DNA of 64,000 nucleotides, taken from positions 32,001-96,000 of IMG/VR virus record IMGVR_UViG_3300027804_002812. One strand, written 5' to 3'. Position numbers and translations under genes: made by a program. The DNA is from a virus (Duplodnaviria > Caudoviricetes). The notes beneath the pieces were generated by a model. The model ran no database searches. It was given only the letters and a program-made list of their open reading frames with translations, and had not been told where the DNA came from. Positions 1 through 64,000 of this stretch are shown one piece after another. The first letter of the stretch is position 1. The number at the start of each line of letters is the position of its first letter.

Positions 1-150
1 AAGTACCATTTGTTCCACTAGACCCTGAAGTACCACTAGATCCTGAAGTTCCGCTAGTACCTGAAGTTCCTGATGTCCCACTTGTTCCTGATGTTCCATC
101 AGTTCCAGAAGTACCATTTGTACCAGCAGACCCTGAAGTACCAGATTGGC
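1..150 (-). repeat. Degenerate 9/18-bp coding repeats encoding (G-T-S/G-S-S/G-T-N)n
   Basis: Plus strand shows recurring cctgaagtacc / ccactagatcc / cctgatgt units. Minus-strand translation gives SGTSGSAGTNGTSGTDGTSGTSGTSGTSGTSGTSGSSGTSGSSGTNGT. Confidence 0.9.
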
Positions 151-736
151 CTATAATGTTAAAAATAAATTGTGTATTCGCAGGAATTGAACCCGCACCA
201 CCAGCAGCAACTTGAAATACTTCGTAATCTTCATAATTAGGATAAGTTGGTGAAACTGCCGTAATTCTTAATAATTTGAAAAATGATGGATTGTCTACTC
301 TAACTAATTTGATTGTAGTACCAACAGTTAATGTATTTAATAAACTCGAAAAATCTTGCGCAGGACTAAACGCAGTATCACTTATTGTAATTCCTGTTGT
401 AGTCAATGAAAAATCGTCACCAGTATTTAGTGCAAAGTATCCTGTACCAGGATTTGACATAACAGTAGACCCTGTAAACCTCCAAACGGCAATATTACCT
501 TCTAATCCGGATGTTCCTGATGACCCACTTGAACCTGATGACCCACTTGACCCCGAAGACCCACTTGAACCTGACGTACCACTTGTACCCCCTGAAATGC
601 TTGCAGTTAAGGATGAAAAAGCTATTTGACCTGAGGTTCCTGAGGTTCCTCCCGTAAAATTTGTAACAATATATAGTCTATCATTCGAGGTCGCGGCGGA
701 GACTATAGGTAAATCAGTTATTCTAGTGTTTGACAT
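1..736 (-). CDS. Tail-fibre-like protein with Gly-X-Y (GTS/GSS/GTN) collagen-like repeats; runs off the left end of the window and is absent from the ORF track
   Basis: ATG at 736, reading MSNTRITDLPIVSAATSNDRLYIVTNFTGGTSGTSGQIAFSSL..., open to position 1. Two Gly-X-Y tracts flank a globular domain of about 120 aa. The ITDLP N-terminus resembles phage fibre proteins. TATTTATA motif lies 4 nt upstream. Confidence 0.8.
   Translation of the reverse strand, partial: MSNTRITDLPIVSAATSNDRLYIVTNFTGGTSGTSGQIAFSSLTASISGGTSGTSGSSGSSGSSGSSGSSGSSGTSGLEGNIAVWRFTGSTVMSNPGTGYFALNTGDDFSLTTTGITISDTAFSPAQDFSSLLNTLTVGTTIKLVRVDNPSFFKLLRITAVSPTYPNYEDYEVFQVAAGGAGSIPANTQFIFNIIGQSGTSGSAGTNGTSGTDGTSGTSGTSGTSGTSGTSGSSGTSGSSGTNGT
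510..650 (-). repeat. Second Gly-X-Y Ser/Thr repeat tract
   Basis: cctgatgacccacttgaa-type 18-bp units; translation SGGTSGTSGSSGSSGSSGSSGSSGTSG. Confidence 0.85.
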
Positions 737-795
737 AACTTATAAATATTTTTCTATATTATTTTTTTCTCTATATATCATTTTATTTTTTCGGT

Positions 796-1128
796 CTATA
801 GAGGAACGCCTCCCGATGACTGTACAACCAAATTGTTACCACTTTGAGTCATTATGATAATTCCATTTTGAGTTATAATGAAATCTCCAAATACACAAGT
901 CAATACCTTAAACACCTGACAATTGTTGGCATCGACCATTTTCAACAAAATTTCAGGTGCAGTTTGAAATATTGGTGGAATTACTGTGTTATATTCTATA
1001 TTTGGAGGTACCGGACCAGAGTTTATTGTCCCCAAAAAAGTCTCATAGTTTCCGTAAACATCCGATATGAATACATTAATTGGGTATGTCCCTCCCGATA
1101 TTTCCGTAACTACTACCTGATTACTCAT
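796..1128 (-). CDS. Hypothetical small structural protein, fibre-associated
   Basis: Start moved to MSNQVV at 1128, which overlaps the upstream TGA (ATGA coupling). C-terminal IITQNG..IMTQSG motif. Confidence 0.6.
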   Translation of the reverse strand: MSNQVVVTEISGGTYPINVFISDVYGNYETFLGTINSGPVPPNIEYNTVIPPIFQTAPEILLKMVDANNCQVFKVLTCVFGDFIITQNGIIIMTQSGNNLVVQSSGGVPL

Positions 1129-3260
1129 GTTAAACAAATTATATTATAGTCTATAACTAGATCGATAACGATTTCTTCTCCTTCCAAAGAAGTATTATTT
1201 CTACTTGTTTCGATAGTTATTTGATTATTTAGTTGGTCTATTATAACATTACCCACACCAGGTATACCCAATAATAAAGTACGAATTGTATCATACCATT
1301 GATTATCAGTAGGTACTTGGACTAATGATGTTGATGTAAAGAAATTTTGAGTTGCAACTATCCCCGATGGATTTACCGAAACTTTTGCAGTAAATGTTGC
1401 ACTTATTAAATCACAACTTGTATTTCCTGAGGTTAAATCAAAAAATCCTTCATTCAACATTTGTAATAATCCAAATTTAGTTGGAGATTGAATGTTAAAT
1501 ACTTCAGCTCCCATGACATAAGTTTGATAGGAGGTAGAATTCGTATTACAAGTTATGGTCGTATTTCTTGTTAATGAACATCCATTTGCATCCACCACAG
1601 TCAAAGAATAAGTACCTGCCGTCAAACCACTAACTTGAATTTGTTGTGGTTCGTTTGGTACATTATCAGACCAATTGAAACTAAATGGTGGTTCGCCTGA
1701 AGTAATGAATGCCGTGATTTTCCCACTTGACCCACTACCACAAGAAGTACTATATAATGAATAATTTAATGATTGGCTACTTGGTACTAATATGTTTGTA
1801 GTTTGAATACATCCATCCGCATCGGTTACGGTAATAACATGAGTACCTGACGATAAATTATTGAATGTTACCGCAGTTAAGTTTGTATCAATTACATTTT
1901 GGATTCCATCTACAGAGTAATCCAAAGGTAAAGTTGCACCTGTTGTTGTTAAAATTGTTACAGAACCGTTATTTTGATTACAACTAGTTCCTACAACCTG
2001 TGTTGAAATTGTAAATTTGTTTTGAGCAACTAAAGTTACCTCCTCTAAAAAAGAACATCCTGTATTGTCAGATACACCCACAGTGTAAGTACCCCCACTT
2101 AAATTTCCAAATATTTGAGTAGTTTGAGAATTACTAATATTCAGTTGATTCCCTGTCGGATAAATTAATGTATAAGTATATGGTGAAGTTCCTCCAACCA
2201 AATTAACAGTAATTGAACCGTTAGTACTAGAACAAGTTGAATTTTGTCCTTGAACACTAACACTTGTTATCCCACCCGGAGTTTCAAGTGTTGTACCTGC
2301 GAACATTTGACATAGTCCTGCGTCTGTAACTTGGAAGTTATATTGACCAGCAGATAATGATGAAATTGTAAACGTTCTTGAATAGGAAACTAAAACGTCT
2401 CCTGTAGAGGCTGAATAGTAAAAGGGTGCTGTTCCACCTGTGATGGTCATATTGATGACCCCATTTGATTGGAGACAAGTTGGTGCAGTCGATGTAAATA
2501 TTCCAAGACCGACCGGACTTACGTTGGTTATTGTCGCCGATTTAGATAAAATACATCCGTAAGCATCGGTAACTTCAACAGAGTATGTACCCGAAGTTAA
2601 TCCTGTAATCGTACTACCTGTCTGTGCATTACTCCATAGATAACTGTATGGTGCTTGTCCAGTTTGACCTGTTACAAAAATTTTACCTATTGGACTTCCA
2701 CCACAACTTGAATTTGGCACAACATATAAACCAAAATCCAAAGGCTCCGATTCTTCAACTATAAATGTCTGAGTAAAAGCAGTGCATCCACCTAAATCTG
2801 TAACTCCCAAATAATAAGTTCCCGCACTCAATTGACCAAAAACCGCTTCATTTGTGTTTGTAGATGCTGAGGTAAGATAATTGTTATTTATATCATACAA
2901 TGAAAAGTTTGTTGATGAATATAACGAAGTTGATGAACCTGTAACCGATCCATTATTAACTCCACAAGTTGTATTTTGTACTGCGACAATCGAACCACAA
3001 ACTCCACTTGACACTGGAATGTTTAGTAGAAACTCATTGTTAGTTGGTAAACTACTATCATTTACCCTAACTTGATAAACATTACTTGCCAACCCAACTA
3101 AAGATGCTGGCTGAATTGTTATAGTTTGAGGGGCGTAAGATGGATTAAGGAACTGTACTGTGTATGGAGGTGTCCCCGCACTAACGAATAAATTGAAAGC
3201 TCCTGAATTATTATTGGAACAATCACCAGTTACCGTTATGTTATAATTTAATGCTGCCAT
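1125..3260 (-). CDS. SprB-repeat-containing protein (Cys-rich beta-sandwich repeats), probable receptor-binding or fibre protein
   Basis: About six repeats of type GGT(A/P)P(Y/F).Y.WS....G..ITGL.AG.Y.V.VTD..GC (VTDLGGC, VTDAYGC, VTDAGLC, VSDNTGC, VTDADGC, VVDANGC), matching the SprB repeat pattern. Confidence 0.75.
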   Translation of the reverse strand: MAALNYNITVTGDCSNNNSGAFNLFVSAGTPPYTVQFLNPSYAPQTITIQPASLVGLASNVYQVRVNDSSLPTNNEFLLNIPVSSGVCGSIVAVQNTTCGVNNGSVTGSSTSLYSSTNFSLYDINNNYLTSASTNTNEAVFGQLSAGTYYLGVTDLGGCTAFTQTFIVEESEPLDFGLYVVPNSSCGGSPIGKIFVTGQTGQAPYSYLWSNAQTGSTITGLTSGTYSVEVTDAYGCILSKSATITNVSPVGLGIFTSTAPTCLQSNGVINMTITGGTAPFYYSASTGDVLVSYSRTFTISSLSAGQYNFQVTDAGLCQMFAGTTLETPGGITSVSVQGQNSTCSSTNGSITVNLVGGTSPYTYTLIYPTGNQLNISNSQTTQIFGNLSGGTYTVGVSDNTGCSFLEEVTLVAQNKFTISTQVVGTSCNQNNGSVTILTTTGATLPLDYSVDGIQNVIDTNLTAVTFNNLSSGTHVITVTDADGCIQTTNILVPSSQSLNYSLYSTSCGSGSSGKITAFITSGEPPFSFNWSDNVPNEPQQIQVSGLTAGTYSLTVVDANGCSLTRNTTITCNTNSTSYQTYVMGAEVFNIQSPTKFGLLQMLNEGFFDLTSGNTSCDLISATFTAKVSVNPSGIVATQNFFTSTSLVQVPTDNQWYDTIRTLLLGIPGVGNVIIDQLNNQITIETSRNNTSLEGEEIVIDLVIDYNIICLT

Positions 3261-6247
3261 TAGTTATTAGTACAGTTTATACTTATATTTATCCCTGAAT
3301 TCAAGGAAAGTGTCTCATTAATATTTCTTTCGGTACAAGTTAGACTTGTAATTGTTAACAAATTACCATTTAAGAAAAATGTAAATCCATAATCATATAG
3401 TTGTGGAAGATATTGTATTAAAGCATTTCTCCACATTGTATTAGTTGGTACATCAGTCAAACCATATCCAACATAGAATAATTCTTTAATTATTAAATCC
3501 CCACCAATCCTTAAATCAACATACCAATTACTTTCAACTGAATTCTGAATACAGTCATTTAATGTTAACCCACTCTGTGCTAACATATTATTGACTCTAT
3601 TTGATAAGATACTACTGAAATTACTAACATCAACATCTCCATTCAACCAAGGATATATGTTGAAGTCCGTATATTCAGTTGTACAGGTGTAATCAAAAAT
3701 ATTAGATATGATGAAACAAGGATCGACAGGTACAGGAATAAACTGACATCCTCTTTGTCTTCGATAAACAAACTTTTGTCTTTGGAATATTGAATTTTCC
3801 ATTCTAACCCCCGTGTTCCATATTGTTGTTGCAGGAATCATTTGTTCCACCAACTTCATCCAATAAGGACCAATACCATTTACATAATCAATTAATTTTT
3901 GATAAGTATATTTGTTATTAGGTAACCCAACCGCACTTTCGGATTCAATGTACTTCCAAAAGATTGATTGTAATGTTGGATAACCTCCAGTTTTTCCATC
4001 AGTAATGTATTGACGGTTTCTAACATTAATCATGTTCTCCCAAAAAGTTTGAGAGAATTCAAAAAACGTTTTCTTTTTTGGCTGTGGATTTACGAATGTA
4101 GAATCAACACCACCAGGTACAGGATATCCAACGGTTAGTCCTGATTCAGGAATTGGATAGTCATATCTTCTTGATTGGTCCCAAACATCGTAAACTAAAC
4201 CTTGTGCAGGATTTAAGAAAAGGTCTACGTTTTTAACATTCAAAACTAACTTTTCATTGTCAACGAAATAATATGCATTATAATCCGCACTTGTTGAAAC
4301 TCTGATTTTATCATCTTCTTCCAACCAAGATTTATTATTATCAACTACTTTTCTAAGTTTGAATCCTTCAGTCATAAACGGAAAGTCTCTAAACCTATTC
4401 AAGTAAGGTTGTCCATAAGTAAATGGTGCTAACTGTGTTTGAATATTAAAATTTTGGCCTGTGAATACTTGGCCAGTTACTGTAACTTCGTCAGGACTTC
4501 TATGTGATGGTGTTGATTCGTACCATCCAGCCCCTATTTGAAAGAAATAACTCTCTGTATTGACAGGAGCTTTCGGATATCCCTCCAAATCGACAGGATA
4601 ATCATCTAGTCTTGTCGTCACATCTTGATACGTATTCGTGGAGGTAAACGCACTGAATGTTTGTCCTTTTATCTTATACGTTGATCCAGGTATAAACCCT
4701 GGTGTATTTTGAACATATGTACCTCCTGAAATTGATGCCCACTGAACCCCAAACTGGTCCATATTTATTTTTTGGTCTGCTAAATAAATGTGTTCATTAA
4801 ACTCTATCAATGAATCAGGTGCACCTATTAATCTTAACATAAATTCAACAGACCTTCTCGTTCCTTTTGATTTGAACAAATAAGACGCGTTCAAAATTAG
4901 ATTACGATAGAAAGCGTAATTCAATTCTGTTGGTGTTAGGGCTCTTGCATATCCTGGATATGTTGGAGTTGAAGTATTTCCGAATACCGAACTTAGAAAA
5001 TCCTCGTTTGTTATTGGCGAAAAATTTGAACTCCATCCTAAAGTTTGTGCCAAGTTGACCAAAAGTTGTGATGGAATATCATTTGAAGGATTGTAACTAA
5101 CAGAGTTCATATACGCCAACGCATCTATGAATTGTTTGATTTGGTCAAAACTTCTACCGTAAATTTGAAATATCTTTTCAACTTTTTGTCCTAATGTATC
5201 AAATTCTTTTAAGGAATCAGTCACCAAAAATCTTGATATTAAATTTGTTTTGAATGAGTCCAAATTAATGGCTATCGCCTCAAGTTGACTTAAATAGTCT
5301 TCAAATAAAAATGATTTAATATCCAAGTTCCACGGTCCTTCTTTTGGCCATGTTACTTGCTGATAATCCGTGAAAAATTGACCAGCCTCATTCTGTTGTG
5401 GAACTTGGAATACCGCAGTATATTCAGGTCTAATAAGTCGGTTGAGTAAGAACTTTTGAACCTCATCGAAATCTTCAGCGAAGATTCGGTCAACCACAAA
5501 ATCATTTGGTCTGACTTGGAACTCTTCATTCGAAGTAGTTGCCGTAGTACCAAATGGTGAACCCGACACAATCAATTCAATAAATCCTGAAGATAATGTT
5601 TGTGAAGGTCTGAATGCAACAAGATTATAAATATTGTCATTAATCGCAACACAGTAATCCAAATAGGTGTTATATAGATTCCTATAAGGAGAAACCGTAA
5701 TCTCCCTTACTGATAAGTTTGTTGTTGCACTTAATGAATAATCAATATCAAATGGGTTATTGATTCTACTAGTATCTATTCTGAATGTAGTTTCATTTAA
5801 TGTTGAATCGTAAGATATATTAGTTGCTGTCGCGCCAGTAACGAAATCCTCATTATTGAACTGTATATCCAAAGATGCTGGAAATCTATGGATAATTTCA
5901 GTAATTGAAACTTGAAATCTCTTACTTAATGACCCATACATTGAAAAGTTTAGGACCTGTGACACATCATAGTTCGGATATACTCTGAACTGTGTCGCCA
6001 TTATTCTTCTACTCTCAGTTAAATCAGTAATATTTAGCCCCTCCAAACTTATAGGTTCAGAGAATGCTCCTACATTAAAGTCTCTAGTTACTCTTTCTGT
6101 AACCGAAGTTGTGAACTCAAAGTTACCTTGCGTAAGTCCTCCTCCTTCAACTGTTTGTAATCCTACAATATTGTCAGAGAAGGTTGCGGCTCCACTACCC
6201 GGCCGTGGTGGGTAAAAAAATTTAGTAGTACTTTGAGTCGTAGCCAT
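3260..6247 (-). CDS. Baseplate wedge / P2 gpI-like tail protein
   Basis: YLFKSKGTRRSVEFMLRLIG resembles the Tail_P2_I / gp7-like KGT motif; located downstream of gp6 in the baseplate cluster. Confidence 0.55.
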   Translation of the reverse strand: MATTQSTTKFFYPPRPGSGAATFSDNIVGLQTVEGGGLTQGNFEFTTSVTERVTRDFNVGAFSEPISLEGLNITDLTESRRIMATQFRVYPNYDVSQVLNFSMYGSLSKRFQVSITEIIHRFPASLDIQFNNEDFVTGATATNISYDSTLNETTFRIDTSRINNPFDIDYSLSATTNLSVREITVSPYRNLYNTYLDYCVAINDNIYNLVAFRPSQTLSSGFIELIVSGSPFGTTATTSNEEFQVRPNDFVVDRIFAEDFDEVQKFLLNRLIRPEYTAVFQVPQQNEAGQFFTDYQQVTWPKEGPWNLDIKSFLFEDYLSQLEAIAINLDSFKTNLISRFLVTDSLKEFDTLGQKVEKIFQIYGRSFDQIKQFIDALAYMNSVSYNPSNDIPSQLLVNLAQTLGWSSNFSPITNEDFLSSVFGNTSTPTYPGYARALTPTELNYAFYRNLILNASYLFKSKGTRRSVEFMLRLIGAPDSLIEFNEHIYLADQKINMDQFGVQWASISGGTYVQNTPGFIPGSTYKIKGQTFSAFTSTNTYQDVTTRLDDYPVDLEGYPKAPVNTESYFFQIGAGWYESTPSHRSPDEVTVTGQVFTGQNFNIQTQLAPFTYGQPYLNRFRDFPFMTEGFKLRKVVDNNKSWLEEDDKIRVSTSADYNAYYFVDNEKLVLNVKNVDLFLNPAQGLVYDVWDQSRRYDYPIPESGLTVGYPVPGGVDSTFVNPQPKKKTFFEFSQTFWENMINVRNRQYITDGKTGGYPTLQSIFWKYIESESAVGLPNNKYTYQKLIDYVNGIGPYWMKLVEQMIPATTIWNTGVRMENSIFQRQKFVYRRQRGCQFIPVPVDPCFIISNIFDYTCTTEYTDFNIYPWLNGDVDVSNFSSILSNRVNNMLAQSGLTLNDCIQNSVESNWYVDLRIGGDLIIKELFYVGYGLTDVPTNTMWRNALIQYLPQLYDYGFTFFLNGNLLTITSLTCTERNINETLSLNSGINISINCTNN

Positions 6248-7155
6248 TAACTAGTTATATTTGTAAAGTTTTTGCTGAAATCGATATTATTACCTCTACT
6301 TTGTCTAACCTCATAAAGAAGAGCATTAAATTGGTCTCTAATTTCGTATAGGTTGTACTGTCTATAGATATTATCATTAGAGTCGTAGATAGTGTAGATA
6401 CCATCATCAATAGACTTAGTTTGATTACCATATAGCGCAATAGCAAGAGAAGAAATATCGTACTCAACCATTTCAATCTCAATAGATACTGGATTGAAGA
6501 AGGTATTAGAAATAATAATATCTTGGTCAGGCTGTCCGATGTACGGAGTTGCGTTTGGTTTGTTCGTTGGTGATGAAGATGGTGAAAGAGTTAGGAATAT
6601 CAAATTTGAGTTTCCTTCAACATATCTATATCTAATCGCTTTTTGTGTTGTATTAACTTCATTTGTCACAACAGGTTCACAGAAGAAACTTGATGTTACA
6701 ACTCTGAAGAAATTAGGAATTTTCGACCCATCAGCGTTTAGATATTCAACTCTGAATCCAACCAATCCTTGTGGAACAAATTTGTTTTGATATTGTGTTG
6801 GTACATCAGAAACGTCAATTATAATACCCTTAACGTTCGGTAATGCACTTAATACACCACAATCACTAATTACCGTTCTAATCTCAGCAGGTCTAATATA
6901 TAAAGTGTAAATCCCCAACGCGTTAAACTGATTTGCAGGTAGTGTTAAATTATAAAGGCCTCCCAAAACTTCAACACCTGCATTCCCCCCTGTTTCGGAG
7001 TTTGCGAAGTAAGGTCTTAATATTGTTTGTGCATCCAACTTTGTTAGGACAAACTGGTCTGTCACATCCCTTGTAGGTGTGTAATTCATAATGATATCAA
7101 CATCCGCTGGTGAAACATCTGAAGGTCTTATTGTACCGTATGAGCCGATTGCCAT
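6247..7155 (-). CDS. Hypothetical virion (baseplate region) protein
   Basis: 302 aa, coupled to the next gene, preceded by the TATTTATA motif; no recognisable catalytic motif. Confidence 0.6.
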   Translation of the reverse strand: MAIGSYGTIRPSDVSPADVDIIMNYTPTRDVTDQFVLTKLDAQTILRPYFANSETGGNAGVEVLGGLYNLTLPANQFNALGIYTLYIRPAEIRTVISDCGVLSALPNVKGIIIDVSDVPTQYQNKFVPQGLVGFRVEYLNADGSKIPNFFRVVTSSFFCEPVVTNEVNTTQKAIRYRYVEGNSNLIFLTLSPSSSPTNKPNATPYIGQPDQDIIISNTFFNPVSIEIEMVEYDISSLAIALYGNQTKSIDDGIYTIYDSNDNIYRQYNLYEIRDQFNALLYEVRQSRGNNIDFSKNFTNITS

Positions 7156-7194
7156 ATTCTCTTATTTAATTTATAAATACTTTATTTCCTTTTT

Positions 7195-8289
7195 TCAATT
7201 AATTCTTTCTTTATTAACTACGTTGAAAAATCCATATCCATAGTTAATCATATCTCCCAAGTTATCTACTTCACCTAACCTCATCACTCTTTCGTAAGCA
7301 CTATTCTTTCCTCTTTCAACGAATATATTAGTTTGTATTTGTGCTTGGTCAATTACTTTGAGTAAAACCTCATCTTTAGTGATAGGTTGTGCGGTCAAAT
7401 TATTCGATGTTAACCCCGATGATTCTTGGAAGAATATTGTGGTCCCATCATTGTAATCATAGTAATGAACTCCAGTAATTGTATAGGCAGTAAATACAGG
7501 ATTTATATCTGAGATTGCCCCCCATATTTGTCCATAACTAATAACAGGCACACCAACTTGAAATTTAGGGCTACCATACAACGCCAATTCATTTACCCTA
7601 GATTTTGTATTGCCTGAAACCATGAATGGAATTGTAACATAGTTATTAGATGTCTGAGCCGAAACTACGTTCACCGCATCTCCCGAAAAAATGTAATCGT
7701 AAGATACAGGTGTCCCAATCCAATTTCCTGTGGATGGCGCAAAAAACGCTTCCCCCTGTGGATTATAAATTACAACATCAGTAAATGGAACATTGATTGT
7801 TTTCGATACCTTTGTTATACCCCAAGGATTAGTTTGTTCTAAAGTTATAGTATATTGTTTGGTCGCGGTTGGATAAGTATGACTTATTGAATTGGGGGCA
7901 TAAGTTGTTATGGTTTGTTTCGGACTTCCGTCCCCCCAATCCACTCTATACACCGATAACTCCAAAAACTTTTGAAACTCATCCGAAGTATTGTAAACAT
8001 TCCATACGTATGGATTAGTTGTTGTTGAAGAGAATAGAAAGTTCGTTACAACATCTTTTTGTAACACCGCTCCATCAAATGGACTATAGTATCCCGCATC
8101 AACCGCAGTTTGTCTTAATAAGACGTTTACAGATAAACCAGTTAATATTGAAGTCCCATTAGGTCCTGAACTAACAACTTGCGTCATTGCCGAATAAACA
8201 CCAACAGGAGTCCCTTGGTAATTTACCACAGACAAATCTCCTTTAATATTCTCAGGTGAAACTATGAATCTATAACTATCCTGTGACAT
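7195..8289 (-). CDS. Structural protein with PKD-like domain
   Basis: YRVDWGDGSP...ISHTYPT...YTITLEQTN matches the PKD signature W.(F/W)GDG...HTY...Y.VTL. Confidence 0.6.
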   Translation of the reverse strand: MSQDSYRFIVSPENIKGDLSVVNYQGTPVGVYSAMTQVVSSGPNGTSILTGLSVNVLLRQTAVDAGYYSPFDGAVLQKDVVTNFLFSSTTTNPYVWNVYNTSDEFQKFLELSVYRVDWGDGSPKQTITTYAPNSISHTYPTATKQYTITLEQTNPWGITKVSKTINVPFTDVVIYNPQGEAFFAPSTGNWIGTPVSYDYIFSGDAVNVVSAQTSNNYVTIPFMVSGNTKSRVNELALYGSPKFQVGVPVISYGQIWGAISDINPVFTAYTITGVHYYDYNDGTTIFFQESSGLTSNNLTAQPITKDEVLLKVIDQAQIQTNIFVERGKNSAYERVMRLGEVDNLGDMINYGYGFFNVVNKERIN

Positions 8290-9125
8290 TATTGTGGTGG
8301 ATTTACGTACTCATACCATTTTATGGGGATATTGGTTCCCACCCTTTGTCCACTAGTATTAAACACTTGGTAAGTCTGTGTTTCATAATCAAGTTTTACG
8401 GTATAGTAGAAAAACTGTGTATTATCAAAATAATACTTGTTATTTCTACTTAAATTGACTTGGGGTCCGTTAGTAAGATCGATTGGATTCGCTCCTCTAC
8501 CTGTCATCATTTTTGTGAACTGTCCCGTCTTCGCATTAAAAAACTTAGCGGTCATAAAAAATGTATTTATATTAAGAAAATTTCGTTTCTTCAACCAATA
8601 CACAAAAAACCCTTCTTTATCACCAACATAATCCAAAACAAATTGAGGTTTTCTAATGTTAACCAAAGTCCTTTGCATTTGAGTTTCCATAGTCAAACCT
8701 TGTTGTGTTGGTAATATAATTGTCAAATAATTTGTTTGTTGTTTTTCGTCAGGAGTATCATAGAAATCCAACTTGAAAAATGAGTTGGCAAATACATTCT
8801 CATAATAATATACTTCTTGTGGAGTAAATCCTTCACTTAAGTAATTGATTCTCCAATTACTTGAATCGTCAAGAGACCCTCCAGAATAAAAGTAAAATTC
8901 GTAGTTAATTAAAGTGTCATTTGTAGTACCTGTTGCAGGTGCGTGTGCAAATCTTGAGATTTCAAAATCTCTTCCTTTACCTATAACATCTCTAATCGCT
9001 TTCTCCTCATACTCATCAATAGCCAAATCTAACCCCAAATAATCCCACTTGAGTTCAACAGGAATGTTGATTTGTTTGTCAACAAAGCCAGTTTGTTTAA
9101 TTACAAATTTATTCGCACTCATCAA
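8289..9125 (-). CDS. Hypothetical structural protein
   Basis: 278 aa ORF overlapping both neighbours in the operon. Confidence 0.6.
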   Translation of the reverse strand: MMSANKFVIKQTGFVDKQINIPVELKWDYLGLDLAIDEYEEKAIRDVIGKGRDFEISRFAHAPATGTTNDTLINYEFYFYSGGSLDDSSNWRINYLSEGFTPQEVYYYENVFANSFFKLDFYDTPDEKQQTNYLTIILPTQQGLTMETQMQRTLVNIRKPQFVLDYVGDKEGFFVYWLKKRNFLNINTFFMTAKFFNAKTGQFTKMMTGRGANPIDLTNGPQVNLSRNNKYYFDNTQFFYYTVKLDYETQTYQVFNTSGQRVGTNIPIKWYEYVNPPQ

Positions 9126-10806
9126 TTAGTGGTTTAATTGCAAAATCAAATCCATCAAGATTATCATTATAATTTATTCCTTCAGGTATCAATCTGAAAA
9201 TCACTTGGGTATATGGATATTGTGCCGAATTCAAAAATGGATAATTAACCCCACGACGCAAGTTGTCAATAAACCCATAGGTATAAATATCTCTCCATCT
9301 GAACTCTTGGTCGGCAGTTGAGTAAAATGCCCAACTCGGTACATTATCAATTAAACCCAATTCAGCGGTCTCTATATAATCCGAAAAAACTTTGAGAACC
9401 ATAGTGTTATGTGGTTTATAATAATAACCTGGTGAATTGGTTGAAAAATTATTTGTAGTCTGAAAAACCTGTTGGTTAAACTTTATCTTATGATAATATG
9501 GCGATACTACACGTTCTACTTGTTCATAGTCATTCCACTCACAAAAATCACCATCCATGACATCTCCAGGTTTCAAATCTGTGTTGTAATAGAATGTTTT
9601 AGTCGCACCATTGGTGAGAGTATATGCCGAAACTGGTATACTTGTATTTGACCTTTGATTATTTAAGTCCCACCAAGGATTAGGAGTTTTAGATAAATTA
9701 AATTCCCATCCCTGTTTCAACCCAACTCCGTTGAATGATTGATTAAAATATCCTGAATAACCCTTATTAACAATAGTAAGACTTATTTCATTCAGTGGTC
9801 TTTTTTGATTATCTAAAAAACCCGCAAAGTCTAAATCATAGTTAGATGTTACGTCATATGCATTACTACTAGATTTTTGAGATATTCTTGTAACGTTGTT
9901 TGGAGTTATAGAACTATATTCCAATTTCTTTTCTTCCCCAAATACATTTTTTTCAAATCCCGCTTTTGTAATCGCAAGGTCGTTTAAGTTAGTCAACACC
10001 TTATATTTTTTTACATAATATTTCGATTTAGTTTCTGTTAAGTTGTCAGGGTTAATTACCCTCCTAAACGTTCCAATCGTGCCATTACTAAATGTCGCAC
10101 CTGTAAATCCAATGTTAAATAAATTGAAAACATGTGTACTACTTCCAAACAATCCATTACCAATAGAATATACCTGAAATATATTAGACCCCCTATAAGT
10201 TAAAGATAACTCAACATATTCTCCCGTAGTTAATCCATGAGGAGCAACACAGACAAATGAAACTAATCCATTACCATTCTGTGTAGTATTCCTGATTGAG
10301 AATGGGATTCCACTAGACGCAGTCCAGTTGACATCATTATTTGTTGTCGAGTAATATGTTAATTGTCTATTACTATCATTCTCGTACGGGTATGTTAAGT
10401 AATACATCCAATTATAAGTGTAGGCACTTTTTGCTTTGTACTGAAAGTGATTGTCCCCCACATTAGGTCTATAAAAATCAAACTCGTAATATTGAGGAAA
10501 TCCTCTCCATATCCCACTTTGTTTTGAAGCTACAGGGTCACTGTAATAAAGGTTGTATTGGAAAGGTAAATAAGTTGTTGAACCAGTATACGTGTTGTCA
10601 TACAAGTATGTAATCTTGAAGGTAGGTCTGAATATCGTACTAGTCTGTCTCTCATCATCATAAATCTGAGCTAAATTCAAGGTTGAAGTCCTATCATACT
10701 CAGTCAGTTCTTGACTCTGTTCTTGGAGCGTTACAGAAAGTTCCTCATCTAAAGATGGGGCACCCTTATATCTAAGTCCACTCGGTATTATTGTATACTT
10801 ATTCAT
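9109..10806 (-). CDS. Hypothetical structural protein, Tyr/Asn/Thr-rich
   Basis: 565 aa ORF overlapping both neighbours in the baseplate operon. Confidence 0.6.
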   Translation of the reverse strand: MNKYTIIPSGLRYKGAPSLDEELSVTLQEQSQELTEYDRTSTLNLAQIYDDERQTSTIFRPTFKITYLYDNTYTGSTTYLPFQYNLYYSDPVASKQSGIWRGFPQYYEFDFYRPNVGDNHFQYKAKSAYTYNWMYYLTYPYENDSNRQLTYYSTTNNDVNWTASSGIPFSIRNTTQNGNGLVSFVCVAPHGLTTGEYVELSLTYRGSNIFQVYSIGNGLFGSSTHVFNLFNIGFTGATFSNGTIGTFRRVINPDNLTETKSKYYVKKYKVLTNLNDLAITKAGFEKNVFGEEKKLEYSSITPNNVTRISQKSSSNAYDVTSNYDLDFAGFLDNQKRPLNEISLTIVNKGYSGYFNQSFNGVGLKQGWEFNLSKTPNPWWDLNNQRSNTSIPVSAYTLTNGATKTFYYNTDLKPGDVMDGDFCEWNDYEQVERVVSPYYHKIKFNQQVFQTTNNFSTNSPGYYYKPHNTMVLKVFSDYIETAELGLIDNVPSWAFYSTADQEFRWRDIYTYGFIDNLRRGVNYPFLNSAQYPYTQVIFRLIPEGINYNDNLDGFDFAIKPLIDECE

Positions 10807-13800
10807 CTACAGAATACTTTGTTTTGAATTTATCCAAAGCGGTTTGTCCGACAATAGTTCCAAAATAAAATTGGAATGGAGCTCCAACCACAAATTTTTG
10901 TTTCAATGCCCCAGTTGCAATATATTGACCATTACCAACTGTTCCATTGACATTGAATATATATCCTCGTGCATTCAAATCATTAGATTCTGAATTGTTA
11001 CTCCAAAAATACTGAGTATCAGATGCATATCTATCTAACGATTGATACCTAACATTTTGAACAATGTCTGATAAAGATGTTGCCCACGTATTATTTTGAT
11101 TACCGAAAATAAGATTAGTGTTAGCCAATTTCCATTGATAAAAAGGTACCACCTGTGATTTTATACTATAAGGGTACGGATAATATCCTATGTCATCGGT
11201 ACCTCTGAAATTTATTCTACCAGGTGTCAGATAATCTTTAGTTTGTAAATCTTCCGTAGTAGATGAAAACCATACTGCAATAGTTGGATCTTTTTCAGTC
11301 CCTAAAATTTGTGTAGGTGGATTAGTATCACCAGATAAAATATCATAATATTCTGGTGAAAAATTAATATTTCCAATTTCACTATTAATTGACAACAGTT
11401 GAGCAAGGTCTCCATCTATCCTTCTTTCAGGTCTCGAAAATAATTGATTGATGGAGTTATCTCCTGCAGGTATTAATTGTTCTAAGAAATTTTCATCTGT
11501 AATTCTTGATATTACAAACAAATTAATCAAATCAGAAGTATCCCCATAGCTTGTTGGATTTATGTTAGGTAATATAAATCCTCGAGTTGTAGGGTCAAAA
11601 GTTATTTCAGAATAGAAATAATCTTTCATTCCCAAATTTATGACAGTGGTGGGATATAATAAGTTCAAATCATTAATACCTCCATCTTGTTTGTTTACTA
11701 TTTTTCCAACAAATTTGTTTGTTGTAAAATTGTATGGGCTACTTCTATAATAGAAGTTGTTACTATCCCGATTATAATACACCACATCTTCACAGAACCG
11801 AACCTGACCGACTTTATTTTGTCTATTATAAAAAGTATCAACTTGTATTGGAAAGAAATATAATGAACCGTTAATCCAATTGTTCATAAATGATTGGGAA
11901 AGTACTCCTCTACATAACCCATAAAAGAATCTGAATCTATACCCCCATTCATTAAAGTTTGAAAGATCTTTTCCTAAATCAAGTAGTGGCCTTCTTAAGA
12001 ACAAATAACAACCTTTATACACATTATCCTTTGTAGTACATTCTTGATTTATTCCAAAATTGTCACCAAATCCTTGATAACAATCTAATCCAACCATATT
12101 TTCACAACTAAATGTTGAAAACACGGTCAAATCATTTGGTAATCCATCAAGATCTTCAATTGGTATCTCGGCACCAGTTTGATATGACGCCAAATCCAAT
12201 GGTTGATCGGGGTCAGTGATATTGTAAAAAATAAAATTATTATTTTGTTGTAGTAATGCCGGATTAGCTTCCCATGAACTACCATTCAACGCATCGGATG
12301 ATGGTAACCTATCAGTCCTCATAACGTTGTTTATTTTAGAAGAGATTGGCATAGGATTTACCAATAACTGAGGATATCCGTTAGGAGTAAAATACTCATA
12401 TTTTACATCATTATAATTAAAATTGAATGTGAGTAAAAGAAATGGTGTGAGTGAAAATGCGTCGATGTTCGAAAATATATAGGACCCTCCTGATACATCT
12501 TCAGACAGATCATATTTTGCAGCATTTTGAGTCGATGAATAAAAATCATTATTAGTTCTACTAACCATAGCAGTAACTCCTCCTAAATTCTCGTCCCTTA
12601 ACCTGTTGTTGTTAGATGTCGCGTCTAAGCTTCCATAGTAACCAACAGTCGATGTTGTAAATCCAGAAAAGTTATTTCCCGCTTCGAAAAAATACGACGG
12701 ATAAAACATACCACTTTGGGTAAATGGTTGGACCGATATATTAGTTTGAGTTAACTTTTGTATTGGTATATTTAACCTTGTTTGTGCAGTAAATATAAAT
12801 TCAGAGTCATCAATATTTTTTCCAAATATTCTTCCAAGTCGATATTCATTTGTATATTTTGGAGAATAAGGGTCAACACCTCTTTGTAATACTAATATAT
12901 ATTGTTCACCCATCTCAGTAAAAGCACTCATTGGGTTAATCAAGAAATCGTCATCCCGTCTATACCCCGGAATAGGGAACGCCCTTTTTTTCGCCAAAGT
13001 AATTCTTGATGGTGCGTTTAGAACATTTGGGAAAGTCTCCAATTCATTTGTATTCCATATTTTGACTGCATCCGCAATCGTTATGGCGGTCACTACTTGA
13101 AAATATTCCCTGTCTTGAGGGTATGATTGTCTTACAACTGTACTACCTGTTGGTAAAGAATAAGTTGTGGTTTGTTCTGAGGTCTGATTAACCGCATACT
13201 TTACATCGATTAAGGCCGAACCAGTTATTGTTGTTCCTGTAATACCATTAACAATTCCATTCTCGGTTTGAGCAGTAAATAAAAAATTCCTGTCCGAAGT
13301 TGTTGCAGGATTAACAGTTGTCAATAATTGTCCGGCTTGATAGTTGGAATTAGAAAGTACAGTAATCGTATTATCGAAGTGAAATTTACCAAGGTTAGAA
13401 TCTTTTGCGAAGGTAACTTTAATTCTATTCAATCCCTCAAAATAGTTTTGTCTTGAATTGAATATATTAATTCTTTCTCCCAACGTCAAACTATCTGAAA
13501 ACGCAAAGTGTTTTCTTTCATCAGATTCATCGGATAAAAATCTTTCAACAGATGATACTGGAGTTTTGAAAATATTCAAATCCGACACAGAATCATTATT
13601 TCCCGCAATTGCTTGTGAGAAAATAGAAGATTTTATTTGTATATCTTCAGAAGGAGTTCCGTCCGCTCCAAAAATTGACTCTAGTCCCTGATAATAACTT
13701 GGTGGAAATGAAACATAAGACAAAACTCCAGAAGTACCTCCCAAAAGAGCCTCAGAATTTAGTTTGCCTTCATTACAAGAACAAGATTGACATTCCGGAT

Positions 13801-15544
13801 AAGTTATCATCGGTAATCTAATAGTAAAACTTTTAGTTTCACATTTTATATTCAATGCGATACAAATAAAACCGAATGGCCTAACTTTGATTACAGGAAT
13901 TTCAACATCACACAAGAAACACAAGGCTTGAATTACGATAGTGTAAATGCCCAAAAGTAAGTGAGCATTTATCAAAATAACTAATCCAACAAATTGAATT
14001 ACCGTGAATAATATTGAAAATAAAAAGTATAACAAATCAAAGTTTTTGAACCCATCATTAACAGGAAACTTGTTAATAGTACTATCACAACTATCATCAT
14101 CAATTTCTTTTATTCCAATAAATCTACCTCGTCCGTCTCCTTTTTTATATTGATCAATTAATGATGATATTGTATAAACTCGATTGAATTGAAATTCATA
14201 AAAAGTGTCTTCACAGTCAATTATTTCATTTAATCTATCTATCTGTTCTGATCCATTAAAACCATTTGTGTATCCACTCCAAGCCAAACCAAAATAATAA
14301 GAACTTTCTTGAATGTCTTTTGTTGTTTGACTTCCCGAATTGGTTGGGTCTGTTGTAGAATTAATCCATCCATACTCTTTTACGTTAGGAACCAAATAAC
14401 TCGGCCTCCTTGTCTGCATGGTTAAATCATTCGCTTGTGACCATTTTACTTTGAATCTGTACTTACCTTTAGTTGGTATGCCGAGAGTAGGATCGTTAGA
14501 CAAAACTCTTTCTCCAAATTCATTTGTTACAACATAGTCCAAATTCATTGGTAATTCTGTTAACCAAGTCCCGTCTCCATCAATTACATTACCAGCTTGT
14601 TCCAACTCATATACCTCTAGTACGGGATTACCGTCTTCATCTTGTTGTGTAGTCTGTCTTATCGCTAATATTTGACCAGGTCCTGAAGTAAGCCCACACA
14701 AATTACCCATATTATCTTTGGGTTTACAATTTCTCCTTATTCTGAATTTATCAGGAGAAGAAAACATTGACCCCATAAAAACTGAGGTTGGTTGGATATC
14801 GACGTTGGCGTCGTCTCGTAAATCAAAATCTACTCTATTAATCGATATGTCACATATTTCAGGGTCTCCCCATAAAGGAGAAATTTCAGCATTTTTGGTT
14901 AGATTAATAATTTGAGGTAAGGAATTCAAGTCAGTAGATGTTCTGAATTTATTTCCAGCAACTTGTGCTTCAGTCGCTAAACCCATTCTAATTAAATCTT
15001 GTGGTGTTAAGGAGAACTCACCTATGTCTGAAAGGTCAACATCCATCACTATAGTCTGTGCTCCGAGTGGAACTCCCATTATCATATAGTCTCCACTATC
15101 ATTTGTTCTAGAGGTGAACCTATAATACTTGTCGTAGATTTCTACGGCAGTGCTTCCTGTTAGAACATCAGATTTTGAAGGTAGTGTTCCAGTCGCAGAG
15201 TGTTTTGAATACGATGGTGTATAAGGAAGTAAATTATATCTATACCCATCATCGTTCCTATCGTTTGGAGATTTGTATGGATATATACTTGTAATTATTG
15301 GGTTTGATTCATCAACCTCTTCGATTGGAATGAATATTGAAACTCTGGCGTTTGGGACACCAAATCCATTATTAGCTGTGACTCTACCAACCAAAACACC
15401 ATAATCAGCACAGCTTCTTGTGTAGATATCAGTTTGTTGTATTTTAAGAGATAGTATTTCTAAGAACTCAAACTCTTGGTCTAATTGTACATTAATTGAT
15501 TTATTAATACCAAGTTCGGTCTTAATTCTATATGAATCACCCAT
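10799..15544 (-). CDS. Large virion protein with N-terminal carboxypeptidase-regulatory-like domain and an internal hydrophobic helical segment
   Basis: VLVGRVTANNGFGVPNARVSIF...TNDSGDYMIMGVPLG resembles CarboxypepD_reg. A hydrophobic stretch of about 60 aa lies near 13850-14045. Confidence 0.55.
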   Translation of the reverse strand: MGDSYRIKTELGINKSINVQLDQEFEFLEILSLKIQQTDIYTRSCADYGVLVGRVTANNGFGVPNARVSIFIPIEEVDESNPIITSIYPYKSPNDRNDDGYRYNLLPYTPSYSKHSATGTLPSKSDVLTGSTAVEIYDKYYRFTSRTNDSGDYMIMGVPLGAQTIVMDVDLSDIGEFSLTPQDLIRMGLATEAQVAGNKFRTSTDLNSLPQIINLTKNAEISPLWGDPEICDISINRVDFDLRDDANVDIQPTSVFMGSMFSSPDKFRIRRNCKPKDNMGNLCGLTSGPGQILAIRQTTQQDEDGNPVLEVYELEQAGNVIDGDGTWLTELPMNLDYVVTNEFGERVLSNDPTLGIPTKGKYRFKVKWSQANDLTMQTRRPSYLVPNVKEYGWINSTTDPTNSGSQTTKDIQESSYYFGLAWSGYTNGFNGSEQIDRLNEIIDCEDTFYEFQFNRVYTISSLIDQYKKGDGRGRFIGIKEIDDDSCDSTINKFPVNDGFKNFDLLYFLFSILFTVIQFVGLVILINAHLLLGIYTIVIQALCFLCDVEIPVIKVRPFGFICIALNIKCETKSFTIRLPMITYPECQSCSCNEGKLNSEALLGGTSGVLSYVSFPPSYYQGLESIFGADGTPSEDIQIKSSIFSQAIAGNNDSVSDLNIFKTPVSSVERFLSDESDERKHFAFSDSLTLGERINIFNSRQNYFEGLNRIKVTFAKDSNLGKFHFDNTITVLSNSNYQAGQLLTTVNPATTSDRNFLFTAQTENGIVNGITGTTITGSALIDVKYAVNQTSEQTTTYSLPTGSTVVRQSYPQDREYFQVVTAITIADAVKIWNTNELETFPNVLNAPSRITLAKKRAFPIPGYRRDDDFLINPMSAFTEMGEQYILVLQRGVDPYSPKYTNEYRLGRIFGKNIDDSEFIFTAQTRLNIPIQKLTQTNISVQPFTQSGMFYPSYFFEAGNNFSGFTTSTVGYYGSLDATSNNNRLRDENLGGVTAMVSRTNNDFYSSTQNAAKYDLSEDVSGGSYIFSNIDAFSLTPFLLLTFNFNYNDVKYEYFTPNGYPQLLVNPMPISSKINNVMRTDRLPSSDALNGSSWEANPALLQQNNNFIFYNITDPDQPLDLASYQTGAEIPIEDLDGLPNDLTVFSTFSCENMVGLDCYQGFGDNFGINQECTTKDNVYKGCYLFLRRPLLDLGKDLSNFNEWGYRFRFFYGLCRGVLSQSFMNNWINGSLYFFPIQVDTFYNRQNKVGQVRFCEDVVYYNRDSNNFYYRSSPYNFTTNKFVGKIVNKQDGGINDLNLLYPTTVINLGMKDYFYSEITFDPTTRGFILPNINPTSYGDTSDLINLFVISRITDENFLEQLIPAGDNSINQLFSRPERRIDGDLAQLLSINSEIGNINFSPEYYDILSGDTNPPTQILGTEKDPTIAVWFSSTTEDLQTKDYLTPGRINFRGTDDIGYYPYPYSIKSQVVPFYQWKLANTNLIFGNQNNTWATSLSDIVQNVRYQSLDRYASDTQYFWSNNSESNDLNARGYIFNVNGTVGNGQYIATGALKQKFVVGAPFQFYFGTIVGQTALDKFKTKYSVDE

Positions 15545-15642
15545 GTAATATCTTTAATTTATAAATAGTTTATGTGTAATTTTTAAGAATTAAAAGCACA
15601 CACATTCTAAATTATAAACCAAAGCTTCGGATAATAAACCGA

Positions 15643-17481
15643 TTATGAGAAAGTAGTAGACTGGAAATTCTGAACCGAAACCTTAATATCTTTGTTTGGA
15701 TATCTGATTTGGTATACCTGTGATGGTTGAGCGAAAATTGTTGAGTTGACTGGTTGAATTTCTCTTGTCTCAGGGTTAGAATATTGCATAGAAGTTTCTG
15801 CGGATGAATACTGACCTCCAACATTGTTGAAAACTTTAATACCCGAAACAGTTAAAACTCCATTTTGATTTTGAACAATGCTTTGAATTTCAGATAAATA
15901 AACATTCTGTCCCAACTCCCTTACTTGAGGATTAAAGTAAGCTGCGATTCTATCCACAACATCAGCAATAACTTGACCTGAATTCTGAGCCGATGTTAAA
16001 ACAATAGAAACTTCAACACTTAAATCGATAACCTCAGCAGTAAGAATAGATATATAATCATTCATCATTCTATAGTTAGAAAGATACGTCGCAACATTTT
16101 GTTTTAAGGTATTTGATACAATATTTGTTAACTTTCCTGAAGTATCATATGATAATAATTGAATCAAAATTTTGTTATTGTTTTCAGTAACTGAAACTTT
16201 AGCAGGTGCACCAAACTCTGATGGCATATTTCTGATAATAGACTCATAATCTTGTACTGTAACGGCTCTTTTTTGAGCTGAGAAGTTGAATGACACATAG
16301 TTTCTAATTTCTTCAAGTGACGGTAACCCCGCTCCACCGATTGCCGCAGTAACGTTATTACATCTCAAAGAATTCACTACTGATGAGTTAGTAAGCTCGG
16401 ATGGTCCATTAACAAAGAAAGACACAGTACCAATTTGAGTAATAACATTTGTCCCTAAGTTAGTACCTAAGCCACCACCGATTCTATATTGTACAAATAA
16501 AGTTGAGTTTGGAGTTAAAGCAGACCCTAAAGATATGTTGTTCGAATATCTCTGTAAATCTATTGTCGCCCCTAATGTCGTGAATTGGTTAAGAGCATCT
16601 TGTGCAGTATTTGTACCACCACCAAAAGTTAATTTTTTGAATCCTTCAGGTGTATATTCACTAATAAATCTATTTGGTGTTTGAATATACCTACCAACTT
16701 TAATACCTGGTTGGTCAGATACTTTTGTTGGATCTTCAATAAAAACTCTATCTTCGGCTAAAGCGTCTACCTCATACCATTTGTTAGATGGTCCTAAAAA
16801 TTCCGCACTTGTTGGTATGTTGGTATATTCAGTTCCACTCTTAAGTAAAACACTTGTTATACCCAGCACATTTTTTTCAGGTAGAAACAATTCAAAAAAT
16901 GGTTTAACATCATTTGGTGTTATAACTCTTTTGAAAACCTTAGTAATACCATTAACTACCAACTCTCGTTTAGTAATTGTATAGTTTACTAATACGTTAT
17001 TGGCATTGAAGTTAGGTATCTTAAGTCTATTAGGAAATCCTTGGGCATTGTATGGTGAAGTGAAATCAACATCATATATATTTTCAAAAACAATTCCCGC
17101 CCCTGAAACTTGTGACCCTCTTGATAAAATTCCAAGATATCTTTCATCTTCTTTATCACCGAAGGCTGGTACCGTAATTGAGAAATCTACTAAAGATACC
17201 GATGGTCTTTGTCCAGGTAGTTTCAAACCATAAGTTCTTGCAATATTATATATTGAAGATCTTTGTTGTGCATATTGTAGTACTGTTTCTTGAATACTCC
17301 TATCGATGTGATAATGTAAGTTATCCGCAACGGCAGCATTCAAGTCCAAAAATACTGAAAATACAGATGCGTCATTAAAATCTTGTATTAGTTCAGGATA
17401 ATATGTCCTCACATAATTCAGTAACTCAGTTCTTATCCCCTGATAATCTCTAGTTGTATATGAAATTTTACGATTTGCCAT
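15643..17481 (-). CDS. Baseplate wedge subunit, T4 gp6-like
   Basis: N-terminal YTTRDYQGIRTEL...DFNDAS...LQYAQQRSSIYNIARTYG and later AQKRAVTVQDYE, both typical of gp6 / baseplate J; adjacent to gp25. Confidence 0.85.
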   Translation of the reverse strand: MANRKISYTTRDYQGIRTELLNYVRTYYPELIQDFNDASVFSVFLDLNAAVADNLHYHIDRSIQETVLQYAQQRSSIYNIARTYGLKLPGQRPSVSLVDFSITVPAFGDKEDERYLGILSRGSQVSGAGIVFENIYDVDFTSPYNAQGFPNRLKIPNFNANNVLVNYTITKRELVVNGITKVFKRVITPNDVKPFFELFLPEKNVLGITSVLLKSGTEYTNIPTSAEFLGPSNKWYEVDALAEDRVFIEDPTKVSDQPGIKVGRYIQTPNRFISEYTPEGFKKLTFGGGTNTAQDALNQFTTLGATIDLQRYSNNISLGSALTPNSTLFVQYRIGGGLGTNLGTNVITQIGTVSFFVNGPSELTNSSVVNSLRCNNVTAAIGGAGLPSLEEIRNYVSFNFSAQKRAVTVQDYESIIRNMPSEFGAPAKVSVTENNNKILIQLLSYDTSGKLTNIVSNTLKQNVATYLSNYRMMNDYISILTAEVIDLSVEVSIVLTSAQNSGQVIADVVDRIAAYFNPQVRELGQNVYLSEIQSIVQNQNGVLTVSGIKVFNNVGGQYSSAETSMQYSNPETREIQPVNSTIFAQPSQVYQIRYPNKDIKVSVQNFQSTTFS

Positions 17482-17486
17482 CTATA

Positions 17487-17957
17487 TTAAATATTAATAA
17501 TAACAAAATCACTTTGAGCAAAAGTCGATCTGTTGTTTGAGTAATCTATTCTAATTTTTGCAGTATATTCTGAAGTGCCTTTTCCTGGTAATCTGTAAAT
17601 TGGAGATTCACTTGTACCAATAATATTTTCACCTATCATAGTATCAACTTCCTCCATTGGGTCCGCTGGTGTAATTGTTATCTGATTTAATAAAAGGTTT
17701 GGCATAAACTGTTGAACCGCGTCTCTTATATCTGATTGAATTGCATCAAAAGTCAATCCATCGAATGGTTCGAATAAGAATTCGTATAATCTAGTACCAA
17801 ATTCAGGTAAATAATATCTACTTCCCTTCCTTGTTAAAAGTAAGTGTATTAAATCAGATTTTACCTGTTGAGATTCTAATTGAGTAAGTTCTAAAAAATC
17901 CCCTCGTCTCGAATCTCTGAATGGAAAATTAATACCATATGTAACTCCGTTTGCCAT
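17487..17957 (-). CDS. Baseplate wedge protein, gp25/GPW-like
   Basis: GINFPF...VKSDLIHLLLTRKGSRYYLPEFGTRLYEFLFEP is the gp25 motif. Start moved to MANG at 17957, with TATTTATC 3 nt upstream. Confidence 0.88.
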   Translation of the reverse strand: MANGVTYGINFPFRDSRRGDFLELTQLESQQVKSDLIHLLLTRKGSRYYLPEFGTRLYEFLFEPFDGLTFDAIQSDIRDAVQQFMPNLLLNQITITPADPMEEVDTMIGENIIGTSESPIYRLPGKGTSEYTAKIRIDYSNNRSTFAQSDFVIINI

Positions 17958-18004
17958 AAAGATAAATATAAGTCCCTTGTTTTTCCTTATAAATAGCCAC
18001 AAAT

Positions 18005-18030
18005 AAAAAATCCCGATATATATCGGGATT
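18005..18030 (-). terminator. Intrinsic terminator after nrdA
   Basis: Perfect 22-bp palindrome AATCCCGATATATATCGGGATT followed by a U-run on the minus strand. Confidence 0.75.
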
Positions 18031-18040
18031 AATTATTTAA

Positions 18041-20467
18041 TTAAGATGAACAACCGAAACATTCAATTTCAATTCCTTCAGGTTTTGGTGGTAAATTCAT
18101 ACTACTATAATCTACTTTTGGAACCTCAACATTTGGTTTTGGTTTTTGTGTCTTTGAGATATCCAACGCTAAGTGTTTAGCCCCTGTTGATATCGCTTTA
18201 GTTCTTACATAATAACACAAAGTTTTCAATCCTTTTTCCCATGAATGGAAGTGGGATGATGTAATCTTTGACAATGTCGGGTTAGACATATAGATATTCA
18301 TAGACTGAGATTGGTCAATGAAAGGTGCTCTGTCAGCCGCCATGTTAATCAATTCTCTCTGAGAAATTTCCCAAATTGTTTTGTACTTTGGAATTAGGTG
18401 TTCAATTCTTTTAACTTTTTTGTTGTAGTTTTTATCTTCAGGGTCAAGATATAAATTAAAGTTAATATTTTGAATTGAACCTTCATTCAGAATTATTTCA
18501 TTCTTCAAGTCTTCAGACCAAATGCCAATTTTTTCGAAATCGTTAATCAAGTATTTGTTCACAATCATAATTTCACCTCCAACAACTCGTCTGTTGAATA
18601 ATGCAGAGTGTGCTGGTTCTGTCATTTCAAAAGAACCAGTAATCTTTGCAGATGACGCAACAGGCATCTGAGCGGTAAATAATGAATTACAAACGCCATA
18701 CTCCATAACATCTTTCTTCAATGTTTCCCAATCCAAGAATAACTCTGATTCGTTAACACTCCACATATCAAATTGGAAAATACCTTTCGACATTGGAGAA
18801 CCTTTGAAGAATTCGTAAGGTCTTCTAATTCCTTTTTTACACAAATCATTACTTTCAGTGACCGCAGCGAAATAAATTGCTTCAAAAATATTTTTATTCA
18901 ATGTTTTAGCCTCATCCGAAGTGAAGACATAATCCATAAGACAGAATACGTCAGCTAAACCTTGTACTCCAATACCAATCGCTCTTTGTTCCAAACCGCC
19001 TTTAAGACCTTTCTGAGTTGAATAGTTGTTCTTATCAATAACATTGTTCAATGCACGAACAGCCTTTCTTACTTCTTCAATCAAAAGTTTATAATCAAAC
19101 TTTCCGTCAACGATAAAGTTTTTCAAAACGATTGATGATAGTGTACAAATCGCAGTTGTATCCTCATCAGTATACTGATAAATTTCATTACACAAGTTAG
19201 ATTGTTTGATTACACCGATGTTTTGATGGTTGGTCTTCTTGTTCGCACTATCTTTAGCACATAAGTAAGGGACACCAGTTTCAACTTGGGATTCGATTAC
19301 TTTACTCCAAATCTCTTGTGCCTTTACCTTACGACCAATACCAGCATTTACAGCCAACTGATAGTTTCTTTCATACTCGTCACCAAAACATTCCTGTAAA
19401 GGTTTGATACCTGCTTTGATAATATCATTTGGACAGAACAAATACCAATCTTCATTGTTTTTAACTGCTCTCATGAAATTATCAGGAATCCAAAGTGCTG
19501 TAAACAAATCTCTTGCTCTTAATTCTTCTGCCCCTGTATTCTTTTTGATATCCAATAAATCAAAGATATCTTTGTGCCATGGTTCCAAGTATATCGCAGC
19601 ACTACCAGGCCTTCTTCCTTGTTGGTTAAAGAATCTCAATGACTCGTTTACAATCTTAAGATATTTTAACAACCCACCAGCGAAACCACCAGATGATTTG
19701 ATTCTACTTTCTTTACTCCTGATGTTGGACATAGATAATCCAATACCTGCAGCATCTGAAGAATATGTTGAAATATCATTCAAGGTTTTCAATAATCCAT
19801 CTCTTGAATCTGAGTTGTTGTAATGTAACACACAAGATGCTAACTGAGGAACTTTAGTTCCTGAGTTAATCATAATTGGAGTCGCTTTAGAAATACGTTG
19901 ACTTGATAATGAATGGTAGTATTCTACCGCTTCTTCGAATGAATTAGTAACCCACAGAGCAACTCTCATATACATGTGTTGAGGTCTTTCAATTACTTTA
20001 CCTTGTGGAGTTTTCAACAAATACATTTCTTGTAATGATCTCCATCCAAAATAATCAAAGTTGTAATCATTCTCATGATTGATAACCTCATCAATCTTAG
20101 AAGGTCCATACTTCTCAATCATCTCCATAAGTTCATCGTGAACAACACCATCAACATGAAGGGTATGCATCACATTTGAAAAACTTGGGTCAGTTTCTTT
20201 ATGATACGATGAGATAGCTACTGACGCAGCAAGTCTCGAATAATCATAGTGACTTCCAGTATATGCCGCAGCAATTTCATATACAAGTTTATCTAACTCC
20301 TTTGTAGTTATGTTACCTTCAGTTGGTACTGATGTAATGACCTTAATGAAAATCTCATCAGAGTTTACAGTCAAACCTTTTGCAGCACGTTTAATTCTGT
20401 TATAAATTTTTTGAGGATTGAACGCAACGTCATCCCCATTTCTTTTTTTAATTTTTAATGACATCAT
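18041..20467 (-). CDS. nrdA: Ribonucleoside-diphosphate reductase alpha subunit (class Ia) with N-terminal ATP cone
   Basis: ATP cone (IKKRNG...KIYNRI), ATPIMINSG, QLASC, SNLCNEI, CTLSSI, MPVASSA and LCYYVRT motifs; C-terminal CFGCSS. No intein seen. Confidence 0.97.
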   Translation of the reverse strand: MMSLKIKKRNGDDVAFNPQKIYNRIKRAAKGLTVNSDEIFIKVITSVPTEGNITTKELDKLVYEIAAAYTGSHYDYSRLAASVAISSYHKETDPSFSNVMHTLHVDGVVHDELMEMIEKYGPSKIDEVINHENDYNFDYFGWRSLQEMYLLKTPQGKVIERPQHMYMRVALWVTNSFEEAVEYYHSLSSQRISKATPIMINSGTKVPQLASCVLHYNNSDSRDGLLKTLNDISTYSSDAAGIGLSMSNIRSKESRIKSSGGFAGGLLKYLKIVNESLRFFNQQGRRPGSAAIYLEPWHKDIFDLLDIKKNTGAEELRARDLFTALWIPDNFMRAVKNNEDWYLFCPNDIIKAGIKPLQECFGDEYERNYQLAVNAGIGRKVKAQEIWSKVIESQVETGVPYLCAKDSANKKTNHQNIGVIKQSNLCNEIYQYTDEDTTAICTLSSIVLKNFIVDGKFDYKLLIEEVRKAVRALNNVIDKNNYSTQKGLKGGLEQRAIGIGVQGLADVFCLMDYVFTSDEAKTLNKNIFEAIYFAAVTESNDLCKKGIRRPYEFFKGSPMSKGIFQFDMWSVNESELFLDWETLKKDVMEYGVCNSLFTAQMPVASSAKITGSFEMTEPAHSALFNRRVVGGEIMIVNKYLINDFEKIGIWSEDLKNEIILNEGSIQNINFNLYLDPEDKNYNKKVKRIEHLIPKYKTIWEISQRELINMAADRAPFIDQSQSMNIYMSNPTLSKITSSHFHSWEKGLKTLCYYVRTKAISTGAKHLALDISKTQKPKPNVEVPKVDYSSMNLPPKPEGIEIECFGCSS

Positions 20468-20485
20468 AGATATAAAAGTATTAAA

Positions 20486-21433
20486 TTAAAAATCAGAATC
20501 AAATGATAACTCTTCGTTTAGTTTCGCTTTTTGGTATTCCATTGTTCTTGATTCAAAGAAGTTACCCTTCGTTTCAACTGCAATCTGTTCCATAAACTTG
20601 AATGGTTGTTCAACATTAAACTCTTTTTTACATCCGAATTTAACCAACAATCCATCAGTAACGAACTCTAAATATTGTTTCATAAGATTGGAGTTCATAC
20701 CAATAAGTGAAACAGGTAATGATTCTGTGATGAATTCTTTTTCAATCTCCAATGCAGATAATAAGATTTCTTTGATTCTTTTCTCTGATGGTTTATTTTC
20801 CAAGTGGTTATTAACCAAGTGAATTGCAAAGTCGCAGTGAAGATTCTCATCTTTGAAAATCAAACTGTTTGCGTTACACAAACCTTGCATGATACCTCTT
20901 GATTTCAACCAAAAAATTGAACAGAAAGACCCTGAGAAGAAGATACCTTCAACCGCCGCAAAGGCAATAAGTCTTTCTTGGAAGGTTGAATTTTGAATCC
21001 AATCCAACGCCCACTTTGCTTTCTTTTGAACTGCAGGTAGGTTATCCAAAGCAGTGAAACAAAGTTGTTTTTCTTTTTCATTTGAAATGTATGTGTCAAT
21101 CAATAATGAATACATCAAACTATGAATGTTCTCCATCATCAACTGAAATCCATAGAAAAATTTAGCTTCAGGATATTGTACTTCTTTCACGAAGTTTTCT
21201 GCAAGATTTTCATTAACGATACCATCAGAAGCCGCGAAAAATGATAAAATATTTTTAATAAAATATTGTTCATTTTCTGTTAGATTATTCCAATCTCTAA
21301 TATCGTTAGTTAAATCTACTTCTTCAGCCGTCCAAAAAGCAGCTTGGTGTTGTTTGTAAAATTCCCAAATGTCATTGTGCTCAATGGGGAATATAACGAA
21401 TCTATTGGGATTCTCTACTAAAATTTTTTCCAT
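20486..21433 (-). CDS. nrdB: Ribonucleoside-diphosphate reductase beta subunit (class Ia)
   Basis: [27 protein letters not shown] (radical Tyr), [16 protein letters not shown] and NFFE..EY motifs. Confidence 0.97.
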
Positions 21434-21447
21434 AATAATTGTGTGTT

Positions 21448-22833
21448 TTATAATTGTTGTCTTTGTTGTTCTTCTTTTTGTTTCCTTTTCTCCATCAACT
21501 CTTTGACTCTGTCTCTCTTCTTCTCTTCTTGTTGTTCTTCGAATCCTAAGAACGTAACTGAACTTTCTGTATCAATCTCAAGAAGTTCATTGTTGAACTT
21601 ACAATTTTCGAATACAACCCCATCTTTCCCAAGACGTGATTTTGTAATCGCTATTGTTGCCAGATTCATTTCTTTTTGTTGGAGTGTTTTTGCCACCGTA
21701 ATAATAACGTGCCCAACTTGAGCCTTCTTAATTGACCCTCCCATTTGGTCAGTAGTAACTACTTCTGAAGAAATGGAACTTCTATTCCCTTGAGTCGCAG
21801 TCCAACCAACTAAGTTAAGTTCGTGACACATCGCTTCAAATCCTCTCATTACCGAACCCTCCGCCTTCCACTCATCCTTAGAAGATGATTCTGGTAATAC
21901 ACAATCAATATAATCTAACATAATCATATCAATTTTGTTTCCATCTGCAATCATTTTTCTAACCTGATTTTTAAGTTGATTCATTGTCATAGTATCAGAT
22001 GCCAATTTCTTTAATACAAGTTTATTTTTCATTGTTTCTTGTACTTCAGTAATTTTTGACATAACTTCTTCTTTATGATGTGCCAACTCATCAGGTGGAA
22101 TACCTGTCCAAATCGTAAAGTGTTTCCTCTGAACAATCTTTGGATTGTCCTCAAAGAATACTTGGAGAACATTATAACCCAAATTGAATGCAGTATTTGC
22201 AATCTTGGTCAAGATGGTTGTCTTACCTACACCAGTTGGTGCAAGGATTACACCTATCTCACCCTTAGCCAAACCGCCCTTAAGTAGTTTATCAATACCT
22301 GGTATACCCATAGGTATTGGGTGTCTATAATCCTCATCTAATACTGTCTCCAAGTCCGAGAAAATATCTGTTTGACCTTTCTCTATTTCACCAACCTGTA
22401 AAGCCTCTCTAACTAACCCCTCCACTTTATCATAAGATTCAAAATCACCTTGAGTGATGATTTTTTGAGCCTTATCCATAGCCTTCTGAAGTTCTTGTTG
22501 TTTACAGAATTTCAAAGCCTTTTCTTGGACAAACTGTGTTCCTTCGAATGGAGCGTCTTTAACTTGTTTGAGTGTATCTAAAACAATTTTAGCGACTAAT
22601 TCTTGAGAAACTTCAGACTTGACAATTTGTTCGAGAGTTTCGAAGTTAGGGGTTGATTCATACTTTACATAGTATTCCTTAATCATCTGTAAAAGGATTT
22701 TGAAATACTTGTTATCAAAGTATGTTGACTCGATGACATCAAGAATAGACGATGAAAAGTCTTTATCTACCACAATCTGATTCAATAGTTGAATCTGGAA
22801 AGTGTTCCCTAAGTAATCGAAATTTTTGTTCAT
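21448..22833 (-). CDS. dnaB: Replicative DNA helicase (DnaB / T4 gp41-like)
   Basis: Walker [25 protein letters not shown] and SRLG motifs. Confidence 0.92.
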
Positions 22834-22868
22834 ATATTTGTAATGCTCCCCTGTGTATTATTAAATAC

Positions 22869-23321
22869 TCACTTACTCAAATCAAAATCCAAATATTGAT
22901 AACTTAATCTTTGTTCTGAAAAAATGTCAGTTAATTCTCTAAGAATGTCTTTCAAAAATGGTCGTACGTCAACGGTATAACGAACTTTGGGTGGAAAATA
23001 TTTTCCATCAAAAATTCTATGACAAATTGTCGTGTCTCCATTTTTAACGAAGATGTTAAAGATTTCTGGTCCGTCAGTATAAGAGGTATCCATAACTGAT
23101 GGGTCATGCATAATAGATTCACTATTATCCGTCATGTAAATAACAGTCTTCATTTTCAAATGATACTGTAGGTCATCTTTAATCTCATTAATGAGGTCAT
23201 AGAATTCAATTGAGTTTTTTGCCTTTGGATTGTAACCTCTAACATTGAAATACCTTTGAACAACAATGTTGTCGTTAAGGGTTAGAAGAAATTCCATTTT
23301 AGTGCTGTCTTGCTCTTTCAT
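22869..23321 (-). CDS. Hypothetical protein between exonuclease and helicase
   Basis: Start moved to MKEQ at 23321, just after the exonuclease stop; about 150 aa with no recognisable motif. Confidence 0.6.
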   Translation of the reverse strand: MKEQDSTKMEFLLTLNDNIVVQRYFNVRGYNPKAKNSIEFYDLINEIKDDLQYHLKMKTVIYMTDNSESIMHDPSVMDTSYTDGPEIFNIFVKNGDTTICHRIFDGKYFPPKVRYTVDVRPFLKDILRELTDIFSEQRLSYQYLDFDLSK

Positions 23322-23329
23322 AAAGTTTT

Positions 23330-24331
23330 TTAATTTTTGTTTGTGTTTCGTTTTTCTTTTCGTGTAAGTTTCATAAATGGTCGGAGGAAATTTACCCAAG
23401 CCTCATCATTCTTGGGTAGGTACTTGAAGAGTCCGTCCTCCATCATCATTCTCATCAAGTTTTTGTATCCACGGTCGGTGGGGTCTATTGTGTCTGTATG
23501 TATCTGTTCCACAAGTTCTTTCCCATCTTCAGTGATTAAAGGATTGTGTAGATCCACGATTTTTTTGTTTGTTTCGAAGAACTGTTCTCCAAATGTACCA
23601 CTTTTAGTTTTACCAATCAAAATGTTTTCTAAAGCCTTTGGTTTTTTCTTTTGCTCTATATTTCGTGCGTTATCTAATATTTCCTCGATAGTACATAATT
23701 TTTCCAAAATCTGAGGGAATAATTTGACTAAAGTTTTTTCACCCAACATTTCAATACCATCTATATTGTCAGACTTGTCCCCCGTCAAAATTTTGGTTAA
23801 TAAGACATTTTGATGGGGTATGTTGACCTTGTTAATAGTAATCATATCTCCATACCTATAATATTGTTTAGAGGTCGGAGAATAGATTGTAACTCGTTCT
23901 GATATAAGTTGGGTTAAGTCTTTGTCTGCGGAAAATATAATAATTTCCTCATCAACAGAAATCTTGGTATAGTAAGCAATTAGGTCATCTGCTTCATTGT
24001 TTATCATTTCAACCTGACGCACAAAGATTTCTTCAAGATATTGTTTAACTCTCGATTTTTGTTGAAGATATGACTCGTACTTATACTCGTTCATATCTTG
24101 CCGACGATTTGCTTTATATTGAGGATAAATGGATTTCCGTATAGATGAGTTGGAGTTTCCATCCCAAAAGACCACAACCTTATCATGATTGTGTTCTTCC
24201 AAAAACTTTCTTAAGATGTTTATAAAATGGTAGATTCCACCTAAGTGGTCTCCACCATTGTACAACTCTTTTACTCCATGAAATCCTATTTTGAACAGAT
24301 TATCTCCGTCCACTAATAATGTTTTAATCAC
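23330..24331 (-). CDS. 5'-3' exonuclease / flap endonuclease (PolA N-terminal, T4 RNase H-like)
   Basis: LLVDGDN, YKANR, EADDLIA, SADKDLTQL and GDKSDNIDG..GEKT motifs; GTG start. Confidence 0.93.
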   Translation of the reverse strand: MIKTLLVDGDNLFKIGFHGVKELYNGGDHLGGIYHFINILRKFLEEHNHDKVVVFWDGNSNSSIRKSIYPQYKANRRQDMNEYKYESYLQQKSRVKQYLEEIFVRQVEMINNEADDLIAYYTKISVDEEIIIFSADKDLTQLISERVTIYSPTSKQYYRYGDMITINKVNIPHQNVLLTKILTGDKSDNIDGIEMLGEKTLVKLFPQILEKLCTIEEILDNARNIEQKKKPKALENILIGKTKSGTFGEQFFETNKKIVDLHNPLITEDGKELVEQIHTDTIDPTDRGYKNLMRMMMEDGLFKYLPKNDEAWVNFLRPFMKLTRKEKRNTNKN

Positions 24332-24360
24332 AACTCGTGATTTTAATGTGAAACAATAAA

Positions 24361-25362
24361 CTAGTCTTCTTTTTCTTCTTTCAAGGTAAAGTCACCATCA
24401 GAACCGATAATATCTTTCCAATAATCGGCGTATTCTTTTTTGTAAGCTTCAATGGATGTCTTTTCTTCTGAAGCTTCTTTACCCGCTAAAAATCCATGTG
24501 GCGTTACGATAATTTTCCCATCTTCGTATCCCAATCCATTGATGTGGTTTTTCAATACAGACACTTTAGTTCTTGTTGCAAACTTAACACTTCTCTTGTC
24601 TTTTGTTGCAGTAATCTTGTTAGTTCCCGCTCCTTTTTGGTTACCAAATAAAAATACCAAAGATGAGTTTAACCAAATTGCCTCACCACCTTTTGCCTTA
24701 ATTTTTGGTTGACCAAAAGGATTATCAGGAAGTTCAACCCAAGGCTGATTAACAATAACCAAAGTGTTTTCATATTTTGAATCCGCTTTACGCGAACCTG
24801 AAATACGTTGATTAATACCCATACCAATTTTGTCCGCTAAAGTAGAAGCGTTGTGTTGTTTACCACCTTTACCCTCAAAGGTCATCTTACATGGAACGGA
24901 ACCAACAGAATCCCAAAGGAACAATAAACTATAATCCAATTCACCTTTCTCTTGAGCATCTAACAAACTATTGATGTAGTCGGTTATCTGTTCGATGTAA
25001 TCAAAGTTGTTATTGAAGATATAGAATCCATCCCAATCCAATTCTCCTGTTTCCTCATCAACAATTTCCTCACATTGAAAACCCATCAACTTGGCGTGCT
25101 CAAAACTCCACTTTTGTTCTGTAATAATAAACACAGGAAGAATACCTTTCTTTTGAGCATCAACCGCAGTCTTTACCAACGCAGTAGTCTTACCTGTATC
25201 AGAATGGCCCAAGAACATATTAAGATGTCCAATGGCTGGACCAGGAAGTCCTACGGCGTCCAAAAAGTCAGGACCTAAATCAAAAAATCTTTGAGGTTTA
25301 TATTTTGCCGAAGTTGAGAATTTTTTCTTCAAACTTTCGAAGTCGTTTTTTTTAATAGCCAT
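24361..25362 (-). CDS. uvsX: RecA/UvsX recombinase
   Basis: Walker A GHSDTGKT, Walker B LWDSVG, VIVNQ, GGEA and VLKNH motifs; next to gp32. Confidence 0.9.
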   Translation of the reverse strand: MAIKKNDFESLKKKFSTSAKYKPQRFFDLGPDFLDAVGLPGPAIGHLNMFLGHSDTGKTTALVKTAVDAQKKGILPVFIITEQKWSFEHAKLMGFQCEEIVDEETGELDWDGFYIFNNNFDYIEQITDYINSLLDAQEKGELDYSLLFLWDSVGSVPCKMTFEGKGGKQHNASTLADKIGMGINQRISGSRKADSKYENTLVIVNQPWVELPDNPFGQPKIKAKGGEAIWLNSSLVFLFGNQKGAGTNKITATKDKRSVKFATRTKVSVLKNHINGLGYEDGKIIVTPHGFLAGKEASEEKTSIEAYKKEYADYWKDIIGSDGDFTLKEEKED

Positions 25363-25375
25363 AAGGAATGTGAGT

Positions 25376-25406
25376 AAAACTCGGACACTAAAATAGTATC
25401 CGAGTT
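25376..25406 (-). terminator. Intrinsic terminator or attenuator between gp32 and uvsX
   Basis: Minus-strand AACUCGGAUACUA-UUU-UAGUGUCCGAGUU: 13-bp stem with one G.U pair, ending in a short U-run. Confidence 0.7.
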
Positions 25407-25417
25407 AAGTTGTTTAA

Positions 25418-26266
25418 TTAGAATGGTAAATCTGATGATGGTTCGTCGTCCATCTGCGGATCTACGTATGAGGACTTTTTGGAACCTCCACCGAATGATT
25501 CAGTTTCAACTGAACTGTCACCATAAACGTAACCACCTTTTTCAGAGTCCCACTTAGGAGTTTCTCCTCTTGCGATTGCTTCAAGATAATCAACAGGTTT
25601 TTTGGAGTAAACGTCCATCCATGTCAATTCATCTTCAATCCAAGCCTTTGCTTGTTGTTTGTCTTCATGTACAGGAGCAGGATCGTCATACATAATAGTT
25701 GACACTGTTGTATATTCTTTACCCTTAGGAGTTTTTGCTTTAGCAAGTTCAATGACTAAGTCACGTCCTTTTTCAGGGTCAGTAATATCTCCTTTGTTTC
25801 TCCAAATAGGAATAATTTTGTCAAGGATTCCATCATTCTTGAAGTTGTGTTTGAATCTCCAAAACTTTGGACCATCTTCCTCGTGGTCTCTATCAATTAC
25901 TTTCACAATATAGAATTTTCGTGAACGATACTGAGCCGCCAATAATTTATCAGACTCTTTACCTGTAGACATCAATTCTTCGTAAACCTCATTCAAAGGT
26001 GAACGTTCGTTGTCATTTTTTCCTGGATCGTAGAATTTCTGCCACTGTCCACCCACTTGAATTTCGTGGTACCACGCTTCTTTGAATGGTGATGAACCAT
26101 CTGGTGTAGGGAGAATTCTAACTCTTCTCTGTCCTGATTTCTCTTTATCTCCTAAGATTAAAGCGAAATACTTTTTCATTCTTTCGTCTTGCGACATTTT
26201 TGATTGGGCCCCGCCCCCTTGCTGATTTTTTTCGTACTGTGCCAATACGGCGTCTAATGAACTCAT
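25418..26266 (-). CDS. Single-stranded DNA-binding protein, T4 gp32-like
   Basis: RVRILP, WYH, FYIVKVIDR, DITDPEKGRDL motifs and an acidic tail ending DDEPSSDLPF; located in the recombination block. Confidence 0.85.
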   Translation of the reverse strand: MSSLDAVLAQYEKNQQGGGAQSKMSQDERMKKYFALILGDKEKSGQRRVRILPTPDGSSPFKEAWYHEIQVGGQWQKFYDPGKNDNERSPLNEVYEELMSTGKESDKLLAAQYRSRKFYIVKVIDRDHEEDGPKFWRFKHNFKNDGILDKIIPIWRNKGDITDPEKGRDLVIELAKAKTPKGKEYTTVSTIMYDDPAPVHEDKQQAKAWIEDELTWMDVYSKKPVDYLEAIARGETPKWDSEKGGYVYGDSSVETESFGGGSKKSSYVDPQMDDEPSSDLPF

Positions 26267-26303
26267 AGTTTTTTTTAAGAATTAAAATGATAAATTATAT
26301 AGA

Positions 26304-26334
26304 CAAAGATAACTAAAAGTTTGAATAAGTCAAA
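26304..26334 (-). promoter_or_regulatory. Bacteroidota primary-sigma promoter driving the SSB/recombination/replication block
   Basis: Minus strand TTTG-ACTTATTCAAACTTTTAGT (19 nt)-TATCTTTG, an exact fit to the Bacteroidota -33/-7 consensus TTTG-N19-21-TAnnTTTG. Confidence 0.8.
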
Positions 26335-26335
26335 C

Positions 26336-26361
26336 AAAAAAGGTACCCGAAGGTACCTTTC
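26336..26361 (-). terminator. Intrinsic terminator with cUUCGg tetraloop
   Basis: AAAGGUACC-UUCG-GGUACCUUU followed by further U residues, just after the 225 aa gene. Confidence 0.85.
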
Positions 26362-26378
26362 AAACGTTTCGTTCAGTT

Positions 26379-27056
26379 TTATCTGAATGATGTTTTGTAA
26401 ACTTCATTATCTAATCCACCACCAGGTTGGAAGGAATTTTTAATGTCGTTTACATTAATATCAGTAACTTCGTCTGCAGTTAAAACATAATCATTTTTTC
26501 CTGTCTTTTCCATTTCTTCTGACTTATCATCAAAAAATTGTGAAAGTTTTTGACTGAATGGATAAGAGTCATATGTTCTTAACTCTAACTTTTCTTGTGG
26601 AGTTTTTTCTCTATATTTTTCAATCTTATTCTCAAGAGAGTTAAGTTTGTTCATGATGTTATCCATCTCACCTAACTTAGATTGTAAATCATTAAGTTGA
26701 TTGAACAAGTTATTAAAATACTCTTCTTGTTTGATTTCTATATTTTTTTGTGAATCAACCAATTCAGTTATATCTAATTCTTCCGTACCACTTTCTCCCG
26801 TCGCTTCTTCTGATTCACCTTCATCATCAATCTTCTCAACGTCAGGGTCTGATTCAACATCAATAGGTTGTGGTTCATTTGTCGGAGCAGGTGGAGGTGT
26901 TGCCTCTGCAGGTGCAGGTGCTGCCTCAGCTCCAGGTACTGGTGCCAATGCTCCTAATGCGTCCTCTTCAGGTGTTGCTCCTACTTGTTCTAAAATATAC
27001 TGATTGATTTTTCTGTGTCTTTCAATCTCCTTGATAATTTTTTTATCTAAACTCAT
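26379..27056 (-). CDS. Hypothetical acidic protein with Pro/Ala linker and coiled coil
   Basis: APVPGAEAAPAPAEATPPPAP linker, Glu/Asp-rich region, heptad-like LNDLQSKLGEMDNIMNKLNSLENKI. Confidence 0.65.
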   Translation of the reverse strand: MSLDKKIIKEIERHRKINQYILEQVGATPEEDALGALAPVPGAEAAPAPAEATPPPAPTNEPQPIDVESDPDVEKIDDEGESEEATGESGTEELDITELVDSQKNIEIKQEEYFNNLFNQLNDLQSKLGEMDNIMNKLNSLENKIEKYREKTPQEKLELRTYDSYPFSQKLSQFFDDKSEEMEKTGKNDYVLTADEVTDINVNDIKNSFQPGGGLDNEVYKTSFR

Positions 27057-27059
27057 TGG

Positions 27060-27284
27060 TTAGCCATTTAATAATGTTTTTATTCCGTTAGCGGTTTCTA
27101 CTCTAACTCTTCGGTTAGCTGTAGTTTGGTGTCCAGCTCTTTCGATAAGACCGTCTCTTTCTCTTACTGTGTAGCAATCACCAGTATCCAAGTCACAAAC
27201 TTGTTTGGTTCCGTCTCCATTGTCCTCCTGTGAAAATCTAACAGATTTACCAAGATAATTGTCTAATGCTGATTTAATGTTCAT
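27060..27284 (-). CDS. Small hypothetical protein (CDLDTGDC motif)
   Basis: 74 aa ORF preceded by TATTTATA. Confidence 0.6.
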   Translation of the reverse strand: MNIKSALDNYLGKSVRFSQEDNGDGTKQVCDLDTGDCYTVRERDGLIERAGHQTTANRRVRVETANGIKTLLNG

Positions 27285-27315
27285 AAGAATCTTTTTATAT
27301 AAATATGTTGTTATG

Positions 27316-30300
27316 TTATAAAGTAAATTTTTGGGAAGTTACTGTGAAGGTTGAACCTGGTGAATTAACATCAGTATAAGTCAAAATCATTTGGAACTCA
27401 CCCAATGCCTTTATTTCTAATATATTTGTATATTTTGTATCGGGTCCATTTGTTACAGTTGTATTCAATAGATTTAATTCAGGGAATCTTACAATTTTGG
27501 TTTGTGTTACAGTCAAGTTTGTAGTTGGGGTAAATTGGAAAGTGTAGTATCCTCCATTTGGTTTTACAACATTGTAATAACTATTTCCCATATAATTTGG
27601 CAGTTCACCTGAATTGGTGTCGGATACTAAAATAATTTTTCCAATTCCTGATGGAGATTGTTGTGGTACATTTACCACAAATTCATAATTTAATGGTTCA
27701 TTTTTAGGATTTTTTGTCCTGTCGTCAGGTATTGCCGTCAAAGTAATATTAACAACCGCTTTTATGTTTTCAGATTTGAATTCATCAAGATTCAACAAAG
27801 TACTCATTTGTTGTTTATTTATAGAAAATTCTTGTTGGTCTTGTGAAACAAAGTTTTCAAGTTTTTGATTATTTTGTTCCTTAATCACTTCCTCTTTTAG
27901 AACATTATTTGGGCCGACAATTAATTTATAAATGGTATAACTGTAAACATTGGTTTCACTAATTTTCCACCCTTGTACCTGAGGATTTATTCTCACATCT
28001 AACTCCAAAGTATTACCCAATTCGTCTCTAAATATTTCATAGATAAAAGGTAACTCTCCAGTATTTTGTGGATTAATATTTATACCAACAATATTCTGTT
28101 GTGAAGTAGTCAGTTGTTGTTGAGTATTAGTATTTGCATATCCTCCTGGTGATGATGTTGTGGTATTCTCCAGTGCCGAATTAAATGTAAAATCAACCAA
28201 ACTTTCGAAGGTTCCGAATTCAGTAATGACGGTGATTCTTCCTGTTGCAACATTTTGTCCTTCAGGGATTTGAATTTCAGGTAGAATAAATCTTAATGTT
28301 TCAGAATTGAACACTGTGATATCCTTCAACTCAACATCTTTATCAATTACTCTGATTGATTTCAAAGACTCAAAATTTCTACCGTTCACTTGAACAATCG
28401 TACCTGTAAATCCAGCAGATGGTGAGAATGTAGATAAAACTGGTGGTGGACAAGTTTGACCAATAGTTGGAGTTACAGTTGGTGTTTGTTCTTGGTTTCC
28501 GTTGTTTTCATTATTTTCAATATCTTTAAGTATTTCGTTCTTTGTCTTCAATCCAGATTCCGCAGCCGAAGTTAAAGCCTTGTCAAATGTTTGTTTAGTC
28601 TGTAAAAATTCATCTTCATTTTCATCGTAGTATTCTTCGGAAATGTTATCCACAGGCCAATGACAAACATAATATTTTGATAATCCAAGTCGAGCGATTC
28701 TTCCAGTATCGACATTTTCTCGGAGTCTTCCAGCCATAAATTGGATATATTTGTCTAATGACTCAAAATGAGCAATTGGCTCTGAAGACGTGTTTTCCGG
28801 ATTAGTTCGTATGTTGATACAACTATATGTTTTTTGTAAAAGAGAAACTTGTCCAAACCAATCTTGACTTAAAGATAATGTCGCAAAATTATTATTCCAT
28901 CCATTGAACATACCAGCTCCAGTATTAGAAGCTTCTTGATAAGTTCTGATGTAAGAAATAGTATATATTGCAACTTGTAAATCAACATTATTAGGTATCA
29001 ATCTTCTCAATGCATTCGCAAAATCTTGTGGGGTCATTTCGGTTAATGTAGCATTGACCACTTCATATCCACCATTAGTGTACACAGGCGCAGTTATTTT
29101 TGAACTACATGAATTTGTCGTGTCTTTTGTGTTATCCGCCTGTTGTACAACTTGAGATGATTTAACATTATCAGTTGTTGCACTAATTTTTAGTTGGTCT
29201 TTATTTATCTTCAGTATCTCTTCTAACTTTGTAATCAAATTTTGATTAATACTTTGTAGGAAACTATCTATAGTCGGCAAATCAAAATAACCTTGTCTTG
29301 TTCCATCAAATGTAGTCTGAAATGACCCTTGTTGAATTGTATGAGTTACATCCGTAATTAAATATGGTCCATCAAACATAGGAACGTGCCGTAAATTAAA
29401 ATACATTGTAGGTTGTATTAACGCATTTCCCAAACTTGTTATCGAACATTTATATGACCTATTTTTATATAAGTTATATAAACTATTATTTTGTGTCGCT
29501 ATCTGTCTACCTGAAGCTTGATTTGCCATGTCAAGTTGAACATTAATCGATTCAGATGTTGCAACCCCGTTATCTTGCGAAACACTTAATGCATAAAAAA
29601 TGTTTTGATTTCTAATTCCAACATCGACGTTGAAACCAACACACTTGTTTGAAAGAGCCCAATCCTTTTTTCCCTGTTGGTCTTCTAACAACGGATTACC
29701 AGAAGATCTTCTCATCTCAAATGCATCATCTCTATATTTGGAATCTCCTTTAGGTAATTTCAAATATTGTGAAGGTTTTCCAGCATAAAAACAAACCATC
29801 TTTGGCCCCGAATTTCTATAATCAACATCTAAAAATGTTCCCCATAAATTATTTGCAAATTGTTCAGGTCTATCAAGTTTTGGAGTTGCGGTCACATCAA
29901 CATCTTGTATATTATAAAAATTTACATATGCGGGAAGTGGCATCACAACAAAATTATTTTTAATCAAAATACCACTTATAAAAGTGAAAACACTCATTGC
30001 TTGATTGAGTGAAAATTCTCCAGGAGTTTTACCTCCAACACCAAACATGTATTTCAAATCAAAAATATCGAGTAATATACTCTCACCAATATTTCTTGAT
30101 GCTCTATCCAAAAACAACATATCTTCAAATAGAGTTTTGGTTTTCCAATCCCCACCAGCTATCCACTTGTCATTCAATGCTTTGAAAACTTCATAATTTT
30201 CTACCTTACTTTGGTCTCCAGTGATAACACTATTAATTACACGTTCAGGTAATTGTACTTGGTCTGGTAAATCTTTCCTTAATCGACTCAAAACTCCATT

Positions 30301-33300
30301 CAAAAAATTGTTTTGTATTAGTGTTTCTCTTTCAAGATATTGATTTAGTTGATTTTGAAATTGTATTGCATTCAGATTTGGATTATTTAATTTCTGAGTA
30401 GCGTACATTTTAATAATCGGGGCTAACAATGTAACATTATCACTAGTGAATGCTATATTGTTATCGATAAAAAAATCTGTAATATATGACCCTATTGAAC
30501 TATATCTAACGTTGGGGATTGTTGAGAACCCTACTTCTGTTTCCAAAGTTGTCCAAGCTTGTCTATTATTAATTTGAGATTGACTTAATGTTAAATTACC
30601 ACCAGCACTCGGAAGAGAATTAGGTACGTAAGGTTCAAAAGTAATGGGGTCTACAACTTCCTGAGTATTATTATGTGATAAGTAAGAATCAAAAATTCTC
30701 CTTTCATAGTTGGAAGGATTACCATATTTGAATATGACATCATATTCCATAAATGATTTTATACCATTTTGAAATACTGAATATTGATCGTTAATCACAT
30801 TGTTGAAATATAATTCGTCAGTTTCTGTTTGTGTTTTAGCAGGAACTACCATTAAACTTCTGAATAATGATTGGAAGTTTTTGAAAGTCGAATTTGGGTC
30901 AACAGGAGATTGTCCAAACGTGACAATATTTCTCCCTGTTGAAGCATTACCAATTGGTTTACAAAAGTTCAAAAACTCAGTTTCAAACGAATCTAAAATT
31001 TTCTTTTCGAACACAGAAAACACTTCTTCTATTTTTGTATAGTTGTCTTGTGTTAGAAAATACAATGGTGTTTGGCTATTTCCAGTCGTGATTGAAGTTA
31101 AATAAGAATCTGGTTCAGGGAATGCCAACTGATTGCTATCGAAATATCCAAAATTAGGTGCCGACCATAAACATCTTACCGACCCATTGTACATGTTCGG
31201 ATTGTTAGTTAAATCCACAACAGTTGCTGGAGATGTTGTTTGCGCACTCAAACAAGAATCAACTGTTTGATTGAATGATGTTCCAAACGACGGAATTACG
31301 AAATAATCATCACCTACAGTATTATCTTTAGGGTTACAATCAACTGGAGGTCTGATAGTTATGTTTGGTAATAAAATTGACCATGTAGTCAATCTTAAAT
31401 TTTTATCCCCTTGTTTAGCACTATTAATGTTTGATGAACTGAAATTATATAATTTCATGCCAGAATTAACACTCTGTTGGATTTCCTCACTTGTATAATT
31501 TTCGTACAAATCATATCCGTTTAGAAAAACGTTGAAGTCGTTAATAACTTTAGGATAAAATCCGACTTGCATCTGAATTTGAGTGTCCTCTTCGCTTTGA
31601 AGTGTTATTTTTGTATCTACGTTTGAATACTTGAATTCATACGTTTCGGTTACAGCACTTGTAACAGGATAGTAATTACCCGCATAATCAAAGTTTTTCC
31701 AAGCACTTTCTAATATATCAACATTCGACTCTTTGTATTTTTTGTACCTGTGCCAAATCGAACCATATTTTAGAATCCAAGCATATGGTAACTTGTGGAT
31801 TGCACCAAATTTTTTGAATGTTGATGATATATAATCCAAGTCGGTTGTAATATTGTTAGAAACAGATTTGTATTTTTCTCTCAATGTTGCCAAAGGTAAT
31901 GAATTCAAGAACATATATGCCGCTTGAACATATGGATAGGTGTTCCCTGACAACCTAGAATTATAAACTCCGTTTTGCACAGCATTTATAAAGTAAGGGG
32001 TATTCAACATTGAAGTGGTGCTTCTTGGACTAAACGCTCTTGTAGGAGTGGTACCGTTAATATATCCTTCAGTCGCAACAAAATCCTGAGGAGTTCTATT
32101 CAAGTAGAACGCATTGAGTCCGAGTGGTCCATATGTTGTATATGTAGAAAGTCCAGTCGTATCAATAGTGTTAGTTGGATTTTGGTTTAATATATATGAA
32201 AAATTTGTTACAGGTCTATTCGTTGTGTAGTTATACACGTCAGTAAAGTTTGCAATAATTCTTCTTTGCTCGAAAATAGTTAAAGACTTATTTGTATTAT
32301 AAACTTGATTGGACAAGGCACTATTTCCTTGATTCAAATTGTTAAGACACCAAGTTTGGTCTGTGTAGGGTAAAGTATCAACAATTAAAGGGTCATTTGG
32401 GGCATTAACTACTAAAGACCTTAATGCCTCTGATTTTGTTGCGGTTTGAGGTATTTTACCTAAATCCAAAGTACTAAGAATTGAAAAGGAATTTTCAGTT
32501 ATTCTCTTAATATAAGGAGTAACAAAAAAATCTCTAATAAAATCTTGATAAGCTCTACCTGTTCCCGAGTTTGATATTGTTCTCAAAAATTCAGGATAGT
32601 CTTGAGCATTCAGATTAAAGTTTTTAAGTTTTAATGTTAAGTAGGGAGAACTTATTCCAAGTTTCGAAATAATATTGTTTGCTTCCGCCTCAATGTTTAG
32701 CGTAATTAATTCATTAATCTGATTTGTGTTACCTCTTATGAATCCAGAATAATGAGAAGTTAAAAATTGTCTTTCCCATATTTCATAAAAAAACTTTATT
32801 TCTTCTTTGTTTGAATACGCTAATCCCACCGACGGGAATTCAATCGCATTAATGTTAATAATATTAGTATCCCGTTCATTATCTAACGGTGGTGGAGCAT
32901 TAGGATTTTGAAACTTTTGAGTTAATCCTTTCATATATTCCTCAACAAATTCAACTTCAGGCCATTTGTCGAAAAGATATCCCTGAGTCAAATCAACAAC
33001 AGATGGGTCCGCTATGTATTTTAATTGAAATTTGTTTTTTTCATCTTGGGTTTCAACAAAAAATTGTGGCCATGGATATACAGGTATCTCAGCTAATTTT
33101 AGTCCAGTTTCTTCTTCAAATGCGTTTGCAGCTAATTTCAAATCATCTTGAGAGTCCGAACTTGGTGCTGAGGCTAAGTCATTATAAATTGCTTGTTTTC
33201 TTACTGGGTCGTATTTCACATCCCATGCATTTGTATGAACATCATCCAAAAGACGAATAAAACCCTCTGCGGATGCCATAATAACCGCTAACATATTTCT

Positions 33301-35025
33301 TACTGTAGGCTTAAAACCGATTCCAGTCGCGGTATCCTCAACTTTTCTTAAGAGGGCGGTAGAAATTTGGCTTTCGTAATCAGATAGTTTTTTGTTAGCT
33401 TGAGTTTCGAGTAATGTGATTTGTTTATCAAATCTTCCTTCATCTTCAAATACAAACCATTTTTCTTTAACTAAAGTACCCTTAGCTAAGAGTTCTAATG
33501 CTTCAATAACTCCAGATGGGGTTTTAGGTAATTCTATAGAAGTTGGGACAAAAAACTTTGTCAAATTAATTTTCGTCTGTGTTTCATCTATAGTACTAGG
33601 ATTTGCAATTCCAGTCTGAATTCTAGTTGTTTCTCTCCAATTTATTTCTGAAAACACCGGAGCCGTTGTTTCAATCATATCATACTTTATAGGGTTTGGT
33701 ATCGGAGCGGCACCTTTAGAACCTAAAGTCGGATTATTTGCTAAAGCATCATTAAATTTTACAATATCCCCTTGTAGTTGAGTTATCGCAGTTTCTTTAG
33801 CTTCTTTTGACAAGTCTTTGAATACGTATAATTTTTGACCTGTTTTAAGAACTATTGGCTTAGTATTCAAATTAATGTTAAACCAAGATGTATTTGACCC
33901 TCTTACTGCAGTAAAATATTGTGTGAGAACAGATTTATAATTTCTTATATTCGTTAATGATTCAACTTCAGTTTTGTCAAATGAATCTGCAATTAGTTGT
34001 TCAAAACTCTCCAACTTATTCATAAGTTGTACTAATGTCAATTCAGGAAAGTCGGGAGCAATTAACCCTTTAGCTTTGTATTCACTATAAACTTCTATTA
34101 TTTTTTGATACCCTTTTTCCGCAACAAGTTGAGTAACCACCGCTTCATTAGAATCTAAATTATTGGCTCCCCTTTCGGCTTGAGTACTTGCTTGAGACTC
34201 CGCTGCCTTATTGGGTTGTTGTGGCCCATCTACTGTTTGAGTAACATCAAACCTTTGGCTGTACATGTGTGGAGCCGCCAATAGGTGACCCATAGAAACT
34301 TCATTCAAGATATTAAATTTATATCCGACGAAATTTAATCTAACCTGATAATTTCCGCTAAATCCATTAAACGAAGCATGGAAATTTTTTAAGTTAAGTT
34401 GATATCTAATTGCTTGTCCATAATACCCTTTTAATGTAAGATAGAATTGTGGGTATGGCAAATTAAAAAATGCGGAGTAAGGGGAATTGTTTCCTAATTG
34501 AAATAGCCCTTTCCCTTGAACATCTTCCAACAACATTTCTACAGTAGGAATGAAACTTGATGACGTTTTTATATTAATTGATGTAATTCCTAACAATCCA
34601 TTATCAATTATGTCTTTTTGATTTACAACCGTGTCAAGTATATAAGGGTTACTATTATCTGTCGCAGGCTGTGCTATTGCGGCTTTTTGATTTTCCCCTT
34701 TGAATTGTGTTGTATTTTCTCCAGTTAACTCATCATAATAACCTGTTCCAAGATACGAATTTTTACTAGGTTTCAAAAAATTCATTTTCGCCACAGAGAT
34801 AGTTCCGATTCTATCATTAGGACTCCCACCAACCGATAATTTTGTTCTCGGTAGAACATCAGCTTCAAGATTGGCGTACATGACAAGATTTTCATGGTCA
34901 ACAAGTCTTTCTCTAATATTTCCAAAATTATCTGTAGTTTTGTTAGGGTCGACTACAATAATATTGTTTTCGTCCAACTCAACTAAAATATTTCCACTTG
35001 TGTCCGCTTGTGTGTTACCTACCAT
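27316..35025 (-). CDS. Giant baseplate hub protein (gp27/gpD/VgrG-like) with C-terminal lysozyme-like and IPT/TIG domains
   Basis: LGNALIQPTMYFNLRHVPMFDGPYLITDVTHTI..FQTTFDG.R is a hub-type C-terminal motif; PPPVLSTFSPSAGFTGTIVQVNGRNF is IPT/TIG-like; follows the gp53-like gene. Confidence 0.65.
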   Translation of the reverse strand: MVGNTQADTSGNILVELDENNIIVVDPNKTTDNFGNIRERLVDHENLVMYANLEADVLPRTKLSVGGSPNDRIGTISVAKMNFLKPSKNSYLGTGYYDELTGENTTQFKGENQKAAIAQPATDNSNPYILDTVVNQKDIIDNGLLGITSINIKTSSSFIPTVEMLLEDVQGKGLFQLGNNSPYSAFFNLPYPQFYLTLKGYYGQAIRYQLNLKNFHASFNGFSGNYQVRLNFVGYKFNILNEVSMGHLLAAPHMYSQRFDVTQTVDGPQQPNKAAESQASTQAERGANNLDSNEAVVTQLVAEKGYQKIIEVYSEYKAKGLIAPDFPELTLVQLMNKLESFEQLIADSFDKTEVESLTNIRNYKSVLTQYFTAVRGSNTSWFNINLNTKPIVLKTGQKLYVFKDLSKEAKETAITQLQGDIVKFNDALANNPTLGSKGAAPIPNPIKYDMIETTAPVFSEINWRETTRIQTGIANPSTIDETQTKINLTKFFVPTSIELPKTPSGVIEALELLAKGTLVKEKWFVFEDEGRFDKQITLLETQANKKLSDYESQISTALLRKVEDTATGIGFKPTVRNMLAVIMASAEGFIRLLDDVHTNAWDVKYDPVRKQAIYNDLASAPSSDSQDDLKLAANAFEEETGLKLAEIPVYPWPQFFVETQDEKNKFQLKYIADPSVVDLTQGYLFDKWPEVEFVEEYMKGLTQKFQNPNAPPPLDNERDTNIININAIEFPSVGLAYSNKEEIKFFYEIWERQFLTSHYSGFIRGNTNQINELITLNIEAEANNIISKLGISSPYLTLKLKNFNLNAQDYPEFLRTISNSGTGRAYQDFIRDFFVTPYIKRITENSFSILSTLDLGKIPQTATKSEALRSLVVNAPNDPLIVDTLPYTDQTWCLNNLNQGNSALSNQVYNTNKSLTIFEQRRIIANFTDVYNYTTNRPVTNFSYILNQNPTNTIDTTGLSTYTTYGPLGLNAFYLNRTPQDFVATEGYINGTTPTRAFSPRSTTSMLNTPYFINAVQNGVYNSRLSGNTYPYVQAAYMFLNSLPLATLREKYKSVSNNITTDLDYISSTFKKFGAIHKLPYAWILKYGSIWHRYKKYKESNVDILESAWKNFDYAGNYYPVTSAVTETYEFKYSNVDTKITLQSEEDTQIQMQVGFYPKVINDFNVFLNGYDLYENYTSEEIQQSVNSGMKLYNFSSSNINSAKQGDKNLRLTTWSILLPNITIRPPVDCNPKDNTVGDDYFVIPSFGTSFNQTVDSCLSAQTTSPATVVDLTNNPNMYNGSVRCLWSAPNFGYFDSNQLAFPEPDSYLTSITTGNSQTPLYFLTQDNYTKIEEVFSVFEKKILDSFETEFLNFCKPIGNASTGRNIVTFGQSPVDPNSTFKNFQSLFRSLMVVPAKTQTETDELYFNNVINDQYSVFQNGIKSFMEYDVIFKYGNPSNYERRIFDSYLSHNNTQEVVDPITFEPYVPNSLPSAGGNLTLSQSQINNRQAWTTLETEVGFSTIPNVRYSSIGSYITDFFIDNNIAFTSDNVTLLAPIIKMYATQKLNNPNLNAIQFQNQLNQYLERETLIQNNFLNGVLSRLRKDLPDQVQLPERVINSVITGDQSKVENYEVFKALNDKWIAGGDWKTKTLFEDMLFLDRASRNIGESILLDIFDLKYMFGVGGKTPGEFSLNQAMSVFTFISGILIKNNFVVMPLPAYVNFYNIQDVDVTATPKLDRPEQFANNLWGTFLDVDYRNSGPKMVCFYAGKPSQYLKLPKGDSKYRDDAFEMRRSSGNPLLEDQQGKKDWALSNKCVGFNVDVGIRNQNIFYALSVSQDNGVATSESINVQLDMANQASGRQIATQNNSLYNLYKNRSYKCSITSLGNALIQPTMYFNLRHVPMFDGPYLITDVTHTIQQGSFQTTFDGTRQGYFDLPTIDSFLQSINQNLITKLEEILKINKDQLKISATTDNVKSSQVVQQADNTKDTTNSCSSKITAPVYTNGGYEVVNATLTEMTPQDFANALRRLIPNNVDLQVAIYTISYIRTYQEASNTGAGMFNGWNNNFATLSLSQDWFGQVSLLQKTYSCINIRTNPENTSSEPIAHFESLDKYIQFMAGRLRENVDTGRIARLGLSKYYVCHWPVDNISEEYYDENEDEFLQTKQTFDKALTSAAESGLKTKNEILKDIENNENNGNQEQTPTVTPTIGQTCPPPVLSTFSPSAGFTGTIVQVNGRNFESLKSIRVIDKDVELKDITVFNSETLRFILPEIQIPEGQNVATGRITVITEFGTFESLVDFTFNSALENTTTSSPGGYANTNTQQQLTTSQQNIVGININPQNTGELPFIYEIFRDELGNTLELDVRINPQVQGWKISETNVYSYTIYKLIVGPNNVLKEEVIKEQNNQKLENFVSQDQQEFSINKQQMSTLLNLDEFKSENIKAVVNITLTAIPDDRTKNPKNEPLNYEFVVNVPQQSPSGIGKIILVSDTNSGELPNYMGNSYYNVVKPNGGYYTFQFTPTTNLTVTQTKIVRFPELNLLNTTVTNGPDTKYTNILEIKALGEFQMILTYTDVNSPGSTFTVTSQKFTL

Positions 35026-35338
35026 AATAATAAAAATGATTTTCTAATGCCGCCTTATAGTCCTGTAAAGATGGTAATAACGGAAATGGGATAATCAATA
35101 CAGCCCCATCATAAATATTATTTTCAAGACCTCCAAATTGCGGATTCGCCTGAAGGATTAACCAGCTAAATACAGGTGAGTTATAAAATTCTTGTGAAAC
35201 TTTATCTAGTCTACTTTTAGCAACTTTATAGATAAATGCCTTATCTGTTGGTTTTTGAGGCAGGTATACAAAGGGTACAACTGTTTGTTCCCCATTAATA
35301 AGAAAATCACTATATCTATTCCAATATTGATATGCCAT
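35015..35338 (-). CDS. Baseplate LysM-like protein (T4 gp53 / P2 gpX-like)
   Basis: RLDKVSQEFYNSPVFSWLILQANP...GAVLIIP; located between tube initiator and hub. Confidence 0.8.
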   Translation of the reverse strand: MAYQYWNRYSDFLINGEQTVVPFVYLPQKPTDKAFIYKVAKSRLDKVSQEFYNSPVFSWLILQANPQFGGLENNIYDGAVLIIPFPLLPSLQDYKAALENHFYYYGR

Positions 35339-38300
35339 TAGTTAAGTTTTGCTTTAGATATATATGCGCCAGATCCGTTTCCATTTGTATCATTCCAAGT
35401 TAATATATTAGTATTTTGATTTGTTGTATTTGCCAAACCTTTTATCATATTTTCTTGAGATTTTTTTTGTCCACTATCCGCAGAATTCTCTGTTGTAAAG
35501 GTCAAATTTCTTTGTTTGTTAGAGTCGAATGGTGTATAAATTAAATAATCTTTCAAGTCATTTTTTTCTAAATTTTCTATAAATGATTTTGTAATATTAT
35601 TTTCTTCTAAGAAAATAGGTCTAGCAGTTGCAATCCAATACGTATCAAATATTTTTTCAATGTCAACTGATCCATCACCAAGTAATGCTTGGTTACCGAG
35701 AATATTTCCTATAAGTTCTTGTTTGAATGTTTCATATTTTTTTCCATCGATTACATCATCAGAAATAATCATATATACTCTTCTAAAAGGATAGTTTTCA
35801 ACATTATCCCCAAATAAAGGATTAGTACTAAATGGTAAGAAAACTTTTTCAACTGTAACTACATTTGATTTTCCATTTGCGGTTTCGAACACTAATATTC
35901 CTTCATATGTAGTACTAGTCGCAGGATACACGAATTTTTTTCTATCTTGAATTATTACATTAAATGCCGCAATATCTTGTTGTATTTTGGTTGTATCTTG
36001 AACTAACTCCAAATATGTATCTGTTACAGCACTTGTCGAAGTTGGGTGTACGTCTGTCGTTCCTGACGTTACATATATTCGGACAGGTCCATTTTTAGCC
36101 TGTAGTCCATCAGTACCTGTGTTAGAATCTGTTGGGTCAAACAATATTGTATTTAGTCTACCAAGAGTTTGTAGATATGTCTGTTCTTCATTCACTAAAC
36201 TCTGTGTTATTGTTGAAATTCCATTCTGAAATGAACTTCTTTTCTTTGATACAAAATTTCGATAATTTTCTTTCAGAGCTCTAATTAACTTAGGTGATAA
36301 ATTTTTTGATGGTTCAGAAATAAATTTAATAAATCCTTCTGTACCATCTTTTATATTTTCATCAAGTTGTACAAATATTTCATCAAATCTTTTCTCCACA
36401 TTATTAGGTTTTCCAAACAATACTACTGTGTCAGCGGATACATTGAAATTACCTTGAGTGTAATTTCTTTCTATCATCCATTGTTGTCTTACCGCATTAT
36501 TATATTGATTGACAGTTTCCTTGGTCTTATTGACAACATTTGTAAAATACGTCTGAGTGTCACTAACAACCTTACCCATAAATTCACTATAACTTATTAC
36601 ACCCGTTGTGATTCCACTCACATCTATTAAAGAACTGATTATCGTACCAATAGTATTATTATTATCTTGACCATTGTTTGGTGCGGCACTGTTGACACCA
36701 GGAATTGGTGGAGGAACTTGACCCGCCAAAAATATTTGGTCTAATATTTTTGAAGACTCAATATCCGTGGCATCCGCCCTATCATCATAAATTTCTGTGT
36801 TAGCATAGTAATTGAAGGTTAATGCATTCTGTAACTTGTCAACCGACTCTTTCAATCCACTACCTCCAACAAAGTTAAATGATAATGTAACGTTTGCAAT
36901 CATTGGTTGAACACCAATTCCTTCAGGATTGATATCTAACCCTTCATAATTGATTGCTAGCGATGTAGGAATAATCTTTGTATTATAAAAATCACCTACT
37001 CGCAACACTAACACAGGAGGTACACCAAATGAGGTGTTGGTAGCATTATCATACTGTAATTCTTTATTGCCACTCGGAGTAGATTGTTTAACTGTTGGTA
37101 TTGTATCACCAGGTCTCATACACTGTTGTAGAAAAGTTAACCTTGAGTTTAACCCTTCAGGTGTCATAGAATGAAACGATGGTTGAAAAAACTTTAACTT
37201 ATCCTTCAGATTATCATATACCATTGGAGTTTCAGCTTTTATAGTTTCAAAGTAGTCACACTCGGATAATAAGGCTCTCACCACTTTTTTGGTTATATTA
37301 TCTCTTGGTTCCCATCTTGTTTCAATAACTGGTTCAGGTACAGTCTGAGTGACAACATTTCCAATTAAAATTGGGATTGTACCAGAACTTGTTGTAGGAT
37401 TTGTCTGTCCTCCTGGTGTCCCTTGACCATTAGGTTCTGTCTGTGGTGCCTTCAAATTCGGAACTATCTTGGAAATGTACGACCTTCTACAAGCCATTGC
37501 TCCAACTGTAAAAACTTCTAAAGCCCCAACTTTTATGTCTCCTCCAACAGCATTTGGATTAGTGTCACTACAACCAAAAGTTTTTCCGTTTGGTTGTAGT
37601 GAATCAATATATGGCCCTTTAGTTAAATTACTTTTCTTTGGATTTGATATTGCAGCTTCTCCGAGTCCACCGGCTCGTTCTTCTGGTGTACCAGGATCTT
37701 CTTTTACCATCAACCGACTTTGAGACATGAATGTTTTAGTTGCGTTGTTTTCTTGAAAGAATCTAACTGTCGCTTCTATTCTACGTTGTGATAATTCAAG
37801 ATTATATGATTCAGTTTGAGGTGCAGAACAACTCGAACTTACATATACTGTTACAGTACCTTCATTAGTTTCCAATTGTTTTCCTAAATCAATTGCAAAC
37901 TCATTCATTGCCTCGTAGTTTGGAGTAACAGTTGTATCAAAAAAAGTCTTAGTTTCTTGTGCATTAGGTCTTTTGGAATAATTTTCATTAACATCCGTAG
38001 TGTATCTTGCATATTCGGTAGTATAATTTATACTTGTTTTTGGTAACGGATAATCATTTCCAAAATAAAATCCTATTTGTATATATTTGTCAAAGTTCAA
38101 GTTTGTGTTTCCTCCTCCACCTTCTTGGGCGAGTGGCTGATCTCCTCCATTAGGTGAAAAAGCTCCTGATTCTATGGTTCCACGAGTATATACAATTTGT
38201 TCTCGGGTCATTTCCTTTGAAGAAATTGCCTGTTGTAATTCGAACAAATCATTTGGATTTACTGTTACATATTTTTTTGCTAACTCATAGATATCATATT

Positions 38301-40467
38301 TTCTACATCCAGCAAAAAATGATTCTAAAATACTGTCAACACGAGTCTTGTTTGTTTCGTTACCCAAAACTTTATTCACAATGACATTAAGAACTGATGG
38401 ATGGTCTACTACAATTTTCCATTGTAGTGATCCCGTTCTTGATGTATTTTTATAAGTGTATATTGGTTCAGGTCGTCCCAAAAAGTCAGATTGATTCCAA
38501 TTCGATGATATGTTTTCACTGAATGTTAATCCATATGGTGGAAACCACATAACTCTACCACCATTAGGACCTCTCTCACAAACAGGTAAATCAGACGTTG
38601 AAAATCCTGGAGTGCTAGATGTTCTCCATGCCAAATTTTCTAAAGAAAACATATATTTTTTGGCAACCGCATTGTTTATTGTACCAACAATATTCGTTGA
38701 ATCCTGTCCACCTTCTTGTTTGTTTGGTACAATATTAAGGTTATAAGTTTTATCTAATACTGAATACGCAAATCTTCTTCCTTCAGTTGTAATACCATCT
38801 GTTTTCTGTAAATCATTATATTGTAAGTATGGTAAATCTTTGGCAAATACACGACAATATTCAGTACCTACCTCTTGCCCGATTGCTCCAACGTATCTAT
38901 AAACTCTTGAACCCTTCGTAAGTTCTTTATATCCATCATTGAATACTTTACTTACTTGGTCTATTGCATTTCCAACGTGTTGAAGACGTTTACCTCCTTG
39001 AGGCTGACTATCAATTATTCTTTGTGTTTTGTCAAGAATAGACCCATCTCTGAAATCGTTATTAACTGACTCTGTATTAACGTAAGACGATGGTCTAAAG
39101 TCCTCATCTTGTTCAGTAACCTCACCACCAATACCAACTTTTTTACCAGCATTACCTCTGTACTTAGGTGAAACCCAAGTAAATCCACCTTCAATACCTC
39201 CACCATTACTATATGTCGGCCCATTCGCACCAAGTCTTACAGATTGACTTGGTCCTTCATATAACTGAGCTAACTCTGAAGGACCATAGACAGGTGACTG
39301 TTGTTCAACACCGAATTGGTTAACAGGAACATCTCCAACAGGAGAAAATACTTGAGATGGATTGGAAGTTATACTTCCAACATAAAAGTTACTATTATCA
39401 GATACTGTACCTAAAAGAGTACCACCTACCCTTTGGAAAAAGTTTCTTGGGAAATTAGGTTTGTATCTGTTAAAATCTATGTTTTTGAACAACCGAGACC
39501 TTTGTCCCGCACCCATGTTATTAAACATGATTTGAGATCCAGTTTCACCACCACCCATTAATCGATTAAAGAACTTACCAACACCACTTTGTCTAAAAGC
39601 ATTGGATAGTTGTTGTATTGTGGTTGGCTGACCTAAAGTTGTATTTGGGTCAAAATATGAACCTGGTATAGGTGATACAGGTAATATACTTCCTCCGAGT
39701 CTTAAAGCAAAGTTCGTTGCTGCAAGTATTGGGTTTGCAGTTACTGTGATAGTATAAACAGGCTCAATGATAGGAACAACACCTGTTAATATATTAACAA
39801 TGTCAGTACCACTAGAAACGTTAAGAATATTTGCCCTACCTAGTGTATCTTGTCGTATTTGAGCTGCAATTCTTTGTTCAAACTCTCTTCTCAAAGTTTG
39901 AGCACCTAAACGAGCAATAAATGAATCTTGACTCAAAAAACCATTACTTCCGCTCGGATCAGGGGACAATAATATTGATACAGGAGTATAATTGGAAGAT
40001 ACAAATGTTGTTGGATATGGTTGGTTGTTATTACCATTGGTAGTAATTGGTCTATTTAATGATCCGAAAAACTCCGCACTATCCAACTGAACCTGATTCC
40101 CATTTGAAAAAACATTAAGAGGTTTCCACTTTTGAGATTCTGGTAACGATTGACCTACGATATTTGCATCTTGGTATCCATATTCACCCTCATTGGATTT
40201 CGTGTTTAATAATGCTCCTGGATCCGGTACCTGTTCATATCCACCCTCATTTCCATATTGATTTAGTGGATATAACTTATTTGCAAAAGAAGGTTCATCA
40301 ATCAATTTATCAGGACTATCTTGAACTGACGAATTCGATTGAACGTATTCCGTATCGATTGGTTGTGTTGGTCTATTTGGGGCTTTTGCATAGGGTGTTA
40401 AATTCCTAGTCAAAAGTTTTTTTCTGAAACCCTCTGAATTTGCTAAATCTAATAACGGACTTGCCAT
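35338..40467 (-). CDS. Tail tube initiator-like protein (gp48/gp54, CIS-tube type) with inserted OmpA-like domain
   Basis: MWFPPYGLTFSE..SNW..DFLGRPEPIYTYKNTSR and VLRVGDFYNTKII....PMIANVTLSF flank VYVSSSCSA..YNLELSQRR...CRRSYI. Directly follows the tape measure gene. Confidence 0.6.
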   Translation of the reverse strand: MASPLLDLANSEGFRKKLLTRNLTPYAKAPNRPTQPIDTEYVQSNSSVQDSPDKLIDEPSFANKLYPLNQYGNEGGYEQVPDPGALLNTKSNEGEYGYQDANIVGQSLPESQKWKPLNVFSNGNQVQLDSAEFFGSLNRPITTNGNNNQPYPTTFVSSNYTPVSILLSPDPSGSNGFLSQDSFIARLGAQTLRREFEQRIAAQIRQDTLGRANILNVSSGTDIVNILTGVVPIIEPVYTITVTANPILAATNFALRLGGSILPVSPIPGSYFDPNTTLGQPTTIQQLSNAFRQSGVGKFFNRLMGGGETGSQIMFNNMGAGQRSRLFKNIDFNRYKPNFPRNFFQRVGGTLLGTVSDNSNFYVGSITSNPSQVFSPVGDVPVNQFGVEQQSPVYGPSELAQLYEGPSQSVRLGANGPTYSNGGGIEGGFTWVSPKYRGNAGKKVGIGGEVTEQDEDFRPSSYVNTESVNNDFRDGSILDKTQRIIDSQPQGGKRLQHVGNAIDQVSKVFNDGYKELTKGSRVYRYVGAIGQEVGTEYCRVFAKDLPYLQYNDLQKTDGITTEGRRFAYSVLDKTYNLNIVPNKQEGGQDSTNIVGTINNAVAKKYMFSLENLAWRTSSTPGFSTSDLPVCERGPNGGRVMWFPPYGLTFSENISSNWNQSDFLGRPEPIYTYKNTSRTGSLQWKIVVDHPSVLNVIVNKVLGNETNKTRVDSILESFFAGCRKYDIYELAKKYVTVNPNDLFELQQAISSKEMTREQIVYTRGTIESGAFSPNGGDQPLAQEGGGGNTNLNFDKYIQIGFYFGNDYPLPKTSINYTTEYARYTTDVNENYSKRPNAQETKTFFDTTVTPNYEAMNEFAIDLGKQLETNEGTVTVYVSSSCSAPQTESYNLELSQRRIEATVRFFQENNATKTFMSQSRLMVKEDPGTPEERAGGLGEAAISNPKKSNLTKGPYIDSLQPNGKTFGCSDTNPNAVGGDIKVGALEVFTVGAMACRRSYISKIVPNLKAPQTEPNGQGTPGGQTNPTTSSGTIPILIGNVVTQTVPEPVIETRWEPRDNITKKVVRALLSECDYFETIKAETPMVYDNLKDKLKFFQPSFHSMTPEGLNSRLTFLQQCMRPGDTIPTVKQSTPSGNKELQYDNATNTSFGVPPVLVLRVGDFYNTKIIPTSLAINYEGLDINPEGIGVQPMIANVTLSFNFVGGSGLKESVDKLQNALTFNYYANTEIYDDRADATDIESSKILDQIFLAGQVPPPIPGVNSAAPNNGQDNNNTIGTIISSLIDVSGITTGVISYSEFMGKVVSDTQTYFTNVVNKTKETVNQYNNAVRQQWMIERNYTQGNFNVSADTVVLFGKPNNVEKRFDEIFVQLDENIKDGTEGFIKFISEPSKNLSPKLIRALKENYRNFVSKKRSSFQNGISTITQSLVNEEQTYLQTLGRLNTILFDPTDSNTGTDGLQAKNGPVRIYVTSGTTDVHPTSTSAVTDTYLELVQDTTKIQQDIAAFNVIIQDRKKFVYPATSTTYEGILVFETANGKSNVVTVEKVFLPFSTNPLFGDNVENYPFRRVYMIISDDVIDGKKYETFKQELIGNILGNQALLGDGSVDIEKIFDTYWIATARPIFLEENNITKSFIENLEKNDLKDYLIYTPFDSNKQRNLTFTTENSADSGQKKSQENMIKGLANTTNQNTNILTWNDTNGNGSGAYISKAKLN

Positions 40468-40517
40468 TTATATTTTTATTAATAAATAGGTTATGATTGT
40501 TTTTTTATTTATAAATT

Positions 40518-42371
40518 TCAGTAGGATGCTCCTCCTCCACCTTTATATGCATTACTCGGAGTAGTAACATTAACGATATAATCCTTAAATCTCTGCTCAT
40601 TAATCTTGTCAGAGAAAGTTTTGGTAATTTGTTCTTTCTGTTCTGAACTTAATCCTGTCGGCATATCTTGGAATTTCACGTTTACCTTTATTTCTCCAAG
40701 TAACTCAATAAGGCTTTTTTGTTCTCTTACTTGGTTCTCAACAGTACCTAAATTTCGGTTAGCCCCCGACATTCCTTCGACTGTAAGGCTTGTCCAAAAA
40801 TCATCTTCAGTTGTTGTTCCTCCACTACCACCTTTCTTCAATGGATTTAATTCAAAATCTGAAACTTTTGTTGCTAAATTTTCCAAAATTTTATCAATAT
40901 TTTCACCAGCCTTTCCTAAATATCCACCTTCGTTGGCTAATTCTTTTTTTATTTGTTCAGCAGCTCCTGACAATTTTTCTTTTGATTCTCCAGTCAACTT
41001 TATGAACGACCCACCTGTTTCTGTTACTAACGTAGTTAATGCTCCCTTAATATCTCCGGATGAAATCATTGTCTCTATACTACCCTTAAACTTTTCGCTG
41101 AGTTCTTCACTTGATTTCCTAATTGAATCTGTAGTAACAGTATCAACACCAGCCCTTCCAGTAATTTCTGCAAGGGTTCGACCACCTTCACGTAAATCTG
41201 CAATATTTTTGTCGGTAAGTATCCCTCCTAAAACCGCGTATTTAATAGCCGCGATATCACTCTGCATAATCTCATTAACAGTTAATTGGGATCTTTGTAA
41301 CTCTTCAACAGTTTTTGGTCCTGTTTTTTGAGCTTCAATTAATTTTTCAAATTCAGGTTGTGTAAGGTCGGCTAACTCTTTCTGAGTTCCATCTTTCAAT
41401 GTCACTTGGTAAGTTCCATCCTTGCCCAATTTAGCAATATTCGCTAAATATTGTTTGTCTTCTTCATTAACTATTGATAGACCCGCAGAATTGACTGCAG
41501 CAAGTCTATCGTCTAATTCTGCTGCTGCTAATCCCATTTTAGATAAAGATCCTGCACTCAAATTAGCAGCTTGCTCCATTTCTCGGAGAATCAAAACTCC
41601 TTGTGGATTCATTTTGTATGTTTTTGATTTTTCATCAAAAAACGTATACTGTTTTGAAACTTCTGCCAAACTATCTTGTAAAGCACCGGGATCATTAATT
41701 GATGCATTCATCAAAGCAAAAGGGTCAACTAAATTGCCAGCAGCAACTCCCAATCTTTGGAACGCCGACGCAACTTCAATCGCACCCTCAGGTGAGATTA
41801 CCTTTTCTGCCAGAGCAAATGTATTTGACATTTCAAATCTCAACATCGATGCTTGGGCCGCCATTTTTGTTAATCCTACAACACCACCTTCGAACTGATA
41901 TCGGTTCATCTGATCCATGTTCTTTTGGACATCCTGCATGACTTGACGAGCATTACCTCCAATACCTCTAACATAGTCGATAGACTCTTCTAGTTTTTTT
42001 GACATTTGTTCAATTCCAACACCAACGTCCAAAAAACTATTAGTTAAATCTTGCGCACTTATTCCAAGAGTTTTTGTAGCAGCAAATAACGACTTAATTT
42101 CTTCATCATTCGCAACAACATTCCTACGTGCGGCAACACCAACTTCTTGTATGATTCTACCAACATCCTTTATATCCCCCCCTAAACTCCTAACCCCAGG
42201 TAACGAATCTGTTATCGCTCTTTGAAATTCAAAAACTCTCTCCCTACCTTGAGTAAAGGTACCAATAATTTGATTAGATACTTTATCTAAACTTATTCGA
42301 ACATCGTCAATGTTAAAACTTTCGGGTTTTGAAGCTCCGGTATCACCGGCGGTTTCTGCTTGAAAAAACAT
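40518..42371 (-). CDS. Tape measure protein
   Basis: 617 aa, helical and Ala/Gly/Leu/Gln-rich, immediately after the tail chaperone pair. Confidence 0.75.
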   Translation of the reverse strand: MFFQAETAGDTGASKPESFNIDDVRISLDKVSNQIIGTFTQGRERVFEFQRAITDSLPGVRSLGGDIKDVGRIIQEVGVAARRNVVANDEEIKSLFAATKTLGISAQDLTNSFLDVGVGIEQMSKKLEESIDYVRGIGGNARQVMQDVQKNMDQMNRYQFEGGVVGLTKMAAQASMLRFEMSNTFALAEKVISPEGAIEVASAFQRLGVAAGNLVDPFALMNASINDPGALQDSLAEVSKQYTFFDEKSKTYKMNPQGVLILREMEQAANLSAGSLSKMGLAAAELDDRLAAVNSAGLSIVNEEDKQYLANIAKLGKDGTYQVTLKDGTQKELADLTQPEFEKLIEAQKTGPKTVEELQRSQLTVNEIMQSDIAAIKYAVLGGILTDKNIADLREGGRTLAEITGRAGVDTVTTDSIRKSSEELSEKFKGSIETMISSGDIKGALTTLVTETGGSFIKLTGESKEKLSGAAEQIKKELANEGGYLGKAGENIDKILENLATKVSDFELNPLKKGGSGGTTTEDDFWTSLTVEGMSGANRNLGTVENQVREQKSLIELLGEIKVNVKFQDMPTGLSSEQKEQITKTFSDKINEQRFKDYIVNVTTPSNAYKGGGGASY

Positions 42372-42396
42372 AATTGATTATTATATCTATAAATAT

Positions 42397-42422
42397 AAAA
42401 GGACTGATTTTTCAGTCCTTTT
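42397..42422 (-). terminator. Hairpin overlapping the stop of the gp51-like ORF
   Basis: AAAAGGACTGA-4 nt loop-TCAGTCCTTTT inverted repeat, immediately followed by TATTTATA for the tape measure gene. Confidence 0.6.
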
Positions 42423-42591
42423 TGTTTAGTTCAACCCATTTATCTAAAAGATACTTCCTAATGAATACTGGCATTATTAAAAAATCAGAATAAGATATAT
42501 TCAAAAGTGTCTTGAGGTAGTAAAATTCATCTATTTGCCCTTTCCTATAATCAGAAGAAAGGACGAAAAAAGTCAACCCCAAACCCAACAT
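42412..42591 (-). CDS. Tail assembly chaperone second ORF (T4 gp51 / lambda T-like); absent from the ORF track
   Basis: 59 aa MLGLGLTFFVLSSDYRKGQIDEFYYLKTLLNISYSDFLIMPVFIRKYLLDKWVELNKKD. It overlaps the upstream gene by 41 nt in the +1 frame; the S.SDFL.MP..R pattern resembles chaperone extensions. Confidence 0.7.
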   Translation of the reverse strand: MLGLGLTFFVLSSDYRKGQIDEFYYLKTLLNISYSDFLIMPVFIRKYLLDKWVELNKKD

Positions 42592-43294
42592 TGACTGTTA
42601 GTTTCTCTCCTGATGGGGCTATTACTGTTCTCGTTAAATCTAATTTTGGTTCATTTTCTTCCATAAACTTTCTTATGTATTTGGAATCTGCAATTGGCAT
42701 TTGTTCTATAAATCTTGCGATTTCAGATCTATCGGTTATTCCATTTACTTCAATGATTTGTTTGTTCAATCTCCAAGTAACTTTTGGTGCAGTTCTACCT
42801 TGTGGATATGACTCCGACATTTTTTGTACTTCCAAAATTTCGCCATAAGTCATGGGTTTCAATTTTACAGTAGTTTGTGATTTAGGTAACATAGTTATAA
42901 AAGTTCCATCATCAGACGGTTGTTGACCTTTAATAACATCTAATTCATCTAATCTAACTACCCCTTTGAATGGTTTTTTTGTAATCGGGTCAACCAAGTT
43001 TAATTCCATTTCAGGTCCGAACGAAGTATTTCTCAAAAAAATTAATATCGATTCAACATCACCTTCCAATAAATCTTCAATACGAACATCTGGTTCGTAA
43101 ATCTTTGATCTTAAAAGAGTTTGTGTCATGTCATTACCACCAGCCATAAGGATGTTTTCATCATTTGCGGTAAGATATCCAACTTTGATTGATTTTTTCT
43201 TATTCTTGTAGAAGAGACCTTGTGTCGGTAAAGGCACAACGTCGTGAGGTAACGTAAAATTCGATTGTCCGTGTTCTCTTGCTTGATTATCCAT
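42551..43294 (-). CDS. Tail/baseplate assembly chaperone (T4 gp26-like)
   Basis: LPTQGLFY, YLTANDENIL, LLEGDVESILIFLRNTSFG and C-terminal GVDFFRP; located between tube and tape measure. Confidence 0.75.
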   Translation of the reverse strand: MDNQAREHGQSNFTLPHDVVPLPTQGLFYKNKKKSIKVGYLTANDENILMAGGNDMTQTLLRSKIYEPDVRIEDLLEGDVESILIFLRNTSFGPEMELNLVDPITKKPFKGVVRLDELDVIKGQQPSDDGTFITMLPKSQTTVKLKPMTYGEILEVQKMSESYPQGRTAPKVTWRLNKQIIEVNGITDRSEIARFIEQMPIADSKYIRKFMEENEPKLDLTRTVIAPSGEKLTVNVGFGVDFFRPFF

Positions 43295-43296
43295 AT

Positions 43297-43335
43297 AAAA
43301 ATTTAACCGTAAAGTTTAGTGCTTTACGGTTAAAT
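43297..43335 (-). terminator. Intrinsic terminator after tail tube gene
   Basis: 14-bp stem ATTTAACCGTAAAG / CTTTACGGTTAAAT with a 7-nt loop and a U-run. Confidence 0.75.
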
Positions 43336-43375
43336 ATAATTGTATTTGAATTTTAATAAATAGTATCTTGATAAA

Positions 43376-43864
43376 TTAGTAAACAAGTACGCAACGGTCC
43401 ATTCTAAGTGTTGCATTAATTGTCGCTAGTCCGTCTTGTGCGTAACTCAAAGTATTGAAGTTAACATCAGTTAAGAATGTTCCGTACAAAATCCATTTTT
43501 CTACAACAACACCGGTTGGGTCCAACATTTCGAGGTCGACATCTTTTTTGTAACCCGCAGCATAACCCATACGACCTGTTACAGATTCAGCATGTAAACG
43601 AACCCACTCCATAAGAGCTTGAGCCGCTGAAGGTCCAATTGGATCTCTAAACACCGCCGGAATTGTTTGCCAAGTGAATTTACCCGCGACATAAGTTTCA
43701 GTATTCAAGAAAGGAATTGGAACTGGGTTTATAATAATATGTGGTCTTGCAGAAGATTCAACAAACCATTCATTTATACCAAGAGATGATGGAAACCTTA
43801 GGATAAAACGATTCTGTCGTTTTGGTTCGTAAGGAATCGGCATTTTCATTAACAAATCAGCCAT
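43376..43864 (-). CDS. Tail tube protein (T4 gp19-like)
   Basis: YEPKRQNRF, GKFTW, GYAAGYKKD..LEMLDPTG.VVEKW.L.G motifs. Confidence 0.9.
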   Translation of the reverse strand: MADLLMKMPIPYEPKRQNRFILRFPSSLGINEWFVESSARPHIIINPVPIPFLNTETYVAGKFTWQTIPAVFRDPIGPSAAQALMEWVRLHAESVTGRMGYAAGYKKDVDLEMLDPTGVVVEKWILYGTFLTDVNFNTLSYAQDGLATINATLRMDRCVLVY

Positions 43865-43957
43865 GTGTTTTTAATTTTTTTGTTTTTGTTATTTTATTGA
43901 TAAATATATCCTTTCACAAAAATTTTTCTATTTACTTTTTTTTTGAAAACGATATTC

Positions 43958-44788
43958 TTATTTAACTTCCTGCTTAACTCCTCCAGCAGTAGAATAAGTT
44001 TTTACTATATTATCTGGTTTATTTTTGAAGTGTTTTTGCATTACTTCTATATTTTTTGGATCATCGTCACTAAATCCTATAGATAAATTATCCGGATTAA
44101 ATTTATTACTTATATCCTTTTTTAAGAAAGCCTTTTTATTAAGCACTGCCGCCATAGCCTTAATGTAATTTACAAAACCTTCCATTGCCTCTACTTTAGC
44201 TTCTTCAGGATTAACTGCTCCTTGGTCATCTCCAAAAGACACTGGATGATACTTATTAAGTTCCAAATATGACTTAATTAATTCTTCATCACTCATTTCA
44301 TCTTCACCTATAAAAGACCTATATTTTTTAAGATTTTTAATTAACTCGTCTTTATCGATTCCGTTGAACCCTTCTATAATATAATTATAAATTGCTTCTT
44401 TTATGGTGTTTGGATTGTGTCCCCTCGCAGTAATTATCGCAAATATTGAACCGTTATTGATTGCTTCTCTGAAATCATCGAACGCTGGTCCTTCTTTCGC
44501 CCTCATTGCATCCACCAAAAAATCTTTATCCCCATCGGTTCTAAAGTTTCTGAACGGAGAGTCACTATAACCTACAATTGTGTTACCTTTATAATTAAAT
44601 GGTTCTTTTCCTATTTGATGTCTAAACTCAGCGAAATCATCAGTAGGCATCCCAACCTCATTACCACTCTCATCTTTAACTAAAATTTTAGTTGGCATAT
44701 GAACTATATTATCGTCCCAATCGAACGCATAATATTTTAAGTCCGGAGTACCCTCACTTTTGAATCCTTCTGTAAAAACTTTTTCCAT
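43958..44788 (-). CDS. HAD-superfamily phosphatase-like protein
   Basis: Motif I AFDWDDNI, motif II IITARGH, motif IV GFSDDD. Confidence 0.75.
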   Translation of the reverse strand: MEKVFTEGFKSEGTPDLKYYAFDWDDNIVHMPTKILVKDESGNEVGMPTDDFAEFRHQIGKEPFNYKGNTIVGYSDSPFRNFRTDGDKDFLVDAMRAKEGPAFDDFREAINNGSIFAIITARGHNPNTIKEAIYNYIIEGFNGIDKDELIKNLKKYRSFIGEDEMSDEELIKSYLELNKYHPVSFGDDQGAVNPEEAKVEAMEGFVNYIKAMAAVLNKKAFLKKDISNKFNPDNLSIGFSDDDPKNIEVMQKHFKNKPDNIVKTYSTAGGVKQEVK

Positions 44789-44794
44789 TTGGCT

Positions 44795-44816
44795 AAAGGG
44801 GGGATTTTACCCCCCT
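44795..44816 (-). terminator. GC hairpin after the sheath gene
   Basis: AGGGGGG-TAAAAT-CCCCCCT followed by a short U-run on the minus strand. Confidence 0.6.
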
Positions 44817-44824
44817 ATTAATTA

Positions 44825-47800
44825 TTAGATATTTTCGAACGAAGCTCCTGTTGGAGTGATGAAGAATTCGATATCGATGAATTCTAATGCCTTCGTTGGT
44901 TTTAAGTATATCTTTCCTGTTAATGTATTTCTATCTAAATCTTCAGGTGAAGAAGAAACTGTTACTCTGAAATCATAAAGACCTCTGTCTCTTCTAATTG
45001 AATCTAAGATAGGGTTAACACTATCCAAGAATTGTTGTCTAACGATTTGGTCGTTTTGTTCGAACAACAATCTTACCGCTACTGCTGAAATCAACTTACG
45101 AGCTTGAAGTAATAATCTCCTTACGTTCAGTCTGTTAAGTGCTGTGTCAGCAACTTGTAAGGTTTTGTTACCCCAAATTACAGTTCCCACATCAGAGAAT
45201 GTTGCAATTGGGTTGATTCTACCTTGATACAAAGTATCTCTGTCTTCTTGAGTCAATTTAACTCTCGCTTTGATAGAGTTTACAAGACCTCTTGTGTAAC
45301 CCGCTGAAGCGAACCAAGGGAATGCAATGTTATCTGTCAATGCCAAGTTTCTACAAACTTCTCCTGTTGGTGGAAGATAGATTTGTGTATTATTAACAGT
45401 ATCTCTTGTAAGAATCCAAGGATAGTAAGTCGCAGTGTAGTTAGAATCAATACCTGTGTTATCCAAGTTGTCAACCGCTTCTTGAGGATAAATAATATCC
45501 TGTGGATTTGTTGCATCGGGAGTAAACATTTGGTAATCAGGTGTAGTTGCAATGTAAACTGAATCCGCTCTTGAGAATTGTACCATGTCAATAGCTTCTT
45601 CAACAAGGTTAGAGTTGTTTACATAATCAATACTTGATGTCGCAAATACGTTGATGTTCGTTGATTCAGGATTTGCAAATGTCAATATACCAAGTAAGTA
45701 AGCGTAGTAGTCAGTGTTCGCAAAATCTTGAGTATTGTTTTGAACTACAATTCTTTTGAATAGACCATCACCAGTCGCGTTTGGATATCTTGTAGATGGA
45801 GATGCTCCTGCCAAGAAACCTGTTGCTCCCAATTGGAATCTGTCCTCGTTAGTTCTAAACTCTCTATAAATGTCCCATCCATCAAAACCACCCGCGAAAC
45901 ATATTGTGAATTTTCTTGAGTAGATGAAGTAATAAGGGTTTTCTTGAGTTTCAGGGTCTCTTGTAAAGTCAGCAACACCACATTCAAATGCTGTTTGACC
46001 ACTTGTTAAAAATGAATTAGCAAGTGTTACTACTGTTGCGCCAGAATCCATGTGGAAACCTTTACTTAAATAATTCCATGGTGCCCCTTCAACAGGAAGT
46101 GGAGATGTAATCCAGCTAATAGGATTTTGTGTTCCTTTATATTGTAAGAATGAATCATCAACTCCAAATTGACTTGAGAAACCTAAGTAACTTCTTCTAA
46201 CAATGTCACCTGAAGATTCAGTTACATCAGTTGGAGCTCCGAATGGAGGGTTATAAATAACTTCACCAGGAAAGTAATATTTTGTTTTGAAAATTGGAAC
46301 TGGTGAAGGGTTGGTTACCGAAGAGTATTCTCTTTGTGTGTATCCATAGAAACCACAAGGGATAGCATCAATTGGTGCTTCGTCAGCCAACTCAATCATA
46401 ATGTAACGTGAAATCAATGCATACTCTCCGTCACTTGAACCGATTTTCTTAGCAACGAAATTATTAGATGCCGGATCCATGTTACAGTTAGTGAATTTTT
46501 CAATCACCACAGGGTTAGCGTCAGTGTCAAAGAAATTTCTAACCAACACATCAAATGTCATGTTATTAAATGATAAGTTAGTGATAGAAATTTTTACCTC
46601 TGTGTTTGCAGCATTACCGTCAGAAATTGATATAAACTTGAATAAGTTATAAACCTTATTACCTCTAAGTTCAGATACTAAATATGGTGTACTCGGTGAC
46701 TTATATTGAGTTACATTGTAAGCTATTGATTGTGAGTTCTCACTTCTAGCATCTTCAAGTGCTATCAAATTACAATTCAAACCACGAATATATCCTTGAT
46801 TATACGCATAATTCAAAGTATTAGGGTAAATCTCTTCAACATAAACAGGAACCTCGTTTCTTGATTTACCAAAGTTATCAACACCAAGAACTTTAGTGAT
46901 GAACTTAGAAGACGATGCCGCCATTGAAGTTTCAAAAGAGAAATTGTCTCCGTCTTTTGTTACACCTGAAATTAAGAATGTCTCAAATGGTGATTGAGTA
47001 ACACCTGAGTATTGTTCACTACAATTCAAAGTCAAAGCTGATAATGCGTTAACTTCATAAATCGGTCCGTGGTTGTCACTTGTAGAACTATTAGTGTATA
47101 AAGATATACCTCTTGAACGTAAAGTTGCAACAACCATGTTGTTATATTCAGAGTAAGCAGTTCCTGAGTAAGTATAAACATTACCAGATATCGTACCTGT
47201 GAATGTTGAGGACGCTCCTGAAGTTAATGAAGATACATAATAGAAGAATGAATATCCAGAATATGCATTTCCTGAAGTAATATCAAAGTTAGCATAATAC
47301 CATGGATCATTCGAATCAGAAGACAAGTCGTTAGTTGCAAGATTAACTGTGTCACAATCATATTCATTTATTATGTTTGAATAAGTTGCGGTCAAGTCAT
47401 AAAAGTTAGATTCAGGCATTGCTCCATAAACAACTGCTGTGTTAGCAGATAAAGATGGAGTATCCATGATATTATCAAGGTTACTTGTAAAATCCAACGC
47501 TAAAGTTGATGTGCTACCATCAGACAATCTATATTGAGTGTTAAAATTCGCAAGAACTTGTGGAGGTAATGCTCCACCTGTAAATGTTACAGTATTTCCT
47601 GAAGATGACCCTGAGAAGTTTGCACTCCATGTAGTTCCAGTTGCCGGATTAAGACCGATAGTTAATGGGTCAACATTCGCAGTTACCTTGATACTCCAAG
47701 ATGGTCCTGCGTCATATCCAGATAAACCTAAAATTCTCGTAACGAAAAGTTGGTTAGATTGTTGTAAATATGATTTTGCGATATAAGCCGCTTCATATTT

Positions 47801-48025
47801 CGGGATTTGTGTGTTTATAAATTTTGTAGGTTCAGTCCCCCCAAAATATGCTTGAAACTCATCATAGTTTGTGATAAAAATAGGTTCGAATGCGGGACCT
47901 TTAATTGTTTCTCCCACTAAACCTAGTGTAGTCACACCCACACTTTGAGCCACAAATGATAAGTCAGTTTCAGACGTATATACTCCAGGCGATACGTATA
48001 CCTTTTGATTTACTTGTGTTGCCAT
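44825..48025 (-). CDS. Contractile tail sheath protein (T4 gp18-like), enlarged
   Basis: SPGVY..ETDLS, GET.KGP, YYPW, WFASAG..RG, INPI, VIWGNKTL, LNVRRL and EFI.IEF motifs. Confidence 0.95.
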   Translation of the reverse strand: MATQVNQKVYVSPGVYTSETDLSFVAQSVGVTTLGLVGETIKGPAFEPIFITNYDEFQAYFGGTEPTKFINTQIPKYEAAYIAKSYLQQSNQLFVTRILGLSGYDAGPSWSIKVTANVDPLTIGLNPATGTTWSANFSGSSSGNTVTFTGGALPPQVLANFNTQYRLSDGSTSTLALDFTSNLDNIMDTPSLSANTAVVYGAMPESNFYDLTATYSNIINEYDCDTVNLATNDLSSDSNDPWYYANFDITSGNAYSGYSFFYYVSSLTSGASSTFTGTISGNVYTYSGTAYSEYNNMVVATLRSRGISLYTNSSTSDNHGPIYEVNALSALTLNCSEQYSGVTQSPFETFLISGVTKDGDNFSFETSMAASSSKFITKVLGVDNFGKSRNEVPVYVEEIYPNTLNYAYNQGYIRGLNCNLIALEDARSENSQSIAYNVTQYKSPSTPYLVSELRGNKVYNLFKFISISDGNAANTEVKISITNLSFNNMTFDVLVRNFFDTDANPVVIEKFTNCNMDPASNNFVAKKIGSSDGEYALISRYIMIELADEAPIDAIPCGFYGYTQREYSSVTNPSPVPIFKTKYYFPGEVIYNPPFGAPTDVTESSGDIVRRSYLGFSSQFGVDDSFLQYKGTQNPISWITSPLPVEGAPWNYLSKGFHMDSGATVVTLANSFLTSGQTAFECGVADFTRDPETQENPYYFIYSRKFTICFAGGFDGWDIYREFRTNEDRFQLGATGFLAGASPSTRYPNATGDGLFKRIVVQNNTQDFANTDYYAYLLGILTFANPESTNINVFATSSIDYVNNSNLVEEAIDMVQFSRADSVYIATTPDYQMFTPDATNPQDIIYPQEAVDNLDNTGIDSNYTATYYPWILTRDTVNNTQIYLPPTGEVCRNLALTDNIAFPWFASAGYTRGLVNSIKARVKLTQEDRDTLYQGRINPIATFSDVGTVIWGNKTLQVADTALNRLNVRRLLLQARKLISAVAVRLLFEQNDQIVRQQFLDSVNPILDSIRRDRGLYDFRVTVSSSPEDLDRNTLTGKIYLKPTKALEFIDIEFFITPTGASFENI

Positions 48026-48145
48026 GCTTTAATTATTCTATTGCAGATTTATTTTAATGATAAATATTCATATCTATATGAAAAAACTTGACTTTTGAAT
48101 ATCTATTTGTAAGGAGTATGATTTTATTCTACCTTTTTTCTGCCC

Positions 48146-48307
48146 ATGAAAACAACCAAAGAAATAAAGAATATCAAAATATCCCCTGAATCACACGAGA
48201 TATTAAAAAAGTACTGTGAAAAGCGTGGGATAAAAATCTATAAGTTTTTAGAAAATCTTATTATAGAAAATTGTAAAGAGAAGAAAGATATCTATGGAGA
48301 GGATTAA
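48146..48307 (+). CDS. Ribbon-helix-helix DNA-binding protein; absent from the ORF track
   Basis: 53 aa MKTTKEIKNIKISPESHEILKKYCEKRGIKIYKFLENLIIENCKEKKDIYGED: beta-strand plus two helices. Divergent from the sheath gene; possible TTTG-N20-TACCTTTT promoter upstream. Confidence 0.7.
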   Translation: MKTTKEIKNIKISPESHEILKKYCEKRGIKIYKFLENLIIENCKEKKDIYGED

Positions 48308-49344
48308 ACCAACTGAGATTCAAACTTGATGGTGGACTCTAAGGAGTTATTAGTTTTGACAACATCAATCCTTAAAATATCATTTGTGGTGATTTGAATT
48401 TCTGAAACATCACTACCAAAATAATCACCATTTATATAAACATCAAAACTATCAACATTGGTCGACCCAACTAAAGATAAATTGGCAGTAAAATCAATTA
48501 TTTCACTTAAGGTATCATTTCCAACTATGTATAAAAAGTTGGATAAAAATTCATCAGGATTTTCAGGAAACTTTGGTCTCCTTCTTTTTAATACGGTAGT
48601 ATCTAATTCCATAATTTGAGCAACTCTAGCAATCGCAGGCTTGACTTCAAATTCCTCCTCATCAATCAAATAACCTAACATAGTGAAGTCATAATTCTGA
48701 ATAAAATATTTTCTAGCATCAAGTTGCATTTGTGACTCATCAGATATATTATTAAGAATAATTGGAACATATTGACCTTTAATAAAAGTGTAAGCCTGTC
48801 TTGAAGAAAACTTTTGCATTACAATCTTATTAAGTTGATTTAACTCCCTCATTCTATTACAAATAATTTTGACACTGTAATTAATATCAACTGGAACTGG
48901 TTGTGGGATTGTATATATATCCATACCTTGTTCATTACCATTCCAAGTTGGTACAGAAGCATAATAGAATTGTTTTCTGTTAGGTATAGTATATTGTAAA
49001 GACGGATTAGTTCCGAATTTAACTTCAGGTTGTCTTACCACAGTAATGAATGGAGGTTCAGGATTGAAATCTAAGTTGGTAAATAAAGCGGTCTCCACAT
49101 ATTGAGACCAATTTTGTGTTGTAATTATAATATCAACCATTGGAATTATTTTTCCAGCGGTCACAACTTGAAGATCTTCTTTGACAAAATCTAACATACC
49201 ACGATCCAAATCAGCATGTAATACTGACTTTGGTAAGTAAGTTCCATCTTTGTTTATATACTCAAGAAGTTGTTCTCTTCTTGCATACAAAGTTTTCTTC
49301 GGAACTAAAGGTAATGTAGGTTTGACTTGTTTTGGTAATGGCAT
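48304..49344 (-). CDS. Tail completion / sheath terminator protein (gp15-like)
   Basis: PVPVDINYSVKI..NRMRELNQL and YDFTMLGYL patterns; upstream of sheath. Confidence 0.65.
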   Translation of the reverse strand: MPLPKQVKPTLPLVPKKTLYARREQLLEYINKDGTYLPKSVLHADLDRGMLDFVKEDLQVVTAGKIIPMVDIIITTQNWSQYVETALFTNLDFNPEPPFITVVRQPEVKFGTNPSLQYTIPNRKQFYYASVPTWNGNEQGMDIYTIPQPVPVDINYSVKIICNRMRELNQLNKIVMQKFSSRQAYTFIKGQYVPIILNNISDESQMQLDARKYFIQNYDFTMLGYLIDEEEFEVKPAIARVAQIMELDTTVLKRRRPKFPENPDEFLSNFLYIVGNDTLSEIIDFTANLSLVGSTNVDSFDVYINGDYFGSDVSEIQITTNDILRIDVVKTNNSLESTIKFESQLV

Positions 49345-49350
49345 CTTTTT

Positions 49351-49512
49351 TTATTTTTCAGAATTATCATGTCCACATTTATGACACATGTAAGGGTCTT
49401 TACCACCTTCAGATAATTTCCAAGACCAACCACATTCATCACAAATAACTTTCTCTTTGGTGACCTTTTCAATGATTCGAGTCAGCTGAGTTTCCCTAAC
49501 AATAATTTTCAT
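49351..49512 (-). CDS. Small Zn-ribbon protein (CxxC...CxxC); absent from the ORF track
   Basis: 53 aa MKIIVRETQLTRIIEKVTKEKVICDECGWSWKLSEGGKDPYMCHKCGHDNSEK; TAATG coupling with the upstream gene. Confidence 0.7.
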   Translation of the reverse strand: MKIIVRETQLTRIIEKVTKEKVICDECGWSWKLSEGGKDPYMCHKCGHDNSEK

Positions 49513-50027
49513 TATATTCCCCTAAATTCATTTTCACTCACATAAGTGGCAACAATAGTTCTGTAAAAAGGTTTGTACCCACCATACGTATGTTTATTAT
49601 CAGATTTTACGTATCCATCATCGGCAACCACATAATATCTAACTCGGTTTTCCGATTCATAGTATCCAAAATAATCACCCATAAATATCTCTACACCCAT
49701 ATCATCCAAAGTTTTTTGGTAGATACTGAACTTCATGTTACCTGGCTCTTGTTGCTCTACTTTGGAATTTCCAAGATTTTTATGAGCGGGCGCCATAACT
49801 TGAACTAATCCTTTCAATTCAACAGGTGCGAGAAACTGTATCCCATCTTCCAATACTTCACCATATACATCATCAGTTTTTGTCTTCCTTCTATCAATAC
49901 GGTAAAGTACTATGGTGAAATTCATGTCACCGATTAGCCATTCTTCACCCATACCGATATCTAAACTATAATCTTCAGCTCCGAAGAATTTACCTAATCT
50001 TGTTATTGGAACTAACTTTTCTGCCAT
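49512..50027 (-). CDS. Head closure / neck protein (gp14-like)
   Basis: 171 aa, upstream of the gp15-like gene; YRID...DDVYGE and GDYFGY patterns. Confidence 0.55.
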   Translation of the reverse strand: MAEKLVPITRLGKFFGAEDYSLDIGMGEEWLIGDMNFTIVLYRIDRRKTKTDDVYGEVLEDGIQFLAPVELKGLVQVMAPAHKNLGNSKVEQQEPGNMKFSIYQKTLDDMGVEIFMGDYFGYYESENRVRYYVVADDGYVKSDNKHTYGGYKPFYRTIVATYVSENEFRGI

Positions 50028-50102
50028 TATATTATGTGATTTCCTATATATTGATAAATACTCAGTTTATAACTATATTTTAACCAAATATTTTTCTTAT
50101 AG

Positions 50103-51854
50103 ATGAATGTAAGTCTAGAATCGAAAGCATTAGCACTATTGGAATCTTATGAAGGTGGAAATAACTATTTGCTTGAACTCAAACGAAAGTCTCAAATAAA
50201 TAAAAAATTCTATCCAACAAGAAGCCAATCTGAGTATATTATCAATAACCATAACAACCAACCAAAGGTTGCAAAGAAGTGGGTTATACTAGACGCATAC
50301 TTTGCAAAAAAGTTAGCGGATGACAAATTATATACCATAATACCTGATAGAGTATGGGTTGAAAAACTATTGTGTGATACAGAAAAAGCATTTCACATTT
50401 GGGGTAAGGTGTTCGAAACTGAAGAATTCCACGATTTTTGGTTACCAAAAGCAGCAATTATAAAAGACAATTCAGTTAAAGATGTTGTTATAGATTATGA
50501 AAAATATTCTCATAGACCTCCACTCCAACATCAAAAAGAATCAATCCAAAAACTTGTTGAAAATAAAAAATTCATATTAGCTGACGATATGGGTTTGGGA
50601 AAAACCACTTCAACAATCATCGCAGCTTTAGAAACAGGAGCAAAGAAGATTCTTATCATTTGTCCTGCAACTCTGAAGATTAATTGGAAACGAGAAATAG
50701 AAAATTACTCGGACAGATCGATATTCATATCTGAAGGAAAAACTTTTAGTACCGAACACGATTTTGTAATCATAAACTACGACATTATTAAAAACTTTCA
50801 TGACACTAAGAAAAAAGATGAATCGCAAGTTATTGCTGCCAATTTTGATTTGGTGGTCGTTGACGAAGCACACTATATCAAGAATCCTACGGCCCAAAGA
50901 ACAAAACTAATCAACGACATCGCAAAAAATGTTGATAGACTATGGTTATTGACAGGTACCCCGATGACATCAAGGCCAATGGACTATTTCAACTTGTTAC
51001 ATCTTATTGAATCACCTGTCGCCCGTAACTGGATGGCATATGCTATCAGATATTGCAGCGGATATCAATTTAATGTTGGAGGACGTAAAGTTTGGAACGT
51101 GACAGGGTCATCTAATTTGGAAGAACTACGGGACAGAACCACAGGTCTTGTCTTACGAAGACTCAAAGAAAACGTATTGGACTTACCTGAAAAAATAATC
51201 ACCCCTGTTTATTTGAGATTGAAGTCAAAGGCATACGAAGAAGTGATGGGAGAGTATTATGATTGGTACGATAAAAATCCCGAAGAATCAAAATCACTCA
51301 CGGTTCAATTTACTAAACTCACGAAAGTACGACAAATCATTGCCGATGAAAAAATAAGTCAAACGATTGAGATCGCTGAGAACATTATTGAACAAGACAA
51401 GAAAGTGATTATTTTTTGTAACTTCACTGACTCCTTAAATAAAATTTGTCAACATTTTGGAAAAACTGCAGTCAAAGTGGATGGGTCTATGGCTCAACAT
51501 GAACGTCAATTTAGTGTTGACCAATTCCAAGAAAATGATAAAGTAAAAGTATTTGTAGGTAACATTAAAGCTTCAGGAACAGGAATTACATTAACTTCTG
51601 GGGAGGTTGTAATTTTCAATGATTTATCATTTTTGCCGTCAGATATGGCACAAGCTGAAGATAGGGCATATCGTTATGGCCAAAAAAATAACGTGTTAGT
51701 TTATTATCCAATATTTGATAACAGTATTGAAGCAATTATTTACGACATCGTTAATGCAAAGAAAAAAGTAATTGCAACAGTAATGGGTGATGATAAAAAT
51801 ACTGCAGACGCTGCTGAAGAAATTATGAATAAAATTCACCAATTAAGGAAATAA
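50103..51854 (+). CDS. SNF2-family ATPase/helicase (SMARCAL1/HARP-like)
   Basis: ILADDMGLGKT, VVDEAH, LLTGTP, GITLT and QAEDRAYRYGQ motifs. Confidence 0.92.
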   Translation: MNVSLESKALALLESYEGGNNYLLELKRKSQINKKFYPTRSQSEYIINNHNNQPKVAKKWVILDAYFAKKLADDKLYTIIPDRVWVEKLLCDTEKAFHIWGKVFETEEFHDFWLPKAAIIKDNSVKDVVIDYEKYSHRPPLQHQKESIQKLVENKKFILADDMGLGKTTSTIIAALETGAKKILIICPATLKINWKREIENYSDRSIFISEGKTFSTEHDFVIINYDIIKNFHDTKKKDESQVIAANFDLVVVDEAHYIKNPTAQRTKLINDIAKNVDRLWLLTGTPMTSRPMDYFNLLHLIESPVARNWMAYAIRYCSGYQFNVGGRKVWNVTGSSNLEELRDRTTGLVLRRLKENVLDLPEKIITPVYLRLKSKAYEEVMGEYYDWYDKNPEESKSLTVQFTKLTKVRQIIADEKISQTIEIAENIIEQDKKVIIFCNFTDSLNKICQHFGKTAVKVDGSMAQHERQFSVDQFQENDKVKVFVGNIKASGTGITLTSGEVVIFNDLSFLPSDMAQAEDRAYRYGQKNNVLVYYPIFDNSIEAIIYDIVNAKKKVIATVMGDDKNTADAAEEIMNKIHQLRK

Positions 51855-51892
51855 AAGTCAAACTTTTACTATACATATAGATATTTATTATT

Positions 51893-52048
51893 ATGGGAAG
51901 ACCGTCCAAAAAAGAAGAAGATAAAAAAATTAAAATCGGTATTAGTTTAGATAGACAACTTTATAATAAAATTATGAAAGATGGTGGTAAGGTTTCTCGT
52001 ATAATTGAAAAAATAATTAAGGAGTATTGTGGAGACAAAAATTTGTAG
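51893..52048 (+). CDS. Small RHH-like DNA-binding protein with N-terminal GRP (AT-hook-like) motif; absent from the ORF track
   Basis: 51 aa MGRPSKKEEDKKIKIGISLDRQLYNKIMKDGGKVSRIIEKIIKEYCGDKNL; TATTTATT lies 3 nt upstream; overlaps the HNH start by 20 nt. Confidence 0.65.
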   Translation: MGRPSKKEEDKKIKIGISLDRQLYNKIMKDGGKVSRIIEKIIKEYCGDKNL

Positions 52049-52691
52049 TAAGTGTAAGATTAAAAAAGATATTTGTGAATTCAATAAACGAATTACATCT
52101 AAAGACGGAAAGCGAAGTTCTTGTAAAGAATGTGATAATGAAGATATTAAAAAATGGAGACAGAACAACAAAGAGAAATTAAAGTTACAAAGACAGAAAT
52201 ATACCAAAAAACACCATCAAAAAAATTTAGATAGAGGTAAAAAATATAGAGAAAATAACAAAGAAAAACATTTAACTCGTAATAGTAATTGGAGGAAAGA
52301 AAATAAAGAATATTTCATAAAATACTATCAAGAAAACAAAACTAAAATTTCCAAACAATATTCTGAAAGAAAAAAAACAAATATCTTATTCAAGTTATCT
52401 TCATTGTATCGAAGTAAAATAAATAAAGTTTTAGGGTCAAAAAAAAATAACACGACTTTTGAGATTATTGGATGTTCACCTGAAATATTGAAAGACCATC
52501 TTGAAAAACAATTTACTAAAGACATGTCTTGGGATAATCATGGTCTTTTTGGGTGGCATATCGACCATATAGTACCACTATCCTCGGCAAAAACAGAAGA
52601 AGAAGTTTATAAATTATGTCATTATACTAATCTTCAACCATTATGGGCAAAAGATAATTTGAAAAAATCTAACAAGTTGGATTATTTATAG
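52029..52691 (+). CDS. Free-standing HNH homing endonuclease
   Basis: N-terminal CSKC...CKEC zinc motif, Lys-rich linker, and C-terminal WHIDHIVPLS...HYTNLQPLWAKDNLKKSN. Confidence 0.88.
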   Translation: METKICSKCKIKKDICEFNKRITSKDGKRSSCKECDNEDIKKWRQNNKEKLKLQRQKYTKKHHQKNLDRGKKYRENNKEKHLTRNSNWRKENKEYFIKYYQENKTKISKQYSERKKTNILFKLSSLYRSKINKVLGSKKNNTTFEIIGCSPEILKDHLEKQFTKDMSWDNHGLFGWHIDHIVPLSSAKTEEEVYKLCHYTNLQPLWAKDNLKKSNKLDYL

Positions 52692-52707
52692 TAAATTAAA
52701 GCCAACA

Positions 52708-54246
52708 ATGACTAAAGTACAAGAAAAGATTCAACAACTCGAGTTACAAATTGTAGAACAAAAAGTAACACGAGAAAAAGAGTTGTTAATCACAGAAATG
52801 AAAAAAATTGGAATAGAAAAACTACCTTATTCCTACTCAGCTCTAAAGCAATTTATTGACCCTGAAACAATGGATTTCCATTATAACAAACATTACAAGG
52901 GGTATGTTGATAAATTAAACGACGCTCTATCCAAGAAAAAATATGGAGATTTGGAGTTAGAACAAATAATCAAAACAATAAGTCGATTTGACAAAACAAT
53001 TAGAAATAATGCAGGTGGAGCATTTAACCATGCATTGTTTTGGAACATGTTAACACCTGAACCCAAAAGACTCAAAGGGGATTTACAGAAAAAAATTATC
53101 AAGGAGTTCGGTAGTTTTATTTTATTCAAGAAAAAATTCGAAGAGATTGCCAAAGAAAGATTTGGTTCAGGATGGGTTTGGTTAGTTTTGACAGGTAGAA
53201 ATAGTTTGAAAATCATGTCCACCCCAAATCAAGATAATCCTTTAATGAACATTATTGAAGGTGGAGGTTTTCCGTTATTAGGTTTGGATTTATGGGAACA
53301 TGCATACTATCTCAAATATAAAAACAAAAGAGATGAATATATTTCTAACTTTTGGAAAGTGGTGAATTGGGAATTTGTTTCCAAACTTTATGATATGAAA
53401 ACAGAAACAAAACTTTTGGAATCTGTTGAAATGAAAAAAATTATCAAAGAATTCAAAGAACCAAAATTTTGTGATTCAAATGAAATTACTTTTTATAAGG
53501 AATTAATCAACAACCCTAAGATAAAAAAATTATATCAAGATGGTGTTACTGATGTTTTGAAAAAAGTATTTCATGAATATTGGGTGGAGAGTAATGAGAA
53601 AGAAATGTCAGGATTTTATGGGATTGAATCCGACAGTGCTAGATCGGTTTTGAATAACTTGAATACCAACTTTAATACTTTTTGTTTATTGACAAAGGCA
53701 ATCAATAGACAAATAGAGTCAATTAACAAACCGAACAAAAAATTCGATTTTTCTATCAAAGAAAAACGAACAATTAGTGAGGTCAATAGACTTATATCAG
53801 CATTAGATTATTTCAAAAAAGAAATTTTTACAAAAAACAATGAAGATTTTGTTAACATAATCAGTGTTTTGTTAAAACTTTGGGATAGAGGACAAAAATC
53901 TGAAGACAAAGTTCTTTCTAAAATAGAACAATATTTCGGTAAAGATTCTTCAGTTGAAAAGATAGGTGGACACGGTCAAAAGAGTGACGCATTCAAAGGT
54001 ATTGATTTGATTGTTAATGTTGATGGTAAAAAATACACCGCTCAAGTAAAACCTTTTTCTTCTATAAAAAAAGAAGGAGACAAAATTACAGTCTTGAATA
54101 CAGGCAACGTTAAACCATATAACGTAGATTGGATGATATTTATAAACACTAAGTCTAATAAAATTCTAATTATCGAGAATAATCCAATTGAGAGTCGTGA
54201 CCAATATGTTTTCAATGCGTCATCTCTAATTCACGAAATAGATTAA
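52708..54246 (+). CDS. sodA: Fe/Mn superoxide dismutase (Mn-type signature) fused to a C-terminal PD-(D/E)XK-like domain
   Basis: HYNKHY, NNAGGAFNHALFW, FGSGWVWL, TPNQDNP and DLWEHAYY motifs, followed by about 270 extra aa containing KGIDLIV...AQVKP. Confidence 0.85.
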   Translation: MTKVQEKIQQLELQIVEQKVTREKELLITEMKKIGIEKLPYSYSALKQFIDPETMDFHYNKHYKGYVDKLNDALSKKKYGDLELEQIIKTISRFDKTIRNNAGGAFNHALFWNMLTPEPKRLKGDLQKKIIKEFGSFILFKKKFEEIAKERFGSGWVWLVLTGRNSLKIMSTPNQDNPLMNIIEGGGFPLLGLDLWEHAYYLKYKNKRDEYISNFWKVVNWEFVSKLYDMKTETKLLESVEMKKIIKEFKEPKFCDSNEITFYKELINNPKIKKLYQDGVTDVLKKVFHEYWVESNEKEMSGFYGIESDSARSVLNNLNTNFNTFCLLTKAINRQIESINKPNKKFDFSIKEKRTISEVNRLISALDYFKKEIFTKNNEDFVNIISVLLKLWDRGQKSEDKVLSKIEQYFGKDSSVEKIGGHGQKSDAFKGIDLIVNVDGKKYTAQVKPFSSIKKEGDKITVLNTGNVKPYNVDWMIFINTKSNKILIIENNPIESRDQYVFNASSLIHEID

Positions 54247-54264
54247 CAAAGATATTTATATTAT

Positions 54265-55392
54265 ATGTCAGCAATACCAGAACCAGAACGAAGTAGAATA
54301 TACACTAGAATTAAACACCAATTAGGTGCACCACTCAGAAGTGTTGAACTCGAAGACGAAATGTTGGATTCACTAATGGAATTAGCCATCGGGGATTATG
54401 AAGAATATATCCTTCAGTGGTTAATCGATTCACAGTGGGTTAATCTCGTAAACTTGAATATGAATGAAAGATCGGTTGCCAGAGCGTTGGTAACTCGAAC
54501 TATGGATTTTGAACAACAATTCAGCTATTCATATTCTAAAATTGTGGGTCTTCAAACTGAAGGTCCTTGGGTTCTAAAAAAAGATTATTTCATTTTAAGT
54601 GCTAATACACAAACTTATGAAATTCCTGCAGGACGAGAGGTCAATGAACTATTATGGTTTTCTAACCAAGCATGGACTGCATTTGGATTGGGAGGTCTTG
54701 GTGGATTTGGATTTGGTGGTATAGGATTAGGTGCCAATGAAGCGGGTTACGCTCAAATGGGTTATCAAGGGTCTTATTTCATGATGTCAGGTTTTGATTA
54801 CTTGATTAGAATGCAAGAGGCAAACATCCTTAATAGAATCTTAGGTGGTTCCTTGACATATAGAATTACAGGTCTTCCTGATGGTAAAAAACTTATTCAC
54901 TTGTATAATACTCCGGGGGGTAAATTCAACTGGTCAAATTATAACCTTTATGTTGGCAAAGCGGTATGGTATTGGTATTATGATGTTGAACCTGATAGTA
55001 GAGCAGATTGTTTGAAAAACAATCCTGATATTATCAAACTTCCTACTGACGTACCTATTGAAGAACTAACTTGGACAGACATAAATGTACCAGGTCAGCA
55101 GTGGGTAAGAAGATGGTTCACAGCATATTGTAAAGAAACTTTAGCAAGAGTAAGAGGAAAGTACAGTGGTAATCTGAAAACTCCTGACAGTGAAATTACT
55201 ATGGATTATCAAAGTTTGTTGACTGAAGCTAAAGATGAAAAAACTAAATTAGTTGAAGAATTAATTGGTGCCGAGGGTTGGTTGACAAGAATGAGACCTG
55301 ATAAGGTTATGGAGAGAGAAGCGTTAATTGCTGAGAATCTAAATAAACAAATGAAGTTTAGAGCAATGCCTCGACAAATATACGTAATTTAA
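54265..55392 (+). CDS. Neck / head-tail connector protein (gp13-like)
   Basis: IKHQLGAPLRSVELEDEMLD and WVRRWFTAYCKETLARVRGKY patterns; TATTTATA upstream. Confidence 0.7.
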   Translation: MSAIPEPERSRIYTRIKHQLGAPLRSVELEDEMLDSLMELAIGDYEEYILQWLIDSQWVNLVNLNMNERSVARALVTRTMDFEQQFSYSYSKIVGLQTEGPWVLKKDYFILSANTQTYEIPAGREVNELLWFSNQAWTAFGLGGLGGFGFGGIGLGANEAGYAQMGYQGSYFMMSGFDYLIRMQEANILNRILGGSLTYRITGLPDGKKLIHLYNTPGGKFNWSNYNLYVGKAVWYWYYDVEPDSRADCLKNNPDIIKLPTDVPIEELTWTDINVPGQQWVRRWFTAYCKETLARVRGKYSGNLKTPDSEITMDYQSLLTEAKDEKTKLVEELIGAEGWLTRMRPDKVMEREALIAENLNKQMKFRAMPRQIYVI

Positions 55393-55396
55393 TTTT

Positions 55397-55732
55397 ATGG
55401 CAATAGTAAAATCAATACCTTCAAAAAGAATAATTAAAGGAGAAGTTCTAACTGCTTCAGAAATTTCTGTAGTTTCAGAAACCACGTATAGAACCAACGG
55501 AGAAAGTTGTGTTATTGTAAGAGGTGTTGCTCAATCGGTAATAATTTTGGATTCAACAAATACAGACCACGTTGTGGTTAAATCAATGACCAACCTCACC
55601 ATACTTCCTGATGTCGGACTAATCGACGAAGAATATGATGAGGTTGTTGTTGATAAGTTTGCTTGTATAGAATTCAGGTTCGTTGGAGGTAATTGGTATA
55701 TCCTCTCCTCGGACGGTCTAAAACAATCTTAG
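55397..55732 (+). CDS. Hypothetical beta-rich protein
   Basis: 111 aa ending CIEFRFVGGNWYILSSDG, resembling fibre-type C-termini. Confidence 0.55.
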   Translation: MAIVKSIPSKRIIKGEVLTASEISVVSETTYRTNGESCVIVRGVAQSVIILDSTNTDHVVVKSMTNLTILPDVGLIDEEYDEVVVDKFACIEFRFVGGNWYILSSDGLKQS

Positions 55733-55738
55733 ATTTTA

Positions 55739-55957
55739 CTATGAAAGTTTTTCAATAACATACTCGGCAACATAATCTTTACCGTCACTAATGCCCTTAC
55801 TGATTGTTTTCATTAACTTCTTTAATTCTTTAATTTTTACATTCAATTCAGAATAAGAAGGATGCTCATCAAGGAATTCGTATTTCTTATTTTCTTCAAT
55901 TATTCTATTAGCTAATATTGATAGCTCAGATTCTGTTATTCTAATTATCTTCCTCAT
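55739..55957 (-). CDS. Small protein with KIIRITESEL N-terminal motif
   Basis: 72 aa, directly after the polymerase stop codon. Confidence 0.6.
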   Translation of the reverse strand: MRKIIRITESELSILANRIIEENKKYEFLDEHPSYSELNVKIKELKKLMKTISKGISDGKDYVAEYVIEKLS

Positions 55958-55984
55958 TTTATTTTTTTTTATTTCTAATAAATA

Positions 55985-58774
55985 CTAGATACTCTTAATT
56001 TTTTCTTCCCAACCTTCTTCCGCCAAATCATACATATAGAAAGGGCTTAATCCTCTTCTTTCCCAATACTTTAATTCTGCTTCAGTAATATCCAATACAT
56101 CTTCTTTTAATCTGTCTTGGTCTCCATCCGCTAAAGGTTGTCCGTTAATCAACTCACATTGTGATGTTGTAAAAATTCCTCTCTTTTCAGGTTCATTAAC
56201 AATTAAACCGTTTCTAACTTCTTCCTGAAATACAACCATAAGAGGTTCAATTCTTTTATTAAATGTAACAATTGCTCTTGGTACATTGTAATCACCAGTC
56301 AGGTCAGGATTATTATCAAGAATGTCTTTATCTAACATATAACAATTAACCACAACGCCATCTTTAACTTCTAAAGATTTAGGGTCTTGAAGTTTATTTG
56401 CTGCGTTCAAATCTTTTAGTTGTTTCACAGTCATTTTCTGAACATCTCCTTGAGAAGCCTTTGTACCGTTATTAACATACATAATTACGTCTCCCAAGTT
56501 TACATTTAGTCCTTCCTGAATAGCAAGTTCCATGTGTGCCATACGAGACATACTATTACCCGACTTAGTTTTGGTTGTTAATCTTTTCTTGTATTCATCA
56601 ATACCCAACTTCACTTTTGCTCTCTGTGCGATTTTGGAAAGAGGAATCTTCTTGTCATAAATCTTCTGAAGATATTCATAGTAATATTCAACAAATTCTT
56701 TACCATCACCTTTAAGTAACATCTTAATACCTTTATCCAAAAACTCTTCAATATAGATTGGAAGTTTCTTTGATTTGATACTATTACCCGTAAGTTTGAT
56801 TTTCCCCTTCGCATCCATAACTGCGTAGTTTTTACGAGCTAAGTTAATACAGGACGGCCACACACCATCAGTATCCAATGCCATCTCACCCCTCATGAAT
56901 ATGTCATTATATTCCGCAACGTCCGCTTCAGGACCATAATATTCTTTACCCAACTTCACTTTCCAATTCAATCCACGTCCAACATAAACTCTGTTTTTAG
57001 CATCTTCAGGTGTGGAAAAGTTCACACCGTCAGTATCCATTACCAATGGAACATAACCTTTCGCCATGAAGAATTTAATCATTTGACGTAGATATTGTCT
57101 ACCTGTACAAGTAATTTGTTCACCCATATACATGTCACCCCAAGCATAAACCTGAGGAGCGGATAAAGCGCCGAACATGGAGTTAATAAAGATTTTAATT
57201 GGCAATTGTTTGTTACCATAGGACTCTGACTTTTTACGGTCGGTTTCATAGTATTGTTCTGCCAAGTTTTTGTATTTGATACGAGTATCACGGAACCACT
57301 TCAACATACCCTTCATTGCACCCGTAACATCACAGTCAGGAAATACATCGTGTACCAACTGAATTGATGGGTATAGAGACGAGAAGTCAAGTTTGAGTAC
57401 GTCTTTACTATATCCCACCTTAAGTAGTCTGGATAGACCACCAACGAAGTCAGTTTTAGATTCTTTGGCAGGAATTGCAATCTTATGTTTATAAGACCAC
57501 GCCATCATCAACATTTTCCACAATGTTGCAGTACCCATAGTGGATACTCTCTCATAAGTGGTTGGAATCATCGCCGCCAACAAGAATGAACCTTGGTTAA
57601 ATTCTTGGTCAACTTTCAAGGTTTCGTCCAAGTCATCGTCAAGATATCTTTCAACCAAGTTGTCACCTGTCACCTTGAGATAAACATCAGACCTCTCATT
57701 ACAAATTTCATCTATCTTGGGATCTTGTCCAACTTTACGATAGTTACCGTTTTGAGTATTCAGCCAAAACTCTTCCTTCTTAGCATAAAATGGACCAATG
57801 TCCAAGTGATCAATGTAAACTCGGTCAGGTGCTTCAGCGTTAATATATTGTGTAATATACTTCAAACCCGCCGACTTGATACTCGAGTTGATTGCCTGTG
57901 CTCTACGAACCGCATGAATAATATCAATAACATTGTAACCCCAAATAGAAGTTTGAGTATATGACTCAACCTCATTTGCAAGTTTCAACATACTTTCTTT
58001 TCTTGTGAAAGAATGGTCGGGATGTAATGAACGACAAATCTTCTTGGGGTCAATACCCAAGATTTTACATCGTTCGAATATCCAATGCCAGTCGAAGTTT
58101 GCCGAATTGTACCCACCAATAATACTTGGTTTCAATTCATTAATAATACTAAAAAACTCTATGATGGCACCTCGTTCTTGAGATTCATCAATACATTCAA
58201 TTACTTTGTGGTATCCTTTGTTTGTCTTAATTCCAATCATGAATATACGACCGTCTTTTGGTTCCAAGGCGGTCGTTTCTAAGTCAAATACAAGGCGGGT
58301 AACTTGATTATAATCTTCAAACCCTTTGAACAATCTTTTTTCTTTTTGTACCAAGTATTGTTCGACAGGAGAAAGAATCGTAATTTTTTCTTTTGTTCTT
58401 TCTCCCCATGGGTCACATCCACCTTCTCTAAAAAATTGTACAAGTTCACGGTATCCCTTTAGAGATTTAACCATAAAGGTCATACCCTTTTCTAATCTTG
58501 GATTACCGTGTGTCTCGAGTTTATCAATCATGATACCATGTTTGGTCATGGCTTCTTTCTGTGCGGCTTTGGAACCACCATAAAAGTTAATGTCTCGTAA
58601 ATCACCAACCCACGCAAATGGAGTAAACGTATCCTTACGGATTTCTTTACCTTTGCCTGGAATTTCTTTGATTTTGTAAATGGAGTTGGAAGCGTAGTCG
58701 AACTCAATGGCGACTATAAATTCTTCGGGGTCGTTTCCGTGTAGGAACGATTCAATTTCTTTTTCTGTAAACAT
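55985..58774 (-). CDS. Family B DNA polymerase with 3'-5' exonuclease
   Basis: ExoI FDLETT, ExoII GYNSANFD, motif A DFSSLYPSI, motif B KIFINSMFG, motif C MDTDG, and RKNY. No intein seen. Confidence 0.95.
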   Translation of the reverse strand: MFTEKEIESFLHGNDPEEFIVAIEFDYASNSIYKIKEIPGKGKEIRKDTFTPFAWVGDLRDINFYGGSKAAQKEAMTKHGIMIDKLETHGNPRLEKGMTFMVKSLKGYRELVQFFREGGCDPWGERTKEKITILSPVEQYLVQKEKRLFKGFEDYNQVTRLVFDLETTALEPKDGRIFMIGIKTNKGYHKVIECIDESQERGAIIEFFSIINELKPSIIGGYNSANFDWHWIFERCKILGIDPKKICRSLHPDHSFTRKESMLKLANEVESYTQTSIWGYNVIDIIHAVRRAQAINSSIKSAGLKYITQYINAEAPDRVYIDHLDIGPFYAKKEEFWLNTQNGNYRKVGQDPKIDEICNERSDVYLKVTGDNLVERYLDDDLDETLKVDQEFNQGSFLLAAMIPTTYERVSTMGTATLWKMLMMAWSYKHKIAIPAKESKTDFVGGLSRLLKVGYSKDVLKLDFSSLYPSIQLVHDVFPDCDVTGAMKGMLKWFRDTRIKYKNLAEQYYETDRKKSESYGNKQLPIKIFINSMFGALSAPQVYAWGDMYMGEQITCTGRQYLRQMIKFFMAKGYVPLVMDTDGVNFSTPEDAKNRVYVGRGLNWKVKLGKEYYGPEADVAEYNDIFMRGEMALDTDGVWPSCINLARKNYAVMDAKGKIKLTGNSIKSKKLPIYIEEFLDKGIKMLLKGDGKEFVEYYYEYLQKIYDKKIPLSKIAQRAKVKLGIDEYKKRLTTKTKSGNSMSRMAHMELAIQEGLNVNLGDVIMYVNNGTKASQGDVQKMTVKQLKDLNAANKLQDPKSLEVKDGVVVNCYMLDKDILDNNPDLTGDYNVPRAIVTFNKRIEPLMVVFQEEVRNGLIVNEPEKRGIFTTSQCELINGQPLADGDQDRLKEDVLDITEAELKYWERRGLSPFYMYDLAEEGWEEKIKSI

Positions 58775-58838
58775 TTTCTATACACGAGTGGTTTATTGGC
58801 TTTCACACTAACGTGAAGTTTACCTTACTCATCGAGTA

Positions 58839-58869
58839 TAAATATAACGGAAATTTGTGTCTTGTCAAA
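58839..58869 (-). promoter_or_regulatory. Bacteroidota-type promoter for the DNA polymerase gene
   Basis: TTTG-N19-TATATTTA; the -7 box has one mismatch to TAnnTTTG and overlaps a TATTTATA motif. Confidence 0.6.
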
Positions 58870-59247
58870 TTAGCAACATGCAGTTTCAGAAATAAAACTG
58901 TCTTGTATATTAATAAAAAGTTCTTCTCTGATTGGAAGAATCAAACTACCTTCGTCATTTCTGATTAGGAATTGACCCTGATATCTTCCAGGAGTATTTG
59001 TGTCTCTTGAGGTGAACTTGAAATAAATATAGTATTCGGGAGCGGCTCCCAAAGGTAAAATTAAATTAACGATTTCACAAGGTGCTGAAACAATCTTGGG
59101 TATTCCTGTTTCCACATCAATCATGGTAAAAAATATAGTCGAGACCTCAAGGTCTTCCATGAGTTGTTGGTAACCTGCTCTTCCGTCTTTTACCACCTGC
59201 ATTTTTAACACAGGGAGAGTTGCGTTCTTTTTAATATAAAATTCCAT
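58870..59247 (-). CDS. BppU N-terminal-like small structural protein
   Basis: FYIKKNATLPVLKMQV...FTSRDTNTPGRYQGQFLI..G.LILP pattern; TATTTATT lies 3 nt upstream. Confidence 0.5.
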   Translation of the reverse strand: MEFYIKKNATLPVLKMQVVKDGRAGYQQLMEDLEVSTIFFTMIDVETGIPKIVSAPCEIVNLILPLGAAPEYYIYFKFTSRDTNTPGRYQGQFLIRNDEGSLILPIREELFINIQDSFISETACC

Positions 59248-59263
59248 AACAATAAATATACTG

Positions 59264-60940
59264 TTATGACTCTTTACGAAGCCCCCTATCGTAATGTTCG
59301 AATCTATCGTGTTCTGTTGGAGTTAGTAGTAATAATCCAGGGTTTAATTCCCCCTTTTTTACAAGTTGATACATGTGAGACATCCAAGTTTGTTCAAATG
59401 GGTGTGCCCACGTTGTATCTAAAAACATTTTTTGATTTCCTGTTCTTGAAACAATTTGAGGCCAGTTACAGTAGTAGACTTCACCTTTGGTGTAAGGTAT
59501 ACCTTTATAAGATAAAACCGCATGGAATTCTGTCTTAGGGGCATTAGGATCTAATCCAATTTCAGGTAGTCTAGGTTTGTCAGGCCAAAATTCGGTTCTT
59601 ATGTGTTGAGGCACATTATACCATGACCACTGAGTACCGTTATCTCCATAAAACTCACTGTAATTTAACTTTAAGAAATCTAAATTTTCTTTTTTAATAA
59701 TTTCTAAAGACTTACTGTATAAGTTAGGGGCATATCTATTGAATCCATTTCTACAAACCTTACCTTCATTTGGATAGAAAAACATATCATCTTCAAAAAA
59801 CAAGTAATAATCCAAATCAGTTTCATTTTGGAAATGTTCTGCTACCCATTGTCTTCCCCCACATATCCCTAAATTATCTTTTTTAATATGTTCAAATCCA
59901 AACTCATTACAAATTTCCAAGTATTCTTCGGTAGTTGACAAATCACTTGAATTGTCTAATAAAAATTTACTAGTTTTGTTGAGATAATCTTTATCGTACG
60001 CTAACATAGAATCAATCAATGTCTTGAATTGTTTTGGACTATTGAATGTGATAACATACAGACCTACTTTGTTTGTATCTAAATTATTTACAACTTGTAC
60101 AGAACTTTCATTTTTTACTTTCAGGGTATCATTTTTTAAGTCTTCGAAGAATTTACCAACTAATCCATTTCCTTCGATTTCAAAATAATTGAATAGGTCT
60201 GAATGTTTATAGCACATGATACTGAATATCGATTCTTCAGTACCCATGTATCCTTCTTCTAAAGTACTTTTTAACAATCCATAATAAATTCCATTAACAT
60301 CACTAATTGTGTGTTTCGGGCCACCAAAAAATCCACCTCGAGCGACTTTAGTTACTTTATTACCGGCAATGGAATTTAACTTGTTATATTCAAATCCATG
60401 AATTTCTCTTTCCGCATCATAAGGGAAACAAATGAATGAAAATTTTGAAATGTATTTAGATAAGTTGTTCAAAACTTTATCGTGAGTAAAATAGCCTGGA
60501 TGCACTGTATTAGTTAATCCACCATCAATCCAAAACATATACTCCGAATTAAATTGGTCCATGATTTTGGCATCATGTAACAAAAACACTTTTGACATGA
60601 CCAAAGGATTATAGTTTTCCAAACGACCTTGTGTAGATTCCTTTAACCACCCCGACAAATTATACCATTCGGGGTTTGTTCTAATTTTTTGAATTAACGG
60701 AAAAAATTCAGAGTTAGTAAACCAACTAAGTGGTCGGGTGATGAATTGAGTATTTTCAGTATTTCTTCTTTCAAACACAAAAGTTTTTAATTCTTCATCT
60801 CCGAACACTATTAGATTTTCTTCAACCTTTAATAGTTGTTCGAATTTATCCAAATAGTGCTGATAAGACCTACTCCAACCTTCAGTTAGTTCTCCACGAC
60901 CAATGTCCCAAATACCTGTGACTAAAGTTATATTACTCAT
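59264..60940 (-). CDS. Two-domain glycosyltransferase: HtrL/YibB-like N-terminus plus GT-A (GT2-like) C-terminus
   Basis: TLVTGIWDIGR, FWIDGG, GGFFGG and GTEESIF motifs; second domain has LLDNS, ICGGR and YLFFEDDM (DXD). Confidence 0.7.
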   Translation of the reverse strand: MSNITLVTGIWDIGRGELTEGWSRSYQHYLDKFEQLLKVEENLIVFGDEELKTFVFERRNTENTQFITRPLSWFTNSEFFPLIQKIRTNPEWYNLSGWLKESTQGRLENYNPLVMSKVFLLHDAKIMDQFNSEYMFWIDGGLTNTVHPGYFTHDKVLNNLSKYISKFSFICFPYDAEREIHGFEYNKLNSIAGNKVTKVARGGFFGGPKHTISDVNGIYYGLLKSTLEEGYMGTEESIFSIMCYKHSDLFNYFEIEGNGLVGKFFEDLKNDTLKVKNESSVQVVNNLDTNKVGLYVITFNSPKQFKTLIDSMLAYDKDYLNKTSKFLLDNSSDLSTTEEYLEICNEFGFEHIKKDNLGICGGRQWVAEHFQNETDLDYYLFFEDDMFFYPNEGKVCRNGFNRYAPNLYSKSLEIIKKENLDFLKLNYSEFYGDNGTQWSWYNVPQHIRTEFWPDKPRLPEIGLDPNAPKTEFHAVLSYKGIPYTKGEVYYCNWPQIVSRTGNQKMFLDTTWAHPFEQTWMSHMYQLVKKGELNPGLLLLTPTEHDRFEHYDRGLRKES

Positions 60941-61814
60941 ATATTTTGTTAAATTCTTCTAATATTTTATAAAAACTTTTATTTTGTTGGAATAATTCTT
61001 CCGACGTTCCTCTTGGAGCATTATCTCTACACCACCAAATATCAAAATGTTTTCTTTCAAAAAGTTCTTTATGATTATAATACATAAGGGTCATTATATG
61101 TTCTTCATGTGGAATACCTTTGTCTTCAGATATAATGTTTTGAATATAGGTTTCAAACAAAGTAACCATTTCGTCCCACTTACTTTTGTGACCACCAAAA
61201 AGCCCTCCAATAATATGTAATCCTCTATCGTATTCTTTATACCATTTTCTGTCTACAGTACCTGACCAAAAGTTTCTATCGTTTTCTTTTCCGATAATTA
61301 AAAACTTATCTTTGGTTTCTTCAATAACATTTTTCAAAAATTCATTATTAAATAAGGAACTTTCATAATATCTTCTAACTAAACCATCGTGAGTCAAATA
61401 TTTTAATGGAATCAAACCGCAATGAGATAAACCAGCGTCAATCCAATAATAATAGTCGTATGATTTATCTTCGTTCCACCACCAATGAAATTTTGAATAT
61501 TGAATTTCTACACATCTATCAGACTTTTTGGTTTCGTCAATATTCTTATATTGATTAATTAAATCTCTGAATTTTGTTTGTGAAATATCAAATGTTTGAA
61601 ATTTTAATTTCTCGGGGGAAATTTGATTTTCTTCATAAAAGAATTTAATTAGTGAATCTAATTCTCTATCTGAAGTGTAACACAAAAAATCTGCGTCTGT
61701 CATCTTTAGTAATGATAACAAACTATATCTATAATGACCTCCCCTGTTTGTTCTTCCACCAAACTCAGTTCCATATAAGTCACTATATATCGAAGTTATA
61801 AATTTAACTGACAT
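60933..61814 (-). CDS. HtrL/YibB (WlaTC)-like glycosyltransferase
   Basis: YYWIDAGL, IGGLFGG and EEHIMTLM motifs; paralogous to the N-domain of the next gene. Confidence 0.65.
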   Translation of the reverse strand: MSVKFITSIYSDLYGTEFGGRTNRGGHYRYSLLSLLKMTDADFLCYTSDRELDSLIKFFYEENQISPEKLKFQTFDISQTKFRDLINQYKNIDETKKSDRCVEIQYSKFHWWWNEDKSYDYYYWIDAGLSHCGLIPLKYLTHDGLVRRYYESSLFNNEFLKNVIEETKDKFLIIGKENDRNFWSGTVDRKWYKEYDRGLHIIGGLFGGHKSKWDEMVTLFETYIQNIISEDKGIPHEEHIMTLMYYNHKELFERKHFDIWWCRDNAPRGTSEELFQQNKSFYKILEEFNKIYE

Positions 61815-62550
61815 AATAAAATTTATGATGTTCGTTTTTATCTTTCATTTCTTGGACTTTATACTGGTCCATAAATTCATTAGGTATTTTTCTTGGTGTC
61901 CACCTGTTCCAATTATATGTTTGCATATACCAATTGTTGTACATACCTTCTGATATGTTTGAGTAATTCGATTTCTGTGGAGCAATTGGTAATATTGGCG
62001 AATAACTTTGATGTTTTTGAACTATAAACTGATAGGTGTAATCGTCTAATGCAAAGTAATATTCTCCACTTGTAGTAAACGCGGTTTGCGAAATATCAAA
62101 AATTTTGTCATAAATTGACTCATCATAAATCACCATGTTAGCACCGTAAATCCCTCTACATTCTGACGGAGCATCAGGAGTATTTGTCATATCAAACAAT
62201 AACTCATACTTGTCACTAACATTGATAGGTCTATTTTGTGTTGGTCCCAAATTAAACATTGCGAACTCCAAATCAGAACAAGTTTCTTCGATTTGTTCCA
62301 ATAAATCTTTCGCGTATGGCATAAACCCGCAATCGTCTTCAATTAACATCACTCTTGGATATTTTCTTTCTTGAGCAATTTTAATAATTTCGAATGTGGA
62401 TTTGGTAATACCCATATATGAGTTTGTATCTATTGCTGAAAACCTTTCAAAATCCCAACCAATGTATTCCATTTCTTTGGTTATTGATTCCATTCTATCA
62501 GGTCTTCTATCCAAGTTTATGACAAACTTTGGTATTTCTGAAAACTTCAT
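61804..62550 (-). CDS. Glycosyltransferase family 25
   Basis: FVINLDRRPDRM...FERFSAID and LIEDD motifs. Confidence 0.8.
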   Translation of the reverse strand: MKFSEIPKFVINLDRRPDRMESITKEMEYIGWDFERFSAIDTNSYMGITKSTFEIIKIAQERKYPRVMLIEDDCGFMPYAKDLLEQIEETCSDLEFAMFNLGPTQNRPINVSDKYELLFDMTNTPDAPSECRGIYGANMVIYDESIYDKIFDISQTAFTTSGEYYFALDDYTYQFIVQKHQSYSPILPIAPQKSNYSNISEGMYNNWYMQTYNWNRWTPRKIPNEFMDQYKVQEMKDKNEHHKFYYVS

Positions 62551-63812
62551 TAACTAACGTGATTGTGATTTAATTGTCCGGTTAATCTATCACACCAACC
62601 TTTAGATTCTGAGTGAGGCCATACCACCCAATATGATGGTAGTACTGTTGTAGGAAATTCTCTCCATACTTTACAGTATTTGTCAGGGTCTTTGAAAAAT
62701 CCATTAATTTCATTTTTGTCGGCATCTTTTCTGAAAATGGTCTCATCATTTGGTCCGTGGAAGGCAACAACCCAAAAATCATAATCCTTTTCAGGAACAC
62801 TTGAATATCCAACATCAATACAATGTTTATAGATAGTTGAGAAACTATTTTTCCATTCTTCCTCATCTTCAATTAGAGGACTTGGTGGATATTTTTTGTC
62901 TATACAATGTTGGTCAACTGCTCTTTTTTCAAATAGTAAACCGGAATATTTTTCATATTCTCTGAGTGTTCTGACTGTACCAAACCCATAAGGTCCGTCA
63001 TGACCTTCTTGAGTTTCACCATCCATACCAAATAGTTTTCTATTTGTTAAGTGAGAATGTTTGTTTTTGTCTCCCCACGTTTTATCGTCGTCCCATTGTT
63101 TGGTTCTACCTTTACGAGTATATTCATGATAGACAACAGGAATGTGTGGGTGGAACAAATCATAACCCCAAGTATATGCTCTTGCCGCAATAGAAATTTC
63201 TTCTCCGTGAAAATAGTATTCTGGGTTGTGTTGTACCTCTGTTGAGAATTGTCCGAGTGTAAAACAGAAGTGAGCAGAATAGAATCTTGCGGTAACAGGT
63301 TTTGTCATCTCTCTCCAACCTGGTATTGTCTCAGGTAAAAAGAATACTGCACCTTCGGGAATGAATCTATCAAATGCCATTCTCCAAGCGTCTTGTGCTC
63401 GACCTGCGGGATCGTTTTCAGGGTCAAATGAAGGAACATAACCTGTTAACAAAGGTTTCTTATATCCATCCTTTTGTAATCCTTTAATCATTTTGATTAA
63501 TACATCATCCCAGTCCTTGATGAATCTCATGTGAGAATCAATTTGAAGTGTGTATGTTTCACCATCATAAAGTTGTTGTGTCAGATTTCTAGCGAAACAA
63601 ACTCCCTTAGATTCCTGATATGGAATATCCAAGATTTTGAATCGTTTATCTTTTCTATACTCATCCAAATTATCGAATCCGTCAGATTCACTATATTGTC
63701 TTGCAATACCGAAAACCAAATTATTTGGTTTTTTTGCATTTGCAATCATGTCTTTAAGGGTTGGAACCAACTGAGGGTCTCTGTAAGAAGCAATCTGAAT
63801 AAAAATTTTCAT
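62550..63812 (-). CDS. GT60-like (Skp1-hydroxyproline type) N-acetylglucosaminyltransferase
   Basis: IFIQIASYRDP, GVCFARN, QIDSHMRF..WD, YSAHFCF, YFHGEEI and DLFHP..VVYHEYTR motifs. Start moved to MKIF at 63812. Confidence 0.78.
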   Translation of the reverse strand: MKIFIQIASYRDPQLVPTLKDMIANAKKPNNLVFGIARQYSESDGFDNLDEYRKDKRFKILDIPYQESKGVCFARNLTQQLYDGETYTLQIDSHMRFIKDWDDVLIKMIKGLQKDGYKKPLLTGYVPSFDPENDPAGRAQDAWRMAFDRFIPEGAVFFLPETIPGWREMTKPVTARFYSAHFCFTLGQFSTEVQHNPEYYFHGEEISIAARAYTWGYDLFHPHIPVVYHEYTRKGRTKQWDDDKTWGDKNKHSHLTNRKLFGMDGETQEGHDGPYGFGTVRTLREYEKYSGLLFEKRAVDQHCIDKKYPPSPLIEDEEEWKNSFSTIYKHCIDVGYSSVPEKDYDFWVVAFHGPNDETIFRKDADKNEINGFFKDPDKYCKVWREFPTTVLPSYWVVWPHSESKGWCDRLTGQLNHNHVS

Positions 63813-63835
63813 TTGATTTATATTTTTACTATAAA

Positions 63836-63866
63836 ATAAAAAAACCCTCCGATAAGTGGAGGGTTT
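63836..63866 (-). terminator. Intrinsic terminator upstream of the glycosyltransferase cluster
   Basis: AAACCCTCC-7 nt loop-GGAGGGTTT followed by a U-rich run on the minus strand. Confidence 0.75.
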
Positions 63867-63890
63867 CAAGCGTATAATTATGAATTATTT

Positions 63891-64000
63891 TTAATCTGTA
63901 ATTGTTACTACAAGGGAATCCGATGCCTGTAATGGCACCGCACTTAGAGTCGTACTTATGTTTACTGGAGGAGATATCGGTGTTGGGCCAGATATTGTTA
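63891..64000 (-). CDS. 3' end of an upstream gene with Ser/Thr/Pro-rich C-terminus (partial); absent from the ORF track
   Basis: ...TISGPTPISPPVNISTTLSAVPLQASDSLVVTITD* with the stop at 63891-63893. Confidence 0.6.
   Translation of the reverse strand, partial: TISGPTPISPPVNISTTLSAVPLQASDSLVVTITD

Follow-up and report, generated by a model that had tools for sequence, protein, structure and literature searches.

An OmpA-like domain predicted within the tail-tube fold of a 1709-residue baseplate protein from an uncultured freshwater phage

The baseplate protein P0001, which is encoded in the 326-kb genome of an uncultured freshwater phage, is predicted to carry an OmpA-like fold set between the two halves of a gp48/gp54-type tail-tube fold, an architecture that is supported by AlphaFold2 models and structure searches. 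A preliminary description had proposed such a domain inside a tube-initiator fold, and the models bear this proposal out; the motifs on which it relied are all found where it had placed them, in one intact reading frame of the window (the whole stretch of 64,000 nucleotides that was analysed). In the explanation that we favour, tentatively and as a whole at somewhat less than an even chance, P0001 would be an enlarged gp48-type tail-tube initiator ("tube cap") of a distant T4-like jumbo phage, and its OmpA-like domain would serve as a tethered wall grip once the tube tip enters the periplasm. A literature search for an OmpA-like domain nested in a tail-tube initiator found no published description. 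The coordinates of the features discussed are collected in Table 1.

Table 1. Features of P0001 and of the adjacent LysM-like reading frame, with positions in the window
Feature	Position	Strand	Basis
P0001, whole baseplate protein, 1709 aa	35338..40467	-	ORF list and translation; one intact ORF
N-terminal region, aa 1-601, highly conserved	38665..40467	-	many nearly invariant columns
Tube-fold N-half, aa 602-749 (strands aa 638-686, then helices)	38221..38664	-	model strands E39-43, E46-61, E70-87
Linker 1, aa 750-788, Gly/Glu/Thr/Ser-rich	38104..38220	-	low pLDDT; composition
OmpA-like domain, aa 789-1009	37441..38103	-	AlphaFold2; structure and profile matches
β1 and β1-α1 loop motif FYFGNDYP, aa 800-807	38047..38070	-	column counts, 139 clusters
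YNLELSQRR, aa 888-896	37780..37806	-	N889, L892, R896 = TagL N494, L497, R501
S881, site of the canonical diaminopimelate-binding Asp	37825..37827	-	aligned to D of GHTD/GYTD/SHAD in solved OmpA-like chains
C966 ... C993-R994-R995, Cys pair and RR motif ahead of the last strand	37483..37572	-	column counts
Linker 2, aa 1010-1056, Thr/Pro/Gly-rich	37300..37440	-	low pLDDT; composition
Tube-fold C-half, aa 1057-1205 (helices, then long β-hairpin)	36853..37299	-	model H458-516, E554-557, E564-580, E587-601
C-terminal region, aa 1206-1709, variable	35341..36852	-	low conservation in two homologue alignments
LysM-like small baseplate protein, 107 aa	35015..35338	-	phrog_7145 "baseplate wedge subunit", E 1.3e-4

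Genomic setting and domain architecture of P0001

P0001 is a single-copy protein (one match across the genome) whose gene lies in a T4-type tail/baseplate module, surrounded by sheath, tube, hub-chaperone-like, LysM-like and giant hub genes. On the minus strand, the order is sheath, tube, a T4_baseplate-family protein, a 617-aa ORF, P0001, the LysM-like ORF and a 2569-aa ORF, and P0001 thus occupies the tube/hub part of the contractile-tail module, a position that is a feature of tube initiators. The family comprises 3833 homologues in 1583 clusters at 50% identity, and these more than 1,500 sequence clusters are spread over lakes, oceans and guts, relatives being abundant in lake metagenomes. 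Assignment of a host from MAG labels was discarded as unreliable, the labels running from Chryseobacterium to Methanobacterium; four of 12 are Bacteroidota, a weak hint to the host only.

Conventional family searches do not recognise the protein. No match was obtained by tblastn of P0001 against GenBank phages (50,697 phage records), no sequence-family match to annotated gp48 or gp54 was found in Pfam, PHROG or NCBIfam, and PHROGs returned nothing for the whole protein or for any of its five parts. The sole NCBIfam match, to TraB over the OmpA motif, was rejected as spurious. Searches of PDB sequences by phmmer, with P0001 whole and with the insert alone, returned nothing, and matches came only from profiles. 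The N-terminal region has no match in Pfam, PHROG or NCBIfam, and a search of the ESM Atlas with aa 1-600 returned only unnamed viral clusters, all below 0.85; as a monomer, the N-terminal 640 residues were modelled by AlphaFold2 with a mean pLDDT of 42.8, too poor for a structure search. No family was recognised for the C-terminal region in Pfam or PHROGs.

The stretches at aa ~602-749 and aa ~1057-1205 jointly adopt a predicted tail-tube fold, as judged from a 611-residue AlphaFold2 model of P0001 and structure searches in which Z scores were calculated with VIA-align. The tube matches cover both halves (model residues 1..604) and are to tube initiators and tube proteins only, with Z 8.0-9.5 over 119-151 residues, values that are barely above the tool's stated background of 7-8 and come from flanks of moderate pLDDT (60-88). 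The highest is 6j0n_b (Z 9.5, 145 aa), followed by the Afp7-type 6rao_G (9.1) and the Pvc7-type 9qgl_7A (8.7-8.9), and further matches are to proteins of P1 (9ay5_G, 8.8), E217 (8.6), pyocin R2 (8.3) and the T4 baseplate (5iv5_BE, 8.0). Matches of the model in BFVD are named "Baseplate tail tube cap" or Gp48 (E 1e-3 to 4e-2). Foldseek gave no match to the 611-residue model at E <= 0.001, and its list consists mostly of OmpA-like domains and of tube-type or baseplate proteins. The flanking motifs singled out in the preliminary description correspond to long β-strands of the predicted tube fold: WFPPYGLTFSE (aa 641-651; 38515-38547) and GRPEPIY (aa 664-670) in the N-half, and LRVGDFYNTK (aa 1155-1164) and PMIANVTLSF (aa 1188-1197) in the C-half, where conservation across the family is strongest.

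As in T4 gp48 and gp54, P0001 is predicted to have a tail-tube fold with additional helical elements set into it, and its gene lies among the hub and tube genes of the tail module. T4 gp48 has 364 residues, whereas P0001 has 1709 and additionally contains the nested OmpA-like domain and large N- and C-terminal regions.

The two halves of the tube fold are joined to the insert by linkers of low predicted confidence. In linker 1, pLDDT is below 50 at model residues 151-154 and 156-189 (10-residue block means of 36-51), and in linker 2 it is below 50 at model residues 412-471. There is considerable variability in length, both in linker 1 and in the aligned stretch that spans linker 2 (aa 1007-1069), which measures 34-141 aa in homologues. 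Such low-complexity, length-variable linkers with pLDDT below 50 would suit a reaching module. Of 150 divergent clusters of the family, 139 have the insert. The lineages without it, such as that of P0191, are few and scattered (gaps of 52-116 aa) and are interspersed with insert-bearing relatives; the insert therefore appears dispensable for building the tube ring. Assembly artefacts could in principle produce insert-less homologues, yet four independent clusters have the same short linker.

The OmpA-like insert and its putative ligand pocket

The OmpA-like fold of the insert is predicted confidently, with 10-residue pLDDT means of mostly 83-97 and a brief dip at model residues 375-382. Its best structural match is 3td5_A, Acinetobacter baumannii OmpA with a peptidoglycan peptide (Z 10.7, rmsd 2.5 Å, 119/119 residues), and Pal (Z 10.1-10.7), PorE, TagL, YfiB (Z 8.1-9.5) and MotB are also matched. 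When 48,161 PDB chains were scanned without bias, OmpA-like domains took the first nine places (Z 9.8-10.7), and the first 50 contained nothing but OmpA-like domains and tube-type proteins. With a profile built from the insert, 17 solved chains were retrieved, every one of them OmpA-like (E 1.5e-4 to 9e-3), and the whole-protein profile retrieves the same OmpA-like matches. The Pfam OmpA model scores 17.8 bits on the isolated insert (E 0.0045), 14.6 on whole P0001 and 19.3 in a six-frame search, all under the gathering cut-off of 27.2, and it matches 11 of 30 divergent homologues (best E 1.4e-6). Judged from these profiles and models, the resemblance of the insert to OmpA is more than chance.

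The insert shares with the OmpA, Pal, MotB and TagL domains (PF00691) the overall fold (Z up to 10.7, full-length coverage), the F-x-F motif of β1, YNxxLSxRR, GxGE and the RR motif ahead of the last strand. Of the motifs quoted for the insert in the preliminary description, IGFYFGNDYP is at aa 798-807, VTVYVSSS...SQRRIEATVRFF at aa 872-904 (37756-37854) and CRRSYI at aa 993-998. The Cys pair between β3 and β4 presumably corresponds to that of Escherichia coli OmpA, and a large insertion in the β3-α3 loop is also a feature of PorE of the T9SS. Unlike PF00691 domains, the insert has a Ser in place of the canonical Asp, a Pfam score under the cut-off, and a nested rather than terminal location. 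A search of 5.8 billion proteins with the insert alone yielded only two fragments, both of the same family, and no free-standing bacterial relative. When the insert profile was aligned by hhalign to the canonical OmpA protein of the same genome, only the motif segment was matched, at a probability of 5%, and nothing thus points to the domain having been duplicated recently in the phage.

Conservation was assessed across 139 clusters at 50% identity or less. Three of the four residues expected to contact diaminopimelate are retained, N889 in 123, L892 in 120 and R896 in 130 of the 139 (about 85-94%), and these crevice residues are invariant in a 66-sequence alignment. In TagL, the equivalent N494, L497 and R501 contact diaminopimelate, and mutating them abolishes wall binding; the fourth contact is made by an Asp, D486 (PMC8253398). 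At this fourth position, P0001 has S881, and the column contains Ser in 118 clusters and Asp in 0/139. In A. baumannii OmpA, the corresponding Asp is D271, and its mutation reportedly abolishes binding. Of the two points on which the preliminary description was to be judged, an OmpA-like fold is indeed predicted, and conservation of the binding residues is mixed: it holds for the Asn, Leu and Arg, and not for the Asp. That description had also pointed to SQRRI as a departure from the canonical motif; this departure is real but minor, the key R896 being kept, and the main departure, S881, had gone unnoticed.

Other columns of the domain are retained to similar or lesser degrees. In the loop motif FYFGNDYP, F802 is kept in 120, N804 in 105, D805 in 92 and P807 in 115 of the 139 clusters, and C966, C993 and R994 are kept in 111, 101 and 108 (with 25-27 gaps there), all three being invariant in the 66-sequence alignment. 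The canonical Asp is retained in Porphyromonas gingivalis PorE, as seen in a profile alignment. The phage genome itself encodes a canonical, Asp-bearing OmpA_C protein, and S881 is therefore not simply a reflection of host wall chemistry. Read from the alignment, the change of Asp to Ser suggests altered or weaker binding, possibly aided by the conserved D805 on the adjacent loop. The insert as a whole evolves faster than its flanks (24-35% versus 48-55% identity in the most distant loci).

Wall grip, structural module or other role

In the wall-grip explanation, P0001 would sit as a hexameric ring, and the OmpA-like domain nested in each split tube domain would hang on two flexible tethers, each about 40-47 residues long. 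Upon contraction, the ring would move with the tube tip across the outer membrane, and the tethered domains would then bind the peptidoglycan stem peptide via the conserved Asn-Leu-Arg crevice; the tip would be held at the wall, and the adjacent giant hub protein and the tape-measure protein would open a path to the inner membrane. In T4, it is (gp48)6 that forms the exposed distal tube end once the tail has contracted (bioRxiv 10.64898/2026.03.06.709160). The use of an OmpA-like domain as a wall anchor by a contractile machine also has a parallel in the T6SS anchors TagL and TssL. P0001 is a virion protein, synthesized in the cytoplasm of the producer cell, and it would not encounter peptidoglycan until the next host is reached. 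That the tube tip becomes anchored to the cell wall is only something that we infer.

Several observations speak against a wall grip. The Asp that pairs with the amino group of diaminopimelate in OmpA, Pal and TagL is never an Asp here, P0001 scores under the Pfam OmpA cut-off (14.6-17.8 versus 27.2 bits), and a hexamer of 190-kDa subunits would be bulky for passage through the envelope. In addition, the LysM-like domains of known tube initiators are structural glue rather than wall binders (PMC12546770, PMC11915804). The preliminary description had considered the mechanism to be new to T4-type baseplates, a statement that needs a qualifier, given that LysM, another module of the peptidoglycan-binding type, is well known in tube initiators and in T4 gp53 (PMC12546770, PMC11915804).

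Since LysM modules contribute to the structure of tube initiators and of T4 gp53 (PMC12546770, PMC11915804), a structural role is a real rival, one that we rate as less likely than the wall grip. The insert would then have been co-opted for protein-protein contacts and would fasten the tube-initiator ring, before contraction, to proteins of the wedge, the sheath initiator or the hub; its conserved crevice would bind a peptide of a partner virion protein, not the cell wall. The closest precedents are Pvc7, Afp7, AlgoCIS and Mu gp43, which, similar to P0001, are tube initiators bearing a module of a peptidoglycan-binding family (PMC12546770, PMC11915804), and the Pvc7/Afp7-type initiators are the best structural matches to the tube part of P0001 (Z 8.7-9.5). 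A glue function is documented for the LysM-like domains of Pvc7, Afp7, Mu gp43 and T4 gp53 (PMC12546770, PMC11915804), and the family-wide loss of the canonical Asp and the retention of the insert in most clusters would fit a structural part; the low confidence of the linkers may reflect partners that are absent from a monomer model.

The two arrangements differ, however, in nature and placement. In the Pvc7/Afp7/AlgoCIS/Mu gp43 initiators, the module is a LysM, located at the C terminus or in a helix-rich domain and rigidly packed on wedge and sheath-initiator proteins, whereas in P0001 it is OmpA-like, nested in the tube fold and suspended on two flexible linkers, with a LysM-like protein encoded separately. 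The latter is a 107-aa ORF directly downstream, whose start overlaps the P0001 stop (TAATG); it matches the NCBIfam LysM model at E 0.026, far under that model's cut-off, and has no Pfam match. With this LysM-like protein encoded next door, the usual baseplate glue module is probably supplied by a separate protein, and replacement of the LysM glue by the OmpA-like domain is unlikely. A structural role is also opposed by the natural insert-less members scattered among insert-bearing relatives and by the wide range of linker lengths, which would be odd for a rigid strut, and the invariant residues are those that line the ligand crevice of OmpA-like domains.

OmpA-like domains bind proteins too, as in Pal-TolB and YfiB-YfiR, and a Ser-variant domain might dock the tube tip to a periplasmic host protein, for example a Tol-Pal component, or to a non-canonical ligand or modified stem peptide. 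High-ranking structural matches include Pal and YfiB, a conserved change of Asp to Ser argues for altered specificity rather than decay, and the tethers would permit searching in the periplasm. This role is nevertheless improbable: nothing in the P0001 sequence points to TolB or to another specific partner, the conserved residues are those for diaminopimelate contacts, and a fold match cannot tell Pal from OmpA. Slightly less probable still is a relic, an OmpA-like domain with no present ligand that is kept since its removal would disturb folding of the split tube; the sub-cut-off Pfam score, the missing Asp and the faster divergence of the insert would agree with decay, but the crevice residues are kept across the family, and the existence of clean losses shows that a useless insert could go, yet it rarely does.

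Implications for contractile-tail infection

The wall-grip explanation can be extended to the family as a whole. Tip anchoring may be a general and as yet undescribed infection step in a very large clade of uncultured contractile-tailed phages, in which six tethered OmpA-like domains with a Ser pocket, carried on the distal ring, would clamp the tip from the periplasm to the wall, or to a Pal-type partner such as a component of the Tol system, with the wall as the fixed point for genome delivery; we regard this extension as possible but doubtful. The part that the distal tube tip plays in the periplasm once a contractile tail has fired is only beginning to be worked out, so far in T4 only, and the P0001 family offers a candidate wall-engaging module within the tube tip, with defined residues to mutate. 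If the domain binds the wall, it would represent a new step in contractile-tail infection and a new non-canonical ligand pocket for the OmpA family. If it is structural, a wall-binding fold would have been recruited as baseplate glue for a second time, independently of LysM. Either outcome would aid the annotation of giant, as yet unassigned baseplate proteins in uncultured jumbo phages.

Architecture of the split tube domain

The baseplate protein P0001 is encoded by a single uninterrupted 1709-residue ORF, present in one copy in the whole genome (source, a 326,291-bp IMG/VR virus record of which the window covers bases 32001–96000; G+C content of the window ~34%), and the motifs quoted in a preliminary description of this DNA were all located within this ORF where they had been placed. 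Two strongly conserved blocks (aa ~602–760 and ~1051–1205) are found throughout the family, separated by a stretch that ranges from 52 to 643 residues and comprises ~290 residues in P0001. An AlphaFold2 model of aa 600–1210 (96 sequences, mean pLDDT 70) predicts long β-strands from each block (pLDDT 60–88) and places the helices towards the insert. The insert itself, aa ~789–1009, is predicted with a pLDDT of 83–97 over most of its length and is composed of a strand, two helices, a strand, a helix, a strand, a subdomain of ~65 residues, a short helix, and a final strand. The connecting stretches, aa 750–788 and 1010–1056, are Gly-, Thr-, Pro-, and Glu-rich segments with pLDDT values below 50 that differ in length between homologues. 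The inserts of the homologues P0262 (643 residues) and P0259, P0261, P0266, and P0267 (450–480 residues) are far longer than an OmpA-like domain needs; a Pfam scan of the whole-protein alignment recognized no family besides OmpA in P0262, P0261, or P0267. The N-terminal ~600 residues of P0001 are predicted with a mean pLDDT of 43 despite high conservation, with dozens of near-invariant positions that include the extreme N terminus, and may fold only within the assembled baseplate.

Foldseek by itself returned only weak E-values for this model. VIA-align was run on the Foldseek candidates and, independently, on 48,161 PDB representatives, and both runs gave two clean groups, OmpA-like for the insert and tube-type for the flanks, into which all 50 hits listed in the unbiased search fall. 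The insert (model residues 181–407, where residue 1 is aa 600) resembles OmpA-like peptidoglycan-binding domains, including Acinetobacter baumannii OmpA with a peptidoglycan pentapeptide (Z 10.7, rmsd 2.5 Å, 119/119 residues), Pal proteins (Z 10.1–10.7), and PorE (Z 10.6, 135 residues), with further matches to TagL, YfiB, OprF, and MotB. The flanks jointly (model residues 1–604) resemble tube initiators and tube proteins of contractile systems, namely a PVC baseplate chain (Z 9.5, 145 residues), AFP 6rao_G (Z 9.1), PlPVC1 chain 7A (Z 8.7–8.9), P1 (Z 8.8), E217 (Z 8.6), pyocin R2 (Z 8.3), and the T4 baseplate-tube complex 5iv5_BE (Z 8.0), values only modestly above the stated VIA-align background of 7–8. 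Among predicted viral structures, the named matches are "Baseplate tail tube cap"/Gp48 from T4-like phages and contractile-injection-system tube proteins. The flanks are assigned to the tube fold because these matches are exclusive and span both halves and because of the gene context. The insertion of an OmpA-like domain into a tube fold, first proposed from sequence, is supported by the predicted structure and the structure searches.

At the level of sequence, the Pfam OmpA model scores below its cut-off of 27.2 bits on both P0001 (14.6 bits) and the isolated insert (17.8 bits); it matches 11 of 30 divergent homologues (best E-value 1.4e-6). A profile of the insert alone matched 17 solved chains, every one OmpA-like (E-values from 1.5e-4).

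Positions of the tail genes in minus-strand order, of regions within P0001, and of the second OmpA_C gene
Feature	Position	Strand	Remark
Tail sheath	44825-48025	-
276-aa ORF	43958-44788	-	unassigned
Tail tube	43376-43864	-
T4_baseplate/phrog_150 protein	42551-43294	-
617-aa ORF	40518-42371	-	unassigned
P0001	35338-40467	-	1709 aa
P0001 aa 1-601	38665-40467	-
P0001 C966 and C993	37483-37572	-
107-aa ORF	35015-35340	-	including junction
2569-aa ORF		-	follows 107-aa ORF
Second OmpA_C protein	G000:C1:135568-135843; ORF L001:1405-2583	-	Pfam OmpA

A putative ligand crevice

Diaminopimelate is contacted in TagL, a type VI secretion anchor, by D486, N494, L497, and R501, and wall binding is lost when N494, L497, or R501 is mutated (PMC8253398). 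Alignments place S881, N889, L892, and R896 of P0001 at these positions with identical spacing. Across 139 clusters of at most 50% mutual identity, Asn is found at position 889 in 123, Leu at 892 in 120, and Arg at 896 in 130. Of the binding Asp and Arg, whose conservation the preliminary description had named as a check, the Arg is retained and the Asp is not: Ser occupies position 881 in 118 clusters and Asp in none. Similar to OmpA_C domains, the insert carries F-x-F, YNxxLSxRR, and GxGE motifs and an RR pair preceding the last strand. Residues F802, N804, D805, and P807 of the β1–α1 loop are conserved, as are G936, E937, C966, C993, and R994. Whole-insert identity falls to 24–35% in the most distant loci, yet the motif and crevice positions are invariant; judged from these alignments, selection thus acts on the crevice, although the residue fixed at the key Asp position is non-canonical. 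The two cysteines, co-conserved across the family, lie within the OmpA-like domain at what we take to be the position of the C-terminal disulfide of Escherichia coli OmpA; such a pair is unusual for a cytoplasmically made protein.

A canonical OmpA_C protein of 392 residues, encoded elsewhere in the genome and outside the window, scores 38.6 bits with Pfam OmpA, above the cut-off, and retains both the binding Asp and Arg. Its gene adjoins a capsid-like gene.

Distribution of the family and of the insert

The P0001 family is very large and known from metagenomes only, with 3833 matches in a word-indexed search, 1583 clusters at 50% identity in an exhaustive search, and at least 590 IMG/VR loci, on contigs that include some of 300–340 kb. 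No homologue was found among GenBank phages (50,697 records) with either whole P0001 or its most conserved part as the query. Relatives were also found in MAGs and in single-cell genome assemblies. The taxonomic labels of these contigs (L085–L096) are highly heterogeneous (Chryseobacterium, Flavobacteriaceae for one of 248 kb, Bacteroidetes, Prevotella, Aquiluna, Polynucleobacter, Prochlorococcus, Methanobacterium, and Bacilli), and the contigs are probably phage DNA binned in error. In the more distant of these relatives, the insert is reduced or degenerate.

With an HMM built from the insert, homologous inserts are detected in 139 of the 150 representative clusters. Members without it, including four with linkers of a mere 52–116 residues, are interspersed with insert-bearing relatives in a midpoint-rooted FastTree phylogeny of the flanks, which is indicative only, and this scatter suggests an old insertion with a few losses.

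Tail module and proposed function

The sheath is distantly T4-like, with ~30% identity to those of a Microcystis phage and T4-like cyanophages. Neither the 617-residue nor the 276-residue ORF has a match in Pfam, PHROGs, or NCBIfam; their positions make one of them a candidate for the tape measure or for a second tube-initiator ring. The 107-residue ORF starts on the P0001 stop codon (TAATG) and its end overlaps the start of the 2569-residue ORF by 11 nt, such that the three look translationally coupled. Its product matches a PHROG "baseplate wedge subunit" (E-value 1.3e-4) and, weakly and far under the model cut-off, NCBIfam LysM (E-value 0.026), with no match in Pfam. LysM-like domains are structural parts of the tube initiators Pvc7, Afp7, AlgoCIS, and Mu gp43, and likewise of T4 gp53, where their binding partners are wedge and sheath-initiator proteins (PMC12546770, PMC11915804). 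Should the 107-residue protein prove to be this module, the OmpA-like domain would supplement it rather than substitute for it.

In T4, the tube after contraction ends in (gp48)6, and this tip comes into contact with the tape-measure protein and the membrane (bioRxiv 10.64898/2026.03.06.709160). By analogy, the tube would bring an OmpA-like domain nested in its initiator on two tethers of 40–47 residues into the periplasm, from where the domain could reach the wall. Such a tethered grip on the wall is tentatively ranked first among the possible functions because of the conserved crevice, the flexible tethers of variable length, the dispensability of the domain in some lineages, and the apparently separate supply of the "glue" module. 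A structural role inside the baseplate, for which the LysM domains of tube initiators provide a precedent and with which the missing canonical Asp agrees, ranks second and is rather doubtful. That the domain serves as a hook for a host protein or an altered ligand is improbable, and a relic is the least probable reading.

Full-text literature searches returned nothing relevant on OmpA-like domains in baseplates, tube initiators, or contractile tails, and baseplates go unmentioned in a recent survey of huge-phage envelope-related proteins, which covers β-barrel OmpA proteins. P0001 is read here as a tube initiator with an accessory module of the wall-binding type.

Follow-up and report, generated by a model that had tools for sequence, protein, structure and literature searches.

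A superoxide dismutase fused to a putative PD-(D/E)XK nuclease in giant T4-like lake phages: a modular slot with candidate prohead protease sites

The gene described here (52708-54246, plus strand) lies in a window of 64,000 nucleotides, which comprises bases 32001-96000 of a single-contig virus record of 326,291 bases. The source is a giant T4-like bS21 lake phage of 326 kb, whose genome encodes an S77 prohead protease of the T4 gp21 type (G000 140410-141126) and a gp23 capsid protein. Its bS21 gene (G000:C1:141697-141888, plus strand; L492) is situated among head genes of the opposite strand, an arrangement which it shares, like its genome size, with freshwater phages predicted to infect Bacteroidetes (10.1101/2021.10.11.463225; PMC9723584). 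Bacteroidota are probably also the host group of the source phage. The gene table of the same study lists the gene family simply as SOD, and superoxide dismutase (SOD), fusion and nuclease are all absent from its text (10.1101/2021.10.11.463225; PMC9723584). The gene is a single open frame of 512 aa without any internal stop and encodes, in this order, a 30-aa leader, a SOD domain (aa 31-229), a 21-aa linker, a helical domain and a PD-(D/E)XK core (Table 1).

Table 1. Features at the SOD-nuclease locus (positions of the window; a slash marks a candidate cut).
Feature	Position	Strand	Remarks
SNF2 helicase gene	50103..51854	+	Constant left flank of the slot
Optional HNH/endonuclease VII-like gene	52029..52691	+	PHROG 1035, E 2e-23
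TATTTAT before the fusion gene	52683..52689	+	In the last codons of the HNH gene
Leader, aa 1-30	52708..52797	+	Helical, ends I-T-E; candidate head-targeting propeptide
Fe/Mn SOD domain, aa 31-229	52798..53394	+	SodFM1-like; Pfam, ligands, Mn-type signature
Linker, aa 230-250	53395..53457	+	Two [IL]-x-E sites: L-L-E238/S and I-K-E248/F
Helical domain, aa ~251-390	53458..53877	+	Model and conservation in 96 distant homologs
PD-(D/E)XK core, aa ~391-512	53878..54246	+	Fold searches; E399, D427, D433, Q446, K448
TATTTAT before the neck gene	54253..54259	+	3' boundary of the exchanged cassette
T4 gp13-like neck gene	54265..55392	+	Constant right flank; PHROG head-tail adaptor; PF26809 on orthologs

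An initial annotation of this DNA had pointed out that the fusion directly follows an HNH gene. Both genes do adjoin here, but only three of 80 related loci have the HNH gene ahead of the fusion. It is an incidental and unrelated optional insertion outside the system, and a functional tie between the two was rejected. The segment 51882-52691 represents an optional cassette of a 51-aa ORF and the HNH gene, with a TATTTAT motif at either end; similar HNH genes occur at other nearby places in three relatives (L001, L011, L056). One of these, a 329-kb relative in which the nuclease gene at this place comes without SOD, has an SNF2 helicase with an intein (L001:3601-5961).

The fusion is genuine and not an assembly artefact. 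Fused proteins of 509-517 aa are encoded at more than 150 loci of related phages, and in all 80 IMG/VR loci in which the C-terminal domain was found it is fused to SOD and located between the SNF2 helicase gene and the gp13 neck gene. Contigs from two other studies cover 53032-54281 without a gap and cross the joint, one of them with no difference (X7) and the other with six (X13). Leader, linker and both halves are under purifying selection, with dN/dS values of ~0.04-0.05 in the SOD, 0.11-0.17 in the two C-terminal parts and 0.16-0.28 in leader and linker, all of them rough because dS is near saturation. Databases do hold chimeric predicted proteins with the C-terminal domain (P0115, P0152), but the number and uniform length of the fused loci, the independent contigs and the selection on all parts make an assembly error, of which the initial annotation had warned, or an accidental read-through exceedingly improbable. 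Several unusual fusions, one of them with TrkH, were left out of account because they probably come from chimeric contigs (P0115, P0151, P0152, P0183), and homologs of 283, 333, 343 and 399 aa, which start at an internal Met and mostly lie on short contigs, were rejected as separate forms; P0162 was confirmed to be a cut fusion. One 517-aa fusion (L094) is located on a contig binned into a Polynucleobacter MAG; as it groups with the phage SODs, this is probably a mis-binned phage contig. A search of INPHARED did not find the fusion in any cultured phage, the matches being to SOD only and many of them host contamination, and a literature search, with most subscription journals outside its coverage, found no paper describing a SOD-nuclease fusion.

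The first half of the protein is an intact SOD, as annotated before, with the domain proper spanning aa 31-229 and not aa 30-235. Pfam recognises Sod_Fe_N (aa 37-115, E 1e-22) and Sod_Fe_C (aa 123-226, E 3e-39), both above cut-off, and among solved structures the closest is that of a bacterial SOD, with an alignment over aa 38-230. Among 93 full-length homologs the metal ligands H58, H108, D194 and H198 are invariant, as are the gateway residue H62, Q175, D176 and G192, while the second gateway residue, Y66, is conserved to 99% and the pair G103-G104 to 99-100%. A C-terminal Gln and a Gly at D-2 are strong, if not absolute, indicators of Mn preference in SodFM1 enzymes (PMC10172142). As the phage domain bears this usual Mn-preferring signature, with Q175 as the C-terminal water-coordinating Gln and G192 as the Gly at D-2, it likely prefers Mn. 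A score of 202 bits, compared to a cut-off of 363 for the NCBIfam sodA equivalog PRK10925, means that the domain is not filed as an ortholog of enterobacterial-type SodA. The nearest bacterial SODs belong mostly to Bacteroidota and are ~50-55% identical to the phage SOD; ligands, C-terminal Gln and Gly at D-2 are common to the phage SOD and the SodFM1 SODs of Bacteroidota (PMC10172142). Unlike these, the phage SODs form a phage-only clade on one side of a long, fully supported branch and are flanked by leader and linker, and their H-Y-N-K-H-Y and G-G-A-F-N-H variants are rare among the bacterial neighbours. By its sequence affinity, the SOD is the host-derived part of the fusion.

For the second half a PD-(D/E)XK nuclease had been proposed from a restriction-like D...(Q/E)xK motif. 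The motif is present at aa 420-449, with E399, D433, Q446 and K448 conserved, and the fold was recovered as well, but in the last ~120 aa only, the preceding ~140 aa forming a helical domain. In an AlphaFold model of aa 250-512 (pLDDT 84.6) this helical domain is followed by an alpha-beta core, of which aa ~395-512 match PD-(D/E)XK enzymes only, namely I-Ssp6803I, Hjc, NhoI and PvuII. Fold scores are modest (best Foldseek E 1.1e-3, best VIA Z 7.2) and agree on one fold, with the top matches in all three libraries being either of the PD-(D/E)XK fold or uncharacterised. The four enzymes share the core fold and the residue order E...D...QxK with the phage module, which differs from them by an identity of less than 20%, the extra 140-aa helical domain and an invariant D427. 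A profile search yielded 239 representatives of the nuclease family. In 96 distant homologs D427, D433 and K448 are present without exception, Q446 in 94 and E399 in 92, and the helical domain carries a conserved S-x-L-N-x-x-N-T-N motif. This residue pattern suggests a working PD-(D/E)XK site of the QxK type and, with it, nuclease activity; model and conservation indicate that the helical domain is probably the recognition part of the module. No named family was obtained above cut-off for aa 230-512 in Pfam, PHROG or NCBIfam, and no solved homolog of the nuclease module was found by sequence; the only PHROG match to the C-terminal domain was the unnamed phrog_5018 (E 1e-4), and the ESM Atlas led to viral clusters without a name and, weakly, to NOV_C. 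A single paralog in the genome (L256, G000:C1:227409-228641, minus strand) is 410 aa long and has a canonical leader, an upstream TATTTAT and an extra N-terminal part. Distant nuclease relatives (P0210, P0226, P0248, P0284, P0287, P0293) are fused behind other domains (esterase-like, DUF4314), several of them with [IL]-x-E at the joint.

To avoid bias, loci for a census of the SNF2-gp13 interval were retrieved by the neck gene (gp13) alone. Of the 240 slots obtained, 196 hold SOD plus nuclease, 18 the nuclease alone and 16 a SOD without the nuclease family; eight are empty, in one the fusion is frameshifted, and one has nothing but a different module. None of the empty slots is among the 80 nearest loci, which are all fused. 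Further forms are SOD-nuclease-nuclease (L469), SOD-nuclease-third module (L447) and SOD-third module (L488), and an HExxH module can stand ahead of the SOD with or without another C-terminal module (L410, L476). The gene is thus one occupant of a modular slot between SNF2 and gp13. The fused HExxH module was also seen in L411 and L485, there is no Pfam match on the fused copies (L410, L411, L476, L485), and a free-standing homolog with TATTTAT upstream lies at G000:C1:250375-251193 (minus strand). The third module (~380 aa) also occurs alone in the slot, with a leader, in L438 (2333-3478) and L472 (2328-3476); no profile similarity of the L438 type to the nuclease family was found, its D...EVK pattern being visible by eye only. 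For the module of L476 the Atlas gave sub-threshold leads to the SmaI and HinP1I families only. In L270 (287-1879) a leader-bearing protein of 530 aa, Ala/Gly-rich and partly hydrophobic, is inserted ahead of the SOD fusion.

The nuclease also varies by allele. Among 95 distinct fused proteins, 59 have the allele type of the source phage and 31 a second type. Three relatives (L176, L179, L183) are 95-98% identical to the source in the SOD and 97-100% in gp13, but only 38-39% in the C-terminal domain. DNA identity to them stops at ~53,442, just past the linker sequence L-L-E-S-V, and is found again from 54,252 on, where the motif ahead of gp13 lies; a contig from run X10 has the same allele joint, from 53439 to 54252. 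The nuclease allele is therefore exchanged among near-identical phages between the linker and the gp13 promoter, the exchanged piece corresponding almost exactly to the predicted mature nuclease, and the active-site residues are kept in both alleles. On the nuclease tree the fused forms require eight changes, whereas the SODs of these forms fall into a single group; a possible history is one gain of the SOD, followed by losses and module exchange.

These observations bear on the two readings offered by the initial annotation. One bifunctional enzyme that protects DNA is poorly supported, since the halves occur alone, several unrelated modules can take the C-terminal place, and the nuclease was swapped for a 38%-identical allele behind a SOD that stayed 95-98% identical. 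A SOD that captured a mobile nuclease comes closer in that the module is exchangeable, but the nuclease is of a phage family whose members also occur by themselves behind a leader of their own, and the host-derived part is the SOD. It has also to be considered that the nuclease might be a free-standing homing-type endonuclease that invaded the SNF2-gp13 interval and became fused to a useful late gene, its alleles displacing each other by homing. The best structural match is indeed the homing endonuclease I-Ssp6803I, endonuclease-free sites exist (the eight empty slots of 240), two broken copies were seen (L434, L486) and the allele replacement is sharp-ended. On the other hand, the Hjc and NhoI matches are equally good, and the active-site motif is intact in 162 of 163 distinct proteins, with a dN/dS of 0.12-0.17. 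All 80 nearest loci are occupied, so that homing targets would be scarce. Moreover, slot and linker are shared with tandem copies and with unrelated modules, and homing leaves the leaders and the cut-like sites described below unexplained. We consider this origin unlikely.

Leader, protease-like joints and a late-type promoter motif had escaped the initial annotation. I-T-E30 stands directly before the SOD's own Met31, with E30 invariant in 93 homologs, and in 123 of 131 distinct proteins [ILMVF]-x-E immediately precedes the first residue of the SOD. SOD-free forms such as P0150, P0154 and P0171 begin with a leader of this type; some others, such as P0124, have no clear leader. The third module, where alone (L438, L472), begins with a leader M-x-I-I-I-S-E, and every joint of the longer forms (SOD-nuclease-nuclease in L469, SOD-nuclease-third module in L447) bears the motif. 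At the first linker site 15 of 95 fusions have I-N-E, and at the second site of the source genome E248 is followed by Phe, unlike the usual S/G/A. The gp23 capsid protein of the source phage has L-I-N-E60/A at what we take to be the place of T4's maturation site. In T4, gp21 cleaves behind L/I-X-E, and internal proteins reach the head by way of short leaders that can be cut off (PMC9026906). When 26 linker families less than 50% identical to each other were compared with shuffled sequences, [IL]-x-E was found 53 times in the linkers (17.4 in the shuffles) and [IL]-x-E-[SAG] 31 times (2.3 in the shuffles), numbers to be read with the caveat that the motif has only three residues and was chosen after inspection of the data, and that the families are not fully independent as the linkers are homologous. 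The variants [IL]E, [IL]xxxE, [IL]xK and [IL]x[DQ] were at or under chance in the same families; [IL]xxE was also raised (27 against 16.8), because the linkers have a second hydrophobic residue. Scaffold and capsid propeptide are enriched in [IL]-x-E as well, in contrast to polB, terminase and folded domains. From these sequence patterns, the joints are candidate cut sites of the phage's own prohead protease. Across the genome ~60 ORFs have [IL][TSN]E in their first 36 aa, clustered at G000 228-237 kb, and leaders resembling M-K/R-x-I-I-x-x-T-E were seen in small ORFs at 49351-49512 and 55739-55957 (-).

In a model of the full-length protein aa 221-248 form one continuous helix that extends from the SOD (pLDDT 73-86), low confidence being restricted to aa 22-39. 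This helix could be a rigid spacer, which would speak against cutting. The protein might also be packaged by means of its leader and stay whole, as the bifunctional enzyme of the initial annotation, with SOD dimers pairing two nuclease domains or guarding metal site and DNA. It is in line with this that SodFM1 enzymes are homodimers (PMC10172142), that the fused form is by far the dominant one in the census, and that the fusion is old, C-terminal domains as little as 27-35% identical being found behind related SODs. Nevertheless, each half is also found alone, the SOD is fused to unrelated modules as well, and two copies of the linker motif, ten residues apart, are kept across divergent families, so that we regard an uncut protein as improbable.

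In 84 of 85 related loci a TATTTAT motif lies upstream of the fusion gene. It is found there even where the HNH gene has been inserted. Genome-wide it occurs in 85 upstream regions, with 6.9 expected, and precedes the scaffold, protease, portal and gp13 genes, but not SNF2 or the DNA polymerase gene (polB). The capsid gene has no TATTTAT within 45 bases, the motif is missing in six of 15 SOD-free forms, and its association with the leader motif across the genome is weak (p 0.014). It is a probable late promoter element, by which the fusion would be expressed late. An RNA run (X17) contained only short, scattered pieces of the locus. An additional TATTTAT inside the nuclease coding region (54137-54143) may be due to chance.

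Late expression would also suit a cytoplasmic protein whose nuclease processes or degrades DNA during packaging and whose SOD protects the cell, with [IL]-x-E belonging merely to a helical linker. A late-type promoter beside a neck gene, the Hjc-like fold and the helix modelled for the linker would agree with such a role, a head-completion DNase of restriction endonuclease fold is known from group 2 jumbo phages (PMC7824862), and phage genes for defence against reactive oxygen species (ROS) have been read as aiding the infected host (PMC6802176). A core packaging nuclease, however, should neither be missing, as the nuclease family is from 24 of the 240 loci, nor be replaced by an allele of 38% identity in phages that are otherwise almost the same, and the spacing-specific motif with its small P1' residue matches the capsid site. 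There is, in our view, little likelihood that the protein works in this way.

The closest known systems are the internal head proteins of T4, to which the fusion is likened by motif and genomic context. For IPI, IPII, IPIII and Alt of T4, as for the source phage, there are T4-like head genes and a protease of the gp21 family, and the T4 internal proteins likewise have L/I-x-E after a short leader and variable cargo behind a constant leader (PMC9026906). T4 cargo, however, consists of single proteins with 10-aa leaders or terminal propeptides (PMC9026906), whereas the source phage strings together several folded enzymes, including a metabolic enzyme of host origin, with internal sites. Polyvalent proteins also resemble the fusion, as they unite mixed enzyme domains in one chain, are encoded near late genes and were proposed to be packaged and processed (PMC5512222); some relatives of the fusion carry an N-terminal HExxH module (L410, L476, L485) that recalls them. 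The fusion protein has none of their hallmarks, be it MuF or a known MPTase domain, its predicted processing points to the prohead protease, unlike that of polyvalent proteins, and SOD is absent from the polyvalent-protein paper (PMC5512222). For a SOD delivered by a particle, the literature search found precedent in eukaryotic viruses only. The Cu,Zn-SOD of the chlorovirus PBCV-1 is, as proposed here, an active viral SOD carried in the particle, but it is of an unrelated fold, from a eukaryotic virus and unfused (PMC10583209).

Taken together, the sequence evidence is most consistent with a late, head-packaged polyprotein that is cut into an antioxidant and a variable nuclease, a reading to which we assign a probability of roughly 60%. 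The protein would be synthesised late from the gene's own TATTTAT promoter and drawn into the prohead by its leader. The gp21-type prohead protease would then cut after E30 and E238, perhaps also after E248, and free a Mn-SOD of normal size that starts at its own Met31 as well as a PD-(D/E)XK nuclease of ~265 aa. The SOD may dispose of superoxide, either inside the particle or in the cell just infected, and the nuclease may act on DNA of the host or of competing phages after ejection. An attack on host or rival DNA would explain the allele exchange, which would take place by recombination, with the conserved linker and the gp13 promoter as its limits, as in an arms race. Foreign DNA as target after ejection is the weakest step of this mechanism, and we put it at slightly below even odds. 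Besides the helix that could be a rigid spacer, it speaks against cargo that a nuclease packed beside the genome has to be kept in check. Internal proteins also differ among T4 relatives while their leaders are similar, EcoRI is among the engineered T4 fusions (PMC9026906), and freshwater phages often carry genes for ROS defence (PMC6802176). In its widest and more doubtful form, which we offer tentatively, the locus might be a mix-and-match cargo cassette, in which a constant, host-derived Mn-SOD serves as carrier and interchangeable nucleases of restriction fold are chained behind it, loaded, freed by the protease and injected, so as to act from the first minute of infection.

[quoted passage not shown] The allele exchange singles out a nuclease family, as yet unnamed, that is under diversifying pressure, and the two alleles on one phage backbone, the targets of which are probably different, offer a direct test. 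Leader and linker could furthermore be tried out as tags to direct several proteins into one capsid. The T4 model would be extended by a prohead protease whose task goes beyond the trimming of leaders to the separation of folded enzymes in a chain. Phage SODs are usually read as being made in the infected host for its protection; with a SOD brought in as protein by the head, an auxiliary metabolic gene would be put to a different use.

Follow-up and report, generated by a model that had tools for sequence, protein, structure and literature searches.

The window analyzed here, a stretch of 64,000 nt, comes from the 326-kb genome of a freshwater phage and carries on its minus strand (63812..59264) an operon of four co-directional ORFs. 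They overlap by 1, 11 and 8 nt and are translationally coupled, in agreement with the four overlapping genes described in a first-pass annotation. The features of the module and its flanks are as follows.

63891..64000, minus strand: 3' end of a 334-aa Thr/Pro-rich gene, the first of four candidate acceptor genes
63841..63867, minus strand: intrinsic-terminator-like hairpin and T-run, separating the GT60 start from the Thr/Pro-rich gene ahead of it
62550..63812, minus strand: gene 1, GT60-type putative initiating glycosyltransferase (420 aa from ATG; 439 aa from an upstream TTG)
61804..62550, minus strand: gene 2, GT25-like putative extension glycosyltransferase (248 aa)
60933..61814, minus strand: gene 3, HtrL-like single-domain protein, presumed glycosyltransferase (293 aa)
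59264..60940, minus strand: gene 4, fusion of HtrL-like and GT-A domains (558 aa)
60131..60940, minus strand: HtrL_YibB-like N-terminal domain of gene 4 (residues 1 to ~270; PF09612)
59264..60088, minus strand: GT-A/GT2-like C-terminal domain of gene 4 (residues ~285-558; DNSSD and E383-D-D)
58870..59247, minus strand: conserved 125-aa gene behind the operon, present in 76 related loci
55985..58774, beyond the 125-aa gene: DNA polymerase B, identified by domain search

Five glycosyltransferase domains had been proposed for the four genes, with a GT60-like enzyme in the lead. Gene 1 matched PF11397 ('GlcNAc') at 226 bits (cut-off 21), covering model positions 2-44 and 95-351 of 352, and phrog_24687 at 545 bits. 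It comprises a GT-A catalytic domain (residues ~1-325) followed by a conserved, beta-rich C-terminal domain of about 90 residues (~327-413). Its DxH metal motif is D92-S-H94; neither D92 nor H94 varies among 18 sequences with identities as low as 28%. No solved structure was matched at the sequence level. When the PDB was searched with the AF2 model of gene 1 (pLDDT 89.7), the top 29 entries were all ppGalNAc-transferases (GT27), with Z scores of 18.9-21.8 and rmsd of 3.3-4.0 Å over 259-283 residues at 10-14% identity; the next fold class, generic GT-A enzymes, dropped to Z 16.3 or less. Because these matches span residues 1-330, the fold of the C-terminal domain was barely probed. Family match, metal motif and nearest peptide-acting folds uphold the GT60-like assignment, and structurally the model points to a mucin-type polypeptide transferase, not one of the core/O-antigen type. 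By analogy with the GT60 family, the donor sugar is most likely GlcNAc, and a putative transfer with retention from UDP-GlcNAc to a protein hydroxyl (Thr/Ser or hydroxyproline) has contextual support from the neighbouring Thr/Pro tracts.

Gene 2 was confirmed as GT25-like. It scored 31.8 bits against PF01755 (cut-off 24) over an alignment of only 40 N-terminal residues (7-47), one of its orthologues scored 47 bits, and a profile of 11 orthologues matched the GT25 domain of human procollagen galactosyltransferase 1 (COLGALT1) and Mimivirus R655 (E 2.4e-5 to 1.7e-4). An E-D-D motif at about residues 70-73 is invariant among orthologues. No other slot of the module varies as much: identities are 40-98% (median 54%) across 74 related loci, compared with 84-97% for the GT60 enzyme.

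Two HtrL/YibB-like domains had been claimed, one of which was recognized directly: residues 3-257 of gene 4 matched PF09612 (HtrL_YibB) at 76.7 bits (cut-off 24.1), the sole match to this family in the genome. An E. coli YibB orthologue was considered for this domain and rejected, as the NCBIfam YibB equivalog scored 80 bits against a cut-off of 265. All three families named in the first-pass annotation (GlcNAc, Glyco_transf_25 and HtrL_YibB) therefore scored above cut-off, in genes 1, 2 and 4, respectively. The second HtrL-like domain, gene 3, gave no Pfam match at E 10 and no PF09612 match in the genome-level search. It aligned with the N-terminal domain of gene 4 in hhalign (95% probability, E 2.8e-8, 214 columns), with the motifs WID(A/G)G, GG(L/F)FGG and EE in common, and matched XacN1 ORF332 at 31% identity. 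Since its relationship to the neighbouring HtrL-like domain is at the profile level only, gene 3 is best called a remote paralogue.

The fifth domain, the C-terminal part of gene 4 (~285-558), was partly confirmed as GT-A/GT2-like through indirect support. Its own sequence had no Pfam or PDB sequence match even at E 10, but 3 of 15 stand-alone relatives matched PF00535 (GT2; best E 1.8e-5), a language model places it close to GT2 and HtrL+GT2 clusters of viral proteins, and it contains the DNSSD and EDD motifs. A low-confidence model of gene 4 (pLDDT 59) resembles the tandem two-domain GT-A enzymes LH3, LARGE1, K4CP and Mimivirus R699, and GlyE, an extender of serine-rich repeats, was also among its fold matches.

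We then considered the proteins encoded around the operon. The Ser/Thr/Pro-rich gene end noted ahead of the operon proved to be the last 110 nt of the 334-aa gene, which runs off the window to genome position 96895; this protein is 31% Thr and has a 179-residue Thr/Pro tract outside the window. It belongs to a block of four co-directional, fibre-like candidate acceptor genes (genome 95891-102391) that are Thr/Pro- or Gly-Thr-Ser-rich and lie within a long run of large same-strand ORFs. Their Ser/Thr/Pro-rich tracts, mucin-like or collagen-like, are 54 to 181 residues long and hold ~318 Ser and Thr in total; genome-wide, 10 of 325 ORFs have such tracts, four of them here. The first-pass annotation had placed the Ser/Thr-rich acceptors inside the window; the real Thr/Pro tracts fall just past its edge. 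The 794-aa protein of this block has collagen repeats (PF01391, E 6.6e-23) and tail-fibre PHROG matches (E 3e-25), making it the one of the four with direct similarity to virion proteins; a virion location for the other three is assumed. Membrane segments and signal peptides were predicted in none of the four enzymes or candidate acceptors, which points to a cytoplasmic route.

The terminator ahead of the GT60 start has a 10-bp stem with 5 GC pairs, followed by TTTATTTTAT; given its strength, the fibre-like genes and the operon are neighbours and not one transcript, an observation that we counted against virion glycosylation. On the other side, 16 nt behind the operon, the 125-aa gene is 63-99% identical across the 76 related loci. 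It had been described as a BppU-like structural gene, a description that the family search did not support: no Pfam family, including BppU_N (PF10651), was matched at E 10. Its language-model look-alikes fall in clusters where 12% of members carry BppU_N, a weak lead by which it is possibly a small Ig-like (BppU_N-like) protein. The next large gene encodes DNA polymerase B. The operon lies beside the polymerase throughout this phage clade, and within a few kb of the polymerase gene in Xanthomonas and Stenotrophomonas phages (XacN1, Xoo-sp13 and RAS14); this neighbourhood was likewise counted against virion glycosylation.

The rest of the genome was searched for NDP-sugar enzymes and 2OG-Fe(II) oxygenases, as had been proposed. 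An epimerase and a UDP-glucose dehydrogenase lie 12-16 kb from the operon, and three matches to PF13640 (2OG-Fe(II) oxygenase) at 312-322 kb. A phosphoglycosyl-transferase, the initiating enzyme on lipid carriers, of either family was not found in the phage genome. Base-hypermodification genes had been reported as absent from view, and the genome search agreed: the sole thymidylate-synthase homologue is a canonical ThyA (TIGR03284, 311 bits against a cut-off of 108), and no hydroxymethylase-type homologue, Tet/JBP or TAGT was found, the Tet/JBP search having no informative positive control.

The 80 related phage loci belong to a single clade and have inherited their gene order, so that their agreement does not amount to 80 independent observations. 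In each of the 65 related IMG/VR loci whose flanks are long enough, a Ser/Thr/Pro-rich ORF lies upstream on the same strand, usually ~80 nt away; the linkage is kept even though the genes themselves differ greatly in length and sequence. Related phages also keep the initiator and the fusion and swap the enzymes between them, which include GT10, GT7, PLOD-GT and RXYLT1-like enzymes and methyltransferases. This resembles an O-antigen cassette and is consistent with diversifying selection on a glycan exposed at the surface. The cultured phage XacN1 has an orthologous module in the same order, its ORF334 being 46.6% identical to the GT60 enzyme; in its neighbourhood, a single short Pro/Thr linker was found, in a 3313-aa neighbour. 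Virion proteins of XacN1 stain as glycoproteins with periodate-Schiff, and its authors suggested that the enzymes responsible are ORF328 and ORF334 (PMC5852040). The stain specifies neither the proteins nor the enzymes involved.

Bacterial contigs, from Cytophagales and Gemmatimonadota, also carry the GT60 gene paired with a homologue of the 558-aa fusion. In Jiulongibacter sediminis (1.3 Mb contig) and an Arcticibacterium MAG (667 kb), the pair adjoins a (TPTPTPS)n-repeat protein, and in Jiulongibacter a UDP-glucose dehydrogenase and an epimerase are nearby as well. At its N terminus, the bacterial Thr/Pro partner has a hydrophobic segment that contains Arg-Arg; this suggests that the protein is exported to the cell surface and is not part of a phage. 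In a Gemmatimonadaceae locus, the call of an upstream Thr/Pro-rich ORF is uncertain because of the 68% G+C.

Given the GT60/GT27-like fold, the linkage to putative acceptors and the absence of both a lipid-carrier initiator and a DNA-hydroxylation partner, virion-protein O-glycosylation by a soluble, cytoplasmic mucin-type module is the best reading, to which we assign a probability of about 0.6. The initiator-plus-extender set acting on virion proteins, as first proposed, is therefore supported: the fold, the upstream acceptors in 65 of 65 loci, the bacterial linkage and the XacN1 stain all point this way. As four coupled transferase genes lie directly behind the phage's own fibre-like proteins, the operon most likely sugar-coats those proteins. 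In the order of steps that we infer, the GT60-type enzyme would place the first HexNAc from a UDP-sugar onto Thr/Ser hydroxyls in the long Thr/Pro tracts, and possibly in the Gly-Thr-Ser collagen-like repeats, of the products of the genes directly upstream, of which at least one is tail-fibre-like. The GT25-like enzyme, the HtrL-like protein and the HtrL+GT-A fusion would then extend this sugar stepwise, with up to four further transfers, and the two-domain fusion, if bifunctional, could also build a repeating unit. Nucleotide sugars would come from the host and from the phage epimerase and UDP-glucose dehydrogenase. Exchange of the enzymes between initiator and fusion in related phages would alter the glycan.

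The sugars could also be placed on proteins other than those of the virion, either Thr/Pro proteins that are released at lysis or act in the cell, or host targets. Three of the four upstream proteins being without demonstrated virion homology, the exported, cell-surface appearance of the bacterial partner and the terminator that uncouples the operon from the fibre-like genes would all suit such a role. We nevertheless consider it unlikely, as the 794-aa neighbour has tail-fibre matches, the phage Thr/Pro proteins are without export signals, the block is embedded in a long same-strand run of large ORFs and the particle of a sister phage, XacN1, carries glycoprotein (PMC5852040). Remodelling, in the course of infection, of an envelope glycan of the host (lipooligosaccharide, O-antigen or capsule), with a block to superinfection or release of progeny as the outcome, has been proposed for the sugar clusters of jumbo cyanophages, and Iyer et al. 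read jumbo-phage glycosyltransferase clusters in this way (PMC7824862). Where GT25 and HtrL_YibB have been characterised in cells, they do belong to lipooligosaccharide loci (PMC4172580), a point that we counted against virion glycosylation, and the cassette-like variation of the middle enzymes recalls O-antigen loci. Against this, the conserved lead enzyme is structurally of the polypeptide type, neither family of phosphoglycosyl-transferase is represented in the genome, and linkage to a Ser/Thr/Pro gene is kept throughout the phage clade and recurs in two Cytophagales genomes, leaving envelope remodelling quite improbable.

Glycosylation of phage DNA bases, as by the T4 glucosyltransferases or TET-associated glycosyltransferases, would sit well with the adjoining DNA polymerase B, a proximity recurring in XacN1, Xoo-sp13 and RAS14, and with weak TAGT matches (E 0.023) in 2 of 15 relatives of the gene 4 C-terminal domain. 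The canonical ThyA as the only thymidylate-synthase homologue and the lack of Tet/JBP or TAGT matches in the genome speak against it, as do the peptide-acting nearest folds of the lead enzyme and the bacterial chromosomes in which the GT60 and fusion pair adjoins Thr/Pro proteins; we regard this explanation as very improbable.

Among known enzymes, the closest to the initiator by sequence family are the GT60 polypeptide alpha-GlcNAc-transferases of protists (Dictyostelium Skp1 Gnt1 and Trypanosoma cruzi), with which it has PF11397 and the DxH motif in common. It is soluble like Gnt1, and its presumed acceptors are Thr-rich and mucin-like, as for the protist pp-GlcNAc-transferases (PMC8724618), but it is encoded by a phage and by bacteria and has the conserved C-terminal beta-rich domain. 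In structure, its catalytic domain is nearest to GT27 (human GalNAc-T1, T2, T4, T7, T10 and T12, Drosophila PGANT9 and Toxoplasma GalNAc-T3), whose catalytic-then-C-terminal layout it also has. GT27 enzymes carry a ricin lectin domain and reside in the Golgi as type II membrane proteins, whereas the phage enzyme is soluble with a smaller C-terminal domain; GT60 enzymes are described as differing from GT27 in having no ricin-like lectin domain (PMC8724618).

The glycosylation of serine-rich-repeat adhesins in Gram-positives (GtfA/B with GlyA-G and Gtf3) also combines a cytoplasmic O-GlcNAc-type initiator with variable extenders on Ser/Thr repeats, but the GtfA/B initiator is GT-B and ours GT-A, the accessory Sec system is absent here and the repeats are Thr/Pro and not Ser-rich. 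The 558-aa fusion parallels LARGE1, K4CP and LH3 in its two GT-A-like halves, with a UDP-glucose dehydrogenase nearby as glucuronate polymers need; the comparison is of folds, from the low-confidence model (pLDDT 59), with no sequence similarity, and a polymerase activity of the fusion is pure conjecture.

Virus-encoded virion glycosylation is exemplified by the capsid glycans of chlorovirus PBCV-1 and the fibril glycosylation of giant viruses. For mycobacteriophages, it was described by Freeman et al. (2023), as cited in PMC12582341. As in these systems and XacN1, soluble transferases here lie beside structural genes and would need no secretory pathway to decorate the particle. An orthologous gene of XacN1 has already been suggested as a glycosylation enzyme (PMC5852040), and our literature search found no paper linking GT60 to phage protein glycosylation. 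The freshwater phage module would be of a known kind, differing from known virion-glycosylation systems in its GT60/GT27-like initiator, its long Thr/Pro tracts as presumed acceptors and its swappable enzyme cassette. The likely benefit to these phages would be a hydrated, protease-resistant and antigenically variable coat on their fibres.

The operon belongs to a phage record of 326,291 bp that is judged complete and of which the window covers positions 32001-96000, and its four enzyme genes are followed on the same strand by a small gene and a DNA polymerase gene.

Genes of the operon and its downstream neighbours (window positions)
63812..62550, minus strand, GT60-type gene, 420 aa from ATG
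62550..61804, minus strand, GT25-like gene, 248 aa
61814..60933, minus strand, '293' gene (HtrL-like), 293 aa
60940..59264, minus strand, '558' gene (HtrL-like and GT-A fusion), 558 aa
59247..58870, minus strand, small gene, 125 aa
58774..55985, minus strand, DNA polymerase B gene, 929 aa

Overlaps of 1, 11 and 8 nt indicate that the four enzyme genes are translationally coupled, while a gap of 16 nt separates '558' from the 125-aa gene. Between the stop of the upstream gene and the GT60 start, the sequence can form a strong terminator-like hairpin, with a T-run (63867-63841), so the operon is probably transcribed separately. A scan for sigma-70 promoters returned 27 matches, below the shuffled expectation of 33.9, and an enriched TATAAATA motif was uninformative for the timing of expression. 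Of 149 upstream regions across the whole genome, 41 contain the element ATATTTAT(A/T), where 1.9 would be expected (one example is in the region of window 58837-58844). Most copies lie 4-20 nt ahead of the start codon, and the element precedes structural, replication and small genes without distinction. It is probably a promoter or start-site element of this phage clade; the exact ATATTTAT element is missing ahead of the GT60 gene. In an array at 230-238 kb of the genome, ATATTTAT(A/T) often stands directly after a GGTGGGG/CCAACCCC terminator. Two metatranscriptome runs contained only 5-6% of the sampled words. In one 2017 freshwater metatranscriptome library, short contigs matched the polymerase, '558' and GT25-like genes with 0-1 differences (window 57978-58182, 60336-60553 and 62229-62412, respectively), so a nearly identical phage was present in that sample; since contigs can neither reveal strand nor exclude DNA carry-over, we did not count these matches as evidence of expression.

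Profile searches bore out the GT60, GT25 and HtrL_YibB assignments of the first-pass annotation. The GT60-type protein matched PF11397 at 226 bits (cut-off 21) and a phage glycosyltransferase PHROG at 545 bits, and its AlphaFold model, built from 18 sequences with identity down to 28%, was confident (pLDDT 89.7, pTM 0.85). The first 40 Foldseek matches were polypeptide GalNAc-transferases, as were all 29 best entries of a second-look alignment (Z 18.9-21.8; rmsd 3.3-4.0 Å across 259-283 residues), with a drop to Z ≤16.3 for generic GT-A enzymes such as SpsA and LARGE1. PDB sequence searches with the protein and its profile found no match at E 1, and the fold matches included no GT60 structure; neither result bears on family membership. 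The DxH motif is D92-S-H94, with D92 and H94 invariant, and a conserved, beta-rich C-terminal domain (around residues 327-413) sits where GT27 enzymes have a lectin domain. Judged by the nearest folds of its model, the lead enzyme belongs with enzymes that act on peptides; its predicted fold resembles that of animal enzymes, and it is likely the starter of a chain. Protist GT60 enzymes initiate mucin-type chains by placing GlcNAc onto Ser/Thr-rich domains (review, PMC8724618). Relatives of the protein were found in 340 viral contigs of IMG/VR and in >7000 clusters at 90% identity in a large protein collection.

The GT25-like protein scored 31.8 bits (GT25 cut-off 24) in a match confined to its first 40 residues; a profile built from 11 orthologues matched the GT25 domain of human procollagen galactosyltransferase 1 and Mimivirus R655, and E-D-D is invariant. 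The N-half of '558' matched HtrL_YibB at 76.7 bits and is not an orthologue of E. coli YibB. The '293' protein, for which a Pfam search gave no match, aligned with this half at 95% probability; its AcrID1 match (22.9 bits, cut-off 30) was judged spurious. The proposed count of five glycosyltransferase domains thus stands, although the fifth, the C-half of '558', is less secure, as searches gave no direct match. The pointers to a GT2-like GT-A domain come from its relatives, its language-model look-alikes, its motifs and a weak fold; AlphaFold, given 13 close sequences, modelled '558' poorly (pLDDT 59), and the fold matches of this model were taken as a hint only. A later representative search with '558' returned 1259 relatives. 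The description of the gene behind the operon as BppU-like found no support in Pfam, which gave no BppU match for the 125-aa product even at E 10; the resemblance is a language-model lead only.

Four co-directional genes upstream of the operon, beyond the window edge (genome 95891-102391), encode candidate acceptors.

Candidate acceptor proteins encoded upstream of the operon
334-aa protein, 179-residue tract with 83 Thr and 31 Pro
187-aa protein, 54-residue tract
794-aa protein, Gly-Thr-Ser collagen-like repeats without proline, tail-fibre PHROG matches
811-aa protein, 181-residue tract

Ser and Thr summed over these tracts amount to 318. Ser/Thr/Pro-rich tracts occur in 10 of the 325 ORFs of the genome, four of them upstream of the operon and four flanking a large sugar island at the genome ends. 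Further low-complexity proteins lie outside the window and far from sugar clusters, namely a 415-aa Thr/Pro-rich protein (genome 150091-151338) and a 434-aa protein with an 83-residue, nearly pure serine tract (188135-189439). No membrane segments or signal peptides were predicted in the operon enzymes or the four candidate acceptors. We discarded the idea that the GT25-like enzyme performs hydroxylysine-type collagen glycosylation, the collagen-like repeats being Gly-Thr-Ser with 0-1 Lys and 0-1 Pro.

Divergent from the upstream genes and 12-16 kb further on, a second sugar cluster (genome 105090-112109, plus strand; retrieved stretch L003:9290-16309) encodes a GT1-like enzyme (phrog_7162), a 3'-5' exonuclease, a nucleotide-sugar epimerase, a 541-aa GT2+GT4 fusion and a UDP-glucose dehydrogenase, so that the search for NDP-sugar enzymes suggested at first pass succeeded with the epimerase and the dehydrogenase. 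The parallel search for a 2OG-Fe(II) prolyl hydroxylase yielded three PF13640 oxygenase matches (42, 37 and 24 bits) in the large sugar island (genome 312344-321891; stretches L085-L087), but these lie 215 kb from the operon and the best of them is only weakly FlmC-like (27 bits). Hydroxyproline-linked GlcNAc, as on Skp1, is possible.

Among related phages, the 80 best of the 340 IMG/VR loci share a constant order of fibre-like genes, GT60, GT25-like, '293', '558', 125-aa gene and polymerase. GT60 is the most conserved module protein (84-97% identity) and the GT25-like protein the least (40-98%, median 54%). The interval from GT60 to '558' is larger by 1-5 kb in 13 of 79 loci, where it holds genes for methyltransferases, an RXYLT1-like protein and transferases of GT2, GT7, GT10 and PLOD type. 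The ends of the module are therefore constant and the genes between them can be swapped, an arrangement like that of an O-antigen locus. Some related phages carry 5-7 extra genes after GT60, including GT10 (fucosyltransferase-type), GT7, PLOD-type, RXYLT1-like and methyltransferase genes (retrieved stretches L021:10885-16756, L012:3664-7474 and L076:3620-7225). Such families are best known from animal protein glycosylation. In the window, G+C falls to 0.303 at 60001-62000, across the GT25-like and '293' genes, against about 0.34 elsewhere; these two are the module's most variable genes in related phages, and the dip would fit an exchange of cassettes. Each of the 65 loci whose upstream flank spans 1.5 kb or more has a same-strand Ser/Thr/Pro-rich ORF there, an agreement that, because the loci form one clade, mainly reflects retention despite the fast change of fibre-like genes.

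Megablast of the operon against cultured phages gave no match, and relatives were found at the protein level only: a GT60 protein with 44-49% identity occurs in XacN1, Xoo-sp13, RAS14 and CM1. The order in XacN1 and Xoo-sp13 is GT60, carbamoyltransferase, '293'-like, a 246- or 247-aa gene and '558'-like, and RAS14 keeps this order except for the 246-aa gene, which it lacks. Each of these three modules converges, downstream of baseplate genes, on genes whose products exceed 3100 residues. Periodate-Schiff staining of XacN1 virion proteins revealed at least two glycoprotein bands, for which the authors proposed ORF328 and ORF334 as the responsible enzymes (PMC5852040); ORF328 is a GT9 gene and ORF334 the GT60 orthologue. 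This stain is the sole experimental support for virion glycosylation by the module, and it is indirect.

A bacterial scan with one genome per species recovered 11 GT60 loci, four of them on long chromosomal contigs.

Bacterial GT60 loci on long contigs
Jiulongibacter sediminis, contig of 1.3 Mb (retrieved stretch L098:2943-13145)
Arcticibacterium MAG, contig of 667 kb (retrieved stretch L103:6645-12471)
Gemmatimonadaceae MAG, contig of 1.17 Mb
Cytophagaceae MAG, contig of 133 kb

All four carry, after the GT60 gene, a homologue of the 558-aa fusion, which in Jiulongibacter is joined to an FkbM methyltransferase; ORF calls in the Gemmatimonadaceae contig are less reliable because of its G+C of 68%. 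In Cytophagales, all three loci have a 523-aa ORF between the two genes, a carbamoyltransferase in Jiulongibacter, where it was scanned. Next to the genes of the two loci with low G+C (Jiulongibacter and Arcticibacterium), a protein of 262 or 326 aa is encoded that consists largely of (TPTPTPS)n and has a hydrophobic N-terminal segment containing Arg-Arg; the Jiulongibacter locus adds a UDP-glucose dehydrogenase, an epimerase and a second PF11397 gene. The Cytophagales chromosomal module thus combines a (TPTPTPS)n protein, one or two PF11397 genes, the 523-aa ORF and the HtrL+GT-A fusion, and we know of no description of it. Of the independent arguments that the enzyme pair acts on Thr/Pro tracts, the strongest is this recurrence beyond the phage clade with the genes differently ordered.

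Taken together, virion-protein O-glycosylation by the operon is the best-supported interpretation, with a probability of roughly 0.6, and the first-pass observation was largely right. Action of the module on proteins other than those of the virion seems unlikely. We likewise doubt that the enzymes remodel a host envelope glycan: cellular GT25 and HtrL genes do occur in a lipooligosaccharide context (PMC4172580) and jumbo-phage sugar clusters have been so read in print (PMC7824862), but neither phosphoglycosyl-transferase family was found in the genome and the lead enzyme is, by its model, of the peptide-acting type. Glycosylation of phage DNA, at which only the adjoining polymerase gene hints, is highly improbable: at first pass no base-hypermodification genes were visible in the window, the single TS-family gene is a canonical ThyA, and neither Tet/JBP (in a search run without a positive control) nor TAGT was found in the genome.

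That a phage may glycosylate its own particle is not a new idea, and the XacN1 authors have already named the orthologue. To our knowledge, virion glycosylation is documented for few phages only; it alters particle recognition. More speculatively, and with considerable doubt, mucin-type O-glycosylation, by a GT60/GT27-like polypeptide HexNAc-transferase on Thr/Pro tracts, might not be a eukaryotic invention: an undescribed cytoplasmic system would be common to Bacteroidota, Gemmatimonadota and a very abundant freshwater jumbo-phage clade, the conserved two-domain partner polymerising glucuronate-containing repeats onto the first sugar to give a strain-variable fibre glycocalyx. In the literature searched, we found no description of the mucin-type nature, the architecture of fixed ends and variable middle, or the bacterial presence of the system. 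The cultured relatives XacN1, Xoo-sp13 and RAS14 make virion-protein O-glycosylation by such a module directly testable. If confirmed, it would place mucin-type chemistry in bacteria and phages, provide a compact soluble enzyme set that puts defined O-glycans on proteins in the bacterial cytoplasm and explain the long Thr/Pro 'linkers' in many phage fibres.
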